This document shows positions 1-64,000 of a DNA stretch of 64,000 nucleotides, in pieces. The stretch is from Dehalococcoidia bacterium (GTDB lineage: Bacteria; Chloroflexota; Dehalococcoidia; Lucifugimonadales; JAGWBF01), in contig CBDFGQ010000006.1 of the NCBI GenBank assembly GCA_965247295.1, forward strand, positions 235,868-299,867. The letters are read 5' to 3'. Both the position numbers and the translations under genes were made by a program. The notes beneath the pieces are model-generated. The model saw only the letters and a program-made list of their open reading frames with translations, was not told the DNA's origin and searched no databases. Position 1 is the stretch's first letter, and each line of letters opens with the position of its first letter.

Positions 1-2
1 GC

Positions 3-2078
3 AGCGGAGAGGCAACCATAGTGGACGGCGTAAGCGCCATACAGTCCGGGAGCGTTACGCTCCTGGATGAGACCTTCTCCAGTCTGGACTTCTCCGCTGT
101 CACGGACTACGACGACGTGGCTTCCGTGCTCCAGGATGCTCTCCGCTCTGCATCTGTGACGGCCCTGGCTTCCGTGGAGGTGGCCTATCAAGGCGGGGTG
201 TTCGTGGTGACGATCCCCCTCGACAGCCAGGGAGCGGCGACCAGCGTCAGCGGGGCCTTCACCGGGGCAACCGCCGACGAGCTGGGTCTGGACACCGCAA
301 CCATCGTAGACGGTGTGGACACCATCAAGAGCGGCAGCGTCACCTTCCTTTCGGAAACGTTGACCGGCCTGGATTTCTCCGCCGTCACCGACTACGACGA
401 AGTGGCCTCTGTGCTCCAGACGGCGCTGCGTGGGGCCACGGGCACGACGCTTGATGCTGTCGAGGTCACCTACGACAGCGGCGCCTCGGCCTTCGTGGTC
501 ACAATCCCGCTGGCGACCGATGGCTCGGCGACCAGCGTCAGCGCGGCCTTCACCGGGGCAACCGCCGACGAGGTGGGCCTGGATACGGTCACGATTGAAG
601 ACGGCATAGACACTATCACCGCCGGCAGCGTGATGTTCCACGGTGCAAGCCTTACTGGTCTGGACTTGAGCTCCGTGGCGGGATACGACGATGTGGCTGC
701 TGTGGTCCAGAACGCTCTGCGGGGAAGCTCCGTCGCCACCCTTGATGCAGTAGAGGTGGAGCACGACGGCTCGCAGTTCGTCCTCACCCTTCCTCTTGGC
801 TTAGACGGGTCCGCCACTGAGGTGAGCGGCCCCTTCACCGGAGAGCATGCCGACGAACTGGGCCTGGGTACAGTGGAAATCACCGCCGGAGTGGACGGTA
901 TAGGAGCAGGCTCTCTCACCTGGCATGGCTCCTCCATCCCTGTAGACTTCACCGGCGCTGACTCTTACGGCGACGTGGCCAGCACGCTCCAGACGGCCCT
1001 CAGAGCGGTGAGAGCGGCGGCAAGAGCGGACCTTCGGAGCGCAACGGTTGAGTTCGACCCCGTCGGATTCTTCCGGGTGCGGCTCGGTTTCGATTCGACA
1101 AGCGGTGACCCCTATGCCATCAACGGCTTCATGGCGGACGATGCCCAGGAGCCAGCTTCGGCCCTTGGATTGGATAGCATATCGGGGGGCGGCATCGTCC
1201 AGGGTCAAGCCTCGGAGCCCATCGAGGACGCGATGGACGCCATCAGCGGGCTGGACGATGGCTGGTACTTCGTTACGGTGGCCTCGAGCATCACCACGGG
1301 TGCAGACCTGCTCTCCCTGTCTCGGTGGGTCCAGGCCAAGGTCCACATGCTGGCGTTGGATGTGGTGGACGAGGGTGTCCTGACGCCTAACGAGTCCACC
1401 AGCCTGGCGGCGCAGCTATCCGCCCTGGAGCAGCAGAGGACCTTCCTGGTCTGGTCTAGAACCAGGGACAACAAGGCTCTGTCGCTGGCCGGGAGGCTCT
1501 CCAGCGTGAACTTCGATGGTCAGAACACGCTGATCACGCCCAAGTTCAAAAGCCTGCCTGCGACTACCCCGGACATCGTGACGACCGCCCATAAGGGGGA
1601 GCTGGACCGGAAGTGGGTCGGGTACTACACCCGCTTTGGCCCGGATGCCATCTTCGCGGAAGGCTGGACGCAATCCGGCGACTGGATCGACGTTCGGTAT
1701 TGGCTGGACTGGATCACCAAGGCTATGCAGAGCGAGGTGTACAACCTGCTCAGGCAACATCCAACTAGGGTGCCGCAGACAGCCGAGGGACTGGCCAGCA
1801 TAGAGGCAGCCATCGAGCGGGTGTGTGAGGCGGGCCGCAGGAACGGCGGCATCGCTCCGGGCCGAGTGTCCGAGGCAGTCGCTAACGACATACGGCTGGC
1901 CACGAACAACCCGGCCTTCGAGGGGTTCCTGCCAACGGGGTATCTGGTGGCAATAGGCTCCATAGCAAATCAGCTACAGATAAACCGCGACGCCCGCAGG
2001 AGCCCGACGATCCGGGTATGGTTGAAGGGCAGCGGAGCCATGCACCACATAACCATCGGACTGGTATTTACTGGGTAG
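3..2078 (+). CDS. Tail sheath protein, DUF3383-like (5'-partial), with at least 4 tandem ~95-aa domains
   Basis: Frame is open from position 3. C-terminus has SVNFDGQNTLITPKFKSLP, WIDVRYWLDW and GAMHHITI, typical of DUF3383 sheaths. Confidence 0.85.
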   Translation, partial: SGEATIVDGVSAIQSGSVTLLDETFSSLDFSAVTDYDDVASVLQDALRSASVTALASVEVAYQGGVFVVTIPLDSQGAATSVSGAFTGATADELGLDTATIVDGVDTIKSGSVTFLSETLTGLDFSAVTDYDEVASVLQTALRGATGTTLDAVEVTYDSGASAFVVTIPLATDGSATSVSAAFTGATADEVGLDTVTIEDGIDTITAGSVMFHGASLTGLDLSSVAGYDDVAAVVQNALRGSSVATLDAVEVEHDGSQFVLTLPLGLDGSATEVSGPFTGEHADELGLGTVEITAGVDGIGAGSLTWHGSSIPVDFTGADSYGDVASTLQTALRAVRAAARADLRSATVEFDPVGFFRVRLGFDSTSGDPYAINGFMADDAQEPASALGLDSISGGGIVQGQASEPIEDAMDAISGLDDGWYFVTVASSITTGADLLSLSRWVQAKVHMLALDVVDEGVLTPNESTSLAAQLSALEQQRTFLVWSRTRDNKALSLAGRLSSVNFDGQNTLITPKFKSLPATTPDIVTTAHKGELDRKWVGYYTRFGPDAIFAEGWTQSGDWIDVRYWLDWITKAMQSEVYNLLRQHPTRVPQTAEGLASIEAAIERVCEAGRRNGGIAPGRVSEAVANDIRLATNNPAFEGFLPTGYLVAIGSIANQLQINRDARRSPTIRVWLKGSGAMHHITIGLVFTG

Positions 2079-2089
2079 GAGGAAGAACA

Positions 2090-2593
2090 ATGTTTTTCTC
2101 GTTGCAAGACGTAACGTTTACTCTAAACGGCCACGTCGTGGAGGGTGAGACTCTAAACGGCGACACCGTGGAGGGTGAGCAAATCATAAGGGGCTGGTCT
2201 GAGGACACGGACGCCCTCACACTGCCGGACGCATTCGAGTTCGCCAGCGTCCGGCGCGGCGCGACCGGAAAGATGGCGGCATTCAGCACAGGGGATAGGG
2301 GCGGCCCGGTAACGCTCAAGCTGATGCCCAACTCCCCCTCGGTGCCGTTCTTGATGAACCAGGTGACGCGGATTCTGGTGGATAAGGCCGAAGTGATCTG
2401 GGACGGTAGCGTAAAGCACAAAAGGACCGACGCCAGCGTTACGCTCAGTCGGGGCGTCCTCGTCTCTGGCCCTTTGTGGTACACGATGGGCAAGGGTGAG
2501 GCGGGCAATCCCACCTTCACGTGGGAGTTCGAGCAGATCATCCCCGACTTTGCCAAGGTGAACTTCGCAGACTTGCCGTTGCTAGGGACGTAA
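2090..2593 (+). CDS. Tail tube protein (DUF3277-like)
   Basis: Follows the sheath, GGAGG RBS; TLNG...GATG...GGPVTLKLMPNSPS...FTWEFE tube pattern. Confidence 0.75.
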   Translation: MFFSLQDVTFTLNGHVVEGETLNGDTVEGEQIIRGWSEDTDALTLPDAFEFASVRRGATGKMAAFSTGDRGGPVTLKLMPNSPSVPFLMNQVTRILVDKAEVIWDGSVKHKRTDASVTLSRGVLVSGPLWYTMGKGEAGNPTFTWEFEQIIPDFAKVNFADLPLLGT

Positions 2594-2605
2594 GGGGGAA
2601 ACTAG

Positions 2606-3076
2606 ATGGTAACGCTTAACGGAATAGGCGGCGACCTAACAAAGACCGAGTTCGAGATCGGCGGGACACGATTTGCCGTTGCCAAGCTGCCGGCGATGGC
2701 GGGCTTCGACCTCCTGGAAGCGATCAGGCACGAGCTGGGCAAGTCCCGGGCTCTGTCCCTGCCCACAGAAGTGTTGAAGGAGGACGACAGGTCGATAGCA
2801 GCCTTCCTCAAGATCGTGCTGTCGCTGGACCCTGGGTTTGTGCGCCAGGTGCGCCAGAAGCTATTCGAAAAGGTAGCCTTCTCCAACACGCGGGTTCCCA
2901 CTCCGCAGCAGCTAGCTGGGGCCGAGGAGATGGCCTTCGACGGTCTGGAGCCCATAGCGATCTACGAAGTGCTGGCGCGGAGTGCAGCCGTAAATTTTAC
3001 GCCGTCCTTAGACGCCCTCGTCTCCAGGTTGAGAGACGCCCCCCTGGTTTCGAGCCCGTCCGCCCCCTCGGAATAA
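2606..3076 (+). CDS. Tail assembly chaperone (short form)
   Basis: Position between tube and tape measure; slippery site near the 3' end. Confidence 0.7.
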   Translation: MVTLNGIGGDLTKTEFEIGGTRFAVAKLPAMAGFDLLEAIRHELGKSRALSLPTEVLKEDDRSIAAFLKIVLSLDPGFVRQVRQKLFEKVAFSNTRVPTPQQLAGAEEMAFDGLEPIAIYEVLARSAAVNFTPSLDALVSRLRDAPLVSSPSAPSE

Positions 3077-3246
3077 ATCCCTTCTTCGGCGCTCTCATAG
3101 ACGCTGAGCTGGCTGAATACCTGGACCTCAAGAATACCTTGGACCTGGACGAAGCCATGGAACTCCACGAGCAGTTGACCGCGAGGATTGAGAACGACCA
3201 TTGAGCTCACGAGGCCGCAGAAAAGAAGGCCAAGGAGAAGCGGTAG
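2992..3246 (+). other. Programmed -1 frameshift site (A AAT TTT) and chaperone extension frame
   Basis: Heptamer 2992-2998 is in X XXY YYZ phase. The -1 frame reads FYAVLRRPRLQ...GINPFFGALIDAELAEYLDLKNTLDLDEAMELHEQLTARIENDH, then TGA at 3202, then AHEAAEKKAKEKR to TAG at 3244. Confidence 0.65.
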
Positions 3247-3256
3247 GAGGAGCAAT

Positions 3257-3631
3257 ATGATAATCCCGGCAGAAACCCTGACCGTTACCCTAAACGGTCA
3301 CGTAGTGCTGGGACTCAGCGCACTCGATATTCCCGATACTGTTGAGCTTGCCACTGTCCACAGGGGAGCCACCGGCGACCACGGTGGGGCCGTTGCTGTT
3401 ACACTGCAACCTGGCGCCCCATCGCTGGCGCTCTTCCAGCAGCAGATGAAGGTGATAACCGGTGGCGGCATCGTGAACTGGGAAGGGAGCGTCAAGGACG
3501 CCAAGCATGGATCTGTTCTGAGGCTCATGCACGGCGTGATGACGAGCGCGCCGATGGGAACGCTCATGGACGAGACGGCTGAAAAGACCTTCACATTCGA
3601 GTTTGAGAGACTGTACTACGAGGTCATCTAG
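3257..3631 (+). CDS. Second tail-tube paralog
   Basis: Aligns by eye with 2090-2593 (TLNGHVV, RGATG, WEGSVK, TFTFEFE); AGGAGG RBS. Confidence 0.7.
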   Translation: MIIPAETLTVTLNGHVVLGLSALDIPDTVELATVHRGATGDHGGAVAVTLQPGAPSLALFQQQMKVITGGGIVNWEGSVKDAKHGSVLRLMHGVMTSAPMGTLMDETAEKTFTFEFERLYYEVI

Positions 3632-3674
3632 CCACCGTGAGAACTTGGTTCTAGTGTCTAAGTTAGGAGGCGCC

Positions 3675-3956
3675 ATGACCAAGGAAACCCGTATCGTGTT
3701 TAGCCTGGAGGACCTGGTGAGTGTCCGATTCCAGTGTTCCAAGTGCCAGGGGGAAGTCGTGCAGCGATTCGATGGACGCCATTGGCGGCTGCCCACATCT
3801 TGCCCTTTGTGCCTTGCCAGGTGGGACGAACGCGATAGCCTCAGGACGGAACTCGACGAACTGCTTCTCATGATGCGGAACCTTTGCGATCGACCAGACT
3901 CGAATATCAGTCTCCGGTTCGAGCTGGACGGCGCTGCTGTGGAGACGGAGGGCTAG
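3675..3956 (+). CDS. Small zinc-ribbon protein
   Basis: CSKC...CPLC pairs; AGGAGG RBS. Confidence 0.6.
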   Translation: MTKETRIVFSLEDLVSVRFQCSKCQGEVVQRFDGRHWRLPTSCPLCLARWDERDSLRTELDELLLMMRNLCDRPDSNISLRFELDGAAVETEG

Positions 3957-3961
3957 CAGGA

Positions 3962-4016
3962 ATGGGGTGGTTGAAGAAGCTCTTTGGATGTCACAAGGAG
4001 CATGAAGGCCCGCCAC
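3962..4016 (+). pseudogene. Small gene truncated by IS3 (MGWLKKLFGCHKEHEGPP...)
   Basis: AGGA RBS plus ATG; runs into the IS end at 4017. Confidence 0.35.
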
Positions 4017-4050
4017 TGAGGTCGGACGTAAATAGTGGACACCAAACCTT

Positions 4051-4914
4051 TCATGCTGCTGGTAGTCCGGCATAGAATCTCTGCTCATACGCCGCGGGTG
4101 ACAGGAACCCCAGCCTGGCCTGGCGGCGCTGGCGGTTATAGAAGAGCTCGATATATTCCGTGATCTCTCGAGCTGCCTCCTGCCTGCTTCTGTAATGACG
4201 GTGGTGGACCAACTCCTGCTTGAGTGTGGCCCAGAAGCTCTCCATCGGAGCATTATCAAAGCAGTTCCCCTTCCCGCTCATGGAAGATCGCAGGCCAGAC
4301 CGCTCGAGAAAACCTCTGTATTCCTGGGAGCAATACTGACTGCCTCGGTCAGAGTGATGCATCAGGCCCCTCGCTGGACGTTTGGCTCTCAGCGCCCGCA
4401 ATAGAGACTGACTAACCAGGTTCTTGGTCATCCGCTCTCCCATGGCATAGCCCACAATCTCTCCGGTGAACAGGTCCTTGTGGCCCGCCAGATATAGCCA
4501 GCCCTCATCGGTCGGTATATAGGTGATGTCACTCACCCACACAGTGTTCGGCCTCCAGACCTTGAACTGCTGGCCCAATATGTTATCCGCAACCGGTAGT
4601 CTGTGCCCGGAGTCGGTGGTGGCCTTGAATCTCCTCTTCTGCCTGCAGCGTATGCCAAGCTTCTTTCGGATACGCTTGATGCGACAGATGCCCACCCGAA
4701 CGCCATGCTCCGCCAGGTCGCGCTGTAACCGTTCCGGGCCATAGGTCTGTCTCGTCCGCTTGTGGGCTGCCCTGATCTCCAGCTCCAGCCGCACTTCCTC
4801 CTGTGCTCGCCTGGACGATGGCCGGTCCACCCAGGCATAGTAGCCACTGGCCGATACGTTCAACAACCGGCCCAAGACACATTTGGGGTAGTCGAGCCGC
4901 AGTTCTTTCATCAT
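4051..4914 (-). CDS. IS3 transposase OrfB (DDE integrase core)
   Basis: WVSDITYI, HSDRGSQY, DNAPMESFWATLKQE motifs. Confidence 0.95.
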   Translation of the reverse strand: MMKELRLDYPKCVLGRLLNVSASGYYAWVDRPSSRRAQEEVRLELEIRAAHKRTRQTYGPERLQRDLAEHGVRVGICRIKRIRKKLGIRCRQKRRFKATTDSGHRLPVADNILGQQFKVWRPNTVWVSDITYIPTDEGWLYLAGHKDLFTGEIVGYAMGERMTKNLVSQSLLRALRAKRPARGLMHHSDRGSQYCSQEYRGFLERSGLRSSMSGKGNCFDNAPMESFWATLKQELVHHRHYRSRQEAAREITEYIELFYNRQRRQARLGFLSPAAYEQRFYAGLPAA

Positions 4915-5225
4915 CGCGTACCGGGCAGCGACTCCCTGGCAAAGTACGCGGCTGCTTTTTTTAGTATGTCCCGCTCCATCTTCACTTCCGCCAGTTCCTT
5001 CTTCGTCCGGGCAAGGTCCATCTCTACTTCTGTCATGGGCCTGTACGTCTTGCCCACATCTCCCAGTTTGCCAGCCCTATGTGCCTTCACCCAGTACCCT
5101 AATGTCGATGGCGGCAAGGACAGCCGGCGGCCTGCCTCTGGCAATGATAGCTTCTCTTCTGTTACCAGCCTCACTGCTTCCTGCCGGAATTCCCTGCTGT
5201 ACCTTCCTTGTGGAACCCTTTTCAT
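4911..5225 (-). CDS. IS3 transposase OrfA (HTH)
   Basis: YSREFRQEAVRLV...ERDILKKAAAYFA. Confidence 0.93.
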   Translation of the reverse strand: MKRVPQGRYSREFRQEAVRLVTEEKLSLPEAGRRLSLPPSTLGYWVKAHRAGKLGDVGKTYRPMTEVEMDLARTKKELAEVKMERDILKKAAAYFARESLPGTR

Positions 5226-5288
5226 TCTGACACCTCCGTCGTATTATCCTACTCCGACTTTGGTGTCCATTTTTTCCATCCTACCTCA

Positions 5289-7077
5289 CAACCCTGAGCA
5301 GGTGGCGACATACGCCCGTATCATCCAGAACGTCTTCGGCGGCGACGTGCAGGAAAATCTTGACATGTTGCTGCGAACCGCTAATCGGTCACCTTCGACA
5401 TTTGCCGCGCTTGGGGAGTCGATTCAGTTCTCCGGACAAGCAGCGGTGGATGCAGGCATGAACCTCCGCACCTATCTTGCCATGCTCGGTAGTACGGCGG
5501 GCGCGGGGCGTTCGGTGGAATCGGTCAGCCAGGGAATGGCGGCGATGTTCGGGCGATTGGCGCTGGCGACAGAGAACACTGGTGTCGGCGGCAAAAGATT
5601 GATCGACGTGTTTGGAGATGTCGGCATCAATTTCCACGATGTGAAAGCCGCAATGGACGGTACATCGGAAGGCTTTATCAACGTCCTGCGCCTGATGAAT
5701 GAGGCTGAGTTGTCAACCACCCAATTGACCGCCCTCCTTAGCACCTTGGCGGGTCACTCCTACGCGGCCTCTATATCTTATGCCGTGCAGAACCCGGAAA
5801 AGCTGGACGAGCTGCTAGCAGAAATAGGCTCATCGACCGGCGAGATAGTGAGACAGCAGGAAATTATTCTGAGCGGCGCGTCCGGCGGGCTAAAGTTGAT
5901 GATGGCCCAGATAGACACCCTGCTCAACCGCTTGGCCCAGCTTGGCGTCTTGACAGCCATAGAGAAGTTCACCCGTGGAATCAGCAAACTGGTGAGTTGG
6001 CTCACAGAGACGAATGAAGAGGGAGAGCTTGTGCGCGGCGGCCTTCTGCGAATGGTGACTATCATGGGCGGTCTGCTGGCAGCCCTGTTGCCCCTAGGAA
6101 TAGCCCTCAAAGCCGTATCCTTCGCCCTCGGTGGGCTAATCCCAGCTCTCAAGTTTGCGGGTTTCTTCACGAGACTCTTTGGCTTGAATGCGCTGTTTGC
6201 TGCCGTAGCGAACTCCAACTTAATCGTGTCGCTGCGTGTGGCCGCTATCAATTTGAGAGCCTTCAACATAACGATGCTGTTCACGAGTGCCACAGCAAGG
6301 GTAATGTGGGCGTCGATTCTGGGACCAGTGGCAGCGCTTGCCGCCGTCGGCTTCGTGATCTACAAGTTCCGCAGGCAGATTCTTGGCGCCCTCAAGGCTG
6401 TGTGGAGCTGGATCAAGGGCAACTGGCCGCTCCTGGTAGGCATACTTCTGGGGCCATTCGGCATTGTGGGGGCGCTGATCTGGAAGTTCCGCGACCAGAT
6501 ACTCGGTGCGTTCCGGGAAGTGTGGGACTGGCTCAGGGACTCACCCATCTTCAGTCCAGTGATAGATGGGATTCAGGCCATCATCGACTTTGTGCGCGAG
6601 CTGCCGGGCAGGGTGTTGGGCATCCTCAAGGACATCCCCGGAATGATCGCAGATGCCATAAGGGACATACCAGGTCTTGGGGCTGCACTTGAGGTATTCA
6701 CGGGGATTGCAGGCAAGGTGGGCAAGGTGTTTAGCGGGGCCGCAGGAGGGGTCGTTCCCGGACCGCTGGGTAGGCCGGTGCCCGCCATTATCCACGGTGG
6801 GGAGATGGTGCTGCCCACAGGGGCGTCCAACGTCCTCGCTCAGATGCTTGAAGGGTTCCGGCTCGGCCCCGCTGCTTTGCCGCAAGCGCCGCACTACTAC
6901 GGCCAGATGTACAGGTCTTCGGTGACCAACCGGACGGTAAACATCAACATAAATGAGCCCATTGTGATCCAGACCCAGGCGACGGACGCCCAGGGGATCG
7001 CCCAGGAGCTGCACGAGGCGATTGAAGACAAGATTCGGAACGTCGCCTACGACCACGACGGGCCGGTAGAGCGCTGA
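5289..7077 (+). pseudogene. Tail tape measure protein, 5'-truncated
   Basis: Begins mid-domain at the IS end; Trp/Phe-periodic amphipathic repeats; GGVVPGPLG..AIIHGGEMVLP C-terminal motif. Confidence 0.85.
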
Positions 7078-7760
7078 TGGCGGCTAGCGTCATACAGAGC
7101 CCAGATTTCTTGCTCTTCCCCGGGAGTCATGCGCTGCCGAGCGCCCTGCTCAGGTCGCTACAGCCTCTTGCCTCCATTGCCGACGGGTTCATCTCCGAGG
7201 AACACGCCGTCAGGATCAGCAAGACCTCGTATCCCGTCGAGACGGGCGGGTCGCTCGTGGACCATGCGGTTGTACAGCCGCGCACGCTGAAGCTTGCGGG
7301 CTGGGTCTCGGACCTGCTGGCTCCTGAAGGGAGGCGGGGCAATCCGTCTCGCGGCAGTGATGCGTGGCTTCAGCTCAACCGGCTGGTCGAATCGAGGGAG
7401 CCGTTCCTGGCGGTCACAATGCTGGGCGCCTACCCCTCAATGCTGATTACGTCGCTCAAGGCTCCGGTTGATAGAACCACGGGACGGGCGCTCCGCTTCG
7501 AGATGGAACTTGAGGAGGTGCAGTTCCGGTCATTGGAGCGGGGCCAGCGTCCTCCTCCAGTGCGGATAGGCCCTGCCGAGGATAGGTCGGAGGAGGTTGA
7601 CCTGGGAAAGATCAATGCTGTAGTGGTGCCCGTACCAACGCCCGTAGCAGTTATGGCAATCAACGACCTGCAAGAGGAGCCAGAGGATGGTCCCTCAATC
7701 GGTGGTCGGATAGTCGGCGGTCTCATCAAGGCCGTAGGCAGTTTCTTTGGGATAGGGTAA
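7077..7760 (+). CDS. Baseplate/tail-tube initiator (Dit-like) protein
   Basis: EEH...SYPVETGGSLVDHAVVQP...YPSMLITSL motif; position after tape measure. Confidence 0.75.
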   Translation: MAASVIQSPDFLLFPGSHALPSALLRSLQPLASIADGFISEEHAVRISKTSYPVETGGSLVDHAVVQPRTLKLAGWVSDLLAPEGRRGNPSRGSDAWLQLNRLVESREPFLAVTMLGAYPSMLITSLKAPVDRTTGRALRFEMELEEVQFRSLERGQRPPPVRIGPAEDRSEEVDLGKINAVVVPVPTPVAVMAINDLQEEPEDGPSIGGRIVGGLIKAVGSFFGIG

Positions 7761-8086
7761 TGCAGGCGATACCGTTGACAACGGACGCAAGGCAGCGTAT
7801 GCGGGTGACACTGGGCAACCAGCCGGTCATCCTCCGCGCCTGGTGGCAACCGCTCTCCGAAGCGTGGTATCTCTCGCTCTACACCAGGGGAGAGGAGCCG
7901 ATAGTGCTGGGGCGTCAGGTAACGACGGCCCGGAGGCTGATTGAGGCTCCTGGCTTCGTCGGCGACTTGGTGACCGTCCCCTTGGAGCGCTACGGCGTGC
8001 CGATAGGCCGGGAGGCGTGGGGGCAGACCCACGGGCTGGCCTACCTTGAGCCATCCGAAATCGAGCAGGTGAGCTGGGCGCTATGA
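7760..8086 (+). CDS. Phage baseplate plug-like protein
   Basis: MQAIPL...Q.MRVTLG...WYLSL pattern; synteny. Confidence 0.6.
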   Translation: MQAIPLTTDARQRMRVTLGNQPVILRAWWQPLSEAWYLSLYTRGEEPIVLGRQVTTARRLIEAPGFVGDLVTVPLERYGVPIGREAWGQTHGLAYLEPSEIEQVSWAL

Positions 8087-8925
8087 GCATGAGGCAGTAC
8101 CTACGCCAGATAAGCGTCGAGATCGAGGACGAGAGTCGCTCTGTGTTCATCGTCGAAGAGCTTCGTATCACCTTCGACCTTCGGATAGACGACCAATCGT
8201 CCTCGTCGCCGTCTACGGTCAAGATATGGAATCTGGCCAAGGCTTCGGCCTCGCACATCGCCGAGGCAGGGCGGATCGTACGGGTGAAGGCTGGCTACGG
8301 AGATATTATAAACGCCGAACCGATCTTCGATGGCGAGATACGGCGCATCCTCCATGAGCGCACGGGGGTAGACCGCGTGACGACCATCGTGCTTGGCCGT
8401 TCCGACTCGGCGACGACCGGCGCACTGGTCTCCATCAGCCTCGTGGGACCTGTCAGGCTGCGTGACCTTGTGCGCCGCATCGTGGACGCTATGGGGCTGC
8501 GAATCGAGTCTGACCAGGCAGTTCCCGACGAGGAGCTTGAGGAAGGGTTCTTCTACAACGGCTCCGCGAAGTCGGCGCTCAAGGACCTTCTGGAGCCTCA
8601 CAAGGTTACCGCTTATCAGGTAGGCGGGGTGATGCACTTCACCCACAGGGGCGACGAGCCGGAGCGAGGCACGTTCTTTCTCAGTCATGCGACGGGGCTT
8701 ATCGGCACGCCGTCCGTCACCGAGGACGAAGGGTTGAGGGCGAAGATGGCGCTGAACCGCTCCATTGAGCTGAGCCAGTTGGTTGAGGTCAGCAGCGAGG
8801 CCGTGGACGGCTGGTTCATGATCAAGACCATTGTCCACAGGGGAGACAACTGGGGCGGGGAGTTTGTGACGGAGATCGAGGGAGCGAAACCCGATTCCCT
8901 TTCGCTGGTTGGGGTAGCGCCATGA
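8083..8925 (+). CDS. Baseplate hub protein
   Basis: LRITFD, VKIWNL, KAGYG, TGLIGTP, HRGDNWG motifs. Confidence 0.8.
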   Translation: MSMRQYLRQISVEIEDESRSVFIVEELRITFDLRIDDQSSSSPSTVKIWNLAKASASHIAEAGRIVRVKAGYGDIINAEPIFDGEIRRILHERTGVDRVTTIVLGRSDSATTGALVSISLVGPVRLRDLVRRIVDAMGLRIESDQAVPDEELEEGFFYNGSAKSALKDLLEPHKVTAYQVGGVMHFTHRGDEPERGTFFLSHATGLIGTPSVTEDEGLRAKMALNRSIELSQLVEVSSEAVDGWFMIKTIVHRGDNWGGEFVTEIEGAKPDSLSLVGVAP

Positions 8926-9452
8926 GCAGCATGAACCGAGATACCGACTACGCGAACATGGCGCAGGCTATCCGTTTTGCCATCCGCCAATCGCTCAAGG
9001 ACATGTACACCTGTATGCCTGGGATAGTGGAGTCCTACGACGCGGAGACCCGGCGGGCGGTGGTGAAGGGAGCGCTCAAGGTGGTGACCACTAAGAAAGA
9101 GGAGATCGAGCGAGAGGCCATCCACAACGTCCAGGTGATGTTCCCATCCGGTGGTGGATTCACCATGACCTTCCCTTTGGAGCGGGGAGACCCCGTGCTG
9201 CTGGTTTACTCCCAGCGGGGTTTGGCGAATTGGAAGAAGACGCTTGGCGTGGCGGCCCCCGACACAATCGGGTTCTTCAGTGAGAAGGACGCCTTCGCCA
9301 TTCCTGGGTTCGGGACGGACGAACCGGAACACCATATCGCCATTGAGGCGGACGGGATTCACATCAGGACGACCGGCAGGCTCGCTATAGAGGCGCAGGA
9401 CGTGACGTTCAAGCGGCCTGGTACAGATGAAGCACCGAGGAGCATAGTGTGA
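8922..9452 (+). CDS. Baseplate spike (Gp138-like)
   Basis: TCMPGIVESYD...FPSGGGFTMTFPLERGDPVLLVYSQR...DAFAIPG. Confidence 0.8.
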   Translation: MSSMNRDTDYANMAQAIRFAIRQSLKDMYTCMPGIVESYDAETRRAVVKGALKVVTTKKEEIEREAIHNVQVMFPSGGGFTMTFPLERGDPVLLVYSQRGLANWKKTLGVAAPDTIGFFSEKDAFAIPGFGTDEPEHHIAIEADGIHIRTTGRLAIEAQDVTFKRPGTDEAPRSIV

Positions 9453-9790
9453 TGCGCACCATCTCAGCCGTGGACGACCTCCTTGACGGATTCGCTGTAG
9501 TGGATGGCCTTGAGGCCACCAGGCAGCGGGTAATTCAGCATCTACGCTTTACCTTGAGCGAGTGGTTTCTTGACTCGGACCAGGGCATCCCATACTTCGA
9601 TGGCCTGTTCGCTGGCGGCAGTAGTCCTGAATTCGCCGCACAGCTCATTGCCGCCGAAGTGCTCGGCGTAGAGGACGTTACGGATGTAGCTGTCGTTCGA
9701 GCCGTCCTTGATCCCCTCACCCGGCGACTGTCGCTGGAGTTCCGCGTCAGTACGGTCCACGGCCAGGTGACGGTCGCGGAGGTGTTGTAA
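9449..9790 (+). CDS. Sheath initiator / gp25-like baseplate protein
   Basis: EWFLDSDQGIPYF motif; synteny. Confidence 0.75.
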   Translation: MMRTISAVDDLLDGFAVVDGLEATRQRVIQHLRFTLSEWFLDSDQGIPYFDGLFAGGSSPEFAAQLIAAEVLGVEDVTDVAVVRAVLDPLTRRLSLEFRVSTVHGQVTVAEVL

Positions 9791-11346
9791 TGGCACGGGT
9801 GACGGCGCAGGGAATAGAGCCCACGACGCTCCAGGGCTACATCGACGCGCTGGAGGCGGCGTTCCGGTCTGCGTTGGGCCAGGACATTGATCTGGCCCCG
9901 GAGACGCCGGCGGGCCAGTTGGTTGGTACCCTGGCCTTGACGCTGACGGAGGCGGACGAGGCGCTGGTTGCGGTGGGCAACGGCATGTCGCGCAGCAGGG
10001 CGCTGGGAGTCCAACTCGACGATCTGGGGTCTCTCTTGGGTATCCCGCGCCTGGAAGGAGAGACGGACGACGAGTACCGGGCCAGGTACGGAAGGCTCGT
10101 GGCCAGGAACGCCAGGGGTTCGGCTGAGGCGATACTGGCCGCAGTGCTTAGCGTCGAGGGTGTAACCGATGCACTAATCCGTGAGAACGCCACCGCCGCC
10201 GAGGTGACCGAGCAGGGCAAGACCATTGGCGCTCACTCGATCTGCCTGGTTGTAGACGGTGGCACGGACGAAGCTGTCGCAGCGGCGATAGCCCGGTCAA
10301 AGCCAGTAGGAACGGGCACCAGCGGAGAAACCAGCGTTGACGTGCCCCATGCCGGAGGCTGGAGCGTGCCCATCCGACTGTCCCGTGTCACCCCAGTCCC
10401 AATCAAAGTCAAGCTGGCCCTGACGCTGATGGCAGGCTTTCCTTCGGACGGCACGAGCCGGATCGTCATGCAGGTGGTAGACCATGTGATAGGGCTGGCC
10501 CTTGGGGAGCGCCTGACCGCACAGCGGCTCCTTGCCGACGTGCTGTTGGTGCCGGGACACACCGTGAACCTCGGTGTCGGGCGCAAGGCTGGCACGTTGC
10601 TCAGGGGCAGCGGTACTGTGGCGTCGCTGGATACGTTCCACGGACGCGCCACCGTGCTGACCGGGGGGAATCACAGTACTCTGGCGACGCTTCAAGGCAT
10701 CACCGCCGGTACCGTGACCTTCCTGAGCCAGACCGTGGCTGGCCTCGACTTCTCCTCCGACAATGACCTCGACGGGGTGGCTTCCACGCTCCAGACGGCG
10801 CTCCGGGCTACCAGCTCCACGGACCTGGACAATGTGGAGGTCACCCACGACGGCGCGGCGTTCGTGGTGACGTTGCCCCTGGACTCCGATGGGGCAGCCA
10901 CCACGGCAAGTACCGCTTTCACCGGGGACAACGCCGACGAGTTGGGCTTGGACACCGCAACCATCGTAGACGGAGTGGATGCCATCAGGAGCGGCACGAT
11001 CACGCTGCACGGTGCGACTGCATCCGGTTTGGACTTCGGCGCCGTGGCGAGCTACGACGGTGTGGCCACGGTAGTCAAGGGCGCGCTGCGGGGAACATCC
11101 AGTGCAGACCTGGACCAGGTAGAGGTGGCCTATGTGGATGGAGGGTTCGTGATCACCATTCCACTGGATGCCGACGGCAACCCCATTGTGGTGTCCGGCG
11201 CGGTGACTGGCGATACGGCTGACGAGCTGGGGCTGGATACCGTCGATACGGTCCAGGGCTCCGTCACCAGTCAGGACGACATCGAGTTGACCGAGCGGCT
11301 GACGGTTATCCCCGGAGACATCACCATCACGGTGTTGGCATCATGA
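9790..11346 (+). CDS. Baseplate J/gp47-like wedge protein with two inserted sheath-type domains
   Basis: ETPAGQLVG, GVQLDDLG, ETDDEYRAR, HSICLVVDGG..KPVGTGTSG; repeats at ~10700-11250. Confidence 0.85.
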   Translation: MARVTAQGIEPTTLQGYIDALEAAFRSALGQDIDLAPETPAGQLVGTLALTLTEADEALVAVGNGMSRSRALGVQLDDLGSLLGIPRLEGETDDEYRARYGRLVARNARGSAEAILAAVLSVEGVTDALIRENATAAEVTEQGKTIGAHSICLVVDGGTDEAVAAAIARSKPVGTGTSGETSVDVPHAGGWSVPIRLSRVTPVPIKVKLALTLMAGFPSDGTSRIVMQVVDHVIGLALGERLTAQRLLADVLLVPGHTVNLGVGRKAGTLLRGSGTVASLDTFHGRATVLTGGNHSTLATLQGITAGTVTFLSQTVAGLDFSSDNDLDGVASTLQTALRATSSTDLDNVEVTHDGAAFVVTLPLDSDGAATTASTAFTGDNADELGLDTATIVDGVDAIRSGTITLHGATASGLDFGAVASYDGVATVVKGALRGTSSADLDQVEVAYVDGGFVITIPLDADGNPIVVSGAVTGDTADELGLDTVDTVQGSVTSQDDIELTERLTVIPGDITITVLAS

Positions 11347-12425
11347 GCGACCTGGCCAAGCGGATCGACGTTCACGCCCATGCTGGCCTGCTGATCCAGC
11401 AGTGGCAACAGGCTCCGCGTATGCGCGCCCTGGTGGATGCGCTCCAAGGAGTGATGGACGATCACCTGATCAGGCCGTTGGCGGACATGGAGGAACTCCT
11501 CCGCATTGACACCGCTGAAGGTTTCTGGCTGGACTGTATTGGAGAACGGCTGATGCTTCCGCGTCCGGCGACGGACATCGCCAACTTTGCCTCTTTTGGT
11601 TTCCACGGCTCAGGTGGTGTCGGCTTCGACCAGGGTCCGTTCGCCACGGTGGTTGAGGCGTTGTCGACCAGGGTGCCGGTGGGAGACGAGTTCTACCGGA
11701 AGCTGCTTATGATGCGGGCGGAGGCGCTGCTTGCGGACGGTACGGTGGAGCGTCTTAGCGATGCGGTGGGGCATGTGTTCCCTGGGGTGAGCTATAGGGA
11801 CGGTGGCGACATGACGGCGGAGGTCCAGGGAGCGTACCAGGGCCTCGACTCCCGGAGCCTCCTGGAGGCGCTCGATATCGCTGGGGGGTTGCCTTCTCCG
11901 GCGGGTGTCGAGCTGTCTAGGGTCGTGTGGGAGTACGTGGTCGGTGGAGACTGTGAGGGAGACGAGCCGCCGGTTGTGGCGGGCCATACTTCTAGCCATA
12001 CCAACGTTAGCGAGTACGAACGGAGCGACGAGCAGGCCCACTCCGGCAGCCACAGTTGGAAGATCACGGTTGCACAGGGCGCTTCAGATTCGGCAAGCGT
12101 CTTCATTGGTTTCAACGTCGCATACGCCGACCTACTGCCTATGACCCAAATCACCTTCTCGGCGTGGGTCTACGTCCCCGCGAGCGACCTGCTCCTCTCC
12201 GATGTGGAGCTAGAGCTAATGTGCGGCGAGGTGGATTCAGAGGGCGCCACCACATGGGAGAATACGAGATCGGAGAACCCAGCGGCCTATGACTCCTGGG
12301 AATATCTCGAAGCCGCGACGACTATCTCCGCCGCTTGTCAGAACATCCGGCTGGCTTTGAGAGTCACCGACCGTTCGGCCCCGCACGTGCTTTATTGGGA
12401 CGACATTAGCTTCAGGAGTGAGTAG
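11343..12425 (+). CDS. DUF2612-like wedge protein fused to a carbohydrate-binding-like beta-sandwich
   Basis: IDTAEGFWLDCIG..FGF..GFDQGPF..DEFYRKLL; C-terminus QAHSGSHSWKIT..TFSAWVYVP..LYWDDISF. Confidence 0.7.
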   Translation: MSDLAKRIDVHAHAGLLIQQWQQAPRMRALVDALQGVMDDHLIRPLADMEELLRIDTAEGFWLDCIGERLMLPRPATDIANFASFGFHGSGGVGFDQGPFATVVEALSTRVPVGDEFYRKLLMMRAEALLADGTVERLSDAVGHVFPGVSYRDGGDMTAEVQGAYQGLDSRSLLEALDIAGGLPSPAGVELSRVVWEYVVGGDCEGDEPPVVAGHTSSHTNVSEYERSDEQAHSGSHSWKITVAQGASDSASVFIGFNVAYADLLPMTQITFSAWVYVPASDLLLSDVELELMCGEVDSEGATTWENTRSENPAAYDSWEYLEAATTISAACQNIRLALRVTDRSAPHVLYWDDISFRSE

Positions 12426-12427
12426 TC

Positions 12428-12979
12428 ATGGCAAGAGACCCGGACGCACTAAAAATCGGTAAGTGGGCAGCCACAGGGGACGTTGAGGACCCGGAGGACG
12501 GTGGGATAGACCGCTCTATTGGCTGGGACATCAGCCACTCCCAGCCCGGAGGCGCGCTTCCCAAGCGGGAGCACTTAAACGAGCTGCATAGAGAGGAGAC
12601 CGCCCTGGGAGTGGAGATCAACGTCCACGGCGCAGGGCTTGAGTGGGACTCCTCGATCTCATACGAGCATCCGGCGCTGGTAACGGGCAGCGATGCCCTG
12701 CTGTACGTAAGCGTCCAGGACTCCACCAACGTCGATCCGGTTACCGACAGCGGCGAGTCCCATTGGAAGCCACTGAATACGTCGCCCCCCAACGCCTCCA
12801 CCACAGGGCGCGGGATTGTGGAGCTTGCCACTGACGATGAGGTAGCGGCAGGAACGGATACTGAGAGGGCCATTACACCCGCAGGCCTGGCCTCTCTGGG
12901 GTACCGCAAGGTCACGGTGAGCGACTCCGCGCCCACCAGCTCGGACGGGAACGACGGCGACGTGTGGCTGGAGTATTAG
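12428..12979 (+). CDS. Tail fibre proximal protein
   Basis: EWDSSISY, ASTTGRGIVELAT..AITP fibre repeat, APTSSDGNDGDVWLEY. Confidence 0.75.
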   Translation: MARDPDALKIGKWAATGDVEDPEDGGIDRSIGWDISHSQPGGALPKREHLNELHREETALGVEINVHGAGLEWDSSISYEHPALVTGSDALLYVSVQDSTNVDPVTDSGESHWKPLNTSPPNASTTGRGIVELATDDEVAAGTDTERAITPAGLASLGYRKVTVSDSAPTSSDGNDGDVWLEY

Positions 12980-12981
12980 CG

Positions 12982-13500
12982 ATGCCATTAAAGGTCAAGA
13001 TTGACGGGACGTGGCAGGCGGCGACCGCCAAGGTGAAGGTAGCCGGGATATGGAAGGCAGCCCATTCTTGGACCAAGGTCAGTGGGACGTGGCGAAGGGA
13101 CACTCGCGACTTCGACCTCGCCACCGGCAACAACGCTCCCCGTGGCATAGCCTGGGATGGAGCATACTTCTACGTGGTGGACAGCATCGACTATAAGGTG
13201 TACGTCTACGATGCCGATGGGGACCACCAGTCAGGCCGAGACTTCCTCCTCGTCAGCGGCAACACCACGCCCGAGGGCATAGCCTGGGATGGAGCATACT
13301 TCTACGTGGTGGACTACGTCGACGATAAGGTGTACGTCTACGACGCCCATAGTAGCTACCAGTCAGGCCGAGCCTTCCTCCTCGTCAGCGGCAACACCAC
13401 GCCCGAGGGCATAGCCTGGGATGGAGCATACTTCTACGTGGTGGACTACATCGACGATAAGGTGTACGTCTACGATGCCGATGGGGACTATGTAGGTTAG
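12982..13500 (+). CDS. Fibre-tip/receptor-binding protein with three 44-aa beta-propeller-like blades
   Basis: N-terminal KV.G.WK repeats, then GIAWDGAYFYVVD...KVYVYD three times. Confidence 0.65.
   Translation: MPLKVKIDGTWQAATAKVKVAGIWKAAHSWTKVSGTWRRDTRDFDLATGNNAPRGIAWDGAYFYVVDSIDYKVYVYDADGDHQSGRDFLLVSGNTTPEGIAWDGAYFYVVDYVDDKVYVYDAHSSYQSGRAFLLVSGNTTPEGIAWDGAYFYVVDYIDDKVYVYDADGDYVG
13144..13497 (+). repeat. 132-bp tandem repeat (~2.7 copies)
   Basis: ggcatagcctgggatggagcatacttctacgtggtggac recurs at 13144, 13276 and 13408. Confidence 0.95.
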
Positions 13501-13508
13501 TCTTTCAC

Positions 13509-13787
13509 ATGACTACGATAGAAGAACGGGTAGCCTCCCTCGAGAATCTTTTCCAGCAGGGACGACAGGAACACAAGGACATCGCCGCCACACTGGAGAG
13601 GCTGGCAGCCCAGGTCTCCAAGCTTGAGGTCTACCTGGCCAACAGCAACGGTGGCCTGACGCTCTCGGTACGGGACAAACGGGTGAAGTTCGCCGGGTCT
13701 ATGGCACTGCCCTGGTCGCTGACCCTGGTCGGTGGTGGCAGCGGTGGTGTAGGCTGGCTCCTGGGACGGGTGTTCGGGGCCTGGTAG
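13509..13787 (+). CDS. Coiled-coil protein with C-terminal hydrophobic tail (holin/XhlA-like?)
   Basis: IEERVASLE coiled coil, Gly-rich hydrophobic C-terminus; last phage gene. Confidence 0.45.
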   Translation: MTTIEERVASLENLFQQGRQEHKDIAATLERLAAQVSKLEVYLANSNGGLTLSVRDKRVKFAGSMALPWSLTLVGGGSGGVGWLLGRVFGAW

Positions 13788-13798
13788 TTCACGCAAAC

Positions 13799-13821
13799 TT
13801 GTAAATCTATTTGTAAATCTA
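13799..13821. repeat. Tandem direct repeat TTGTAAATCTA x2 (candidate integrase arm sites)
   Basis: Exact 11-mer twice with 12-bp period in an AT-rich stretch next to the tRNA remnant. Confidence 0.45.
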
Positions 13822-13921
13822 CTCCGTTACACCCTGTTTTACTTAACCCACTTTTAGCTTTGGAGAGGACGGGGCGGGGTATGCGGTTTGTAGCTAATTG
13901 CGCTCAGTTGTTCTACGGCTA

Positions 13922-13965
13922 ACGGTTTTCAAGACCACTGCGTTTGCCATTTTCGCCACCTCGGC
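13922..13965 (-). pseudogene. tRNA 5'-half remnant with UGA (Ser) anticodon; candidate att site
   Basis: Minus strand reads GCCGAGG TG GCG AAAATGGCAAA CGC A GTGGT CTTGAAA ACCGT; no T-arm or 3' acceptor strand follows. Confidence 0.6.
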
Positions 13966-14022
13966 ACGGCTGCTCAGCGGCGTGGCTATTGCTTAGTAGG
14001 CTGGCCACGCCGCGACTTATAT

Positions 14023-14553
14023 TTACAGAGGGAGTTTTTTAAACGTCTTATTAAGAGACTGGACGAAGGACAACACTCCATCTGAATCGGCTATTTTGTA
14101 GCGGCCAAACCCTTCTTTATTGACTCCACCCAGGTTAATCAATGCGGCGTTCACTTCTCGTTGTGGCGTAGACGACTTGAAATCGTAGCCGCCATCCTCA
14201 AGTCTTTGCGTAATTCCTTCCAGAAACAAGGCTGGGTCATACTTCAGTTCCCCCTTTGGGTCAAAGGCATCTGCCACGTCCATTGCGTAAGAACGAAGTA
14301 CCAGTATGATGGCGTCGCCCAACTGGGTTCCAACATACTTGAGGTCTTCGTGGTCAGATTCCCACTGCCACCATGCATCTCCCCCGCCGATCATCGGTAC
14401 AGCCAGTTCCTTTATCTTCGCAAATTTTTCTCGTGCCAACTCATATCTGACGCGAGCCACATCATACAAACGCTTGGCCTCGTTGTATTCGGCGGCAGCG
14501 GCATTCAATTCTTCGAGGGTAGCAGCTATCCGAGCATTGCGAGTCGTCGCCAT
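14023..14553 (-). CDS. Hypothetical protein, N-terminal coiled coil plus possible winged-helix
   Basis: 176-aa ORF, GGAGG RBS, AT-richer than the flanks. Confidence 0.7.
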   Translation of the reverse strand: MATTRNARIAATLEELNAAAAEYNEAKRLYDVARVRYELAREKFAKIKELAVPMIGGGDAWWQWESDHEDLKYVGTQLGDAIILVLRSYAMDVADAFDPKGELKYDPALFLEGITQRLEDGGYDFKSSTPQREVNAALINLGGVNKEGFGRYKIADSDGVLSFVQSLNKTFKKLPL

Positions 14554-14594
14554 GTCTTACCTCCCGCATAACAGTCTAACATAGGAACGATGGA

Positions 14595-14792
14595 ATGTCC
14601 AACAGTGAAAGTTTCAACATTCACTCCGAATTAGAGAGTGCCGCAGCAGAATACGTGCTGTCCAAGGAACAATTTGAGTCAGCAGCAGCGACGTTAGCAA
14701 CGTCTGAGGAGAACGTAGACGAAATTCTTGCTCGTCTACGGAAGGCAATTATCAAGGCTGACAGGTGGCCGACTTTTGGAACAGGTCAATGA
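14595..14792 (+). CDS. Small hypothetical coiled-coil protein
   Basis: 65-aa ORF, AGGA RBS, divergent from 14553. Confidence 0.45.
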   Translation: MSNSESFNIHSELESAAAEYVLSKEQFESAAATLATSEENVDEILARLRKAIIKADRWPTFGTGQ

Positions 14793-14888
14793 CTTTAGGA
14801 ACAAGTGTGACTAATGGAGCAAAGCCCATCGATGGGGGAAGGCTAAGGTGGGGGTGACGAAGAGTTCTGTGCTCTGCCCAAGGACTAG

Positions 14889-16256
14889 CAGGCTGCTGAA
14901 GAAAGGGTTCTATGGTCGCGAAACGACCTGGTAATAGCTCATATCGTTGCTCGATGAGTGCTTTGGGAAGGTCTGAAGCCACTTTCCTGGGTTGCAGGAG
15001 TTCCCTTTTCGCCCCTGTCAGGGCGTTGAGGGCAGACTCCGTCCTTGGGAAGTCATGCTGCCTGCAGGACCGGAGCCTCCTGTAGCTGGGTCATGAGCAG
15101 CTTGGCCATCCGCACCAGGTTATACGCAGTGGCCACCAGGTAGCCTGCTAGTCCCGTCTTGTCCACCCCTCGATACCTGGTCTTCCGAAACCCACCGACC
15201 GTCTTCATCCACCCGAAGATCTCCTCCACCCGCTTTCGTATTCGCTGGCTCACCCGGTAGCCCGGATGCCGGGTTGTCCGCCCGTCGATGGCGCTGCGCC
15301 GGCCACTGGTGTTCTGGGCCACGTGAGCCGTGACCCTTCGGTTGCGCATCGCTTCCACACAATCCCGCGTGTCGTAGTTCTTGTCCCCACCCAGGGTCCT
15401 GGGGTGGAAGCCCCGCTCCTTCGCCCCCTCCAGGAGCTTCGGGACCGCATCTCGCTCCGCCGTCCCGCTCGCCTCGCTCACCTGGAAGTCCGTCAGCAGC
15501 CCGTTCCGGTTCTCCATCAGGGCGTGGGCCATGAACACCAGCTTGGCTTCCTTCCCTTTGCCTTTCCGAAACAATCGGGCTTCCGGGTCCGTGGTGCTTT
15601 GGTGGGTCTTATTGCGCCGTTTCTCCCCGTGAAAGTCCACCGACGGGTTGCCGGGGTCCCCGTCGTCCGAGGCCGGCTCTCCCCCTTTGGACTTGAAACT
15701 TTTCAGACTGGCCGCCGCCTCAATCAGCGTCCCATCCACGGTGAAGTGCTCGTCCGAGAGTAAGCCGTGCCGGTCGGCCCCCACCAGGACCGTGGCAAAC
15801 AGCTGTTGCCCCACTGCGTGCTCCAGCAGCCGCTGCCGGTTCTTGGTGAACACCGTCGGGTCAAAGCTGGACTCCAGGAGGTTCATATCCAGGAACCAAC
15901 GATACAGCATGTTGTAGTCCAACTCCTCGCAGAACGCCCGCTCGCTGCGCACGGAAAACAGGGCGATGAGCAGCGAGGCCTTGAGTAGGCGCTCCGGTGG
16001 GATGGAGGGCCGCCCTACCTCGGCATACATCCGGTCAAACTCGGAGGACAGCTCCCGGAGGGCCTCATCCGCCAGCGCCTTGATAGTCCGCAAGGGATGG
16101 TCCGGCGGCACCCGCCCGTCCATATCCACGAAGGTCAACATGGGGACCTGGGGCTCCTGGCATCCGCGCATTGGGGCACCTCCAAAGATGGTCTGCCCCT
16201 ATTTTATCCCAGAAGAGCCTCGGATACACCGTGAACAAGAGTTTTTCCGCAGCCTG
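14889..16256 (-). mobile_element. IS5-family insertion sequence with CTAG target duplication
   Basis: TIRs CAGGCTGCTGAAGAAA / CAGGCTGCGGAAAAAC; CTAG at 14885-14888 and 16257-16260. Confidence 0.9.
15053..16171 (-). CDS. IS5-family DDE transposase
   Basis: HPLRTIK, GRPSIPPERLL, FTVDGTLIEA, GDKNYD, RKRVEEIFGWMK. Confidence 0.93.
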   Translation of the reverse strand: MRGCQEPQVPMLTFVDMDGRVPPDHPLRTIKALADEALRELSSEFDRMYAEVGRPSIPPERLLKASLLIALFSVRSERAFCEELDYNMLYRWFLDMNLLESSFDPTVFTKNRQRLLEHAVGQQLFATVLVGADRHGLLSDEHFTVDGTLIEAAASLKSFKSKGGEPASDDGDPGNPSVDFHGEKRRNKTHQSTTDPEARLFRKGKGKEAKLVFMAHALMENRNGLLTDFQVSEASGTAERDAVPKLLEGAKERGFHPRTLGGDKNYDTRDCVEAMRNRRVTAHVAQNTSGRRSAIDGRTTRHPGYRVSQRIRKRVEEIFGWMKTVGGFRKTRYRGVDKTGLAGYLVATAYNLVRMAKLLMTQLQEAPVLQAA

Positions 16257-16390
16257 CTAGAAGATCAATGGAGGCGTGTCGAAGAATAATGAGGACTAAA
16301 AGAAGCTTTAAACCCGCCGCACGCGGGGCACCAAAATACGTCCATCACGACCCCGCAGTTTCGGGAGCCCGATGGGATTGCAGACGGGAT

Positions 16391-17371
16391 CTAATCTATG
16401 CCCATCTCCTGCTTCACCTCTCGCACCGCCTGGACCATGTTCCGTAGCTTACCTATTGCCTCCTCTTCCAGGCGGGTCTTGAGGCCGCAGTCGGGGTCTA
16501 TGTAAAGTCTCTCGGGGGGCATGAGCTCCAGGCCCCTCTTGATCCCCGCTTTCATCTCCTCGACCCCTTCCACCAGGTGGGAATGCACGTCGCTCACCCC
16601 CATGGAAAGGGACTTGTCCGGGGGGAGAGGCCTTTCCCTGAAAACGTCCAGGAGGTCGTAGCCGCTATTCGACGTCTCGAGGTCCAGATTGTTCACGGGC
16701 AGACGGACCAGATGGTCGTAGACGAGGGCGAAGTCGCCGTAGCAGATGTGGGTGATGGTGAAGGCATCCAGCCCGCTGGTGACGATGCCCAGGGCCCTGG
16801 AGGCCAGCTCCATCTCCTCGGGTCGAGTCGATACAGCGGGCTCGTCTATCTGGATGTAAGGAGCCCCGGCCCGCTCCAGGTCCACGGCCTCCTCGTGCAC
16901 TACCCGGGCCATCTCCAAAATGAACTCCTCACGTGTGGAATAGTATTCGTTGAACGACCAATCCGCCATCGTGTAGGGACCCGTGAGCATCCCTTTGACG
17001 GGCTTGCTGGTGAGGCTCTGGGCGTACTGCCACCACTCCAGGGTTATCGAGGCTTTCCTGCCGATGGGCGCAACGGCGATGGGCTTGCGATAGTAGCGGT
17101 TGCCGTAGGACCGCACCAGGTCACTTATCCTGAACCCCTCCATGTTTTCCGAGAAGTAGGTAACCATGTCTCCCCGGTACATCTCGCCGTCCACAAGGAT
17201 GTCCATCCCAAGGTCTTCCTGTACCTTTATCCAGTGGGCCGTGGCCTGCCGCTCCAGCTGGCGAAGCTCCGCGGGGTCCATCTTGCCTCTGGCCACCTGG
17301 GTGCGGGCGCGGTTTATATAATCGGGTTTGGGATAGCTACCGACAGCGGTAGTCAGCAGTCCACGTGTCAT
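16391..17371 (-). CDS. metE: Cobalamin-independent methionine synthase, catalytic (Zn-binding) half
   Basis: VGSYPKP, DGEMYRGDMV, KGMLTGPYT, IQIDEPA, THICYG, DPDCGLKT. Confidence 0.88.
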   Translation of the reverse strand: MTRGLLTTAVGSYPKPDYINRARTQVARGKMDPAELRQLERQATAHWIKVQEDLGMDILVDGEMYRGDMVTYFSENMEGFRISDLVRSYGNRYYRKPIAVAPIGRKASITLEWWQYAQSLTSKPVKGMLTGPYTMADWSFNEYYSTREEFILEMARVVHEEAVDLERAGAPYIQIDEPAVSTRPEEMELASRALGIVTSGLDAFTITHICYGDFALVYDHLVRLPVNNLDLETSNSGYDLLDVFRERPLPPDKSLSMGVSDVHSHLVEGVEEMKAGIKRGLELMPPERLYIDPDCGLKTRLEEEAIGKLRNMVQAVREVKQEMGID

Positions 17372-18342
17372 GCCAGGACCTCCCGGGCCGCTCTCGCGCC
17401 CTCCACCAACCTTTCCAGCTTTGCCAGGGCCGTCTGCCTGGGCAAGTACTCCAGGCCGGCACTTGGATTCACGTACAGCCTATCCAAAGGTATGCTCTGG
17501 GCCAGGGCCCTGATAGAATCCACAACCTGGACCACGGTCTCCATCCTGGTATTCCGGGCATCCACGATGCCCGCCCCCAGCTCCTTGTCGGAAGGCAGCT
17601 CCCCTATCAATTCGTAGTTGGCCTCCCCCATAACGAAGTCAAGGCCGAAGACCTGGAAGGGCAACTGGAAGAACTCGCGATGTATGCCTGACACGTCCCC
17701 GAAGTAGGTATAGATGGCAGTCTTGACCCCCAATCCCCGGGTAACCACGCCGGAGGCCTCCTGGAGCAGGGAGAAGTCTCCCTTGTACTTCAATATGGCG
17801 GGCTCATCGAATTGGATGATGGTGGCCCCGGCATCTTGAAGGGCCAGGGCTTCCTGGTTCAGTATCTTGGCCAGGTCCATTACCAGGGAGGCGCGATCGC
17901 CGTAGCACCCCTGCTGGGACAGGTACCCCAGGGTAAAGGGACCGGTTATAACCGGCTTCACCGGCTTAGAGCTGGCCCCCTGGGCGAGCTTGAAGTCATT
18001 CAGGGTGATGGGCCCTTGCCATTCCAGCTTGTCCTCAGGCACGGGCTGCCGCAGATAGGTGTTGGTGTCGAAGTACCTGAGGAGCCCGTTTATCGCGAGG
18101 CCCTTTATCCGGCGGGCGAAATAGGCGTGCCCATCGTCCCAGCGAATCTGGCCATCGGTGACGAGGTCTAATCCCGCACCCACCTGCTCCTCAATGGCCT
18201 CCTTGATAACCTCGTCGGCCACCGCATCCAGCTCTTCCTGGGTTATCTGTTCCGTATCGAACCGTGAGATGGCGCGTCTGAGGTTCGGCGCGCCGGGTCG
18301 GGTGGACAGCTTAGGGTAGTTGCCTACCACGGTAGTAATCAA
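17368..18342 (-). CDS. MetE N-terminal-like half (no Zn ligands)
   Basis: RYFDTNTYLRQP, TGPFTL, YTYFG, GIVDARNT, NPSAGLEYLP; overlaps partner by 4 bp. Confidence 0.85.
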   Translation of the reverse strand: MITTVVGNYPKLSTRPGAPNLRRAISRFDTEQITQEELDAVADEVIKEAIEEQVGAGLDLVTDGQIRWDDGHAYFARRIKGLAINGLLRYFDTNTYLRQPVPEDKLEWQGPITLNDFKLAQGASSKPVKPVITGPFTLGYLSQQGCYGDRASLVMDLAKILNQEALALQDAGATIIQFDEPAILKYKGDFSLLQEASGVVTRGLGVKTAIYTYFGDVSGIHREFFQLPFQVFGLDFVMGEANYELIGELPSDKELGAGIVDARNTRMETVVQVVDSIRALAQSIPLDRLYVNPSAGLEYLPRQTALAKLERLVEGARAAREVLA

Positions 18343-18544
18343 CAGTGCTCACCTTTCCTATCGACATATCCACTACGGTACGGGTTCAAGGGAATTATAT
18401 CTATCCCTTATATTAAGCGCAACTGAATTGGTGGGCTTCATGTCCCCGCAAAAAGCCTTCACGAGGCCGCTGGGTGCCCTGCGGGCGGACACCAACCGGT
18501 GTTACAATTCTCTCGATGACATTTTCACGCGCTAGCAAAGAAAC

Positions 18545-19720
18545 GTGGGTGAGACCATGCGCCGGTGGCTGAGCAGGGCAACCATTGCCCTTATGAGACT
18601 AGTACTGCGTCCTCTGGGGCTGCTGCCAATACCTCCCCAGTTGCGAGCCACGGTCAGGGCCGTGCTATTTATAACCCAGGTCCTGCCGCTCCCATTCAAG
18701 CCCCAGGAGTGGCTGCTTCCATCCCCAAAGCGGGAGCCGGTCACCTTCCAACTGGACGGGGAAGAGGGCAGCGCGGATATATTCAGGATCGCCGACGGCA
18801 GGGTACGCGCCGGGGTCCTGGTGTACCCTGGCGCGAACCCGGGTCTGAAGACCGACCCCCGGGTGGCGAATCTGGGCAACGCCCTGGCGCGGGCCGGATT
18901 CGTGGTGATGGTCCCCTGGTCTCCGTTTCTTCTACAAAACGAGCTCTCCCCCTCCGACCCGGATTACCTGGTGCGGGCCTTTCAGTACTTCAGGGGGCTG
19001 AAGTGGGTAGACAAGGACCGCGTCGGCATGGGTGGGTTCTGCGTGGCGGCCTCCATGGTATTGGTTGCCGCCTCCGACTCGCGCATAAGCGGTCAGGTGG
19101 ACTTCGTCAGCTCCTTCGGCGCTTACTACGATCTTAAGGACCTGATAAGGCAGATCTCCACCAAACGGAGGTTCTACCGGGACGCGTCGAAACCCTGGTA
19201 TCCCAGTGATAACACTCAGAGGTTCCTAGCCAACCAGCTGATCGGCGGGCTGGAGGAGCCTGAGAAGGATGTAATGACCGGCGCCTTCCTGGGGGAGGAC
19301 GATGGGGAACAGCCGCAGCCTGACGGATTTTCGATGGCAGGCAAAACGGTCCACGGCCTCCTCTCGTCCATGGCCGCCACCGAGGCGGACGGTCGAATTA
19401 GCCTTGAAGAGGCCGAGTCCCTGTTCCAGCGCCTGCCCACCAGCCTGCTGGATGATATGGACAAGGTCTCGCCGGCAGCCAGCATCGGGGGGCTGAGGGC
19501 AAGGCTGCTGATTGCCCATGACAGGGAAGACGACGCGGTCCCCTCGGAGGAGTCCCGGCGGCTGGCCGATGCTCTACAGAAGCACGGGGACCTGCACTAC
19601 ACCGAGTTCTCCTTCATCTCCCACGTTACGCCCGGAAGGCCGGTGGGACCACTCACCTTTATCAGGGAAGCCTTCAAGCTGTTCAGGTATACCTACAAAG
19701 TCATCCGGGTGAGCACCTAA
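18545..19720 (+). CDS. Alpha/beta-hydrolase-fold protein
   Basis: RVGMGGFCVAAS elbow, HDREDDAVP, C-terminal His. Confidence 0.6.
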   Translation: MGETMRRWLSRATIALMRLVLRPLGLLPIPPQLRATVRAVLFITQVLPLPFKPQEWLLPSPKREPVTFQLDGEEGSADIFRIADGRVRAGVLVYPGANPGLKTDPRVANLGNALARAGFVVMVPWSPFLLQNELSPSDPDYLVRAFQYFRGLKWVDKDRVGMGGFCVAASMVLVAASDSRISGQVDFVSSFGAYYDLKDLIRQISTKRRFYRDASKPWYPSDNTQRFLANQLIGGLEEPEKDVMTGAFLGEDDGEQPQPDGFSMAGKTVHGLLSSMAATEADGRISLEEAESLFQRLPTSLLDDMDKVSPAASIGGLRARLLIAHDREDDAVPSEESRRLADALQKHGDLHYTEFSFISHVTPGRPVGPLTFIREAFKLFRYTYKVIRVST

Positions 19721-19838
19721 CATCTCCAGCAGAAGAGGTTTCCTACCAGCCAGAGGTGGTGTATTCGAGACCGGGGATTTGAGTGATACGGAGGTTGTGC
19801 TAGAATGACCTTGGGCACATATCAAGAATATACACGAG

Positions 19839-20402
19839 GTGACGATGCCCAAAAATTACTGGATGGTGGTAGCCAGTCCGGAGAGCTTTAGGACTACGCG
19901 CCAGCTGGGCTTCACCCTTCAGGGATTGCAGGCCCAGCATCAGCGGAAGCTACAGCGGATAGAGCCCGGAGACCGGATTCTTTACTACATAGGGGGAGAC
20001 CGGTATTTTGCCGCCACAGCCACGGTGACGTCGCGGTACTTCCAAGACCACAATCCGGAACACAAAATGCGAGGTGGACGGGACTGGACCTTTAAGGTCC
20101 GTATCCAGCCGGAGGTAATTCTCGACGATAGAGATTACATTGATGCCCGACAACTGGCGCCCCGCCTGGACTACGTGCGCAAGTGGCCACCGGAGAGCTG
20201 GTACATGGCATTCGCCGCTAGCAAACTGCACCTCCTCCCCAAGAGAGACTTCATGCTGGTAGAGGCGGAGATGCGGAAGCTGAAGTCCGCTAACTCCCAG
20301 GCACACTCCAATGTAGACCGCGTCGACGGCCACCTCGAGGTAAGGGCGGAGGAGATGCGCCCGGAACAAGAGGAAGCTGCAAGCGAACAAGCTCAAGGCT
20401 GA
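19839..20402 (+). CDS. EVE-domain protein
   Basis: NYWMVV..PE.F...IEPGDRILYY. Confidence 0.8.
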   Translation: MTMPKNYWMVVASPESFRTTRQLGFTLQGLQAQHQRKLQRIEPGDRILYYIGGDRYFAATATVTSRYFQDHNPEHKMRGGRDWTFKVRIQPEVILDDRDYIDARQLAPRLDYVRKWPPESWYMAFAASKLHLLPKRDFMLVEAEMRKLKSANSQAHSNVDRVDGHLEVRAEEMRPEQEEAASEQAQG

Positions 20403-20438
20403 AAGACCAGGGGGCTGGCTAGTCCGTTAAACCGCTCT

Positions 20439-21563
20439 TTAATCCGCGCCCTGGGCAGCACGTATCTCTTCCGCTACCTCGGCGTCGCGCTCAAGAGACA
20501 GCGCTTCCTCGAGAGCCGCCTCGGCACGTGCGCCGCCTAGCCTTCCCAGGGCCCAGGCCGCATGGCTGCGGACCAAGGGCTCCCCATTCCTCAGGGCGGC
20601 CGCCAGGGCCGGGACCGCGGTCTGGTCTCCGGCGTTGCCCAGGGCTACGCAGGCGTTCCGTTGCAGACCAACGCGCTTGGCCCGCTTGATGGGGCTGTTT
20701 CGGAAGCGCTCCCGGAACTCCTCATCGGTCAACTCCAGCAGGGCGACCAGGTCCAACGTACCGAAACGGCGCTGTTTGAAGGCCTGCTCTTTCGTATAGA
20801 CAGCCTTGACGTTCACCGGGCAGACGTCCTGGCAAATATCGCAGCCGAAGACCCAGTCGAACATTAGGGGACGGAGGTGGCGTGGGATGGGGCCGCGGTT
20901 TTCTATGGTCAGATGGGAGATGCACCGGGCGTTGTCTATCACGTAGGGGGCGACTATGGCTCCCGTGGGGCAAGCGTCTATACACCGCACGCAATTGCCG
21001 CAGGTCTTTTTCAGCGGCGGGTCGGGCTCCAGCTCCAGGTCCGTGATCAGCTGACCCAGGAAGACCCAGGAGCCGTGGGATGTGGTGAGCACGTTGGTAT
21101 TCTTGCCGAACCAGCCGATGCCCGCCCGCTGGGCCACGGCCCTATCCAGCATGGGTCCGTCGTCCACGTACCAGTTCGCGCGTAGTTCGCAGCCGAGGCG
21201 CAGGGAGAGCCCCTCGGCAAGGTCCCTCATGCGGTCCTTCATGACCCTGTGGTAGTCGTCACCCCAGCTATAGCGGGCCACCTTTCCGGCATTGGGCCCA
21301 GACGCTTCCCCGTCGGGATCAGGTGCATAGTAGCTCATGCCCACGGATATGATGGACCTGGCCCCTGGAAGTAGCTCCTGGGGGCGGCAACCGCGGCGCA
21401 CACGGGACTCCGTGTACCAAGGCAGCCCGTCCATCAGGCCGGCCCGCATCCGCTCCAGGGTAATGGCCTCGTGGTCGGCGAAGTCGTGGGCCGAGGCTAT
21501 CCCCACCAGGTCGAAGCCCAGCTCCCGGGCGTACTCTTTCACCTGCCGGCTCGACGTATCCAT
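20439..21563 (-). CDS. queG: tRNA epoxyqueuosine reductase
   Basis: ARYSWGDDYH, GWFGKN, CGNCVRCIDACPTGAI, GCDICQDVCP, HEAT tail. Confidence 0.95.
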   Translation of the reverse strand: MDTSSRQVKEYARELGFDLVGIASAHDFADHEAITLERMRAGLMDGLPWYTESRVRRGCRPQELLPGARSIISVGMSYYAPDPDGEASGPNAGKVARYSWGDDYHRVMKDRMRDLAEGLSLRLGCELRANWYVDDGPMLDRAVAQRAGIGWFGKNTNVLTTSHGSWVFLGQLITDLELEPDPPLKKTCGNCVRCIDACPTGAIVAPYVIDNARCISHLTIENRGPIPRHLRPLMFDWVFGCDICQDVCPVNVKAVYTKEQAFKQRRFGTLDLVALLELTDEEFRERFRNSPIKRAKRVGLQRNACVALGNAGDQTAVPALAAALRNGEPLVRSHAAWALGRLGGARAEAALEEALSLERDAEVAEEIRAAQGAD

Positions 21564-21653
21564 GGACAGGTATATTATGCCACACTCCCAGCCGGTAGTG
21601 GAACGGGCCATGTAGCCGTGGGAAGTGCAAAACTATGACAGCCCGCGGAACGG

Positions 21654-21682
21654 TTGACAGGGTGCACGCGGAAAGATATACT
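21654..21682 (+). promoter_or_regulatory. Sigma70-type promoter
   Basis: TTGACA-17 bp-TATACT. Confidence 0.8.
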
Positions 21683-21699
21683 CAGTTATTGAAGGGTTT

Positions 21700-21713
21700 A
21701 GTACATACGTTCT
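21700..21713. promoter_or_regulatory. Candidate LexA (SOS) box
   Basis: AGTACATACGTTCT, one mismatch to AGAAC-N4-GTTCT, just downstream of the -10. Confidence 0.55.
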
Positions 21714-21751
21714 GATTCAGGGAATAAATGTGCAAGCGAGGAGGCTCTCCG

Positions 21752-22183
21752 ATGGACAGGAATGACTCACTATTGCTAACTGTTGCTGCCTCGGAGGGGG
21801 CTGGGCTGACACCCGTGCAGCTCCAGAAGGCGCTGTTTCTAATTGGGGAATCGAAGCTACAAGGGCTGCCACCCGACTATTATGAGTTTATCCCCTACAA
21901 CTATGGTCCCTTCGGCTCGGACATTTATGTTGATGCCGATAAACTCTCTGCCGAGGGCCATCTAGCACAGATACCTGTATCTGGAAGGGCTTGGTCGATT
22001 TATCAGACAACCTCCGCCGGCCAAGAAAGGGCGCAACAGATACAGTCAGAATGCGATCCCGCGCTGGCAACCCATGTCAAAGCGGTTGTGCAATGGGTCA
22101 GATCGTTATCCTTTGGCGAACTGTTGCGGGCAATCTATGCCCAGTACCCAGATTTCCGCCAAAATAGCGTCTTCCAAGAGTAA
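21752..22183 (+). CDS. SocA/Panacea (DUF4065/YwgA)-like winged-helix protein
   Basis: QLQKALFL...YEFIPYNYGPF..IY.D...L...G...IYAQYP; GAGGAGG RBS. Confidence 0.7.
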   Translation: MDRNDSLLLTVAASEGAGLTPVQLQKALFLIGESKLQGLPPDYYEFIPYNYGPFGSDIYVDADKLSAEGHLAQIPVSGRAWSIYQTTSAGQERAQQIQSECDPALATHVKAVVQWVRSLSFGELLRAIYAQYPDFRQNSVFQE

Positions 22184-22191
22184 TCCGAGAT

Positions 22192-22974
22192 ATGACGCTG
22201 ATTATCGGCATCAAGTGTTCAGACGGCATCACAGTTGGTGCTGATAGTGCAGCGACTCTGGGAACCACTACTGGCCTACGGACCGTCATTCAGCCCATGG
22301 CAAAGCTAAGCATCGTACGCGGACAGGCAATCGTCGCAGTATCTGGCCCGGTAGGTACCGCTCAACTTTTCAAAGATAGAGTAGACAGCGCCTACAACGA
22401 TTTGAGGAATATGAGCGCCGAAGATGCAGGTCGAACACTACGCCAGGCGTTCTTGCAGGACCAAGAGATTACGCTGAAGGTGGCGAGCCTAGCCCAGAGT
22501 GTGGTCGGTCCGGCTGCCCAGGGTGACGTTTTGTGCCAAACCCTCGTGGCTGCTGCCCCAGGAAAGCCACCTTACTTGGTTCAGTTCGATTATCAGTGCG
22601 CCCCTGAACTAGCCACCGACGACTTGCCATTCGTCGCGATAGGGAGTGGCCAAAGCATAGCGGACCCATTCCTTGCATTCTTGCGGCGCGTGTTCTGGCA
22701 AGATTCACTGCCCTCGCTCAACGAGGGCAGTTTCGCTGCTGTATGGACGCTACAACATGCTATCCTCGCGGCTCCCGGAGGGATTGCCGCACCCATCAGC
22801 ATCGCTAACTTGCAGGTAACTAGTGGGCAACCATCCGCTAGGCTTCTGCCGGAAGGTGAAATAAAAGAGCACTACGAGGCCGTCGGCGCAGCAGAAGATC
22901 GCCTGCGTGAATTCCGTTCGGAGCAAAGGCCAGGGCTCTCGGAACCCAAACCCCCGGCTGCGCCTACGGGTTAG
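22192..22974 (+). CDS. Proteasome beta-subunit-like Ntn (Thr1) protease
   Basis: M-TLIIGIKCSDGITVGADS, downstream Lys (MAKL), VSG, FVAIGSG. Confidence 0.8.
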   Translation: MTLIIGIKCSDGITVGADSAATLGTTTGLRTVIQPMAKLSIVRGQAIVAVSGPVGTAQLFKDRVDSAYNDLRNMSAEDAGRTLRQAFLQDQEITLKVASLAQSVVGPAAQGDVLCQTLVAAAPGKPPYLVQFDYQCAPELATDDLPFVAIGSGQSIADPFLAFLRRVFWQDSLPSLNEGSFAAVWTLQHAILAAPGGIAAPISIANLQVTSGQPSARLLPEGEIKEHYEAVGAAEDRLREFRSEQRPGLSEPKPPAAPTG

Positions 22975-23163
22975 GCGACCTTTCTCACCATCCACCGTAT
23001 ATCGTCTATCTCCCCAGCATCATGGCGTGAGTTTTGCACTTCCCTCTATCCCTGTGCCTCCTACCCGGCGCGGTAGCAAGGTAGCCCCGTATGGGTTATA
23101 ATTGTCCCTGCCCAGCTTCCCGTCAGAACGGTCGGGCGCAGTACGCAAAGATGAGGTGTAACT

Positions 23164-23628
23164 ATGCCAGCAGAGGTCGGACAATCGGCCCCGGAATTCA
23201 GCCTGCTTTCTCAGTCAGGAGACCGGGTCAGCTTGAGCCAATACAAGGGACAGAAGAACGTGGTCCTCTCCTTTCACGTCTACGATTTCACAGGCGGTTG
23301 AACGAACCAGGTCTCCTCGTTCAGGCAGTCTAACGGCCAGTTCGAGGAGAAGGGTGCCCAGGTACTGGGCATAAGCTGTGACAGCCACCACTCCCACCGG
23401 TCGTACTCGACCGGACTTGGAAACATCCCTTACCCACTGCTGTCCGACTTCCACCCCCACGGAGAGATGAGCAAGTCCTACGGCCTGTGGAACGAGGAAC
23501 GGGGCACCAGCAACCGTGCGGTGATCATCGTGGACAAAGGGGGCATCGTGCGGTGGAGGAAGGAGTACGCGGCGCCCGCCATACCCAACCCGGCGGACAT
23601 CCTGGCCGAGCTGGACAGGCTAGGCTAA
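23164..23628 (+). CDS. Selenocysteine-containing peroxiredoxin (AhpC/TSA, AhpE-like), TxxU
   Basis: MPAEVGQSAPEFSL...FHVYDFTGG-TGA(23299)-TNQ...VLGISCDS...YPLLSDF...RAVIIVDKGG; UGA sits at the peroxidatic Cys position. Confidence 0.88.
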
Positions 23629-23766
23629 AGGGAATTTCGGGACCAGACCCAGGCCCGCCCACGCGCAGAGTTCCCGGGCGGGCCTGCTTGCTGTCTGGGA
23701 GGAACCAGGCGGCCGTCGAGTGCGGTGGGTAGACATCCTACGGCAGGCACGAGGGCAAGGCACTCA

Positions 23767-24711
23767 ATGGTTGTGAATAAACAAGTTGCTAAGGCGGAGG
23801 AGAAGGACGGCCCCGCGGATAGCCCGCTGGCGTCACACACGAGCTCCGACACCCGAAAAAAGAGAGGGGCGTTTGAGGAGGGGGACCTGGCGCTCCTGAT
23901 AGACCGCAAGGGAAGGAGATACCTTCTCACGCTGAAGGTGGGGGACACATTCCACTCCCACGCGGGGACCCTCCCTCACGCGGAGATAATCGGCCAGGAG
24001 CAGGGGCGGACCTTCCGCACCAGCATGGGGCAGAACCTGCTTGTCTTCCGGCCCACCCTGGGAGACTACGTGCTGGAGATGCCCAGGGGGAGCCAGGTCA
24101 TCTACCCCAAGGACCTGGGCAACATACTGATAATGGCCGACATATTCCCCGGCGCCACAGTGGTGGAGGCCGGGCTGGGTTCCGGCGCGCTTACTGTGGC
24201 CCTGCTAAGGGCCGTGGGGGAGGGCGGCAATGTAATAACGTATGAAATCCGGGAGGACATGGTGGAGCGGGCCTTGAGGAACATCCGGGCCCTCACGCCC
24301 GGTCCGTCCCATCACGATGTCCGCCTTCAGGACATTTACAAGGGAATCGAGGAACGGGACGTGGACAGGATAGTCCTGGACGTGCCCGAGCCATGGCACG
24401 TAGTTCCCTGGGCCGCCCAGTCCCTTTCGATGGGAGGCATCGTACTGAGTTTCCTTCCCACCATACTCCAGGTCCACCAGCTGGTTGAGGAGATGACGGC
24501 GGACACTCGCTTCGAGCTGATAGAGACGGTGGAGGTGCTGCTGAGGCCCTGGAACGTGACCCATCGCAGCGTGCGCCCCGTCCACCGCATGGTGGCCCAC
24601 AGCGGCTTCATCACCACCGCCCGCAGGTGCATTAGGAGACGGCGCGCGATCGGCGAGGCGACACCCGCAGGTGAGCAGCAGAACCCTGTAAAGGAGCAAC
24701 AGGATGGATAG
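23767..24711 (+). CDS. trmI: tRNA (adenine58-N1)-methyltransferase
   Basis: MPRGSQVIYPKD, VEAGLGSGALT, LDVPEPW, RPVHRMVAHSGF; start uncertain. Confidence 0.93.
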   Translation: MVVNKQVAKAEEKDGPADSPLASHTSSDTRKKRGAFEEGDLALLIDRKGRRYLLTLKVGDTFHSHAGTLPHAEIIGQEQGRTFRTSMGQNLLVFRPTLGDYVLEMPRGSQVIYPKDLGNILIMADIFPGATVVEAGLGSGALTVALLRAVGEGGNVITYEIREDMVERALRNIRALTPGPSHHDVRLQDIYKGIEERDVDRIVLDVPEPWHVVPWAAQSLSMGGIVLSFLPTILQVHQLVEEMTADTRFELIETVEVLLRPWNVTHRSVRPVHRMVAHSGFITTARRCIRRRRAIGEATPAGEQQNPVKEQQDG

Positions 24712-25276
24712 GGAGAGCACCCTTGAGGACCTTCAGGAGTTCGTCAAGTCCGAGAGCCTGATGAAGCACCTCCTGGCGGTGGAGGCCTCCATGCGCGCCT
24801 ACGCCCGCAAATTCGGCGAGGATGAGGATGAGTGGGGCATCGCGGGATTGCTGCACGACTTCGACTGGGAGGTAGTCCCCACCCCGGAGGAGCACCCCAC
24901 ATACGGCGCCAACATACTCAGGCAAAAGGGTTACCCGGAGCATCTTGTCCGCGCCGTGCTCACTCACGGTGACCACACGGGTATTCAGCGGGAGACTCCG
25001 ATGGAGCACACCCTGTTCGCCGTGGACGAGCTCTCGGGCTTCATACGGGCCGTGACCCTGGTGAGGCCCAACAAGAGCCTGGACGAAGTCACCCCCAGGT
25101 CCGTGACCCGCAAGATGAAGGACAAGGCCTTCGCCCGCGACGTCAACCGGGACGACATCTCCAAGGGAGCTCAGGAGCTGGGGGTAGACTTGGACGAGCA
25201 CATAACCTTCGTCATAGAGAGCCTGAAGCCGGTGGCACGGGAGCTGGGGTTGAACACGGGCATCCAGTCAGAGTAG
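24704..25276 (+). CDS. HD/HDIG-domain hydrolase
   Basis: KHLLAVE, GLLHDFD, VDELSGF, KDKAFAR. Confidence 0.88.
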   Translation: MDRESTLEDLQEFVKSESLMKHLLAVEASMRAYARKFGEDEDEWGIAGLLHDFDWEVVPTPEEHPTYGANILRQKGYPEHLVRAVLTHGDHTGIQRETPMEHTLFAVDELSGFIRAVTLVRPNKSLDEVTPRSVTRKMKDKAFARDVNRDDISKGAQELGVDLDEHITFVIESLKPVARELGLNTGIQSE

Positions 25277-25371
25277 GGCTGATAGGCACCGGCACGTTTG
25301 GGCCATGGGCCAGTTGCGGCGTGTCTATATGTGGATCGGGAGCGCTGAATCGTCGGCACGGCCTCCAAAGA

Positions 25372-25893
25372 TCAGAATGGGCTGCCCTGGAGGCCCTGAA
25401 TCCCCCTGAGGAGCCAAATTTCCCCCAGATGGTTGTGCCCGTGGGTGAGCATAACGGTGCCCAGGACCTCCCCCAGGGTCAGCTCTCCCAAGGGGCGTAC
25501 GGTCAGCTTCCGCTCCAGGTCCCCCTCTGTGAGGGTATCCAGGTAAGGCGGGACCTCTTTCCACACCTGGCCCATATAGGTGCAAAAAGCTGGAACGTCG
25601 CTGATGCGGAGCGCAACCGCCTCCTCCGGGCTCATGCCGGTGCCCTGGGCCTTTGAGTCAAGGCCAAACCTTTCGTCCCATTTCCCCTCTATCCACACGG
25701 TGGGCCTGCGCTGGAGAACGAACCGTATCAGATTGTCTACGGTTCGAGTGTAGTGCCAGGCTACAAATGCGATGTGATTACCCTTGTCGTTGGGCCTCCA
25801 GTGGGCCTGTTCATGGGAGAGGCCACTCATGGCTTCGTCTAGCGAGGCCTGAAGGCCATCAAGTGAGCGCCTTATGAAGTCCAGCTGGGACAT
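25372..25893 (-). CDS. DinB-family protein
   Basis: NHIAFVAWH...THGHNHLGEI. Confidence 0.85.
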   Translation of the reverse strand: MSQLDFIRRSLDGLQASLDEAMSGLSHEQAHWRPNDKGNHIAFVAWHYTRTVDNLIRFVLQRRPTVWIEGKWDERFGLDSKAQGTGMSPEEAVALRISDVPAFCTYMGQVWKEVPPYLDTLTEGDLERKLTVRPLGELTLGEVLGTVMLTHGHNHLGEIWLLRGIQGLQGSPF

Positions 25894-26115
25894 GGCATCC
25901 CTCCTCGGTCTGGGTACGGGTAATAGCCTTCGCCGTACCCCCGTGCCCATCCACGGCACCCCTTTCAGGCAGCTTATCTGAGGTACGGTATGGTGGCACC
26001 CAGTCTATCCCCATATCAGCGCGGTGGCAAGATTCCCCGCCAGCGCCTTCCCTACTCCGTGATGGGTTTGGTACACTTTGTCGTGGCTCCGCCCCGGGGG
26101 TAAAGTAGATCGCCT

Positions 26116-26787
26116 ATGATGGACGCGGTTGAGGAGGAGGCAGAGATCAGGAATCGGTACATCGTTCCGGGACATCCGGAGCGAAACGGTGCGACGAGTT
26201 GGAGAGTGAGACCACTTTTCTGGTGGACCGGCCCGGCCATCCTGGCGGTGCTGCTGCTGGCGGTGGCGTGCAATTCGAGGTCCGCCGGCGCGCCCGATAG
26301 CGCCCCGTCCGACGCTGCCGAGGGTGGCGGGACAGCGGTGGTCCACCGTTTCCTCATCGGAGGTTGGATCAACCCCCTCAGGGAACAGGAAGGGCCTTTC
26401 GAGGAGACCCTCAGGGGATTCGTGATCACCCAGGAGGATGAGCTGCGTCAACTCCTGAAGGGCCTGGACTATATTCGCCTCCGGGGCAGCACCCTGACCC
26501 TGGACCGTGTGGACTATGCCGAGGAGGTGGTCCTGGCAGTCTACCACCTCTGGCGTCCCCTCAAGGGAGATCCCCTGTCTATTAGGGGCATACAGGTCAA
26601 GGGAGAACAGGTGGAGATCGATGTGGAGCTGCTGGATGACCCCCTCGGCCGTGAGTTCCCCTATCTTTTGGCCCCTTTCTACATAGCCTCTATCCCTAGG
26701 GAGAACCTGCCCAGCGGGAAGCCAATAAGTTTCGTGTTCGTCGTCAACGGGAAGGCTGCGGGCACTCGCACCGTCACTTTGGAGTGA
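26116..26787 (+). CDS. Hypothetical lipoprotein
   Basis: LLLAVAC lipobox-like; start uncertain. Confidence 0.6.
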   Translation: MMDAVEEEAEIRNRYIVPGHPERNGATSWRVRPLFWWTGPAILAVLLLAVACNSRSAGAPDSAPSDAAEGGGTAVVHRFLIGGWINPLREQEGPFEETLRGFVITQEDELRQLLKGLDYIRLRGSTLTLDRVDYAEEVVLAVYHLWRPLKGDPLSIRGIQVKGEQVEIDVELLDDPLGREFPYLLAPFYIASIPRENLPSGKPISFVFVVNGKAAGTRTVTLE

Positions 26788-26816
26788 CCCCCCGCGGGCG
26801 GGATGCCCCGCTGTCG

Positions 26817-27494
26817 CTAGTCCAGGTACCGGAATACTATGGTCAGGTCGTCCTCCCTGAAGGTAATGTAGGCGTCCTCCCGCCCTTTGTGGAGGCGGCG
26901 CTTTTCCTTAACCGTCTCCTGGAGCGCGAACACAGCTTCCTGGGGAGAACCTGCACCTCGTAGTATTTCCGCCAGCTCCTCGGGGGACACGTTGTCTATG
27001 ATCCCGTCCGTCAAGAGAATGATCCTGTCCTCGGGCATGAGGGTTACCGAACTGTGCTTGTAAGCGATGGGGGAATGGAGGCCCACCGCGCCGCTGGCCA
27101 GATTGCTCATAATGCCCGACCACACAATCGTGCTGAGCTCCCTCAGTTCACCACCCCGGAGTAGGTACACGGGGCTGTCTCCCGCATTTACGACGTGCAG
27201 CTGGTCCCCCAGCTTTAGCGCCACCGATGCGGTGGTTAGCAGGCTGCGCCCCCTCCCACTCTGGTAAAGCGTGGTGTTCGACTGCTCCAGGACAGATATC
27301 AGGTCCTCCAGCGAACCGATTGGGGCATCCTGGAGAAGCTGTTGGGTGAAGGCACTGGCGTAGGCCCCTTCACAGTGGGTAACCCCGTCGAGAACGGCGT
27401 CCAGGGAAGCCGTGGCACTCAGCTCCCTGATCAGAAGTGCATCCTCCCCGTGGGCCGAGTTGTCCTGGTATGAGGCCGCCGATCCGTTATTCAT
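26817..27494 (-). CDS. PP2C-family protein phosphatase
   Basis: GEDA, VLDGV, NAGDSPVY, LLTDGI, EDDLT. Confidence 0.85.
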   Translation of the reverse strand: MNNGSAASYQDNSAHGEDALLIRELSATASLDAVLDGVTHCEGAYASAFTQQLLQDAPIGSLEDLISVLEQSNTTLYQSGRGRSLLTTASVALKLGDQLHVVNAGDSPVYLLRGGELRELSTIVWSGIMSNLASGAVGLHSPIAYKHSSVTLMPEDRIILLTDGIIDNVSPEELAEILRGAGSPQEAVFALQETVKEKRRLHKGREDAYITFREDDLTIVFRYLD

Positions 27495-27497
27495 ACG

Positions 27498-28541
27498 TTA
27501 GCTCAGGTTATCTCTAAAATGGGCCAGGTCCGACCCAGGGTCGAAGAGGAAGCTGCTCCAGTACTCATCCGATAGCAGGTCCAGCGCCTGTCTCCAGACC
27601 CGTGTCATATCCGGGAGGTCCGGAAGGGCATTGTTTCGCTCATCCACCAAAGTAAGATACCGGAGATAGTCTCTGCGGAAATCCCCGAAGGAGCCATAAC
27701 CTCGCCTCTCGATACGTTGGAGAATATCGAGCGCGGCATCTTTAAGCTCAGGGTCTGCGACCTCTGAAAACCGACGGATCAACCACTCTAGCTGCCGGGC
27801 AAAGTAGGGGATGGCCCTGGTGTCTGGAGGGTCCCGATATCCAACCACGTCCAGAGGCGGCGTTTCCGGGATGGAGAAAAACTTGAAGGCCTCCGCAAAG
27901 AAGTCGTGAATGTCCCTTGGTTCCCTGCCGATGGTGGCTGTGCCCTGGGCTGCCGGACCCTGGGTGGGTATGGAACCGATGTCGATTACCGTTATTCTCC
28001 CCTCAGCGGGGTCATAGAAGACGTTCTCGGGACGCATGTCAAGCAGGAGGTGGCCGGCCCTTTGGAATGCTTCCTCTACATCTAGGACCTGCTCCTGGAT
28101 GGCATGGGGACCTCCGTGAGGGTGGGGCACCAGGGGATGAAGGGCGAACAGGTTGTGCCCCAGGCCGATGGGAATGCCCTTGAACTTGTCCCTGATTTCG
28201 GCTACCAGAGGGAATCCTCGTGCCCTCTCCTCAACGAGGACCCGATACTCTTCGTTCAGCGAATCGCCGAAATAGCCGTCGTGCCGGCCGACCTCCGTAT
28301 AGCCCACCAGGTGGGCCAGGTAGGGCACGGACTCCCCAACGCTCCGGTGCACCTCTATGAGCTGCTCCGAGAGCTGGTCTACCCCGTGGTGCAGCTTCCT
28401 GATCACGTAGTCGGGGTTGGGCCTCTTGACGACCACGGCCTTACCAGTCTCCATATCCGTTGCCGCGTGGGCCTCGTAGTCCGAGCCCCTTCCCAGGAAA
28501 CCCTCAAGCCGGAACCTATCGAGCCGGACGAGATCCAGCAT
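27498..28541 (-). CDS. Ser/Thr protein kinase-like protein (atypical motifs)
   Basis: LGRGSD, VVVKRP, LDMRPENV, VIDIG. Confidence 0.75.
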   Translation of the reverse strand: MLDLVRLDRFRLEGFLGRGSDYEAHAATDMETGKAVVVKRPNPDYVIRKLHHGVDQLSEQLIEVHRSVGESVPYLAHLVGYTEVGRHDGYFGDSLNEEYRVLVEERARGFPLVAEIRDKFKGIPIGLGHNLFALHPLVPHPHGGPHAIQEQVLDVEEAFQRAGHLLLDMRPENVFYDPAEGRITVIDIGSIPTQGPAAQGTATIGREPRDIHDFFAEAFKFFSIPETPPLDVVGYRDPPDTRAIPYFARQLEWLIRRFSEVADPELKDAALDILQRIERRGYGSFGDFRRDYLRYLTLVDERNNALPDLPDMTRVWRQALDLLSDEYWSSFLFDPGSDLAHFRDNLS

Positions 28542-28591
28542 GCTTAACCTGTGGCATACATATCGGTGTGGCGATACCCATCCCCCTCATA

Positions 28592-29515
28592 CTAGAACAG
28601 GGCTATGGGATTGACGGGAGAACCCGTTCCCCCCTCCACCTTCAGCGGGGCGATGACCAGCATGAACTCGTAGCGCCCCTCCTCGGCACAGGCCTCGGCC
28701 AGGGGCTGCAGGAGGGAGTTATCCAGCAGCGCCACACCGTAGGCGAAGATAGAGCCGTGGACGGTGGAGGAGACGTCGTAGCCGAAGGGCTGGTAATCCA
28801 TCATATCCCAGAGCAGGACCGATATGTCGTTATCGCGGATGAAGGGCAGGCAAGAGGCGTGGAGACCGGGCCTGGTGGCGCCCTCGCCGCCGGTGTATGG
28901 GGTATCGGGATATGCCTCGTGCCACGCCTCACGCCCGGAGTAGACCGCCACGGCGTCGCCGGGCTCTATCGTGACACCCTGGGCTTTGGCGGCGTCCTCC
29001 AGGTCCCAGCCGTGGACCGGCCGTTCCTGGGTGGCGAAGGGTTCGCCCCTGAGTTTGGGAATGTCCAGGAGCACCCCTCGGGAGACGATCCCGTCTCCCC
29101 AACTGTCCACAGCCCCGAACCTGGCCCCGTCGAAGGTGATCTCCACCGCCGGGTCGCGGCCGTTGTACATCCCGTTCCTGTCCCACACGTGGCACAGGGC
29201 ATCCAGATGGGTGGCGGCAGTGCCGTGGTAGAAGATACCGTAATAATCCATGGACGCTCCCCCTCCGTCACCCCGGACGTTGGTACGCATCCAGTGCTGG
29301 GCGGGGTTGGGATTTCCCACGCCGGGCGTCTTGGGGAAGTACCTGCTGAGGGACACGCTCCTGCCGCTGCGCACCAGACGAGCGGCCGCGACCCGCTTCT
29401 CCGCGGTGATGAGGTTCATCGCCCCCACTTCGTCGTCATCGCCCCACCGGCCCCAGTTGCGGCGGTCCCTCAGGTAGGACTCCACCTCTTCCTGCGTGGG
29501 TAATCTTCTCTCCAC
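28592..29515 (-). CDS. Cyclase family (kynurenine formamidase-like) protein
   Basis: NWGRWG.DDE.G, HGTAATHLDALCH, GGTGSPVNPIA. Confidence 0.9.
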   Translation of the reverse strand: MERRLPTQEEVESYLRDRRNWGRWGDDDEVGAMNLITAEKRVAAARLVRSGRSVSLSRYFPKTPGVGNPNPAQHWMRTNVRGDGGGASMDYYGIFYHGTAATHLDALCHVWDRNGMYNGRDPAVEITFDGARFGAVDSWGDGIVSRGVLLDIPKLRGEPFATQERPVHGWDLEDAAKAQGVTIEPGDAVAVYSGREAWHEAYPDTPYTGGEGATRPGLHASCLPFIRDNDISVLLWDMMDYQPFGYDVSSTVHGSIFAYGVALLDNSLLQPLAEACAEEGRYEFMLVIAPLKVEGGTGSPVNPIALF

Positions 29516-29709
29516 GACGTGACCTCCTTATGAGAGCTACGGGGCGGCCGGGAAGCCGGTCGGTACGCGCCCGCCGGGCTATGCGCCGCGTGCGCTGTCC
29601 CCATTCTATGGCGAGGGGGGCCTTTGTCAAGCATTATAGCTTGGGGTATAGTGTGTGACCAAGGGAGGGCCTCGTTCGGCTTCCCATCGACCTGGGAAGG
29701 AGGGAAGGT

Positions 29710-30169
29710 ATGAGCCTTGAGGACATAGATAGGAGGCTGAGGGTCCTGGAGGACATCGAGGCCATAAAGAAGCTCAAGTCCCGCTACTGCTACTTGTGTG
29801 ACGACAACTACGACGCCGACGGTCTGGCCAGCCTGTTCACCGAGGACGCGGTCTGGGAGGGCGGGATCAGGGGCCGGGCCGATGGAAGGGATACGTAACT
29901 TCTTTCGCCAGGCCCCTCAAAGGCTCCCCTTTGCGATCCACATGGTGGTCAATCCCACGATCGACGTAGACGGCGACGCCGCAAAGGGGACCTGGTATCT
30001 CTTCCAGGCCTGCACCTTTGCCGATGGTAACAGGGCCGTCTGGGGCTCGGCCCGCTACGACGAGGAGTACCAGAGGATAGATGGGGAGTGGAGGTTCAGC
30101 AGCCTGAAGCTGACTTCCTTCTTCTGGACGCCCTTCGACCAGGGCTGGGTAAAGGAGCGCTTCGCCTAG
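29710..30169 (+). pseudogene. SnoaL/NTF2-like protein, frameshifted near 29890
   Basis: LEDIEAIKKLKSRYCYLCD in one frame continues as IRNFF...HMVVNP.I.VDGD.A.G.WY in another. Confidence 0.75.
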
Positions 30170-30179
30170 TAAGGGCAAC

Positions 30180-30935
30180 ATGGGCAAGATGAATGGCATG
30201 GTGGCGATCGTTACGGGGGCCAGCCGGGGCCTGGGCAAGGCAATCGCCAAGGAGTACGCCAGGGAGGGAGCTTCGGTAGCGATATGCGCCCGACCGCGGT
30301 CGCCCACGGGGCTGCCCGGCACCATAGAGGAGACTGCGCGGGAGATCCGTGCCGCGAGAGGCGACGCCTTCCCTGTCCCCTGCGACGTCTCCATCGAGGA
30401 GCAGGTCAAGGCAATGGTTCGGCAGGTCATGGAGCGCTACGGCCGCATAGACGTGCTGGTCAACAACGCGGGGATAATGGTGCTGGGTGAGCCCCTTCTG
30501 GAAACCGACCCCGCCAGTTGGGACCAGCTCATGGCCACTAACGTGCGGGGGCCCTATCTCACCTGCCGGTACGTCCTTCCCGTCATGATGGAGCAGCGTC
30601 GCGGCAGCATCATCAACGTCGGCTCCCGGATGGCGGGGGACCGAGGAACCTGGGGCGGCACCCTCTACAGCGCCAGCAAGGGGGCCCTCCACGGGCTCAG
30701 TCTGTGCCTGGCAGAGGAGGTGAGGGAGTACAACGTCGCCGTCAACATCCTCAGCCCCGGTTCCATGAGGAGCGAGGGGTCGGGGGCCATTCCCTGGGCC
30801 CAGCACGACTGGCACGAGCGAGTGGAGCCCGAGGTCGTGGGCCCCTGCGCCGTGTACCTTGCCCTTCAGGATGCCGGTTCCTTCACCGGACGGCTGGCCC
30901 TGCGCAGCGAGTTCGGCGTGACCTGGGGCACGTAG
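30180..30935 (+). CDS. SDR oxidoreductase
   Basis: TGASRGLG, NNAG, YSASK. Confidence 0.93.
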   Translation: MGKMNGMVAIVTGASRGLGKAIAKEYAREGASVAICARPRSPTGLPGTIEETAREIRAARGDAFPVPCDVSIEEQVKAMVRQVMERYGRIDVLVNNAGIMVLGEPLLETDPASWDQLMATNVRGPYLTCRYVLPVMMEQRRGSIINVGSRMAGDRGTWGGTLYSASKGALHGLSLCLAEEVREYNVAVNILSPGSMRSEGSGAIPWAQHDWHERVEPEVVGPCAVYLALQDAGSFTGRLALRSEFGVTWGT

Positions 30936-30944
30936 ACCAAAGGA

Positions 30945-30973
30945 TTGACAGCACCTGACGGGCTCCCTAATAT
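30945..30973 (+). promoter_or_regulatory. Sigma70-type promoter of the DsrE-like operon
   Basis: TTGACA-17 bp-TAATAT. Confidence 0.55.
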
Positions 30974-31033
30974 ATTACGGTAACCCCCAGCTAATACCCA
31001 AGTCCGCGTTCGCGGCAGTAAAGGAGGTGGCCT

Positions 31034-31369
31034 GTGAGCCAATACGTTCTGATCGAGTCCAGGGACCCCTTTGAGTACGGGGACTCCCTGTACATGTACG
31101 ATCTGGCGGGGGACCTTGCAGATAAGGGGAACGAGGTGACGCTGTTCCTCATCCAGAACGGCGTCCTGACCACTCGCCAGGGCGTCAAGAACAACCCACT
31201 GACTGGGCTAAAAAACAGGGCTCCGGCGGTGAACGTGGCCGCCGACAACTTTTCCTTGCGGGAGCGGGGAATCTCCAAGTCGGCCGTAGTGGACGGCGTA
31301 TCGGTCTCCAGCGTGGACAATCTGGTGGACCTGCTGGTGCAGGACGGCGCCAAAATCGTGTGGCACTAG
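31034..31369 (+). CDS. DsrH/F-like protein (no Cys)
   Basis: VTLFLIQNGV...SLRERGI. Confidence 0.75.
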   Translation: MSQYVLIESRDPFEYGDSLYMYDLAGDLADKGNEVTLFLIQNGVLTTRQGVKNNPLTGLKNRAPAVNVAADNFSLRERGISKSAVVDGVSVSSVDNLVDLLVQDGAKIVWH

Positions 31370-31388
31370 GACGTAAGAAGGAGGAGAC

Positions 31389-31778
31389 ATGGCAACCCTT
31401 ACCATCGCCCTCATGGACCCACCCTACGAATCGGAGACCACCACCTCGGCCCTGCGGATAATTGATGCCGCCGTGCGCAAGGGACACAAGGTAAACGTAT
31501 TCGCCTACGAAGGGGCGGTAAATCTCACCATGGCCGAACAGAAAGCCCACCCCAATCCGGTGCACGGGACGACGGTGGAAGAGGAGCAGCACCCCACCAC
31601 CGCCAACTTCATCGCAGCCCTGTTCAAGACCGAGCTGGTGGACTGGATAAACTGCGGCCTGTGCGTGGATGAGCGGGGCTCCGGCAACTGGATCGAGGGT
31701 GCTCGCCGTGGGGCTCCCTCCCACTTCTTGGAGTGGTCCAACGAGAGCACCAATACCCTGGTGATGGCCACCAAATAG
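31389..31778 (+). CDS. DsrE/TusD-like sulfur carrier
   Basis: DPPYE, FAYEGAV, CGLCVDERG. Confidence 0.8.
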   Translation: MATLTIALMDPPYESETTTSALRIIDAAVRKGHKVNVFAYEGAVNLTMAEQKAHPNPVHGTTVEEEQHPTTANFIAALFKTELVDWINCGLCVDERGSGNWIEGARRGAPSHFLEWSNESTNTLVMATK

Positions 31779-31834
31779 GCATACCCCGAGCGTTGTCTAG
31801 GGGCATGCCCTGAGCAAAGTCTAAGGGAGGCAGT

Positions 31835-32218
31835 ATGGCAAAGATACTTTCCATCGCCGAGCGTGCCTACCACGGCACAATAGAAGAGCAGGACGACACC
31901 ATTCTCTGGATGACCCACATCCTGAAGATCGGTGGGGCCGACATCTCCTTGCTACTCAGGGGCAACGCCGTCAACTACACGGTGCGGGGTCAGGACGCCA
32001 GCGGCCTCAGCTTCGGCGGCGAGAAGATGGAGGTGGGGCCCAAGATTGACAGGGACCTGGCGGAGATCATCAAGGCCGGGATTCCCACCTACGCGGTGCG
32101 GGAGGACATGGAGGACAGGGGCATCGACCAGCAGGCCATCACCCAAGGCGTGAAGCTGGTAAGCCGCAAGGAGGTGGCCGACCTCTACGACTCCCACGAC
32201 CGCATCTGGCACTGGTAG
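31835..32218 (+). CDS. DsrF-like protein (no Cys)
   Basis: LLLRGNAVNY...EDMEDRGI. Confidence 0.75.
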   Translation: MAKILSIAERAYHGTIEEQDDTILWMTHILKIGGADISLLLRGNAVNYTVRGQDASGLSFGGEKMEVGPKIDRDLAEIIKAGIPTYAVREDMEDRGIDQQAITQGVKLVSRKEVADLYDSHDRIWHW

Positions 32219-32273
32219 GAACCTAGCCCACTTGGCGGGCACCCACACACCACAGTAGGAAACCCTATGAGAT

Positions 32274-32310
32274 CGCCCGACGGAATATCGAACTCCGTCG
32301 GGCGCTTTTT
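32274..32310 (+). terminator. Rho-independent terminator
   Basis: CGCCCGACGGA-loop-TCCGTCGGGCG followed by CTTTTT. Confidence 0.8.
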
Positions 32311-32574
32311 GGGATGGCGTTCGGCAAGGACGATGGTCAGGGCTATTCCCCGCTGGTCACTATATCACCAGCCAGAGCCTGGCTCTCACGCAGCAGCCGA
32401 TCTGCTCGGTCGAATCCTCCAGCTTCCCAACATAGCTACCCAAGCCAGGGAAGTCTTGTCCGAGCCCTTGCCACTGTCCCATATTTCCGCTAAAGTACCC
32501 GAAGCGGGTGTAGCTCTTCTTTCTCAATCAGGCGAGGCGTCCCTCGCCGGTATATGGACCTTCAGGAGGACGTG

Positions 32575-34917
32575 ATGACCATAGCCACCTTTGGCTCCAG
32601 CGTCAAGCGCCGCGAGGACCCGAAGCTCATCACCGGCCAGGGGACCTATGTAGACGACATCAAAATGGTGGGCATGCTACACGCCGTGATGGTCAGAAGC
32701 CCCCACGCCCACGCCAAGATACTAAACATAGACACATCCAGGGCGAAAAACCACCCTGGGGTGTTGGCCGTGTCCACCGGGGCAGATCTCCAAGAGGAGC
32801 TTGGCTCCCTCATCGTAGCCTGGCTCCTGCCGGACATAAAACAGACCGCACGCCCTCCCATGGCTTATGATACGGCGAAGTTCGTGGGTGAGGTTGTAGC
32901 TGTTGTCGTGGCAGACGATCCGGCTACCGCGGTGGATGCCGCCGGCATGGTGGATGTGTCCTATGAGCCCCTGCCCGCCGTGGTCAACGCGGAGGAAACC
33001 ACCCGGAGCGGCGCGCCCCAGATTCACGAGATCGCCCCCAACAACATCGCCTGGGAATGGGAACTTAACGGCGGCGACATCGAAGCGGCGGCAAGGGACG
33101 CCGAAGTCACGGTCCGGCAGAGGTTCATCCAGCAACGCCTCATCGCCAATGCCATTGAACCTCGTGGGGTAGTGGCCGACTTTAACCGGGGCACCAACCA
33201 GCTTACCCTCTGGACATCCACCCAGGTGCCCCACCTGGTTAGGCTAACTCTGGCCCTGGCCGGGGTCCACCCCGAGCATCAGCTAAGGGTCGTAGCCCCC
33301 GACGTGGGCGGCGGCTTCGGCAGCAAGATATGTCCTTATGTCGAGGAGCTAATTGTCGCTGTCTCTGCCAAGCGTTTGGGGAGGCCCGTCAAGTGGATCG
33401 AGACCCGCCAGGAAAACTACATAGCCACCAACCACGGCCGGGACCATATCCAGGACGTGGAGATAATGGGCAACAGGGACGGCACCATCGCCGGTCTGAG
33501 GGCCACTGTCTATGCCAACATGGGGGCCCAGCTCTCCTTCTTTGCCCCCCTTATACCGACTTTCCTCTTCGGCCTCATCCTCGGTGGCGAATACAGGATC
33601 CCGAATATCTCGGCCAAGGTCTACGGCACCTTCACCAACACCACGCCGGTGGACGCCTACCGAGGCGCCGGCCGGCCCGAGGCCGTCTTCGTCCTGGAAC
33701 GGTCGGTGGACATGTTCGCCCAGGAGATCGGCATGGACCCCGCCGAGGTACGCCGCAAGAACCTGATTCCACCCTTTACCGACGGCCACACCGTCGCCAC
33801 CGGGGTGGCCTACGACAGCGGCAACTACGAGCCAGCCTTCGACCGGGCGTTGGAGATGGTGGGCTACCAGAACTTCCGGCAGGAGCAACAGCGGGCCCGT
33901 CAGGAGGGCCGTTACCTGGGTATCGGGCTCACCAACTACGTGGAAATATGCGGGGCCGCCCCTTCGACCGTCGCTGCAACACTGGGGTTGCAGTACGGGG
34001 CCTGGGAGACCGCCATGGTCAGGGTCCACCCCACGGGCAAGGTGACGGTGTATACGGGCAGCTCGGCCCATGGGCAGGGCCATGAGACGACCTTCGCTCA
34101 GCTCGCCTCTTCGGATCTAGGTATACCCATGGAGGACATAGAGGTGGTTCACGGAGACACTTCCCTGCTCCAGTTCGCCATCGGGACCTTCGGCAGCCGG
34201 AGCGCGGCCGTGGGTGGCTCAGCCATCCGCCAGACCGTAGACAAGATCAAGGACAAAGCCAAACGGCTGGCTGCGCACTTGCTGGAGGCCGCCGAGGCCG
34301 ACATGGTCTACGAGGATGGAAAGATGTTCGTCCGGGGCGCGCCGGCCAATGCCAAGACGTTCGGCGAGATCGCTTTCGCGTCCCACCTGGCCAGCAGCCT
34401 CCCAGAGGGGATGGAGCCGGGGCTGGAAGCCCTGAGCTACTTCGACCCACCGAATTTCACCTGGCCCTTCGGCACCCACATCGCGGTGGTGGAGGTGGAG
34501 GTGGAGACTGGCGAGGTAAAGCTGCTCCGCTACGTAGCGGTGGACGACGTCGGCAACGTTATCAACCCTATGATAGTGGATGGTCAGCTCCACGGAGGGA
34601 TCGCCCAGGGAGTTGGGCAGGCCCTCCAAGAGGAGGCCATCTACGACGACAGCGGCCAGCTCCTCACCGGCTCCATGATGGACTACGCTGTCCCTGCCGC
34701 CGATGTCCTGCCATCCTTCGAGATAGACCGCACCGTGACCCCCTCCCCGGTGAACCCCCTGGGGGTCAAAGGTGCTGGAGAGGCGGGCACCAACGCCGCT
34801 TCCGCCGCCATGGTCAATGCCGTTGTCGATGCTCTATCCCCCTTTGGCATAAAGCACATAGACATGCCCCTCAAGCCCGAAAGGGTATGGCGGGCCATCC
34901 AGGAGTCGAAGGGGTAG
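32575..34917 (+). CDS. Molybdenum hydroxylase large subunit (form II CoxL-like)
   Basis: RREDPKLITG, VGGGFGSK, AYRGAGR, HGQGHET, GVKGAGE. Confidence 0.92.
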   Translation: MTIATFGSSVKRREDPKLITGQGTYVDDIKMVGMLHAVMVRSPHAHAKILNIDTSRAKNHPGVLAVSTGADLQEELGSLIVAWLLPDIKQTARPPMAYDTAKFVGEVVAVVVADDPATAVDAAGMVDVSYEPLPAVVNAEETTRSGAPQIHEIAPNNIAWEWELNGGDIEAAARDAEVTVRQRFIQQRLIANAIEPRGVVADFNRGTNQLTLWTSTQVPHLVRLTLALAGVHPEHQLRVVAPDVGGGFGSKICPYVEELIVAVSAKRLGRPVKWIETRQENYIATNHGRDHIQDVEIMGNRDGTIAGLRATVYANMGAQLSFFAPLIPTFLFGLILGGEYRIPNISAKVYGTFTNTTPVDAYRGAGRPEAVFVLERSVDMFAQEIGMDPAEVRRKNLIPPFTDGHTVATGVAYDSGNYEPAFDRALEMVGYQNFRQEQQRARQEGRYLGIGLTNYVEICGAAPSTVAATLGLQYGAWETAMVRVHPTGKVTVYTGSSAHGQGHETTFAQLASSDLGIPMEDIEVVHGDTSLLQFAIGTFGSRSAAVGGSAIRQTVDKIKDKAKRLAAHLLEAAEADMVYEDGKMFVRGAPANAKTFGEIAFASHLASSLPEGMEPGLEALSYFDPPNFTWPFGTHIAVVEVEVETGEVKLLRYVAVDDVGNVINPMIVDGQLHGGIAQGVGQALQEEAIYDDSGQLLTGSMMDYAVPAADVLPSFEIDRTVTPSPVNPLGVKGAGEAGTNAASAAMVNAVVDALSPFGIKHIDMPLKPERVWRAIQESKG

Positions 34918-35796
34918 ATGTCCCTAGGCTCCATCGAGGACGTCCTGGATGAGCTGGAGCGGGAAGACTACGTTGCCGACCCGGCCATCGCCACCTCGGT
35001 GTACCTGGCGAAAACCCTTGGCCGGCCGTTACTGATCGAGGGCCGTGCCGGGGTGGGCAAGACCGAGGTGGCCAACGTCCTGGCCCGCATCCTGGACACG
35101 AACCTCATCCGCCTCCAGTGTTACGAGGGCCTGGACGTGACCACCGCCCTCTACGAGTGGAACTATCCCAAGCAGCTCCTCTGGATCAAGCTGGACGAGA
35201 ACGTGCCCCGCTCCACCGAGGAGAAGGAGCGGGAGATTTTCAGCGAGGCTTTCCTGCTTCAACGCCCCCTCCTGGCAGCCCTCACCCAGAAGGATAGGGC
35301 GCCGGTGCTGCTCATAGACGAGGTGGACCGGGCGGACGAGGAGTTCGAGGCCTTTCTCCTGGAGGTCCTCTCCGAGTTCCAGGTGACAATTCCCGAGATC
35401 GGCACCATCAAGGCCGAGCTTACCCCCAATGTAATTCTGACATCCAACCGCTCCAGAGACCTGGCCGACGCGCTGCGCCGCCGCTGCCTTTACCTCTGGA
35501 TCGACTATCCCTCCTTCGACAAGGAGCTCCGCATAGTACTCGCCAAGGTGCCGGGCATCTCCCAGGCCCTGGCCGGGCAGATCTGCCGCTTCCTCCAGGA
35601 GACTCGTCGCATGGGCCTGGAAAAAGTGCCGGGGATCTCGGAGACGCTGGACTGGGCCACGGCCATGGTGACGCTACACCACGACCACCTTGACCGGGCG
35701 ACGGTAGAGCAGACCCTGGGATGCCTGGTAAAGGACGTCGAGGACCTGGAGCAGTTCAGGGGCGACGCCCTGGACGAGATGCTGAAGGTGGTCTAG
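34918..35796 (+). CDS. coxD: MoxR AAA+ ATPase (CoxD-like)
   Basis: GRAGVGKT, RLQCYEGLD, YEWNY, LLIDEVDRAD. Confidence 0.85.
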   Translation: MSLGSIEDVLDELEREDYVADPAIATSVYLAKTLGRPLLIEGRAGVGKTEVANVLARILDTNLIRLQCYEGLDVTTALYEWNYPKQLLWIKLDENVPRSTEEKEREIFSEAFLLQRPLLAALTQKDRAPVLLIDEVDRADEEFEAFLLEVLSEFQVTIPEIGTIKAELTPNVILTSNRSRDLADALRRRCLYLWIDYPSFDKELRIVLAKVPGISQALAGQICRFLQETRRMGLEKVPGISETLDWATAMVTLHHDHLDRATVEQTLGCLVKDVEDLEQFRGDALDEMLKVV

Positions 35797-35797
35797 T

Positions 35798-36919
35798 GTG
35801 GAGGAGGACGCCGGGCATGGTCTCGTCTCCCACACGGTCCGCTTCTGCCGGACCCTGAGGGAGCGTGGCCTGCTGGTAGGCCCATCGGAGACGGCCGACG
35901 CCATCCGTTCCCTTGCCCTGATCGACCTCATGGACCGCCAGCAGGTCTACTTGGCCCTCAAGACGGTCCTCGTGTCACGGGCCGAGGAGATGCGGGCCTT
36001 CGACGAGTGCTTCCAAGAGTTCTGGTCTTTTGACCTGTCCCATGCGGCCTCAGCCCCCATACTCAAACCCACCGAGGTCCACGGCCTACAATCCACGGAT
36101 GGCCCCGATGCTCAGCAGTCAAGGGACCAACAGGCCTCGGGCATTCCGGTCACCCGCACCGGCGCCAGCCCGGTGGAGGTGCTCGGGGGACGTGACCTGA
36201 CGGCGTTCCAGGAAGCAAACCTCGCCGAGGTGTCGTCCATCGCCTCCCGGACATTGCGGGCCATACCAACCCGTCTTGGCCGGCGCCGGCGCCGGCACAT
36301 GAGAAAGGGGTTACCGGACCTGCGCGGCGCCTTTCGCAAGAGCCTTTCCCACGGAGGAGAGCTGGTGTCCCTGCCTCGACGGCGCCGGGTCCCTCGGACT
36401 CCGCGCCTGGTGGTGCTGCTGGACGCCAGCGGGTCCATGGACCGCCATGCCCGACTACTGCTGCAGCTGGTCTACGCCCTGGGTCAGCGAGCGGGACGGG
36501 TCGAGACCTTCGTCTTTAGCACGTCCCTGACCCGCGTCACCCGCCAGCTCAGGGCCCCCTCGTTCTACGAGGCCCTGTGCCGCATTGGGGCCGTGGCGCC
36601 TCACTGGTCCGGTGGCACACGCATCGGAACGTGTCTGGAGGCCCTGAACCGCACCTACGCCTACATCCTCGACCGCGACACCTCGGTGTTCCTCATGAGC
36701 GACGGATGGGAGACCGGAGACCCGGACCACCTGGCCCGGGAGCTTCATCGGCTGCGGCGGCGGGTAAGGAGGCTGGTCTGGCTCAATCCCCTGCTGGGGA
36801 CCCAGGACTACGAGCCCTTGACCCTGGGGCTACAGGCCGCCCGCACGCACGTGGACACCTTTGCGTCTGCAAAGGACCTGGCACAGTTGAAGCGCCTCCC
36901 CCGGCTGCTGCGCGGCTAA
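35798..36919 (+). CDS. coxE: vWA-domain protein (CoxE-like)
   Basis: DASGSM, WSGGTRIG, SDGW, VWLNP. Confidence 0.85.
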   Translation: MEEDAGHGLVSHTVRFCRTLRERGLLVGPSETADAIRSLALIDLMDRQQVYLALKTVLVSRAEEMRAFDECFQEFWSFDLSHAASAPILKPTEVHGLQSTDGPDAQQSRDQQASGIPVTRTGASPVEVLGGRDLTAFQEANLAEVSSIASRTLRAIPTRLGRRRRRHMRKGLPDLRGAFRKSLSHGGELVSLPRRRRVPRTPRLVVLLDASGSMDRHARLLLQLVYALGQRAGRVETFVFSTSLTRVTRQLRAPSFYEALCRIGAVAPHWSGGTRIGTCLEALNRTYAYILDRDTSVFLMSDGWETGDPDHLARELHRLRRRVRRLVWLNPLLGTQDYEPLTLGLQAARTHVDTFASAKDLAQLKRLPRLLRG

Positions 36920-37070
36920 CACAGCGAATTGTGAGGCCACCGATCTTTGGAGCCACCCTGGGTTTGCAATGGCGCTTGCCCCGGCTAGGGAGAAACGTTA
37001 TAGTATCGGTCTGAGGACACGTGATGCAAGCGATGGTGCGGCCCATATCCACCCAGGGAAGGAGGACACG

Positions 37071-38414
37071 GTGTCTGAGACGATAAGAGAGGCATATGTT
37101 CGGAAAAACCCCAGGTCAGCCCAGCTATTCCCCAGGTTTGCGGAGTACTTCCCCTCGGGCGTGGGCGGACACGACATGTACGCGACGGAGCCGTTCCCCA
37201 TCGTCATCGCCAGGGGACAGGGCCCGCGTAAGTGGGACGTGGACGGCAACGAGTACATTGACTTCGGCATGGGATCGGCATCGCTGCTGCTGGGCCACTC
37301 CCATCCGGAGGTGGTTGAGGCCCTGGTCAAGGCGGCGCCCGCCGGATCACACTATGGCGCGCCGGTGGAAGCCGTACTGGAGTGGGGAGAACGGGTCCAC
37401 AATCTGATCCCCTGCGCCGATAAAATACGATTCGTGGGGTCCGGCGCCGAATCTACCATGCTGGCGATGCGCATCGCCCGGGCCCACACGGGCAAGAACA
37501 AGATAATACGCTGGGAATCCCACTATCATGGCTGGCACGATTACGCCATGCCCGGGAACGTTCCGCCCTTCGACGTACCGGGCTCTACGGGCGTTCCAAA
37601 GGGAGCCATAGAATCGGTAATCGTACTGCCGGCCGATCTGGACGCGCTGGAGCGGACCCTGGCGACGGACAAGGACGTGGCGGGGGTGATCACCGAGGGC
37701 TCGGGCGCATCCTTCGGGACCGTGCCCCTTAAGCCCGGCTTCCTGGATGGTGTGAGAACGCTGACGAAAGAGTACGGCGTGGTAATGATCCTGGACGAGG
37801 TGATCACGGGCTTCCGTTGGAGCCCCGGCGGCCTCCAAAAGAAGCTCGACATCGACCCCGACCTCTGCACCCTGGCCAAGATCCTGACGGGAGGACTGCC
37901 CGGCGGCGCCGTGGCGGGGCGAGACGAGTTCATGGAGGTCATGGCCCAGACGGGTGATTCCCACCACGACCGCTACCAGCGGGTCTCTCACGGCGGGACC
38001 TTCAACGCGAACCCATATGCCGCAGCCACGGGGAACGCGGCCCTGAACGTGGTGGCAACGGGAGAGATAAACGACATAGCCGATAAGATGGCCGCCCGCC
38101 TGAGAGACGGCCTGCGGGAGATCGTGGAGCGGAATGAGGTGGCAGCCTGCGTCTACGGGGAGTCTTCCACCTTCCACATATACTTCGGGTCGACCTCTAT
38201 CGATGGGCTGGACGCTTCCACCCTGAAGAACCAGCCCCGAGATGTCCAAACCTCCTTTCGGCAGGCCGTTCAGGTAAGGGGCGTGGACTGTATGTCACGC
38301 ACCAGCGGCGTCACCTCGGGGGTCCACACCGACGGGGATATCGACCGGAGCCTGGAGGCCTTCGAGGGAGCGATCAGAGCCATGGTGGAGGAGGGCCTGG
38401 TCCGCCATAGCTAG
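37071..38414 (+). CDS. Class III aminotransferase (GSA-aminomutase-like)
   Basis: WDVDGNEYID, SGAES, DEVITGFR, LAKILTGG, HGGTFNAN. Confidence 0.9.
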   Translation: MSETIREAYVRKNPRSAQLFPRFAEYFPSGVGGHDMYATEPFPIVIARGQGPRKWDVDGNEYIDFGMGSASLLLGHSHPEVVEALVKAAPAGSHYGAPVEAVLEWGERVHNLIPCADKIRFVGSGAESTMLAMRIARAHTGKNKIIRWESHYHGWHDYAMPGNVPPFDVPGSTGVPKGAIESVIVLPADLDALERTLATDKDVAGVITEGSGASFGTVPLKPGFLDGVRTLTKEYGVVMILDEVITGFRWSPGGLQKKLDIDPDLCTLAKILTGGLPGGAVAGRDEFMEVMAQTGDSHHDRYQRVSHGGTFNANPYAAATGNAALNVVATGEINDIADKMAARLRDGLREIVERNEVAACVYGESSTFHIYFGSTSIDGLDASTLKNQPRDVQTSFRQAVQVRGVDCMSRTSGVTSGVHTDGDIDRSLEAFEGAIRAMVEEGLVRHS

Positions 38415-38442
38415 GGCAATATCGCCTCCATCCCTTCGGCAG

Positions 38443-38491
38443 GCTCAGCGCAATCCCTTCCCCCATCCAGGGGGAAGGGATTGCGCTGAGC
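38443..38491. terminator. Perfect 22-bp hairpin between convergent genes
   Basis: GCTCAGCGCAATCCCTTCCCCC-ATCCA-GGGGGAAGGGATTGCGCTGAGC. Confidence 0.7.
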
Positions 38492-38506
38492 TTCCGGGCT
38501 TACGAT

Positions 38507-40021
38507 TTACAGCGTTTCCCAGTTTACCTGGTGCTCGAAGGCGTGGGCCGCCCTGAGCACTGTGGCATCGTCAAAATTCCTGCCCACCAGCATGAGCCCC
38601 ACGGGCAGGCCGTCGGACATCCCGCAGGGCACGCTAATGGCCGGGTGGCCGGTCATGTCGAAGGGCGCGGTGTTGGCGAGCATATCCCAGCCGTGGGAGA
38701 TCAAGTCCCTTATCGCTATGTCCGGATCATATTTGTGGGCCTTCATGGGGGTGGTGGGCATGGCCACCAGGTCTACCTGCTGAAGGGCCGCGTCGTAGCT
38801 ATCCCGCAGGACCCGGCGAAGGTTCTGGGCCTTGGCGTACATCCTGCCGTGATACTGCTCGCTCATCCAGGTCCCGATGAGCAGGATAAGCTTTACCGTT
38901 GGAGGAAAGTCGTCTGCCTGGGCACGTCGAGACTTGCCCAGCGTCTCCACAAGACCAACGTTGTAGAGACCCTGCCAGTGATAGCCCGTGCCGTTGGCGC
39001 GCAGCAGCGCGGCGGCACCCTCCGCTATCAGGCCCCAGACGATACCCGAAGCCTGCACGTGGCCCGGGACAGACACATCCACAGTCTCAGCTCCGAGCTC
39101 GGTGAACACGCCCAGAGCTTTACGCACGGCGGCATCGACATCTGGCTCCGACCCCTCCAGCCCAAACCCTTCCTGCAGGATGCCTATACGCAGCCCGCCG
39201 ACGCCCCGGCTCAAGGCCTCCGTGTAGGCCTGGACGGGCACATCGCCCTGGCGAGGGTCCATAGGATCCTTGCCGGCGATGGCCTCAAGCGCCAGGGCCA
39301 CGTCGGCCGCCGAGCGCGCCATTGGGCCGGCATGGTCGAAGGTATGGTCTAAGCCCACGATGCCCGTGTATGGCACCAGACCATGGGTGGGCTTTAGACC
39401 GACGACGCCGCACCATGAGGCGGGGATGCGAATGGACCCGCCCTGGTCTCCCCCGATGGTTATGTCAATGTCCTCGTAGTAGAGGGCCGCGGCCGAGCCG
39501 CCGGAGGAGCCTCCTGCGAGGTGCTCAAGGCTGTGTGGATTGAGGGTAGCCCCCAGGGCGCTGGTGTCACCGGCGCCCGAGAAGGCGAAATTGTCCAGGT
39601 TGAGGGTGGCTACGACCTCTGCGCCCTCATCCAGGAGCCGCGTGACGATGGTGGCGTCGGCCTCGGGCACGTAGCCCTCCAGGACGAGGGAACCGCAGGT
39701 CATGGGCATCCCCGCCACGCAGATGTTGTTCTTGAGGCCAAACCTCTTGCCCGCCAGCCTGCCGGACTGGGCACCTCGCAGGGAACAGCGGCGCACAATT
39801 GCGTTAAATGGGTCCTGCTCTCGGCTAGGCCGGTATCCGGGATCGCGGTCACGATACTTGAGAGGTTCATAGGGCAGGGGCATCCGGTCCAGCAGTTCAT
39901 AGTTTGCGAACAGGCCGGGTATCACCTGCTGGAAGTCCTCCAGCTCCTCGTCGCTGAGATCGAAATAGTTGTCGTCGGCCAAACGTATGAGGTCCGCATC
40001 CGTTGGAAGGCGAATTGCCAT
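38507..40021 (-). CDS. Amidase (amidase signature family)
   Basis: GGSSGGS, GGDQGGSIRIPASWCG. Confidence 0.93.
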   Translation of the reverse strand: MAIRLPTDADLIRLADDNYFDLSDEELEDFQQVIPGLFANYELLDRMPLPYEPLKYRDRDPGYRPSREQDPFNAIVRRCSLRGAQSGRLAGKRFGLKNNICVAGMPMTCGSLVLEGYVPEADATIVTRLLDEGAEVVATLNLDNFAFSGAGDTSALGATLNPHSLEHLAGGSSGGSAAALYYEDIDITIGGDQGGSIRIPASWCGVVGLKPTHGLVPYTGIVGLDHTFDHAGPMARSAADVALALEAIAGKDPMDPRQGDVPVQAYTEALSRGVGGLRIGILQEGFGLEGSEPDVDAAVRKALGVFTELGAETVDVSVPGHVQASGIVWGLIAEGAAALLRANGTGYHWQGLYNVGLVETLGKSRRAQADDFPPTVKLILLIGTWMSEQYHGRMYAKAQNLRRVLRDSYDAALQQVDLVAMPTTPMKAHKYDPDIAIRDLISHGWDMLANTAPFDMTGHPAISVPCGMSDGLPVGLMLVGRNFDDATVLRAAHAFEHQVNWETL

Positions 40022-40240
40022 GGCGCGCTCCTCCTTTCCCAGATAATTCCCTGCGCGTTCGTGGGGCTGAACCGGCTAGGCCATGGGCGAACCTCCCATG
40101 GCCCAGCGCCCGTGCATTGTCAACCGAAGGTAGTGTACCCGCGATGAAGGAAGGGGAGTAAGCTCAACCACGACCCCTGTCTATGGACCGCCGGGCAGGT
40201 GCTTGGGCGATGGTGCTATCGGACCGAATGCGCGAGGTGG

Positions 40241-40696
40241 CTAGGGCTGTTCGTAATTGTGGAAATGTCCGAACTCGACCATCTTGAGGTCCTCGTCCCC
40301 AGTGTTCAGCCATTGATGGCGAGAACCGGGGCTCATGTGGACGAAGTCACCCGGCCCGAAGTCCTCCTTGAGCTCCACCCCATCCTGGATCCACCACATG
40401 GTCCCCTTGCCGCCGGTGATGTAGAAGAAAATGTCGTAGTAGGAGAAATGGGTATGCCAGGACTCGCCCGCGCCCTTGCCCATGGTCTTGTTCCTCAGCC
40501 ACACCGTTTCGTGAACGGGCAGTCCTCTCTCTCTCCCTCCGTCCACATCCTTTGCCACTATGGGGGCCGGGGTGTCACGCAGCAGGGCCATTCCCGAGGT
40601 TTGAGGAAGCACCATCATCTCCGCCCCGCCGCTGATGGGCTGTTCCACGACGTCCTTGGCATGTACTATCTTGACCGATGGCCAGGACTGAACCAT
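40241..40696 (-). CDS. Cupin-domain protein
   Basis: WHTH...PGDFVHMSPGSRH. Confidence 0.8.
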   Translation of the reverse strand: MVQSWPSVKIVHAKDVVEQPISGGAEMMVLPQTSGMALLRDTPAPIVAKDVDGGRERGLPVHETVWLRNKTMGKGAGESWHTHFSYYDIFFYITGGKGTMWWIQDGVELKEDFGPGDFVHMSPGSRHQWLNTGDEDLKMVEFGHFHNYEQP

Positions 40697-40785
40697 AGTA
40701 TGCCTCCTGACTGAGATTTAGGGCTCTACAGTAGATTGGCGAAAGTAAATGGACCGGCGGCGCACGACGCCCACCGATACGTACA

Positions 40786-40992
40786 TCAGCCCCTGGGACC
40801 CCTGTTCCGGCTGGCAAAAAAGCGTTCGAGGAGAACGTCCAGTACGGGGATCTCACGGCTCAGGTACTTGCCTATGAGCCAACCGGCAAGGGTGAGCAGC
40901 GCAACGATAAAGACCTCGAGAGGGCCTTGCCATACCAGCACGACCCCTGTTACCAGGCCGATAACCGCTCCTATAACCTTGGGACAGTTCAT
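40786..40992 (-). CDS. Small membrane protein (DUF2273-like)
   Basis: Two TM helices; position in the asp23 operon. Confidence 0.7.
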   Translation of the reverse strand: MNCPKVIGAVIGLVTGVVLVWQGPLEVFIVALLTLAGWLIGKYLSREIPVLDVLLERFFASRNRGPRG

Positions 40993-41000
40993 GGCGCTCC

Positions 41001-41621
41001 CTAGGCTCCCATCAGCCTGGGGCCATCGCCGCGCTCGTAGTGAACCCGAATCACGTTCACCCGCAAGACCGTGAGCCCGGTAAACCGCTCCACCGTGTCT
41101 CTCACCCTGGTCTGGAGGTCGTCCCTGACCTCCGGCACGCTGCTGCCCAGTATCAGCCTGGGATAGCAGTCAATCACCACGCTGGCCGGACCCCCTCCAG
41201 CCGGCCTTCTCCTGACGGACACACGGCATCGGACGGAGCTTATATTACGGTTGGCGATCCCCGTCCTTTCCGCCAGTAGTCTGACGCTGTCTTCCTCGAT
41301 GTTCAGCACGCCATCGGGGGTAGAGCTTATCTGGAGGCGGGACGGCCTCTGCAGGGCTGGCCTGGTTTCCAGGAAGAGCAGCCCCAGCATAGCCACGCCG
41401 ACCGCTACACTGACCACTATGGTGATAGCCTGTTCGCTCCCGCTAAAGCCAGCAACGCCCAGCAGCTGAGAGTAGAACCAGGCGCCCGATGGGTCTGACT
41501 CAGACCCCCCCGGTAGTAAATCCGGCTCGACAGCTTCCGTGGCAACGAGTACGATCACGACGGCTCCCGCCAGCACTAGCAGGGCAACCAGCATTATCAG
41601 CAGCCGATTCCAACGATTCAT
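41001..41621 (-). CDS. amaP: AmaP-like membrane anchor of Asp23
   Basis: Two TM helices plus C-terminal Asp23-like fold (LQTRVRDTVERFTGLTV..VNV). Confidence 0.7.
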   Translation of the reverse strand: MNRWNRLLIMLVALLVLAGAVVIVLVATEAVEPDLLPGGSESDPSGAWFYSQLLGVAGFSGSEQAITIVVSVAVGVAMLGLLFLETRPALQRPSRLQISSTPDGVLNIEEDSVRLLAERTGIANRNISSVRCRVSVRRRPAGGGPASVVIDCYPRLILGSSVPEVRDDLQTRVRDTVERFTGLTVLRVNVIRVHYERGDGPRLMGA

Positions 41622-41636
41622 AGTTCCCCATTAACT

Positions 41637-41665
41637 ATATGGGGTACGCTAGGCGTACCCCATAT
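41637..41665. promoter_or_regulatory. Intra-operon hairpin
   Basis: ATATGGGGTACGC-TAG-GCGTACCCCATAT. Confidence 0.55.
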
Positions 41666-41744
41666 CAAGGCTGTCCGTCTCAAGGTCTATGCTTGCGTAT
41701 GATATCCCATTATTCGTGCCACGGCTAGAGTGACCATGAACACT

Positions 41745-42179
41745 TTACTCGACCCGTCCCGGCATCCGATCAGGAAACTCGATGCCTACCACGTTGATGT
41801 TGATCTCCTTGGCCAGCAGGCCGCAAATCTCCAGGATACGGCGGGCCACGTTCTGGCGCACCTTGACCACGGTCTCGGGGATGCTGAACCCGTACACAAC
41901 CTGCAAATCGATATCCAGAACGGCCTCCCTCCTCCCTGCCTCAACCCCCACACCCCGAGCCCGTTGCTCGCGACCTCCGACACGCTCCGCGATGGTCCTG
42001 CGGATAGAGCTGGTGCCCAAAGAGGAGACCCCCTCTATCTCACGGGCGGCCACGCCGGCGATGGCTCCAATGACCTCGTCATTTATATCCGTTTCCCCGC
42101 CCACCTCGATCTCCGTGAGCTTATCAATTTCGGCGAGTCTAGTTACCATCTCCTGCTCCTTAATTCTCTCCTGAGTCAT
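41745..42179 (-). CDS. Asp23/Gls24-family protein
   Basis: VIGAIAGVAAREIEGV...GVGVEAG...YG.SIP...CGL...INI.V. Confidence 0.9.
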   Translation of the reverse strand: MTQERIKEQEMVTRLAEIDKLTEIEVGGETDINDEVIGAIAGVAAREIEGVSSLGTSSIRRTIAERVGGREQRARGVGVEAGRREAVLDIDLQVVYGFSIPETVVKVRQNVARRILEICGLLAKEININVVGIEFPDRMPGRVE

Positions 42180-42227
42180 GGCTGCTCTCCTTTTCTACGT
42201 TGTTTCCTGGTACTGTACTGACGACCC

Positions 42228-42932
42228 CTACTGCACCCTACCCGGCATCCTCGGCGGAAACTCGATGCCGACAACCCTAACGTTTATCTCCTTGGCCTCA
42301 AGGCCACACAGGTTGAGCAGCCGGTCGGCCACATGCTGTCGAACCTGGATCACGGCCTTAGGTATACTGTACCCGTAGATCATCCGCAGGTTGATGTCCA
42401 GGATCACCTCACGCCTTCCAACCTCCACCTCGACCCCTCTGGCCCTCCTCTCGGCGCCGCCGATGCGTTCCCCGATAGTCCTGCGAAGTGATGTAGCCCC
42501 CAGAGACGCGACACCCTCAATTGCCTCGGCGGCCACTCCGGCTATGGCCCCTATGACCGCGGGCTCGATGTTGGTTGTGCCGTACACCGGGATCTCTTCC
42601 AGCCTTCTTAGCTCTTCCATCTTGGGCATCATCTCCAGTTCTGTGATGGTTAGCCCGTTCATCACCCGCCTCTCCACCACCGCTGGCACCTTCACAGAGG
42701 ACTCGTGACCTCTGACTGCACTTTCCATCGCCTTCAATGGATCCCCTGCGCCCTCTGCAAGCTCCCCAACCCCCGCCGTATCTGCAGCGGCAGATTTCTC
42801 GCCGGAACTAATCTCCCCGCTTCGAGACCCTCCACCACGGGTCCCTTTCGACCTGTTCGCGACAACCTCTTCTCTTGCCAACGCATCTTCCACGGCACGG
42901 TTGCTATCGGTATCTCCCGTCCTGTCCTGCAT
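42228..42932 (-). CDS. Asp23/Gls24-family protein with disordered N-terminal extension
   Basis: C-terminal domain closely paralogous to 41745-42179. Confidence 0.85.
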   Translation of the reverse strand: MQDRTGDTDSNRAVEDALAREEVVANRSKGTRGGGSRSGEISSGEKSAAADTAGVGELAEGAGDPLKAMESAVRGHESSVKVPAVVERRVMNGLTITELEMMPKMEELRRLEEIPVYGTTNIEPAVIGAIAGVAAEAIEGVASLGATSLRRTIGERIGGAERRARGVEVEVGRREVILDINLRMIYGYSIPKAVIQVRQHVADRLLNLCGLEAKEINVRVVGIEFPPRMPGRVQ

Positions 42933-42986
42933 CTCTTACACCTCCTCCCTGTCAACTTCGCTGGTGAGGCCTATGTAACCCCTTTA

Positions 42987-43094
42987 TAAGTGAGCGTTCA
43001 CTTAATGACTATGATATCATGCCATTTTATACCAGTCAAGCATTGCAATTTAGGGGATATTACTTATACACTAATGGAAGTATGCGTTCACTTA
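42987..43094. promoter_or_regulatory. Two palindromic TetR-type operators
   Basis: TAAGTGAGCGTTCACTTA (42987-43004) and GAAGTATGCGTTCACTTA (43077-43094) in the divergent intergenic region. Confidence 0.7.
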
Positions 43095-43128
43095 CAGACC
43101 GAATGAGGACCTGGAGGGGAGCTAGCAC

Positions 43129-43800
43129 GTGACAACAGTACATCTGGACTCAGAGGTGCGCAGACATCAAATCGTACAGACCGTGCGCAGGATCGTCGCC
43201 ACCCACGGCATGGCATCCTTTACCATCCAGGAACTGGCCCGTGAGGTAGGTGTGTCCGAAGGGGCCATTTACAGACATTTTAAGAGCAAAGACGATATCC
43301 TCTTGTCCCTCATTCAGGAAATCGAACGAAATCTGCAGCAAGCCATTTCAGATTCAGCTCGTCCCAAGGACGGTGCCCTGGACCAGCTAAAGCACCTCAT
43401 GCAGCGACACTTTTCGTCCCTGGAGAGGCGCAACGGCGTCTCATTTGTGGTGATCTCAGAAGCCCTTAGCTTCGCCGACGCTCAGGTGAAGCATGCCACA
43501 AGGCAAATGGTAGAGCACTATCTGGAAAGGATTGAATCTATACTCAAGGCCGGGGCGGAGCAGGGGGAGTACGACGGCAGGATAGATACAAAGGCCGCAG
43601 CCCTGATGTACTTTGGGATGATTCAGGGGAGTGTTACGCTTTGGACATTCAGCAACAGGGCCCATCCCTTGGGCCAGCACAGCTCCTCGCTATGGACGAT
43701 GTTTAAAGACGGGCTCACCAACCACCAAGGGGACCACTCAGAGGCCCTTCCAGCCGCTAGTCCGAGGCAGTCGTCGCGTGGGCGGAAAGACGGCGACTAG
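43129..43800 (+). CDS. TetR/AcrR-family regulator
   Basis: TIQELAREVGVSEGAIYRHFKSKDDIL. Confidence 0.93.
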   Translation: MTTVHLDSEVRRHQIVQTVRRIVATHGMASFTIQELAREVGVSEGAIYRHFKSKDDILLSLIQEIERNLQQAISDSARPKDGALDQLKHLMQRHFSSLERRNGVSFVVISEALSFADAQVKHATRQMVEHYLERIESILKAGAEQGEYDGRIDTKAAALMYFGMIQGSVTLWTFSNRAHPLGQHSSSLWTMFKDGLTNHQGDHSEALPAASPRQSSRGRKDGD

Positions 43801-44314
43801 CCCAGCAAAGTATCGTGGCGAGCCGGTGAAATCAACCGGTCGCAGCTATCGCCCCCTACATCCGTACCCAGGCCATCAGGCCCTAGCATCCCCATCTATC
43901 ACGGCTTAAAATTAACCTAACCGGGGTCTCCGCAGATAGACTGGCGGCTGCGTTGCCGGGTTTCGTTGCATCGGCAAACCTTTCCCTTACCGGCTGCACT
44001 GGTGCTGCGTCCACCGCCAAAGAAGCTGGACATGTCCCTGCAGCGAGCCGGCATGTGACGAAGGCCTCCGCTCATTACCTATCGTGACACACAGGTTGAT
44101 GCTGATGGGCCGGTATACGTTCATAGTTCTCCACGTGAGATAACGGCGTGGTCGAACTAGGTTCTTTCACCGGGGAAAGACCCAGCCGTGCTGCTCGCAT
44201 CCAGGGAGCCACAGAACGTAGATGACCGGTGGCTTCGGTTCAGCGGCGAGCACCGGAATACAACGGTAAAACGCCATCTAATATAGAAGGAACCGTACCT
44301 AGAACAGGTGAGAC

Positions 44315-45688
44315 ATGGAACAACCCAGGGAGATTCTGGCTGAGGCAATCGAGCGAGCGGAACGGCTTATCGTAGAGGTTCGCGGGATCCTGGAGCGCCG
44401 TGAACTTAAGTCGGCCTTGCCACTTTTGGGCATGCTCCACCCTGTCGACCAGGCCCACCTGCTGGCGGACATTGACCGTGAGCACCAGCTGGCTCTGCTG
44501 GAAGCAATGGCCCTGGGAGACGCGGCCAGGGTGCTTGAGCACATGGAGCCGGAGCAGGCGGCGGCCGTGATTGGCGACATGCAGGCGCCTATCCTCGCGG
44601 ATATCCTGGACCAAACCCGCCCCGATGTGGCAGCCGACATATTGAGGCAGCTCCCGGCTGAGCAGTCCCAGCGGGCCCTGCAGGGGATGGAGGAGGTCGA
44701 GGAGGTCACGCCCCTTCTGGAGTACGCCGACGAAAGCGCCGGCGGCATCATGACCCCCGAGTACGTGTCCACCCGGGACGATATGACCGCGGGCAACGCC
44801 CTGGACAGCGTCCGAATCCTTGGCCCAAAGGCGGAGGACGTGAGTTCCATCCTCGTAGTGGACAAAGACGGAACCCTGGTTGGCTCCTTGAGCATAGTGC
44901 GTCTCGCGCTGGCCCGGCCGTCGGCCCTGGTCAGCGACATCATGGATCCTGAGGTGCTGTACGTGACGTCGGGGACTGACCAGGAGGAGTGCGCCAAGCT
45001 GATGGAGCGCTACGACCTGAAGTACCTCCCCGTGGTGGATGAGAGACGGCGACTGGTGGGCATGATATTGGTTGAGGAAATGGTGGACGTGCTGGAGGAG
45101 GAGGCCACCGAGGACATGTACAAGATGACGGGCATCGGCGGGGAGCGTCTCTTCGGCCCCCTGCACGGCTCCATCCGCCGGCGCCTGCCATGGCTGTATC
45201 TGAACCTGGGTACCACGATCCTTGCTGCCCTTGTAATCAACCTCTTCCAGTCGACCATCGCTCAGGTAATGGCTCTGGTGGTGTTCCTGCCCGTCGTGGC
45301 TGGGCAGGGGGGTATCGCCGGGACTCAGACCCTAACCCTGGTTATCCGTAGCATCGCCCTGGGCGACATACCGGAGCGTCGGGCCCTGCGCATTCTCGCC
45401 AGGGAGGTGCTGTTGGGTCTCATCCACGGCATCTTCCTCGGTCTGGTCATCGGTCTCCTGTCCTATGCGTGGAAGGGGCAGTGGATGCTGGGAGTCGTCC
45501 TGGGAACCGCTATGTTGGGGAACATGATCGTCGCGGGCCTGGCGGGCACCGCCACCCCACTGCTGCTCCGACTCTTTAGAATTGACCCCGCCCTGGGTTC
45601 CGCCGTCATCGTCACGACCATCACCGATGTCGTGGGCTTCCTGCTGTTCCTGGGGATTGCGGCGGCCCTTGTGAGCTATCTGGTGTAG
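44315..45688 (+). CDS. mgtE: Magnesium transporter
   Basis: SAGGIMT, CBS pair, EEATEDM, RRLPWL, GGIAGTQ, DPA....ITDV.G. Confidence 0.93.
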   Translation: MEQPREILAEAIERAERLIVEVRGILERRELKSALPLLGMLHPVDQAHLLADIDREHQLALLEAMALGDAARVLEHMEPEQAAAVIGDMQAPILADILDQTRPDVAADILRQLPAEQSQRALQGMEEVEEVTPLLEYADESAGGIMTPEYVSTRDDMTAGNALDSVRILGPKAEDVSSILVVDKDGTLVGSLSIVRLALARPSALVSDIMDPEVLYVTSGTDQEECAKLMERYDLKYLPVVDERRRLVGMILVEEMVDVLEEEATEDMYKMTGIGGERLFGPLHGSIRRRLPWLYLNLGTTILAALVINLFQSTIAQVMALVVFLPVVAGQGGIAGTQTLTLVIRSIALGDIPERRALRILAREVLLGLIHGIFLGLVIGLLSYAWKGQWMLGVVLGTAMLGNMIVAGLAGTATPLLLRLFRIDPALGSAVIVTTITDVVGFLLFLGIAAALVSYLV

Positions 45689-45804
45689 TGCCGACGACAC
45701 CCGATGGACGGCATAGCAAGCCCATCGCCGGCTCTATTGACATGACCAAACCCCGATGATAGCGTGGGCAGCACCTAGCCACCGAGAAAGGACGGCTGCG
45801 AGAA

Positions 45805-47478
45805 ATGGCGAGGATGACAGGGAAAAAGGCCCTTGTGGAGATGCTTGTTGCCGAGGGGGTCGAGTACATCTTCGGAAACCCCGGGACCAGCGAGACCCCC
45901 TTTATGGACGCCCTCCAGGACTATCCACAGCTAAAGTTCATGCTTTCCCTACAGGAGAACTCGGCCGTGGCCATGGCAGACGGCTACGCGCGCGCCAGTC
46001 AAAAGCCCGCCTTCGTCAACCTCCACATCGCAGGGGGACTGGCCGGCGGCATCAGCATGTTGTACGACTCCTTCAAGGGTGGAACCCCCATGGTGCTGAC
46101 GGCAGGCAATTCGGACACCCGTATGCTTCACACAGACCCAGTGCTTTCCGGGGACCTGGTGGAGATGACCCGCCAGTACACCAAGTGGAGCTGGGAAATA
46201 ACCCACGCCGCGGAGATACCCATGGTGGTGCGCCGCGCCTTCAGGCAGGCCTCGACGCCTCCCACCGCCCCCGTGTTTCTCAGTTTTCCCTGGGACTCCC
46301 TGGACGAGGAGGCGGACGTTGACATCATCGGCTCCTCTCCCGGCTATCATAGGGTACGTCCCGACGCCGCCGGCCTGGGCCAGGCTGCGGACCTTCTGTC
46401 AAGGGCCGAAAACCCCATCATGGTTGTCGGAGACCGGGTGGCCCAATCGGAGGCGGTATCCGAAGCGGTGGAGGTAGCGGAGCTCATCGGCGCCGAGGTG
46501 TTCGCCGCAGCCTTCACCGAGGTCAACTTTCCCACCAGCCATCCCCAATTCAAGGGCCTGCTTAATCTCAACAGGCCCGCTACCGCCCGGCTTCTTGGCG
46601 GCGCCGACGTCGTCCTGGCCGTGGGCACCAACGTGTTCTCCTCCTTCCTGTACACGCCTGAGCCGTTTCTCAGCAACACCACCAAGCTGATACACCTGGA
46701 CAGCAGTCCCCGGGAAGTGGAGAAGGTCTACCCTACCCATATAGGCATGGTCGCCGATCCCAAGGCCGCGCTGGCGGAGCTGGCCGACGCCCTGAGCCAG
46801 GAGATGTCCGGCGCGGCCAGGGAAGCGGCCAAGACCAGGGCAGCCTCCATTGGGGACCAGACGCGTGAGGCCAGGAAAGCCCACCACAAGCGCGTCGAGG
46901 ATAGATGGGACAGCGATCCCATGTCTGTGGAGCGTATGATGGCCGAGCTGGCCCAGTCACTGCCCTCGGACGCCATCATCGCCGACGAAGCCATTACATC
47001 CCGGGCCGCTCTGATGGGAGCCATGGACTTCGACCAGCCCGGCAGCCTCTACGCCGAGCAAGGGGGCGCCCTGGGCTGGGGGATGCCGGGGCCGCTGGGG
47101 ATAAAGCTGGCCAACCCCGACCGGCCCGTGGTCGCGGTGGTCGGCGACGGCTCCTCTATGTACACCATCCAGGCGCTATGGACGGCGGCACGCTACAATA
47201 TTCCGGTCACCTGGGTCATCTGCAACAACCGCACCTACAGGATCCTCAAGGTGAACATGGAGGTCTATCTGAGGGAGATGCTAAAGGACAATCAAAGGAA
47301 GAGCGAGTACCTGGGGATGGACTTCCAACTCCCCCTGAACCCGGCCGGGGTCGCCGAGGGGTTTGGCGTGCATGGCCGCAAGGTGGAGGCGCCTTCGGAA
47401 CTGAGGCCCGCCCTAGAGGAAGCCCTCGGCCTCGGCAAGCCGGCCCTGGTGGATGTGGTTATCGATGGGTCCCTGTAG
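45805..47478 (+). CDS. TPP-dependent enzyme (benzoylformate decarboxylase-like)
   Basis: FGNPGTSE, QE..AV.MADGYA, GDGSSMY...NN. Confidence 0.9.
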   Translation: MARMTGKKALVEMLVAEGVEYIFGNPGTSETPFMDALQDYPQLKFMLSLQENSAVAMADGYARASQKPAFVNLHIAGGLAGGISMLYDSFKGGTPMVLTAGNSDTRMLHTDPVLSGDLVEMTRQYTKWSWEITHAAEIPMVVRRAFRQASTPPTAPVFLSFPWDSLDEEADVDIIGSSPGYHRVRPDAAGLGQAADLLSRAENPIMVVGDRVAQSEAVSEAVEVAELIGAEVFAAAFTEVNFPTSHPQFKGLLNLNRPATARLLGGADVVLAVGTNVFSSFLYTPEPFLSNTTKLIHLDSSPREVEKVYPTHIGMVADPKAALAELADALSQEMSGAAREAAKTRAASIGDQTREARKAHHKRVEDRWDSDPMSVERMMAELAQSLPSDAIIADEAITSRAALMGAMDFDQPGSLYAEQGGALGWGMPGPLGIKLANPDRPVVAVVGDGSSMYTIQALWTAARYNIPVTWVICNNRTYRILKVNMEVYLREMLKDNQRKSEYLGMDFQLPLNPAGVAEGFGVHGRKVEAPSELRPALEEALGLGKPALVDVVIDGSL

Positions 47479-48352
47479 GCACCTTGACACCCGGCGTCTT
47501 GACCCGGACGCTGTAAAGGGATGTGCAGGCCGTGAGGAACAGGGTCCGGTTATCTGATCCGCCGAAGGCCAGGTTGGCCGGTAGCTCGGGCGTACGAATG
47601 GTGCCTAGATGCCGCCCGTCTTTGTCGTATATGCACGTACCCCCGTTGCCAGTGCAGAGGACCCGCCCCTCCATGTCTACTTTCATGCCATCTGGCACGC
47701 CAGGTTCCGAGGACATCTCCGCGAATACTCGGTTGTTACTCAAGGAGCCATCGGGGGCCACGTCGAAGGCCCGGATGCGCCGATGGGTGCACGTCTCCTC
47801 CTCCAGGCACCTCTCGTCCAGGCGGCTGATTGCCACGTATAGAATGGACTCGTCGGGGGAGAACGCCAGTCCGTTTGGATACTCGCACTCGTCAGTCGCC
47901 AGATGGACCTCACCATCGGGATCGATGCGGAAGACTCCAGCAAACCCCAGCTCCCTCTCCTCGGGAGGGACCCGGCCTGCGGGGTCGGTGAAGTAGATGC
48001 TGCCGTCGGACCGTCCGACCACGTCGTTGGGCCTGTTAAATCGTTTACCACGCCACCTGTCGGCCAGGACCGTTGACGTCTTGTCGGACTCCCAGCGGAT
48101 CATACGGCGTTGCCCGGCCTGACACATTATCAGACGGCCCTGAAGGTCCAAGGTAAGGCCGTTTCCTTCGTCGGTGTTCTCCCACGCCACATCCACCTGC
48201 TGGCCGGGGACCCAGCGGAGGAGCTGGCTCCGGCGGATGTCCACGAAGTACAGAAAGCCTGGAGGATGCCATAGAGGCCCCTCGGTGAAGACGAACCCTG
48301 TAGCTACGCGCTCGGGCTGCCCATCCAAAATGCTGGACAAGTCATCTGCCAT
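47459..48352 (-). CDS. SMP-30/gluconolactonase family protein
   Basis: FTEGP, NRPND, PNGLAFSPD, PDGMKVD. Confidence 0.92.
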   Translation of the reverse strand: MADDLSSILDGQPERVATGFVFTEGPLWHPPGFLYFVDIRRSQLLRWVPGQQVDVAWENTDEGNGLTLDLQGRLIMCQAGQRRMIRWESDKTSTVLADRWRGKRFNRPNDVVGRSDGSIYFTDPAGRVPPEERELGFAGVFRIDPDGEVHLATDECEYPNGLAFSPDESILYVAISRLDERCLEEETCTHRRIRAFDVAPDGSLSNNRVFAEMSSEPGVPDGMKVDMEGRVLCTGNGGTCIYDKDGRHLGTIRTPELPANLAFGGSDNRTLFLTACTSLYSVRVKTPGVKVPTGTHR

Positions 48353-48684
48353 GGCTATGCCTCCAGGAAACTCGATTTCGGGCCCGCGCCGGAGGATGGG
48401 CTGGCTGGCGATGGACCGACCCCATATCCTCCATCGCGGGGAGATGCAACGAGGGGGCCATTGTACTACACGCCCGGCGCAAAATCCATGGCCACCGGGC
48501 AGCAGGCGTGCGCCCCCGGAATGCGGACTGATATAATTGTCCTGTGGCGCGGGGCCAGCCTTCTACGGTATGGAGCCTGGGGATAGGTCGGCCCCCTATC
48601 CCGTTGGCTCCCGCGTCTGCGGCGGGTTCAGAATTACATCCGGGTCAGTCTTCCTGGCAGAGTACCCGCATATAGGGTTAGCTT

Positions 48685-49080
48685 ATGAAGGGGAAGGAGC
48701 GACACCTCGTGAACGATGCGGTATGCAAGGCCCTTGAGGCAGACCTGGTAATTGACATCACCACCACGGGTCGGAAGACGGGCAGGCCGCGCCGCAAAGA
48801 GATCTGGTTCCACAACATGGACGGCGTGCTGTACATTACCGGCTCTCCTGGACGCCGTGACTGGTACGCCAACCTGCAGGCCAATCCCGAATTCACTTTC
48901 CACCTGAAGCGGACTACCCAGGCAGACCTGGCCGCTCGGGCCACCCCCATACGGGACGAGGGCCAACGTAGGGAGATCTTTCGAAAAATCCAGGACCGGT
49001 ATCCCGGTCGGCGGGACGTAGATGTGGAGGATCGAGTGCAGGGCAGTCCCCTGGTACGGGTGGAGCTCCTGAAGCAATAG
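48685..49080 (+). CDS. Deazaflavin-dependent nitroreductase (DDN)-like protein
   Basis: TTTGRKTGRPR...DWYANLQANP. Confidence 0.8.
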   Translation: MKGKERHLVNDAVCKALEADLVIDITTTGRKTGRPRRKEIWFHNMDGVLYITGSPGRRDWYANLQANPEFTFHLKRTTQADLAARATPIRDEGQRREIFRKIQDRYPGRRDVDVEDRVQGSPLVRVELLKQ

Positions 49081-49202
49081 GGGCTGCCGAACACCCGGTG
49101 CAGCCGGGACTGTTCCAGCCTTGACCCCACACGGGGGCGTTAGTACAATACCATCGTCTAGCTGGCAGGTGAAGGTGACCATTCCGATATAGGAGGCCCG
49201 AT

Positions 49203-49646
49203 ATGGCAAGCCGTACCGAGCGGAGCACTTCAGTCGCGACTCAGCCCCTGGTGAAGATCACGGAGATGGACCACATAGTCCTGAGGGTCCAGGACGTGGA
49301 CATATCCCTACGATTCTACTCAGAGTTGCTGGGCCTAGCGACCGAACGGGTGGACCTGTGGAGAGCGGGAGAGGTGCGCTTCCCGTCAGTCAGGCTCAAC
49401 GACGATACCATCATAGACTTCTTCGGCACTGACCAGCAGCTGATTTCCAAAGATGCTCCACGGAACCAGGACCACTTCTGCATGGTGATCGAGCCCCAGG
49501 ACATGGATCAGCTGAAGGCCGGGTTTGAGTCCATGGGCGTGGAGATTCAGGCGGGGCCGGGGAAGCGCTGGGGCTCCCACGGAGACGGCATCTCTCTGTA
49601 CATCTACGACCCCGATAACAACGTGGTCGAGCTCCGCCACTACTGA
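49203..49646 (+). CDS. VOC/glyoxalase family protein
   Basis: DHIVLRV, DHFC, YDPDNNVVEL. Confidence 0.88.
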   Translation: MASRTERSTSVATQPLVKITEMDHIVLRVQDVDISLRFYSELLGLATERVDLWRAGEVRFPSVRLNDDTIIDFFGTDQQLISKDAPRNQDHFCMVIEPQDMDQLKAGFESMGVEIQAGPGKRWGSHGDGISLYIYDPDNNVVELRHY

Positions 49647-49743
49647 TTAGCAGGACTAGAAGGCTTTGCGGCCCCAGCGTCCGGGTATTGGGAACTCCAT
49701 CGGGTTTATAGACCACCCTGTCCGTCCGGTGCTGGGTACCGGG

Positions 49744-49953
49744 GTGCCAAGGATGCTGGCCGCCGACAGCGGGGTCCTGGAGGACATCCCGGGCCGCGTG
49801 GCCGACCTGGACTGAGAGGGGATCGACCTCTACGTGCGGTATCCGACCACTGTTCTCGTAATTCCCTTGGTCACCGACAAAGACTACGCCGCCATGTGCC
49901 GCGCCTACCGCAACTACGCGGCCGAACACATCAAGGGCTGCGGCCGGCTGGAC
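49744..49953 (+). pseudogene. Amidohydrolase-2-like fragment
   Basis: GRVADLD*EGIDLYVRYPT...AAMCRAYRNYAAE with internal stop and no start. Confidence 0.5.
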
Positions 49954-50009
49954 AGGAGGGGGAGGCACGGCGGAGGGGGCGCCTATGGCTGGGGAAGAGG
50001 TGTGGCAGC

Positions 50010-50455
50010 TTAAGGCGCTTCCGCCCTTTGCCTCTGCATCTCTCTAAGCTGCTCTTCAAGCTCCGCCACCTTCGAATGGTCGACCACCACCTGCTCTTTG
50101 GTGATGATCCGCTCAGTGGTGCCGGAGCCCGACATGTCCATGCGTTCGTTTAACGGGGAGTCCTCCCTCATAATAAAGGCACGAAGGTCCACTAGCAGGC
50201 TGCGGAAAAAGGGCAAGGCGTACAGACGTGGTGGGTGGAGCGTCAAGTAGTCCAACGATATCCGTCATATCATAGTTTGTTTAGAGCTATTGGTGCAGGA
50301 AGCGCAATGTGGCGTCGCTTATCGTCGACCCGCTTTGAGTCCTGAGTAGACCTCAGAGTTTTTCAGCAGCCTGCTAGGGTGCGCTTCAGTTCCTGCTTCA
50401 ACAGTTTCAGCTCTTCTTCTATGATATCGAGCCTGGGGTTATCCGAGGTCGTCAC
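50010..50455 (-). pseudogene. Hypothetical coiled-coil gene interrupted by a MITE
   Basis: Removing 50196-50373 plus one CTAG joins MTTSDNPRLDIIEEELKLLKQELKRT-LVDLRAFIMREDSPLNER in frame. Confidence 0.75.
50196..50373. mobile_element. 178-bp MITE with IS5-type ends
   Basis: CTAG-CAGGCTGCGGAAAAA...TTTTTCAGCAGCCTG-CTAG; same TIR core as the IS5 at 14889. Confidence 0.85.
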
Positions 50456-50638
50456 TTTTTAACCTCAATCCTTTTGCGTTTATGAAATCATCACACAGTT
50501 AGCTATGGGTGTCAACATACACAGCTTACCCCCACATCTCTACGGAAGTTTCATTAATTTTTGAATCCTGTCAGCCACCGTTCGGTTCAGGATGATAGTT
50601 ACGCCCCGTGTCGTATGTAACGGGTGGAATACATCCGT

Positions 50639-51721
50639 CTAGGGGCGCTGGCCGGGAGCCCGTACCGGGGCCTCGCGGAAGTGGGGCATTACCTGGGTGG
50701 CGAACATCTCGATGGAGCGCAGCACCTTCCACTGGGGCAGGCCGGGGAACCCAAAGGAGCCAAAGATGTGGTTGATGCCCCGCTCCTGGCACAGCTTCAG
50801 CCGCTCTATGACCACCTCGGGGGGGCCCCTTAGCGGCGGCATGCCGGCGTGGCCCGGGTCGAGGGTCCGCTCCCGGTCCTTCTGGCGGCTGACCCAGACT
50901 TCGTAGCCCGGGGGGACCTTGCCGTCCTTGCCGATGGGCGAGCCGATCTTGGCCAGGATCTTCAGGGAGAAGTCCTCCAGACCGATGGGGTCCCTCTCGG
51001 CCTCCTCCATGGTGGGGGCCACGTAAATGGACTTGGACACGGGAGGGTCCAGGTGCGCATGGGGGTGGCCGTGCTGGTCCATCTTCTCGCGCCACAGCTT
51101 GAGCACCTGGGGCGCCTGGCCCATGATGTCCGTGGGGCCTCCCACGATGACCTGAATGTTGTGGCTGGCGGCATACTCCACGCTGGCCGGGCTTGTGCTG
51201 ACTGCGATGAAAAGGGGCGGGTGCGGCGCCTGCAAGGGCTTGGGAATCACCAACAGGTCGTCCACGTTGGTGTACTTGCCATGGAAGGTGAGGGACTCCT
51301 CGGTCCACGCCCGCGTGATGACGTCCAGGGATTCCTGGAACCGCTCACGGCTCTCGTCAATGTTGACGCCCAGCCCCTCGAACTCCTGACGCTGGTACCC
51401 GCTGCCAAAGCCGAAGTCCATTCGGCCGTCGCTGAGGATGTCCAGCATGGCAGTCTCTTCGGCCACAACGATGGGGTTGTGGAAGGGCAGCACGATCACC
51501 GCGGTGCCTATGCGGACCCGTTTGGTCCGCGCGGCCACGTGTCCCACGAAGGAGAATATGCCCGAAAGCAGGCCGTGGCGAGAGAAACGGTGCTCCCCCA
51601 GCCACACCTCTTCGATGCCCAGCTGGTCGGCCAGCTCGATCTGTTCCAGGGCCTCGCGTAATGCCTCCGCCTGGGTGCGGCTCTCGTGCCACTGGACGAT
51701 GGTGAACAGACCGAACTTCAT
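50639..51721 (-). CDS. LLM-class flavin-dependent oxidoreductase
   Basis: WLGEH, IGTAV..LPFHNP..VAEE.A.LD.LSDGR, PKPLQ.PHPP. Confidence 0.93.
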   Translation of the reverse strand: MKFGLFTIVQWHESRTQAEALREALEQIELADQLGIEEVWLGEHRFSRHGLLSGIFSFVGHVAARTKRVRIGTAVIVLPFHNPIVVAEETAMLDILSDGRMDFGFGSGYQRQEFEGLGVNIDESRERFQESLDVITRAWTEESLTFHGKYTNVDDLLVIPKPLQAPHPPLFIAVSTSPASVEYAASHNIQVIVGGPTDIMGQAPQVLKLWREKMDQHGHPHAHLDPPVSKSIYVAPTMEEAERDPIGLEDFSLKILAKIGSPIGKDGKVPPGYEVWVSRQKDRERTLDPGHAGMPPLRGPPEVVIERLKLCQERGINHIFGSFGFPGLPQWKVLRSIEMFATQVMPHFREAPVRAPGQRP

Positions 51722-51792
51722 GGTGCACCTCCTTGGCTGGGGCCATTATATTATCGACACGTGGGCGGGTCAACGAAGCTGCCACCACCCGC

Positions 51793-54255
51793 CTAGCGGG
51801 AGGTCTTCACCCACAGTTTGACGCCGTCGGTGATGAACTCGATGTCGCCCCTCTCCGAGGTAAGGTAGGTCCTTCCCTCTCCCAGGGTATCATCGAGTCT
51901 CCCGGTCACGTCGGAGTGGGGATGGCCATAAGGGTTGCCAGCGCCCACGGAGATGACCGCCACCGCGGGACTCACCTCCGAGAGGAACCTTGAGGTCGTC
52001 GAGGACCTGCTGCCGTGGTGCGGCACCTTGAGCACGGTGCTTCGCAGGGGAATGCGCCGGCGGAGGAGCCGCCGCTCGGCCTCGGCCTCGATGTCCGCCG
52101 TCAACAGGAACCCGACCTCCCCGTGTACCAGGCGGACCACCACGCCGTTGTTGTTACTGTCGGACGGGGTACCCCTGATGAGGGATGAGGTCGGGTTCAG
52201 TACCTCCAACCAGGTGGAGCCATCCAGAGCCACCGTCTGTCCCTGGAGGGCGGTTACCCGTGCAGGGGCCGCATTGTCCAGCGACCTCTGCCACTCAAGG
52301 TACAGCGGGTTCTCGGAAGACATGCCACTCACCAGAACGGTATCTACCTCATACCGGTCCAGCACCTCCACGAGTCCTCGAAAGTGGTCCTCGTCCGGGT
52401 GAGTAAGCACCACCATGTCTATCTCCCTATCCCAGAAAGATATTTTGGCGCCCAGTGCCCGCGCCGCGCCCACCGTTCCCGGACCTCCATCCACCAGCAC
52501 CTGCCTGCCCTCCGGTGTAACGATGAGGACGCTGTCCCCCTGCCCCACGTCCAGGAAATGGACGTGAAGCTTCCCGTCGGGACCGGTCAGGGCGAAGTAC
52601 CACAGGATCACCGCGAGGACCGCCAACCCGATAATGCCGGCGAAGTATACTCCCACAGGGAATGGGCGCCTGCCCGTCACGCCAGGCTCGGCCCCAGCCC
52701 GTGCCTCCCAGCTACTCGGAAGGCGCCGCACCGCCGACCAGAGGCGGCTCACACCTCCCGGCGACAGGAGGAGCAGGGCCAGGGCGCCGTAGTAGACCCA
52801 TACGAACAGGCCGCTGAAGGCCGGTACTGAGAAGGTGCTTCCCGGCACCTTGGAAAAGAGGCGTACCAGCGAGATGACGTACTCCAGCGGGACCCAGGCC
52901 ACCCAGCCAAGCAGCTGGCCCGGCAGAGGGTTGATCAGGGCCACCAGGGCGGCCAGAGCGGAGGTCACCAGGAGAGGGGGCAGCGCCGGCAGGGCCAGGA
53001 CCGTGGCGAGGATCCCGAGGGTGGGGATGCGCTGAAAGTTAAAGGCAACCAGCGGCAGGGTGGCAACCGTGGCCGCCACCGAAACCAGCAACGCAAAGGT
53101 CACGGCTCGTAGCGGGACCCGCCACCACCCTCCTTCTGCGATGGAAATGCCCGAAAGGGAATCCCACAGTTGGAAGCGGGAAGCACCCAGGAGCCCTATC
53201 CCGGCCACCGCCGCGAAACTGAGCTGGAAGGATACTTGCGTGAGGACCTGGGGCTCCACGCCTGCCATCACCCCTGCGGCCACGGCCAGCGCAATCACGA
53301 CACTCCTGGGCCTGCCGAGAAGAAGGGCAGCAAGGTAGAGGGTACCCATTATCGCCGCCCGTTCGACCGAGGGGGATAGCCCGCTTACGAGAGCATAAAG
53401 CCACACGGAGGCCAGGGGCAGGAGCAGGTATAGCTGCCAACGCCGTCCCAATAGCCACGCTCCCATGCCGAGGGCGAGGGCAAGGAGGATTCCAACGTGG
53501 AGCCCCGATATGGCCAGCAGATGAGACGTGCCCGTCGACCGGAAGTCCTCGGTGACGTCCTTGGGCAACGCGGCCGGCTGCCCAAGGAGCAAGGCCTGGG
53601 CCAGGGCGGCCTGGGGTTCGGGGAGGGCCCGCTCAATGCCCTGGGACAGCTTGCGTCGCACATCATATATTTGGGCCAGCGCCCAGCTGCCACCGCCATC
53701 GTCTGTAAACCGCACCTCGTGGGGAAAGGCCATGGTCGAGTGAATACCCTGGCTCGCCAGGTAGGCCCCGTAGTCGAAATCGCCCAGGTGGGCCGGGGCC
53801 TCCAGCCCTCCCTTGATTTCCAGCCTGTCGCCGTAGCGGAAGTAGGGCTCTTCCCGGACCTGGACCAGCTCTAGAGGAGGCCTGGCATAGACCAGGACCT
53901 TACCCGTCTCATCCTCCCAACCCATGCCCCTGTCTACGGCGTCAACCGAGACGACGAACTCCACGCCGGGACCGGAGACCTCGGGATCGCTGACTATGAG
54001 GCCCGCGACCTCAATCGGCTGAGGGGTATCGGATGGCATGAGAGGGGTGGTCTCGTAGGCCTCAACCCTGAGGATGCCCATGAGCATGATCAGCGCCAGG
54101 AGGGGTGGCCAGAGAGACCAACGCCTGGTCCAGAACAGACACCCGAGGATGGCGGCGGCCAGGGAAAGCAGGGCGACCGCGGGAAGGTACGCGTTCGCTT
54201 CCAACCCGACGAGGACGCCGGCCACCCAAGCGGCGACCAGGACTGCCAGCTTCAT
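51793..54255 (-). CDS. comEC: DNA uptake competence protein ComEC/Rec2
   Basis: HLLAISGLH, SFQLSF, DVGQGD, THPDEDH, KVPHHGS, NPYGHP. Confidence 0.95.
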   Translation of the reverse strand: MKLAVLVAAWVAGVLVGLEANAYLPAVALLSLAAAILGCLFWTRRWSLWPPLLALIMLMGILRVEAYETTPLMPSDTPQPIEVAGLIVSDPEVSGPGVEFVVSVDAVDRGMGWEDETGKVLVYARPPLELVQVREEPYFRYGDRLEIKGGLEAPAHLGDFDYGAYLASQGIHSTMAFPHEVRFTDDGGGSWALAQIYDVRRKLSQGIERALPEPQAALAQALLLGQPAALPKDVTEDFRSTGTSHLLAISGLHVGILLALALGMGAWLLGRRWQLYLLLPLASVWLYALVSGLSPSVERAAIMGTLYLAALLLGRPRSVVIALAVAAGVMAGVEPQVLTQVSFQLSFAAVAGIGLLGASRFQLWDSLSGISIAEGGWWRVPLRAVTFALLVSVAATVATLPLVAFNFQRIPTLGILATVLALPALPPLLVTSALAALVALINPLPGQLLGWVAWVPLEYVISLVRLFSKVPGSTFSVPAFSGLFVWVYYGALALLLLSPGGVSRLWSAVRRLPSSWEARAGAEPGVTGRRPFPVGVYFAGIIGLAVLAVILWYFALTGPDGKLHVHFLDVGQGDSVLIVTPEGRQVLVDGGPGTVGAARALGAKISFWDREIDMVVLTHPDEDHFRGLVEVLDRYEVDTVLVSGMSSENPLYLEWQRSLDNAAPARVTALQGQTVALDGSTWLEVLNPTSSLIRGTPSDSNNNGVVVRLVHGEVGFLLTADIEAEAERRLLRRRIPLRSTVLKVPHHGSRSSTTSRFLSEVSPAVAVISVGAGNPYGHPHSDVTGRLDDTLGEGRTYLTSERGDIEFITDGVKLWVKTSR

Positions 54256-54370
54256 GGGGACGCTCCTCACTCGGTACAGGTGCCGGGGAATACCATCTGG
54301 GCCTTTGTCACGCCTTGTGCCTAATATTAACCCTATGCCCAGGTTTTTTGACAGGAGGACCAACGGTGGA

Positions 54371-54531
54371 TGTCATTCTGGACCCGCCAAAGGCGGGTGA
54401 AGAATCTGGCGGGGCTCAGGACCCCAGTGGGGAACCCCATCCCTTCCAGACCCTTCGCGGAGTTTATCCTGAGCGAGACGTAGATTCTTCACTTCGTTCA
54501 GAATGACAAAAACGAAGGGCTCAGGGTGACA
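54371..54531. repeat. REP-like palindromic element (nested)
   Basis: TGTCATTCTG...GAAGAATCT...CCAGACCCTTCG...AGATTCTTCACTTCGTTCAGAATGACA...GCTCAGGGTGACA. Confidence 0.7.
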
Positions 54532-54614
54532 TGGAAAACTTCGCCATGTGGCCTATATTAACCCAAATGGTCCGGCCACGGGTCGGCCCTCGATCACGGT
54601 AAAATCCATTCCGG

Positions 54615-54643
54615 TTGACGGCATCACACCCTCGCTATATATT
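54615..54643 (+). promoter_or_regulatory. Sigma70-type promoter
   Basis: TTGACG-17 bp-TATATT. Confidence 0.5.
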
Positions 54644-54677
54644 GGCCTCAGTCTTTTTCTAGGGAAGTGAGGCAGAT

Positions 54678-55556
54678 ATGGTGACGGTAGGTACGGGCAA
54701 ACACACCTACGAGCTGCTGAATGGATGGGAGCGGCTGCCAGAAGGGTGGGTCCTGGGACAGACGGGCGTGGTTACCGACTCCCAGGACAGGGTGTACCTG
54801 TTCAACCGGAGCGACCATCCCCTGATCGTCCTGGACCGGGAGGGCAACTACCTGGCCTCATGGGGTGAGGGCGTGCTGACGGCCGCCCACGGCATGTTCA
54901 TCGACGGCGAAGAAAACCTCTACCTCCCCGTCATTAACTCTCACGTGGTGCTCAAGTACAGTTCCAAGGGAAATCTGTTGATGACCCTGGGCACCTGGGA
55001 CCAACCCTCGGATACGGGCTGGTCGGGTAATTTCCGGGATACCGTTGCACGAGCGGCGGGGCCGTTCCACAGGCCAAGCGACGTAGCTATCTCGCCGGCT
55101 GGAGATATATACGTCTCCGATGGCTATGGCAACGCCCGGGTCCACGTGTTCAGCCCCGACGGCAGGCTGCAACACTCCTGGGGCGAACCCGGGAAAGTGG
55201 CCTCTGGAGAGTTCCACGTGCCCCACGGCGTCTGGGTGCATACCGATGGCAGGGTCCTGGTGGCCGACCGGGAGAACAACCGCATCCAGATATTCAGCCC
55301 GGAGGGGGAGTTCCTAACTCAGTGGAGCGATTTTGCCCAACCCTGCGACATATTCATAGATACCGATGAGACCGTATATGTGGCCGAGCTGAGCGCCTTC
55401 ATGAGCATCCTGAGCATCGATGGTAAGCTCCTCGCCCGCTGGTCCGGTCCGACAGAGGCCGGAGCCCACGCCGTCTGGGTGGACTCCCACGGCGACCTGT
55501 ACGTAAACCAAAACCTGGAAGGCCAGAGGCTCCTGAAGTACAGGCGGCGCTCCTGA
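54678..55556 (+). CDS. NHL-repeat protein (PAL-like beta-propeller)
   Basis: DSQDRVY, YVSDGYGNARV, VADRENNRIQIF. Confidence 0.9.
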   Translation: MVTVGTGKHTYELLNGWERLPEGWVLGQTGVVTDSQDRVYLFNRSDHPLIVLDREGNYLASWGEGVLTAAHGMFIDGEENLYLPVINSHVVLKYSSKGNLLMTLGTWDQPSDTGWSGNFRDTVARAAGPFHRPSDVAISPAGDIYVSDGYGNARVHVFSPDGRLQHSWGEPGKVASGEFHVPHGVWVHTDGRVLVADRENNRIQIFSPEGEFLTQWSDFAQPCDIFIDTDETVYVAELSAFMSILSIDGKLLARWSGPTEAGAHAVWVDSHGDLYVNQNLEGQRLLKYRRRS

Positions 55557-55601
55557 CCAGCGGTCCACAACCCCGTTGATCGAGCGAGGGAGACCCGGGT
55601 A

Positions 55602-57956
55602 ATGGTTCTAAAGGCAGGCGACATCTCTATTCTCCGCCGAGGTGACAGGCTCAGCATCGACTATGCCGGTAAGGAGCTCGTTGAGGATGTGGGGATGGGC
55701 CTGCCTATCAACGGGAACTGGATGTGGACCTTCGACCGCTCCCTGAAACCCGTCCATGACTCGGAAGGAGAGGGACGGGACCGGCTGGGGAAATACCGGT
55801 ATCTGGCAAGGTCATTTGCCGGGCGCGGACTCAGCGGTGAAGACGTGCCCCTCTTGCGGCAGGAGCTAAGGGTATACGACCCTTCTGAAGGTCCCGGGCG
55901 AATCCTGTTAGAGACCAGGGTCCTTGAGGACATAAGGGGCACCTACGTCGAGGACAGCTTCTTCAACACCACCCTCAACTCCCCGGTGCTCCTCTTACAA
56001 GAGGACCTAAACTTCCTGGCCTACACGTGGGGGCTGATGGGCGCGGAGCGCTCGTGCGACGGGGGACACTTCCCGGAGGCGATCACGGGCAATGGAGTGT
56101 CCAGCATACCTTCAAGGCTGCTCCTTGCCGGGTATTCCCCCACGGAGGACCTGAACACCAGCTCGGACAAGCCCTTCGCCCCCCTAGTCCTCTACGACGA
56201 TGATGGCATTACGCTGGTCGTCTCCCCTCTCAACCTGTTCCTGATCAGCCCCCTGAGGATGGTCCGGACCCCTTCAGGGATGGGGGTCGCCAGGGGCATC
56301 CACGGCTCCGTGGACACCCTTCCGAGAGGCACCACAACCCTGACCGCCCTTGTCTTCGGGCAGGGGGTTGCCGAAACGATGATGAGGTGGGGCGACTGGC
56401 TGCTCGAAGCTGGGGGCAAAGAGAGGGCCCTTCCCCAAGACAGCCCGCTCCTTGAGGGCATCGGCTACTGGAATTGCTTTGGGGGATATTACACAGAGCT
56501 CTTCCGACAGGTAGATGAGGGGGTCCTGACAGACCTGGCCGCCTACTTCCACAAGGAACGGATTCCCATTCGATACTTCGGTCTGGACCTGTGGTACGAT
56601 TACGGCCAGGTGGGCTTCGCGAAAAACTACTCCCCAGACGCGCAAAAGTACCCCCGGGGACTTCAGTCCGTTTACCGAGAGACGGGCCTGCCCTACCTTC
56701 TCCACATGTCCGCCTTCGAGTCCCCCAACGACTACATTGGCACGTACGAGTTCGCGGTGGACCGGGGGGCATCGTACCCCATGGGGCAGAAGTTCTACGA
56801 GGACCAGGCCGGAACCTTCAAGCGTTGGGGCGCCTACGGCGTATGGCCCGATTTCCTGCGGACCAACCTACAAAACGCCATGTCCCTGCGGAACAGGATG
56901 GGGGCCGCCGACCGCTGGTTCGATGATTTGTGCGGCGCCTTCGGGGAGCAGGACATGTCCATGATGATGTGCATGCCCACCATAGGCCACTACCTGGCCT
57001 CAACCAGCCACCAAAACGTAATCGCCGTTAGGACCCATACCGACTACCTGAACCACCAGGTGAATCAGATGGAGGCGCTAAGGGTCAAAGGACAGTCCAG
57101 GTTCTCCCTGTCTCTCCAGCGGAGCATCAGGCAAAATGTGCTGCTGTCCTTCCTAGCCCACGCCCTGGGCCTGCGCCCTTCTTACGACGTCTTCTTGACC
57201 AACGCGGACCATCCCGAGGGCTACGCGGAGCCTAACGCCGAGTACGAGGCGCTGCTCAGGGCCATGAGCGCAGGCGTGATAGCCGTTGGCGACAAGGTGG
57301 GGCACATCGACCGTAGGGTCGTAGAAAAGCTATGCTTTCCCGACGGCAGGACCTCCGGGCCCGATCATCCTCCCCACCCGGTGATACGCACACTCCAGTC
57401 GGACGTGCTGGCCTTTTACACGACAACCACCGTTGGAGAAACGAGCTGGATATACCTGGCGGCGTTCAACGTTGGCGACGTAACGGCCCACTACGAGCTG
57501 GATGCCCACGACTTGTGCGATAGCGGGGAAATCGCGGTATACGACTACTTTGCCCGGCGGGTGCTGGGGACCACCATGGTGGAGGGGGACCTGGAGCCCG
57601 CCCAGGGGCATTACTACGTTATCGTACCCTCGGTTGAGGGGCTGCACTTCCTTGGCTTCCCGGAAAAGTACATTACCGTTTCCAACCGCCAGGTCTCGTC
57701 TGTGGGGTCCGGGGGCGGCGTAGTCACCGTAAACTTTCGCCTACCCCCTTCGTCACGGGTCGGGAGGCCGGCCGCAGAGGGCTCGTACACAGTTGCCGCT
57801 TACCTACCTCCCGAGTTCGGCGGACCTGGCGGGCTGGATGTCGAAGCCAGTGGCGCCAAGGTCAGGAGGGTCTATGCGGAGGGTGACATGGTGTATGTCG
57901 AGTTCGTCACGAGTTCCGATGAGCCCTCCCTTCGACTACGGCCCATTCACCGCTGA
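55602..57956 (+). CDS. Uncharacterised glycoside-hydrolase-like protein
   Basis: 784-aa ORF; GYWN..GGYY, IRYFGLDLWY, MMMCM, MSAGVIAVGD. Confidence 0.5.
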   Translation: MVLKAGDISILRRGDRLSIDYAGKELVEDVGMGLPINGNWMWTFDRSLKPVHDSEGEGRDRLGKYRYLARSFAGRGLSGEDVPLLRQELRVYDPSEGPGRILLETRVLEDIRGTYVEDSFFNTTLNSPVLLLQEDLNFLAYTWGLMGAERSCDGGHFPEAITGNGVSSIPSRLLLAGYSPTEDLNTSSDKPFAPLVLYDDDGITLVVSPLNLFLISPLRMVRTPSGMGVARGIHGSVDTLPRGTTTLTALVFGQGVAETMMRWGDWLLEAGGKERALPQDSPLLEGIGYWNCFGGYYTELFRQVDEGVLTDLAAYFHKERIPIRYFGLDLWYDYGQVGFAKNYSPDAQKYPRGLQSVYRETGLPYLLHMSAFESPNDYIGTYEFAVDRGASYPMGQKFYEDQAGTFKRWGAYGVWPDFLRTNLQNAMSLRNRMGAADRWFDDLCGAFGEQDMSMMMCMPTIGHYLASTSHQNVIAVRTHTDYLNHQVNQMEALRVKGQSRFSLSLQRSIRQNVLLSFLAHALGLRPSYDVFLTNADHPEGYAEPNAEYEALLRAMSAGVIAVGDKVGHIDRRVVEKLCFPDGRTSGPDHPPHPVIRTLQSDVLAFYTTTTVGETSWIYLAAFNVGDVTAHYELDAHDLCDSGEIAVYDYFARRVLGTTMVEGDLEPAQGHYYVIVPSVEGLHFLGFPEKYITVSNRQVSSVGSGGGVVTVNFRLPPSSRVGRPAAEGSYTVAAYLPPEFGGPGGLDVEASGAKVRRVYAEGDMVYVEFVTSSDEPSLRLRPIHR

Positions 57957-58061
57957 CAGCTTTACCCATCCGACGGCAGCGAACTGCAAAGGCAGGCAGC
58001 CCGGTCCTTTCGCCACGCGGGCTGCCGACGCGAACAATAATCGAAATCCGAGGGAGCTAGA

Positions 58062-59309
58062 TTGGCCCAACTGAGGCCACGGCGCATCGATGTGGGCGCC
58101 TGGGTGACCTACGACATAGCCAACACCGTCTTCTGGACCGGCGTGGTTGGCGTTTCCATTCCATTGTGGATCACCAGCGATGAGATGGGCGGCAACGACG
58201 CCACCCTGGGCTACACCCTGGCCGCCACGATGGTCGTGGTTCTGGCGATCTCACCGGTCCTGGGGGCCATCTCCGACCAGATGGCGCGAAGGAAGCCCCT
58301 GCTTATTGGCACCACGTTCATTTGCGTCCTCTCTACACTCCTTCTGGGCAGCGGGGGGCTCCTAACGGCCCTTAGCCTGTTCGCCCTCGCCTTGGCCACT
58401 ATGGAGCTGGGCACCATCGTCTACAATGCCCTCCTTTTCCAGGTAAGCACCGAGGACAACCGGGGCACCATATCGGGCTTGGGTCAGGGCATAGGATATA
58501 TAGGTGTCTTCATAGCCGTAGGGGTGGCCATTATTTTCAGCGAGTCGCGGGGCTACGTGTTCGTCTGCCAGGTGGTCGCCATCCTGTTCCTGGTCTTCGC
58601 CCTCCCTATTTTCTTTCTTCTGCGGGAGCGAGGTACACGGCTGTCTTCATCGGGGTACCTAAGCACGGTAGGCCAGGGGTTCGACCAGCTAGTTAGCAAC
58701 CTGAGAAGGCTCCACGAGTTTCGCGGCCTGCTCGATTTCCTCGGAGCTCGCCTCTTCTATAGTTTGGGGATCAACACAGCGGTGGCCTTTGCGGTAGTCT
58801 ATGCGTCACAGACTATTGACATGAGCGACCGGGAAATTTATCTGATACTCCTCACAGGGACCGCAGTCGCCATTCCCACAGCCTTGATCTGGGGCAGGAT
58901 AGTGGACCGCATCGGCCCAAGGCCGGTGATGACCACAGCCATCGGTATCTGGATAGGCTTGATGCTCTTTGCCGTGGCCATTCCGTGGCTGTCGTGGACC
59001 AGGCATCTGTGGTGGATAGTAGGAGGCCTGACTGGTGTGGCTATGGCAGGGATCTGGACGGCGGACCGACCCTACATGCTGATCTTCACCCCGCCCCAAT
59101 ACATGGGGGAGTTTTTCGGCCTCCACGGAATGGTTGGTAAGCTGGGGAGGGTCATCGGACCCTTCATGTGGGCCTTTATATCGGCCACCATGGGCCTGGG
59201 CCAGCCCGCGGCCTTGCTCAGCCTGGTGGGCTGCCTGGTCGTGTCTTATGTTATGCTACGGAGGGTCAGGGAGCCGGTCCCCTCACCAGCGGTGGGCCCA
59301 ATGAATTAG
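58062..59309 (+). CDS. MFS transporter (UMF1-like)
   Basis: WVTYDIAN, PVLGAISD, EFFGL; about 12 TM helices. Confidence 0.88.
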   Translation: MAQLRPRRIDVGAWVTYDIANTVFWTGVVGVSIPLWITSDEMGGNDATLGYTLAATMVVVLAISPVLGAISDQMARRKPLLIGTTFICVLSTLLLGSGGLLTALSLFALALATMELGTIVYNALLFQVSTEDNRGTISGLGQGIGYIGVFIAVGVAIIFSESRGYVFVCQVVAILFLVFALPIFFLLRERGTRLSSSGYLSTVGQGFDQLVSNLRRLHEFRGLLDFLGARLFYSLGINTAVAFAVVYASQTIDMSDREIYLILLTGTAVAIPTALIWGRIVDRIGPRPVMTTAIGIWIGLMLFAVAIPWLSWTRHLWWIVGGLTGVAMAGIWTADRPYMLIFTPPQYMGEFFGLHGMVGKLGRVIGPFMWAFISATMGLGQPAALLSLVGCLVVSYVMLRRVREPVPSPAVGPMN

Positions 59310-59375
59310 GCATCGGATCACCCCGGACACGGCCTGGCAATAGGTTATCCGTGAGCCCAATTAGTGCTCAGGAAC

Positions 59376-59473
59376 TGTCATTCTGAGCGAAGCTAAGAAT
59401 CTGGTGGCGGGAGTGGCCTCACACGATGGCACTGCCGACTCCCCAGACCCTTCGCCTTCGGCTCAGGGTGACA
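59376..59473. repeat. REP-like palindromic element
   Basis: TGTCATTCTGAGCGAAGCTAAGAATCTGG...CCAGACCCTTCGCCTTCGGCTCAGGGTGACA; same family as 54371. Confidence 0.7.
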
Positions 59474-59548
59474 GATTAGTGACAATTGCTTTGGGGACCC
59501 ACTACTAGACTCCTTTCCGTCGACGCGGCGGATGTCTATCGGTGCAAT

Positions 59549-62095
59549 ATGACTACGATTTGGCCCGGTGATAGTATCGAGGGTACCTGGGGCACGGTGG
59601 ACCTTCCGCCCGAGGGCAAGTACCGCCTCGTGGGCCGCGAAGCTGAGATGGTCCGGCTCGAGCACGCCCTGCAAGAGGCCCCCATCGTCGTCCTCACCGG
59701 GGCCGCCGGCGTCGGCAAGACGGAGCTGGCGTGCGGCTTCGGTCGCCGGCTACTCGACGGCAGACCACCGGACCGGGACGCCGCGGACCCCAACCTCTCG
59801 CCAGACCCCGTTGACGGGGAGGGTACGGGGCGGGTACCGAAGGGCGCTATCCTCTTCACCTCTTATGAGTACGGTGCGGGCCTCTGTCGCGTCTTGCATG
59901 AGATGGGGACGACGTTGCGCGGGATACACTTCGCCCGTCTCTCCCTGGAGCAGCAGCGCCAGTGGGCCCTGGATTATCTGAATCGTGGCCCCTCCCTTCT
60001 AATCTGGGACGGCTTCGACCAGGTGTTCCACTATCTCGATAATGATGAGATAGGGGAACTGCTCGACTTTTTGCGTGACCTGGGCGATGGACCCACCAGG
60101 GTGATAATCACCACCTCGGAGGAAGGCTGGCTTGACAGGTGCGAGGCAGACCACGTGCGAATGGAGCTGCATGGACTCAGCGACGCCGACACCCGTTGCC
60201 TGGCGGAGCTGATCCTGGATGGGGCCGTCGAAGATCGGAGCGACTGGGAGCCTGACTACTCTAGCCTGCTCGGAGGCCTGGAGGGCAACTCCATGTCCAT
60301 GCGAGTGGTCCTTCCACACCTCAAGGGAAACACCCCCGGCCGGGTGCTGAGCGCCCTGGCGCAGGCCAACCCAGAGGGTGCCTCGAAGGATGAGGCCGGA
60401 GAGACGGCGCTCAGGTGCTCGTTCTCGTTGCTTTCGCCGCGCACCACTGCACGTTTGCCGGTCCTCTCCCTCTTCCGCCAGCGGGTCCTCCTTGACGTGT
60501 TGACCTTTATAACCCAGGGGGAGGTCTACAAGTCGATCATGGGAGAGGAGATGGGGTGGGGTAGCTGCCGGACCCTCCTGAGAGAGGCACGCGACTGCGG
60601 TATTCTTGACTCCATCTCTCCAAGCGTGTACGTGATCCCGGCCCGAGTGTCCCGGTACCTGGCTCAGGAGCTGCCGAGTCGCCTTACGGCCTCCCGGGTG
60701 GGCCCGTTGGAGGAGGAGTTCGTACGCGTCTACGCCGACCTGGGGGACTATTTCATGGAAAACCTGACCTCGGAGAGCGCCGAGTCAACGGTCACCGGGG
60801 TGTTGGCCGAGGAGGCCAACCTCCTTCGGGCCCTGGACCTGGCCGAGCAGGGCGGCCAGTGGGAGCGCACCCAGCTGGTTCTCCAGCCCCTGGGACAGGT
60901 CTACAAGATGCAGGAGCGGCTGCCCGAGCTCCGGCGGCTTCGGCAGCGCCTCCTATCTCGTATAGGGCATCGGGCAGAGGAAGCCGTCCAAAAGGGGGCC
61001 GTCGAACTGTGGCTGTACATCCAGGGCTCCGAGGTCAACGACGCCATCGGGCGCCTGGAGCTGGACGGGGCCGAGGGCATCTGTCAGGAACTCCTGAGTT
61101 ACCTGGAGTCTACTGGCGAACGGCGCGACCCGGCACTGATAGCGTCGGTCTACCACCAGATGGGGCAGATCGCCCAGGGTAAGGCCCAGTACCCGCAAGC
61201 CGAGGAGCTGTACCACAAGTCCCTGGAGATCACCAAATCCCTTGGCAGCGAGGCCGAGGCCGAGGCCGCCGATAATTACCACCGGCTCGGGTCCATATCC
61301 CAGGCCCGGGGCAACTACGAGGAGGCTGAGGCCCGGTACCGGACGGCCCTCGAGATAAGGGAGCGCCTGGAGGACCAGGCCGAGGCGGCAAATGAATCCT
61401 ACCATCTGGGGTCCGTAGCCGAGGCACGAGGCGAGTTCGACGCGGCGTTTCAGTGGTATGACAGGGCACGACAGGGCTACGAGCAGAGTGGCGACCAGGC
61501 CAGCGGGGCCTCCGTCTACCACCGCCTGGGTCTCCTGTGCCAGGGGCGTTACGACTACGAGGAGGCCACGGGATGGTACCAGAGGGCCCTGCTGGTCTAT
61601 GAAGAGATCAACGATGAGGCGGCTGGAGCCAGCGATTGTTATGAGCTTGGGATGATAGCCCTGCGCCTCTATGAATACGGACAGGCCGAGGACTGGTTCC
61701 GACAGGCCCGGGATGCCTACGACAACCTCGCGGACGAAGGTGGTGTGGCCAACAGCTACCATCAGCTGGGGGTGGCGGCCCATGGCCAGCGGCAGCATGC
61801 GGATGCGGAGGGATGGTATCAGAAGGCCCTGGAGGTACTACTGCGGTTGGACGACGAGGTGACCGCGGCCATTACCTGGGGCCAACTGGGTCTACTGGCC
61901 GATCAAAGGGGCAATTATGCCCACGCCGTCTGGTACGTGGCCCACACCTTCGAGATAGCTAAAGTACACGATCTGCCGCTGGTCAGCCAGGCGAAAACGC
62001 ATCTGTCCAGTCTGAGGTTACGAATGGGGACCGCGGCCTTCCTTAAGTCCTGGGAAGAGGTCTCAGACAGCGACGTGCTACGGGAGCTGGAGTAG
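59549..62095 (+). CDS. STAND-like P-loop NTPase with C-terminal TPR array
   Basis: LVGRE, GAAGVGKT, LLIWDGFD, VIITT; repeated YH.LG...G.Y.EA..WY..AL. Confidence 0.85.
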   Translation: MTTIWPGDSIEGTWGTVDLPPEGKYRLVGREAEMVRLEHALQEAPIVVLTGAAGVGKTELACGFGRRLLDGRPPDRDAADPNLSPDPVDGEGTGRVPKGAILFTSYEYGAGLCRVLHEMGTTLRGIHFARLSLEQQRQWALDYLNRGPSLLIWDGFDQVFHYLDNDEIGELLDFLRDLGDGPTRVIITTSEEGWLDRCEADHVRMELHGLSDADTRCLAELILDGAVEDRSDWEPDYSSLLGGLEGNSMSMRVVLPHLKGNTPGRVLSALAQANPEGASKDEAGETALRCSFSLLSPRTTARLPVLSLFRQRVLLDVLTFITQGEVYKSIMGEEMGWGSCRTLLREARDCGILDSISPSVYVIPARVSRYLAQELPSRLTASRVGPLEEEFVRVYADLGDYFMENLTSESAESTVTGVLAEEANLLRALDLAEQGGQWERTQLVLQPLGQVYKMQERLPELRRLRQRLLSRIGHRAEEAVQKGAVELWLYIQGSEVNDAIGRLELDGAEGICQELLSYLESTGERRDPALIASVYHQMGQIAQGKAQYPQAEELYHKSLEITKSLGSEAEAEAADNYHRLGSISQARGNYEEAEARYRTALEIRERLEDQAEAANESYHLGSVAEARGEFDAAFQWYDRARQGYEQSGDQASGASVYHRLGLLCQGRYDYEEATGWYQRALLVYEEINDEAAGASDCYELGMIALRLYEYGQAEDWFRQARDAYDNLADEGGVANSYHQLGVAAHGQRQHADAEGWYQKALEVLLRLDDEVTAAITWGQLGLLADQRGNYAHAVWYVAHTFEIAKVHDLPLVSQAKTHLSSLRLRMGTAAFLKSWEEVSDSDVLRELE

Positions 62096-62115
62096 GGCAC
62101 CGAATAGCTTAGGCA

Positions 62116-62592
62116 CTACCCTCCGGCTGTCGCTATGGGTGTGGGGCTTCCAACGGCACCATCGTCGCGTGGCTCTTTGGCACAGCTGGGGCACCAGCCG
62201 TAAAAGTCCACCCTCTGGGAAGCGATCTCGAAGTCGGCGTGATTGGTCAGCTCCTCTTTCAGCAGGGTGATCTTGTCCATTCCTATATCCGAATCCACGA
62301 CGGTGCCGCAAGATACGCACACCAGGTTGGCGTGGGGAGACAGGTTAGCGTCGTACCTGGACAGTTTCTGAAATGGTAACTCCTGTACCAGGCCCTGTTT
62401 CTGCAACACGGACAGGGTTGAGTAGACGGTGGCCAGAGTGATGTAGGGAAACCTCTCGCTGACCCGCTCATAGATCTGTTGCACCGAAGGGTGATCGTTG
62501 GACCTGATTACCACTTCAGCAATGGCCAGCCGTTGGGGAGTAAGGCGTATACCCCAGCGCTTCAATTTCTGGGCTAGTTCTTCCTGATTCAT
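62116..62592 (-). CDS. Fur/PerR-family regulator
   Basis: RLTPQR, HPS, LATVY, CVSC, CPSC. Confidence 0.92.
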   Translation of the reverse strand: MNQEELAQKLKRWGIRLTPQRLAIAEVVIRSNDHPSVQQIYERVSERFPYITLATVYSTLSVLQKQGLVQELPFQKLSRYDANLSPHANLVCVSCGTVVDSDIGMDKITLLKEELTNHADFEIASQRVDFYGWCPSCAKEPRDDGAVGSPTPIATAGG

Positions 62593-63067
62593 AGGAGTAT
62601 CTCCTGCTACAGTTGGGTTGTCTGCCCGTGCCGGCGGCCCGGACCCACCACCCAGATTATTTATCGAGGTCCTGGCGGCTGCGCATCCCGCGTCGCACGG
62701 GACACTGCACCTGTTTTAAGGACATAATCGTTCGCGCGTTAGATTATACCGTCAGCGCCTTGCCCGTGTCAACCTGGCGGAGGGACCATAAGATGGCTTC
62801 CTATCACGCAATTGTGCCAAGAGTATGATTTATGGCGCGCTATTAATCTGACGCTGATGCCGATACCAAACCAACTGGCATAATTCAGTACTAAATCCGT
62901 CTATACGTTTCGAGGCCAGGCTGCCCACCCACCGTATCGCTACCCCGTTCGAGGGATTAACCAAGACCGGCCGCCTACCTTTATCCCTGTGATATACTAC
63001 ACCGAACGACGGCACCGAACCACCGAAAACAGCCTTGAATCAGCTTAAGGTTGAAAGGGGGGGAAGC

Positions 63068-63982
63068 ATGACAAGCACCACTGTGGGGAGCGGCAAGTAT
63101 ACCTATGAAATGAACGAGGACTGGGCGCATGTCCCAGAGGGCTGGGACATGCCGACTGCCGCGGTTGCCGTGGACTCCCAGGACCGGGTCTACGCCTTCA
63201 ACAGGGCGCCCGATCACCCGGTCATAGTATTTGACCGTGATGGCAGCTACCTCAATTCGTGGGGAGGAGGCGTGATCGCCATGGCCCACGCCATCTCCAT
63301 AGACGATTACGATAACGTCTGGCTGGTAGACCGCGACCACGGGCAGGTAATGAAGTTCACGACCCAGGGGGAGCTCCTCATGGCCATAGGTGCCAAGGAC
63401 TACCGCTCAGACACGGGAGTGGACCCGTCGGACTTCGGTTCCAACGCTTATAAGAACGTAACCCATGGTGGCGACCCCTTCAATCTGCCCGCCGGCATAG
63501 ACGTATCCCCCTCCGGTGAAATCTTCATCGCCGACGGCTACGCCAATAGCCGTATCCATCGGTTCTCCCCGGAAGGCAAGCACATCCTCTCGTGGGGTGA
63601 ACCTGGAAACGGGCCGGGACAGTTTCACCTTCCCCATGGAATCTGGATAGACCGGCAGGGCCGTGTCCTGGTGGCGGACAGGGAGAACGACCGCGTCCAG
63701 GTATTTACCCAGGAAGGTGAGCACATCACTACCTGGCCAACCTCCATGATCGGTCCCGCGCTGTTCTACGTGGACGATGAGGATACAGTCTACGTCCCCG
63801 AGCATAACGGAGGGTTCATCAGCATCCTGAACCTGGATGGTGAACGGCAGGCCCAGTGGGGCTCCGAGATCCACCGCTCCTGCCACGGAATCTGGGTGGA
63901 CTCCCACCGCGACATTTACGTGGTACAGCCGGGAGATTGGACCCCCAAGAGCAGGCGGGTGGTGAAGTTCGTCCGCAACTAA
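63068..63982 (+). CDS. NHL-repeat protein (paralog of 54678-55556)
   Basis: VDSQDRVY, ADGYANSRI, VADRENDRVQVF. Confidence 0.9.
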   Translation: MTSTTVGSGKYTYEMNEDWAHVPEGWDMPTAAVAVDSQDRVYAFNRAPDHPVIVFDRDGSYLNSWGGGVIAMAHAISIDDYDNVWLVDRDHGQVMKFTTQGELLMAIGAKDYRSDTGVDPSDFGSNAYKNVTHGGDPFNLPAGIDVSPSGEIFIADGYANSRIHRFSPEGKHILSWGEPGNGPGQFHLPHGIWIDRQGRVLVADRENDRVQVFTQEGEHITTWPTSMIGPALFYVDDEDTVYVPEHNGGFISILNLDGERQAQWGSEIHRSCHGIWVDSHRDIYVVQPGDWTPKSRRVVKFVRN

Positions 63983-64000
63983 TAGCTACGCGGCCTTGAG

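Follow-up and report, generated by a model that had tools for sequence, protein, structure and literature searches.

A mobile cassette joining a proteasome-beta-like enzyme to a winged-helix partner in Dehalococcoidia: a candidate toxin-antitoxin-like or defence module

The locus described here raises the question of what a proteasome-type enzyme does when it is encoded beside a small partner protein in a genome in which no other gene of its family was found. The two genes lie in the window, a stretch of 64,000 nucleotides from a Dehalococcoidia bacterium to which all unlabelled coordinates refer, and form a cassette between queG (QueG) and an AhpC/TSA peroxiredoxin gene. Composition and neighbours are as given in the preliminary description of the locus: the cassette is AT-richer, with 54.6% GC against 60.7% for the genome, within the lowest 3.9% of 5000 random windows, and a GC3 of 0.56-0.57 against 0.80 for queG. 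The sigma-70-type promoter TTGACA-17-TATACT claimed for it is present on the forward strand at 21654..21682, matching the consensus at 11 of 12 positions, and both hexamers and their spacing are preserved in L084, the nearest relative fetched. The palindrome AGTAC-N4-GTTCT (21700..21713), a predicted LexA operator by its matrix score, exists as claimed but does not stand just after the -10; it starts 18 nt past it, behind the presumed transcription start. A ribosome-binding site, AGGAGG (21739..21744, +), of which GGAGG is kept in L084, leads to gene 1 (21752..22183, +), which encodes 143 aa, the length of the database protein; its start is most likely the ATG at 21752, preceded by the AGGAGG at 21739, and not position 21728. 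Gene 2 (22192..22974, +; 260 aa) begins 8 bp after the end of gene 1 at 22183. Downstream, the peroxiredoxin gene (23164-23628, +) has a TGA as its codon 46, in frame and within an FTGGU motif; with TGA read as selenocysteine its frame is open for 154 residues, and the product is likely a selenoprotein.

Gene 2 matches PF00227 (Proteasome) with 29.4 bits, above the curated cut-off of 22.4. A word search returned 509 homologs, and 558 representatives at E<=1e-30 were found in a 50% library; gene 2 had no match in PADLOC, and neither gene had one in NCBIfam at 1e-15. Structure comparison of the gene 2 model (pLDDT 89.3) recovered the suspected Ntn alpha-beta-beta-alpha fold with both Foldseek, whose top match was Anbu 5nyw (E 3.6e-12), and VIA, in which actinobacterial and archaeal beta subunits and Anbu were near-tied at Z 22-24 (3krd_R: Z 23.7, rmsd 2.9, 210 aligned), at 14-21% identity to these proteasome beta and Anbu structures. 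The details reported for the protein, namely the 8-bp gap, the Met-Thr start, ADS at 17-19, Lys38 and GSG at 151-153, were all found, so that the key residues in its own numbering are Thr2, Asp18, Lys38, Gly52 and Ser152. Passages of Huber et al. (PMC4792962) give the proteasome triad as Thr1-Lys33-Asp17, with Ser129 and Asp166 in a proton shuttle. Among 120 distinct paired copies of gene 2, Thr1 is kept in 119, Asp17, Lys33 and Gly47 in 120 each and Ser129 in 105, and the Met-Thr start, without a propeptide, runs throughout the alignment. By alignment of the same 120 copies the Asp166 and Ser169 positions are unconserved, the region reading (N/A)PGG(V/I); the near-invariant Asp158 might stand in for this shuttle, and since Asp166/Ser169 are not kept, the efficiency or chemistry of gene 2 may differ. 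The model has an extended helical segment at 76-111 (helices 76-105 and 108-111), a 7-residue loop between H3 and H4, and a C-terminal helix at 221-244 followed by a proline-rich tail. Judged by alignment and model, gene 2 is a propeptide-less proteasome-beta homolog with an intact predicted catalytic triad. It is the sole PF00227 gene found in the host genome (93.75% complete), so that no alpha subunit was found there, and it has no conserved ATPase neighbour.

Gene 2 could instead be a specific processing enzyme or a ligase like Connectase, with gene 1 as its substrate or tag. The helices H1/H2, which are absent from Connectase, are present in the gene 2 model, and the best folds are proteasome beta and Anbu, so that this reading is held improbable, even though the proteasome-homolog family includes a ligase (passages of PMC8665760), Asp166/Ser169 are unconserved by alignment and the modelled helical insertion may hinder ring closure. 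A conserved NSVF motif ends gene 1, as would suit a substrate or tag; solo gene 1 copies in phages keep a similar C-terminus, which suggests a structural role.

Gene 1 had been described as DUF4065-type and SocA/Panacea-like. A distant kinship stands, and gene 1 has a GPF motif in which Gly and Pro are invariant and Phe takes the place of Val in Panacea (GPV), but the label is loose: gene 1 itself has no Pfam match at E<=1, PF13274 (SocA_Panacea) included, and 9 of 68 homologs match PF13274 weakly, with a best E of 0.00096. Several homologs bear the source label YwgA, and in PADLOC gene 1 matches the N-terminal part of PDC-M19A (E 4.9e-14). Its model (pLDDT 96) is a winged helix. Chain D of the DarTG structure 7yk3 matches this fold best, and no other match extends over nearly the full length (Z 11.1, rmsd 4.0, 138 aligned; Foldseek E 2e-3; runner-up at Z 9.3); a Z of 11 is moderate for a largely helical protein such as this. 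No Panacea structure appeared among the fold matches. As modelled, gene 1 belongs with the winged helices of the YwgA/DarG-C kind and is only distantly related to Panacea/SocA.

PadR and MarR structures match gene 1 as well, at Z 8-9, and a weak PadR match was found in 6 of the 68 homologs. Protease-HTH switches are known (passages of PMC10440598), and gene 1 might act as a repressor by binding DNA until a signal causes the enzyme to cleave it, as in CapP/CapH or ImmA/ImmR; at one locus (L267) the two genes are in fact divergent. The recognition helix of gene 1 is acidic, however, with Asp61 in 97%, which argues against DNA binding, and no conserved regulated neighbour was found, while the sole conserved palindrome is accounted for by LexA. 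Such a switch is given little chance. Elsewhere in the host genome, at L246 (137-2046; G000:C5:188647-190556), the gene of an HD-domain protein overlaps a distant gene-1 paralog (HHalign probability 96%), with a 15.5-bit LexA-type box between -35 and -10; from these sequences, L246 is a second predicted SOS-controlled pair of an enzyme with a YwgA-type protein.

The proposal that the two genes form a unit was borne out by their co-occurrence. Of 77 genome loci reached through gene 2, 69 also have gene 1, the 8 exceptions being 5 Gemmatimonadota copies, 1 half gene and 2 distant 430-aa proteins with intact Thr/Asp. Starting from gene 1, with the best 80 of 407 metagenome matches, 77 loci leave room for 150 bp or more, and at every one of them gene 2 follows downstream within 28 bp; where there is less room the start of gene 2 is visible in 2 of 3; the metagenome tally of 78 includes one viral locus with gene 2. 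Since the metagenome set consists of the closest matches, even samples were drawn as well, 400 genomes from the class and 400 from the phylum, which gave 27 distinct gene-1 loci. A proteasome-like gene, in many cases very divergent, lies downstream at 20 of these and in divergent orientation at one (L267), making 21 of 27; five of the remaining six are fusions to a tail that we take to be DUF488-like (P0408 carries PF04343), and one precedes a ParE-like gene, a weak match (E 0.014) behind a distant gene-1 homolog. About 3% of the evenly sampled genomes carry the pair. The pair travels across many bacterial phyla in a patchy manner, one gene-2 homolog (P0073) having an archaeal label, and as in type II toxin-antitoxin systems it is an adjacent conserved gene pair. 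Tree distances of the two genes are correlated (Mantel r 0.66, 120 pairs), as shared descent alone would also give. No conserved third gene was found beside the pair, apart from one syntenic Anaerolineae clade, in which the pair occupies the same site in 14 loci, between uvrB/tRNA-Met and lysA; a constant site of this kind is what would be expected of a domesticated gene. Longer gene forms amount to 8 proteins among 7992 candidates scored, mostly fusions to other domains. Real fusions of the two genes were considered for L007 and P0405 and rejected, as both appear to be products of a frameshift or of read-through, in which gene 1 is truncated or the tail is nonsense.

Where the pair is broken, the two genes fare differently. 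Five close gene-2 orphans (L065 and L067-L070), a Gemmatimonadota clade with conserved synteny and no gene 1, encode a full-length but degenerate protein in which Thr1 and Asp17 are both replaced by Ser and the GSG is missing; from its sequence it is a possible pseudo-protease, and because the five are close relatives they probably record one loss event. Gene 1, in turn, occurs alone: among six viral loci, two hold the pair, two have a solo gene 1 between phage head genes (L249, and L248, where gene 1 is extended at its C-terminus), one is cut off by the end of its contig and the last is distant. Gene 2 had no match in annotated phages and plasmids and one locus in viral contigs. At L129 gene 1 stands beside an IS-split gene 2. 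Gene 1 is apparently broken and gene 2 intact at L050 and L144, and at L007 gene 1 is frameshift-fused; these defects may stem from errors in assembly. At L074, L076 and L083 there are distant proteasome-like genes that keep Thr/Asp intact and have no gene 1, and those at L074 (6001-7287) and L076 (772-2058) encode proteins of about 430 aa with a long unassigned C-terminal part. On sequence grounds, degenerate gene-2 orphans together with solo gene 1 copies would form an asymmetry of the toxin-antitoxin kind. Roles reversed as in RosmerTA, with gene 1 toxic and the protease its antidote, are highly improbable: gene 1 is found without gene 2 and its structural relatives are antitoxin domains, although protease antitoxins do exist (RmrA; passages of PMC10440598).

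The cassette had further been linked to the SOS response through its palindrome. A lexA gene is present in the host genome. A LexA matrix was built from 26 distinct sites at lexA/recA promoters, no cassette locus among them; training site L177 was dropped for two mismatches, the host recA promoter was left out, and the starting consensus is one that we presume for Chloroflexota, because a literature search gave no paper on the LexA motif of this phylum. The palindrome scores 16.9 bits, fifth in the 3.39-Mb genome, against 14.8 for lexA's own site. The same variant is found at lexA promoters of order relatives, and L084 keeps both half-sites while spacer and flanks have changed. At the host recA promoter (L080) no LexA-type box was found in the 200 bp upstream, nor among the top-scoring sites listed. 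From the box, the cassette copy is predicted to be SOS-controlled, that is, switched on by DNA damage. The two LexA-type boxes with the highest scores in the genome (G000:C1:116490 and C6:544611) each precede a copy of an 870-codon ORF, the two copies sharing their N-terminus, and another box (G000:C7:356767) lies between two divergent genes, presumably an SOS-associated peptidase and an ImuB-like gene to go by their motifs.

Elsewhere, upstream sites of at least 9 bits were found at 13 of 27 Chloroflexota genome loci against 0.9 expected, 12 of the 13 belonging to one clade. Other phyla, which use motifs other than that of this Chloroflexota matrix, have 3 in 40 against 1.5 expected, near chance, and the metagenome loci (best 80 of 407) 3 in 80 against 2.0. 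Of the 20 pairs in downstream arrangement from the even Chloroflexota sample, two have the box, and one of these two repeats L022; the base rate is about 2% of genes (31/1528). The box recurs in about four Chloroflexota lineages, of which the window with L084, the Anaerolineae clade and L022 are apart on the tree or by identity, and the fourth, L259, is a divergent pair. In the Anaerolineae clade it lies between -35 and -10; its assignment to uvrB was rejected, as uvrB has its own box and two tRNA-Met genes and a terminator-like hairpin intervene. The SOS link appears to hold for the cassette, whose box behaves like a LexA site, but not for the family, with 2 of 20 even pairs and boxes in the transposon itself. 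Because most copies elsewhere have no box, SOS control of the pair would be recurrent but optional, not a family rule.

Damage control bears on a further reading, a self-contained adaptor-protease pair, in which gene 1 would recognise a substrate, be it a toxin, a phage protein or some protein that is damaged or bound to DNA, and bring it to the enzyme with no need for ATP, much like SocA with SocB and ClpXP. LexA-type boxes in at least four separate Chloroflexota lineages would suit it, but the box is missing from most copies; SocA is a proteolytic adaptor, but other PanA antitoxins are independent of ClpXP or Lon (both in passages of PMC8832971). Orphan gene 2 decays, as expected without substrate supply, and no other PF00227 gene was found in the host genome; on the other side, no conserved third gene offers a candidate substrate, and solo gene 1 in phages is harder to explain. 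The adaptor reading is judged rather unlikely.

How the cassette reached its site is indicated by a perfect 15-bp inverted repeat (21620-21634 / 23030-23044) that brackets the whole of it and was overlooked in the first reading; 0 of 2000 shuffles reach 13 bp. The left copy (21620..21634, +) is the 15-bp core that ends DDE_Tnp_1 elements in family relatives, with GT outside it in the cassette and GA in the sister elements, whose ends are 17 bp; the right copy (23030..23044, -) is followed by TC as in the sister elements. With at most one mismatch the motif occurs in 15 of 27 family genomes against 3 of 27 with the reversed control. The nine facing pairs fetched (L300-L308) enclose sister elements of 1.7-4.6 kb with target duplications of 7-8 bp at 7 of 9 loci; most contain a DDE_Tnp_1-type transposase gene, whole or broken, and L303 and L307 have no transposase ORF. 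Among their cargo genes are one for ThsB-TIR, one for superinfection immunity and one that matches HicA weakly. In 7 of 9 a LexA-like site scoring 10-12 bits was found, in most cases close to an end, so that the vehicle may have supplied the SOS control. The cassette element has no transposase inside, its flanks agree at 4 of 5 bases only, no clear target duplication, and the host genome has just a partial transposase homolog at 35% identity. In G001 queG directly adjoins the peroxiredoxin gene, an empty site, and other relatives carry different cargo there; among 60 family and order relatives no close copy of the cassette was found, only one weak, different match. Contigs cover the cassette in pieces, and none of the 15 contig joints listed (there are 72 more) skips it. 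What is new here is the position of the cassette between 15-bp ends of a DDE transposon family in which sister elements have defence cargo as well as LexA-like boxes; to judge by its ends, the cassette is mobile cargo of this family. The sister elements may be a source of further undescribed defence genes. In another genome a 2.4-kb copy of the pair stands at two places, beside an IS1595 gene. Flanking repeats as a trait of the pair family were rejected, at 3 of 130 loci against 1.2 expected. The window also contains a DDE transposase gene (DUF772/DDE_Tnp_1; 15053-16171, -), of which the genome has about ten copies, each with a 13.9-bit LexA-like site upstream.

The neighbourhood of the pair was scanned up to three ORFs to each side. 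Near-duplicates were left out, as were loci that lack gene 1 or are shorter than 6 kb, and the Anaerolineae clade was represented by a single locus; of 65 loci selected, 2 gave no ORF (n=63). Manual curation found credible defence neighbours at 14 of 63 loci, for example CBASS, RM, ApeA-like and PD-T7-4. The survey shows the expected recurrence, but enrichment in defence islands is only modest, with raw PADLOC matches in 39 of 277 neighbour proteins; the 4 of 51 found for the ORFs of the window make a weak control. The neighbours often include transposases and integrases, but just as well housekeeping genes (119 of the 277 scanned), and many copies stand singly among the latter. At L044 (3365-6804) an operon with HORMA and CBASS cyclase genes immediately precedes the pair.

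Of the two options first put forward, the evidence leans to the protease as effector, with the adaptor-protease pair second. That the cassette is a mobile toxin-antitoxin-like or defence module, with the predicted protease as effector and gene 1 as its restraint, is about evenly balanced; this reading is taken because the enzyme needs no processing, the partner has an antitoxin-type fold, the orphans are asymmetric and carriage is mobile. The effector option is placed before the adaptor option because close gene-2 orphans are catalytically degenerate and gene 1 occurs alone; as a counterpoint, an orphaned gene 2 would be expected to decay under whatever kind of dependence on gene 1, also if gene 1 were an adaptor or a substrate. 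Removal of the initiator Met would expose Thr1 of gene 2, which would need no propeptide processing and be active once folded; such activity calls for an inhibitor in trans. Gene 1 would be that inhibitor, its acidic winged helix serving as a protein-binding surface like the C-terminal domain of DarG on DarT. In the host and in some of the other Chloroflexota, expression would go up when DNA damage, prophage induction included, leads to cleavage of LexA, and a phage or stress signal would displace or titrate gene 1, and the freed enzyme would cut a host or phage protein. The solo gene 1 copies of phages would then be decoy inhibitors. Against the toxin-antitoxin-like reading stand the modest defence enrichment, the syntenic Anaerolineae clade, broken gene 1 beside intact gene 2, distant intact proteasome-like genes without gene 1, and the one divergent, non-operon locus (L267). 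In its fullest form, in which a proteasome-family threonine protease would be the killing effector of an anti-phage toxin-antitoxin system, held by a winged-helix mimic, spread by transposons, repeatedly wired to SOS and countered by solo inhibitors of phages, the reading is possible but doubtful.

The unit is well suited to experiment: at about 1.4 kb for two genes, with a built-in Thr1Ala control and natural inactive orphans, it makes the function of one orphan proteasome family directly testable. With the protease as effector, Panacea/DarG-C-like domains would control one more class of toxin, a proteasome-type enzyme; with gene 1 as adaptor, the pair would be a minimal ATP-independent targeted protease. 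Should the anti-phage toxin-antitoxin reading be true, it would give one of the orphan proteasome homologs its first function and serve as a model of how a beta subunit is controlled without ATP.

Among known systems, transposase-less mobile insertion cassettes and passenger-carrying IS elements compare in their vehicle: here too the terminal inverted repeats of a DDE_Tnp_1 element surround cargo with no transposase inside, whereas no clear target duplication is found. With Anbu, the 20S beta subunit and HslV, gene 2 has in common the fold, the Thr-Asp-Lys triad and Gly47. It shares with Anbu a C-terminal helix H5 on a beta-like fold, at 15-19% identity, and has none of the neighbours that we take to make up the Anbu operon. 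It differs from the 20S proteasome in having no propeptide and no alpha subunit found in the host genome (93.75% complete), and from HslVU in that HslV is compact without a C-terminal helix, while gene 2 has 260 aa, the helix 221-244 and no conserved ATPase neighbour. Fuchs, Alva and Lupas in 2021, in passages of PMC8665760, reported no suggestive genomic context for any of 22 orphan proteasome-homolog families. The PHI/group II homologs of that paper share with gene 2 the lack of a propeptide, the triad, a helical segment after H1/H2, a C-terminal helix and a patchy spread, and by the criterion in its text the gene 2 model is likewise without an insertion between H3 and H4; the likeness is one of description, not of sequence comparison, and gene 2 differs in having a tightly linked partner. 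Among the papers searched in full text none was found to describe the pairing of genes 1 and 2, and neither do passages of the two papers on Panacea (PMC8832971, PMC10440598), from whose main text the word proteasome is absent and whose supplementary tables could list the pair. The cassette departs from PanAT/SocAB and DarTG in that gene 1 has no PF13274 match, its partner is a proteasome-like enzyme and no macrodomain is encoded. In conclusion, what it shares with these systems is a small winged-helix-type partner beside an enzyme, and the best fold match of gene 1 lies within a DarTG complex.
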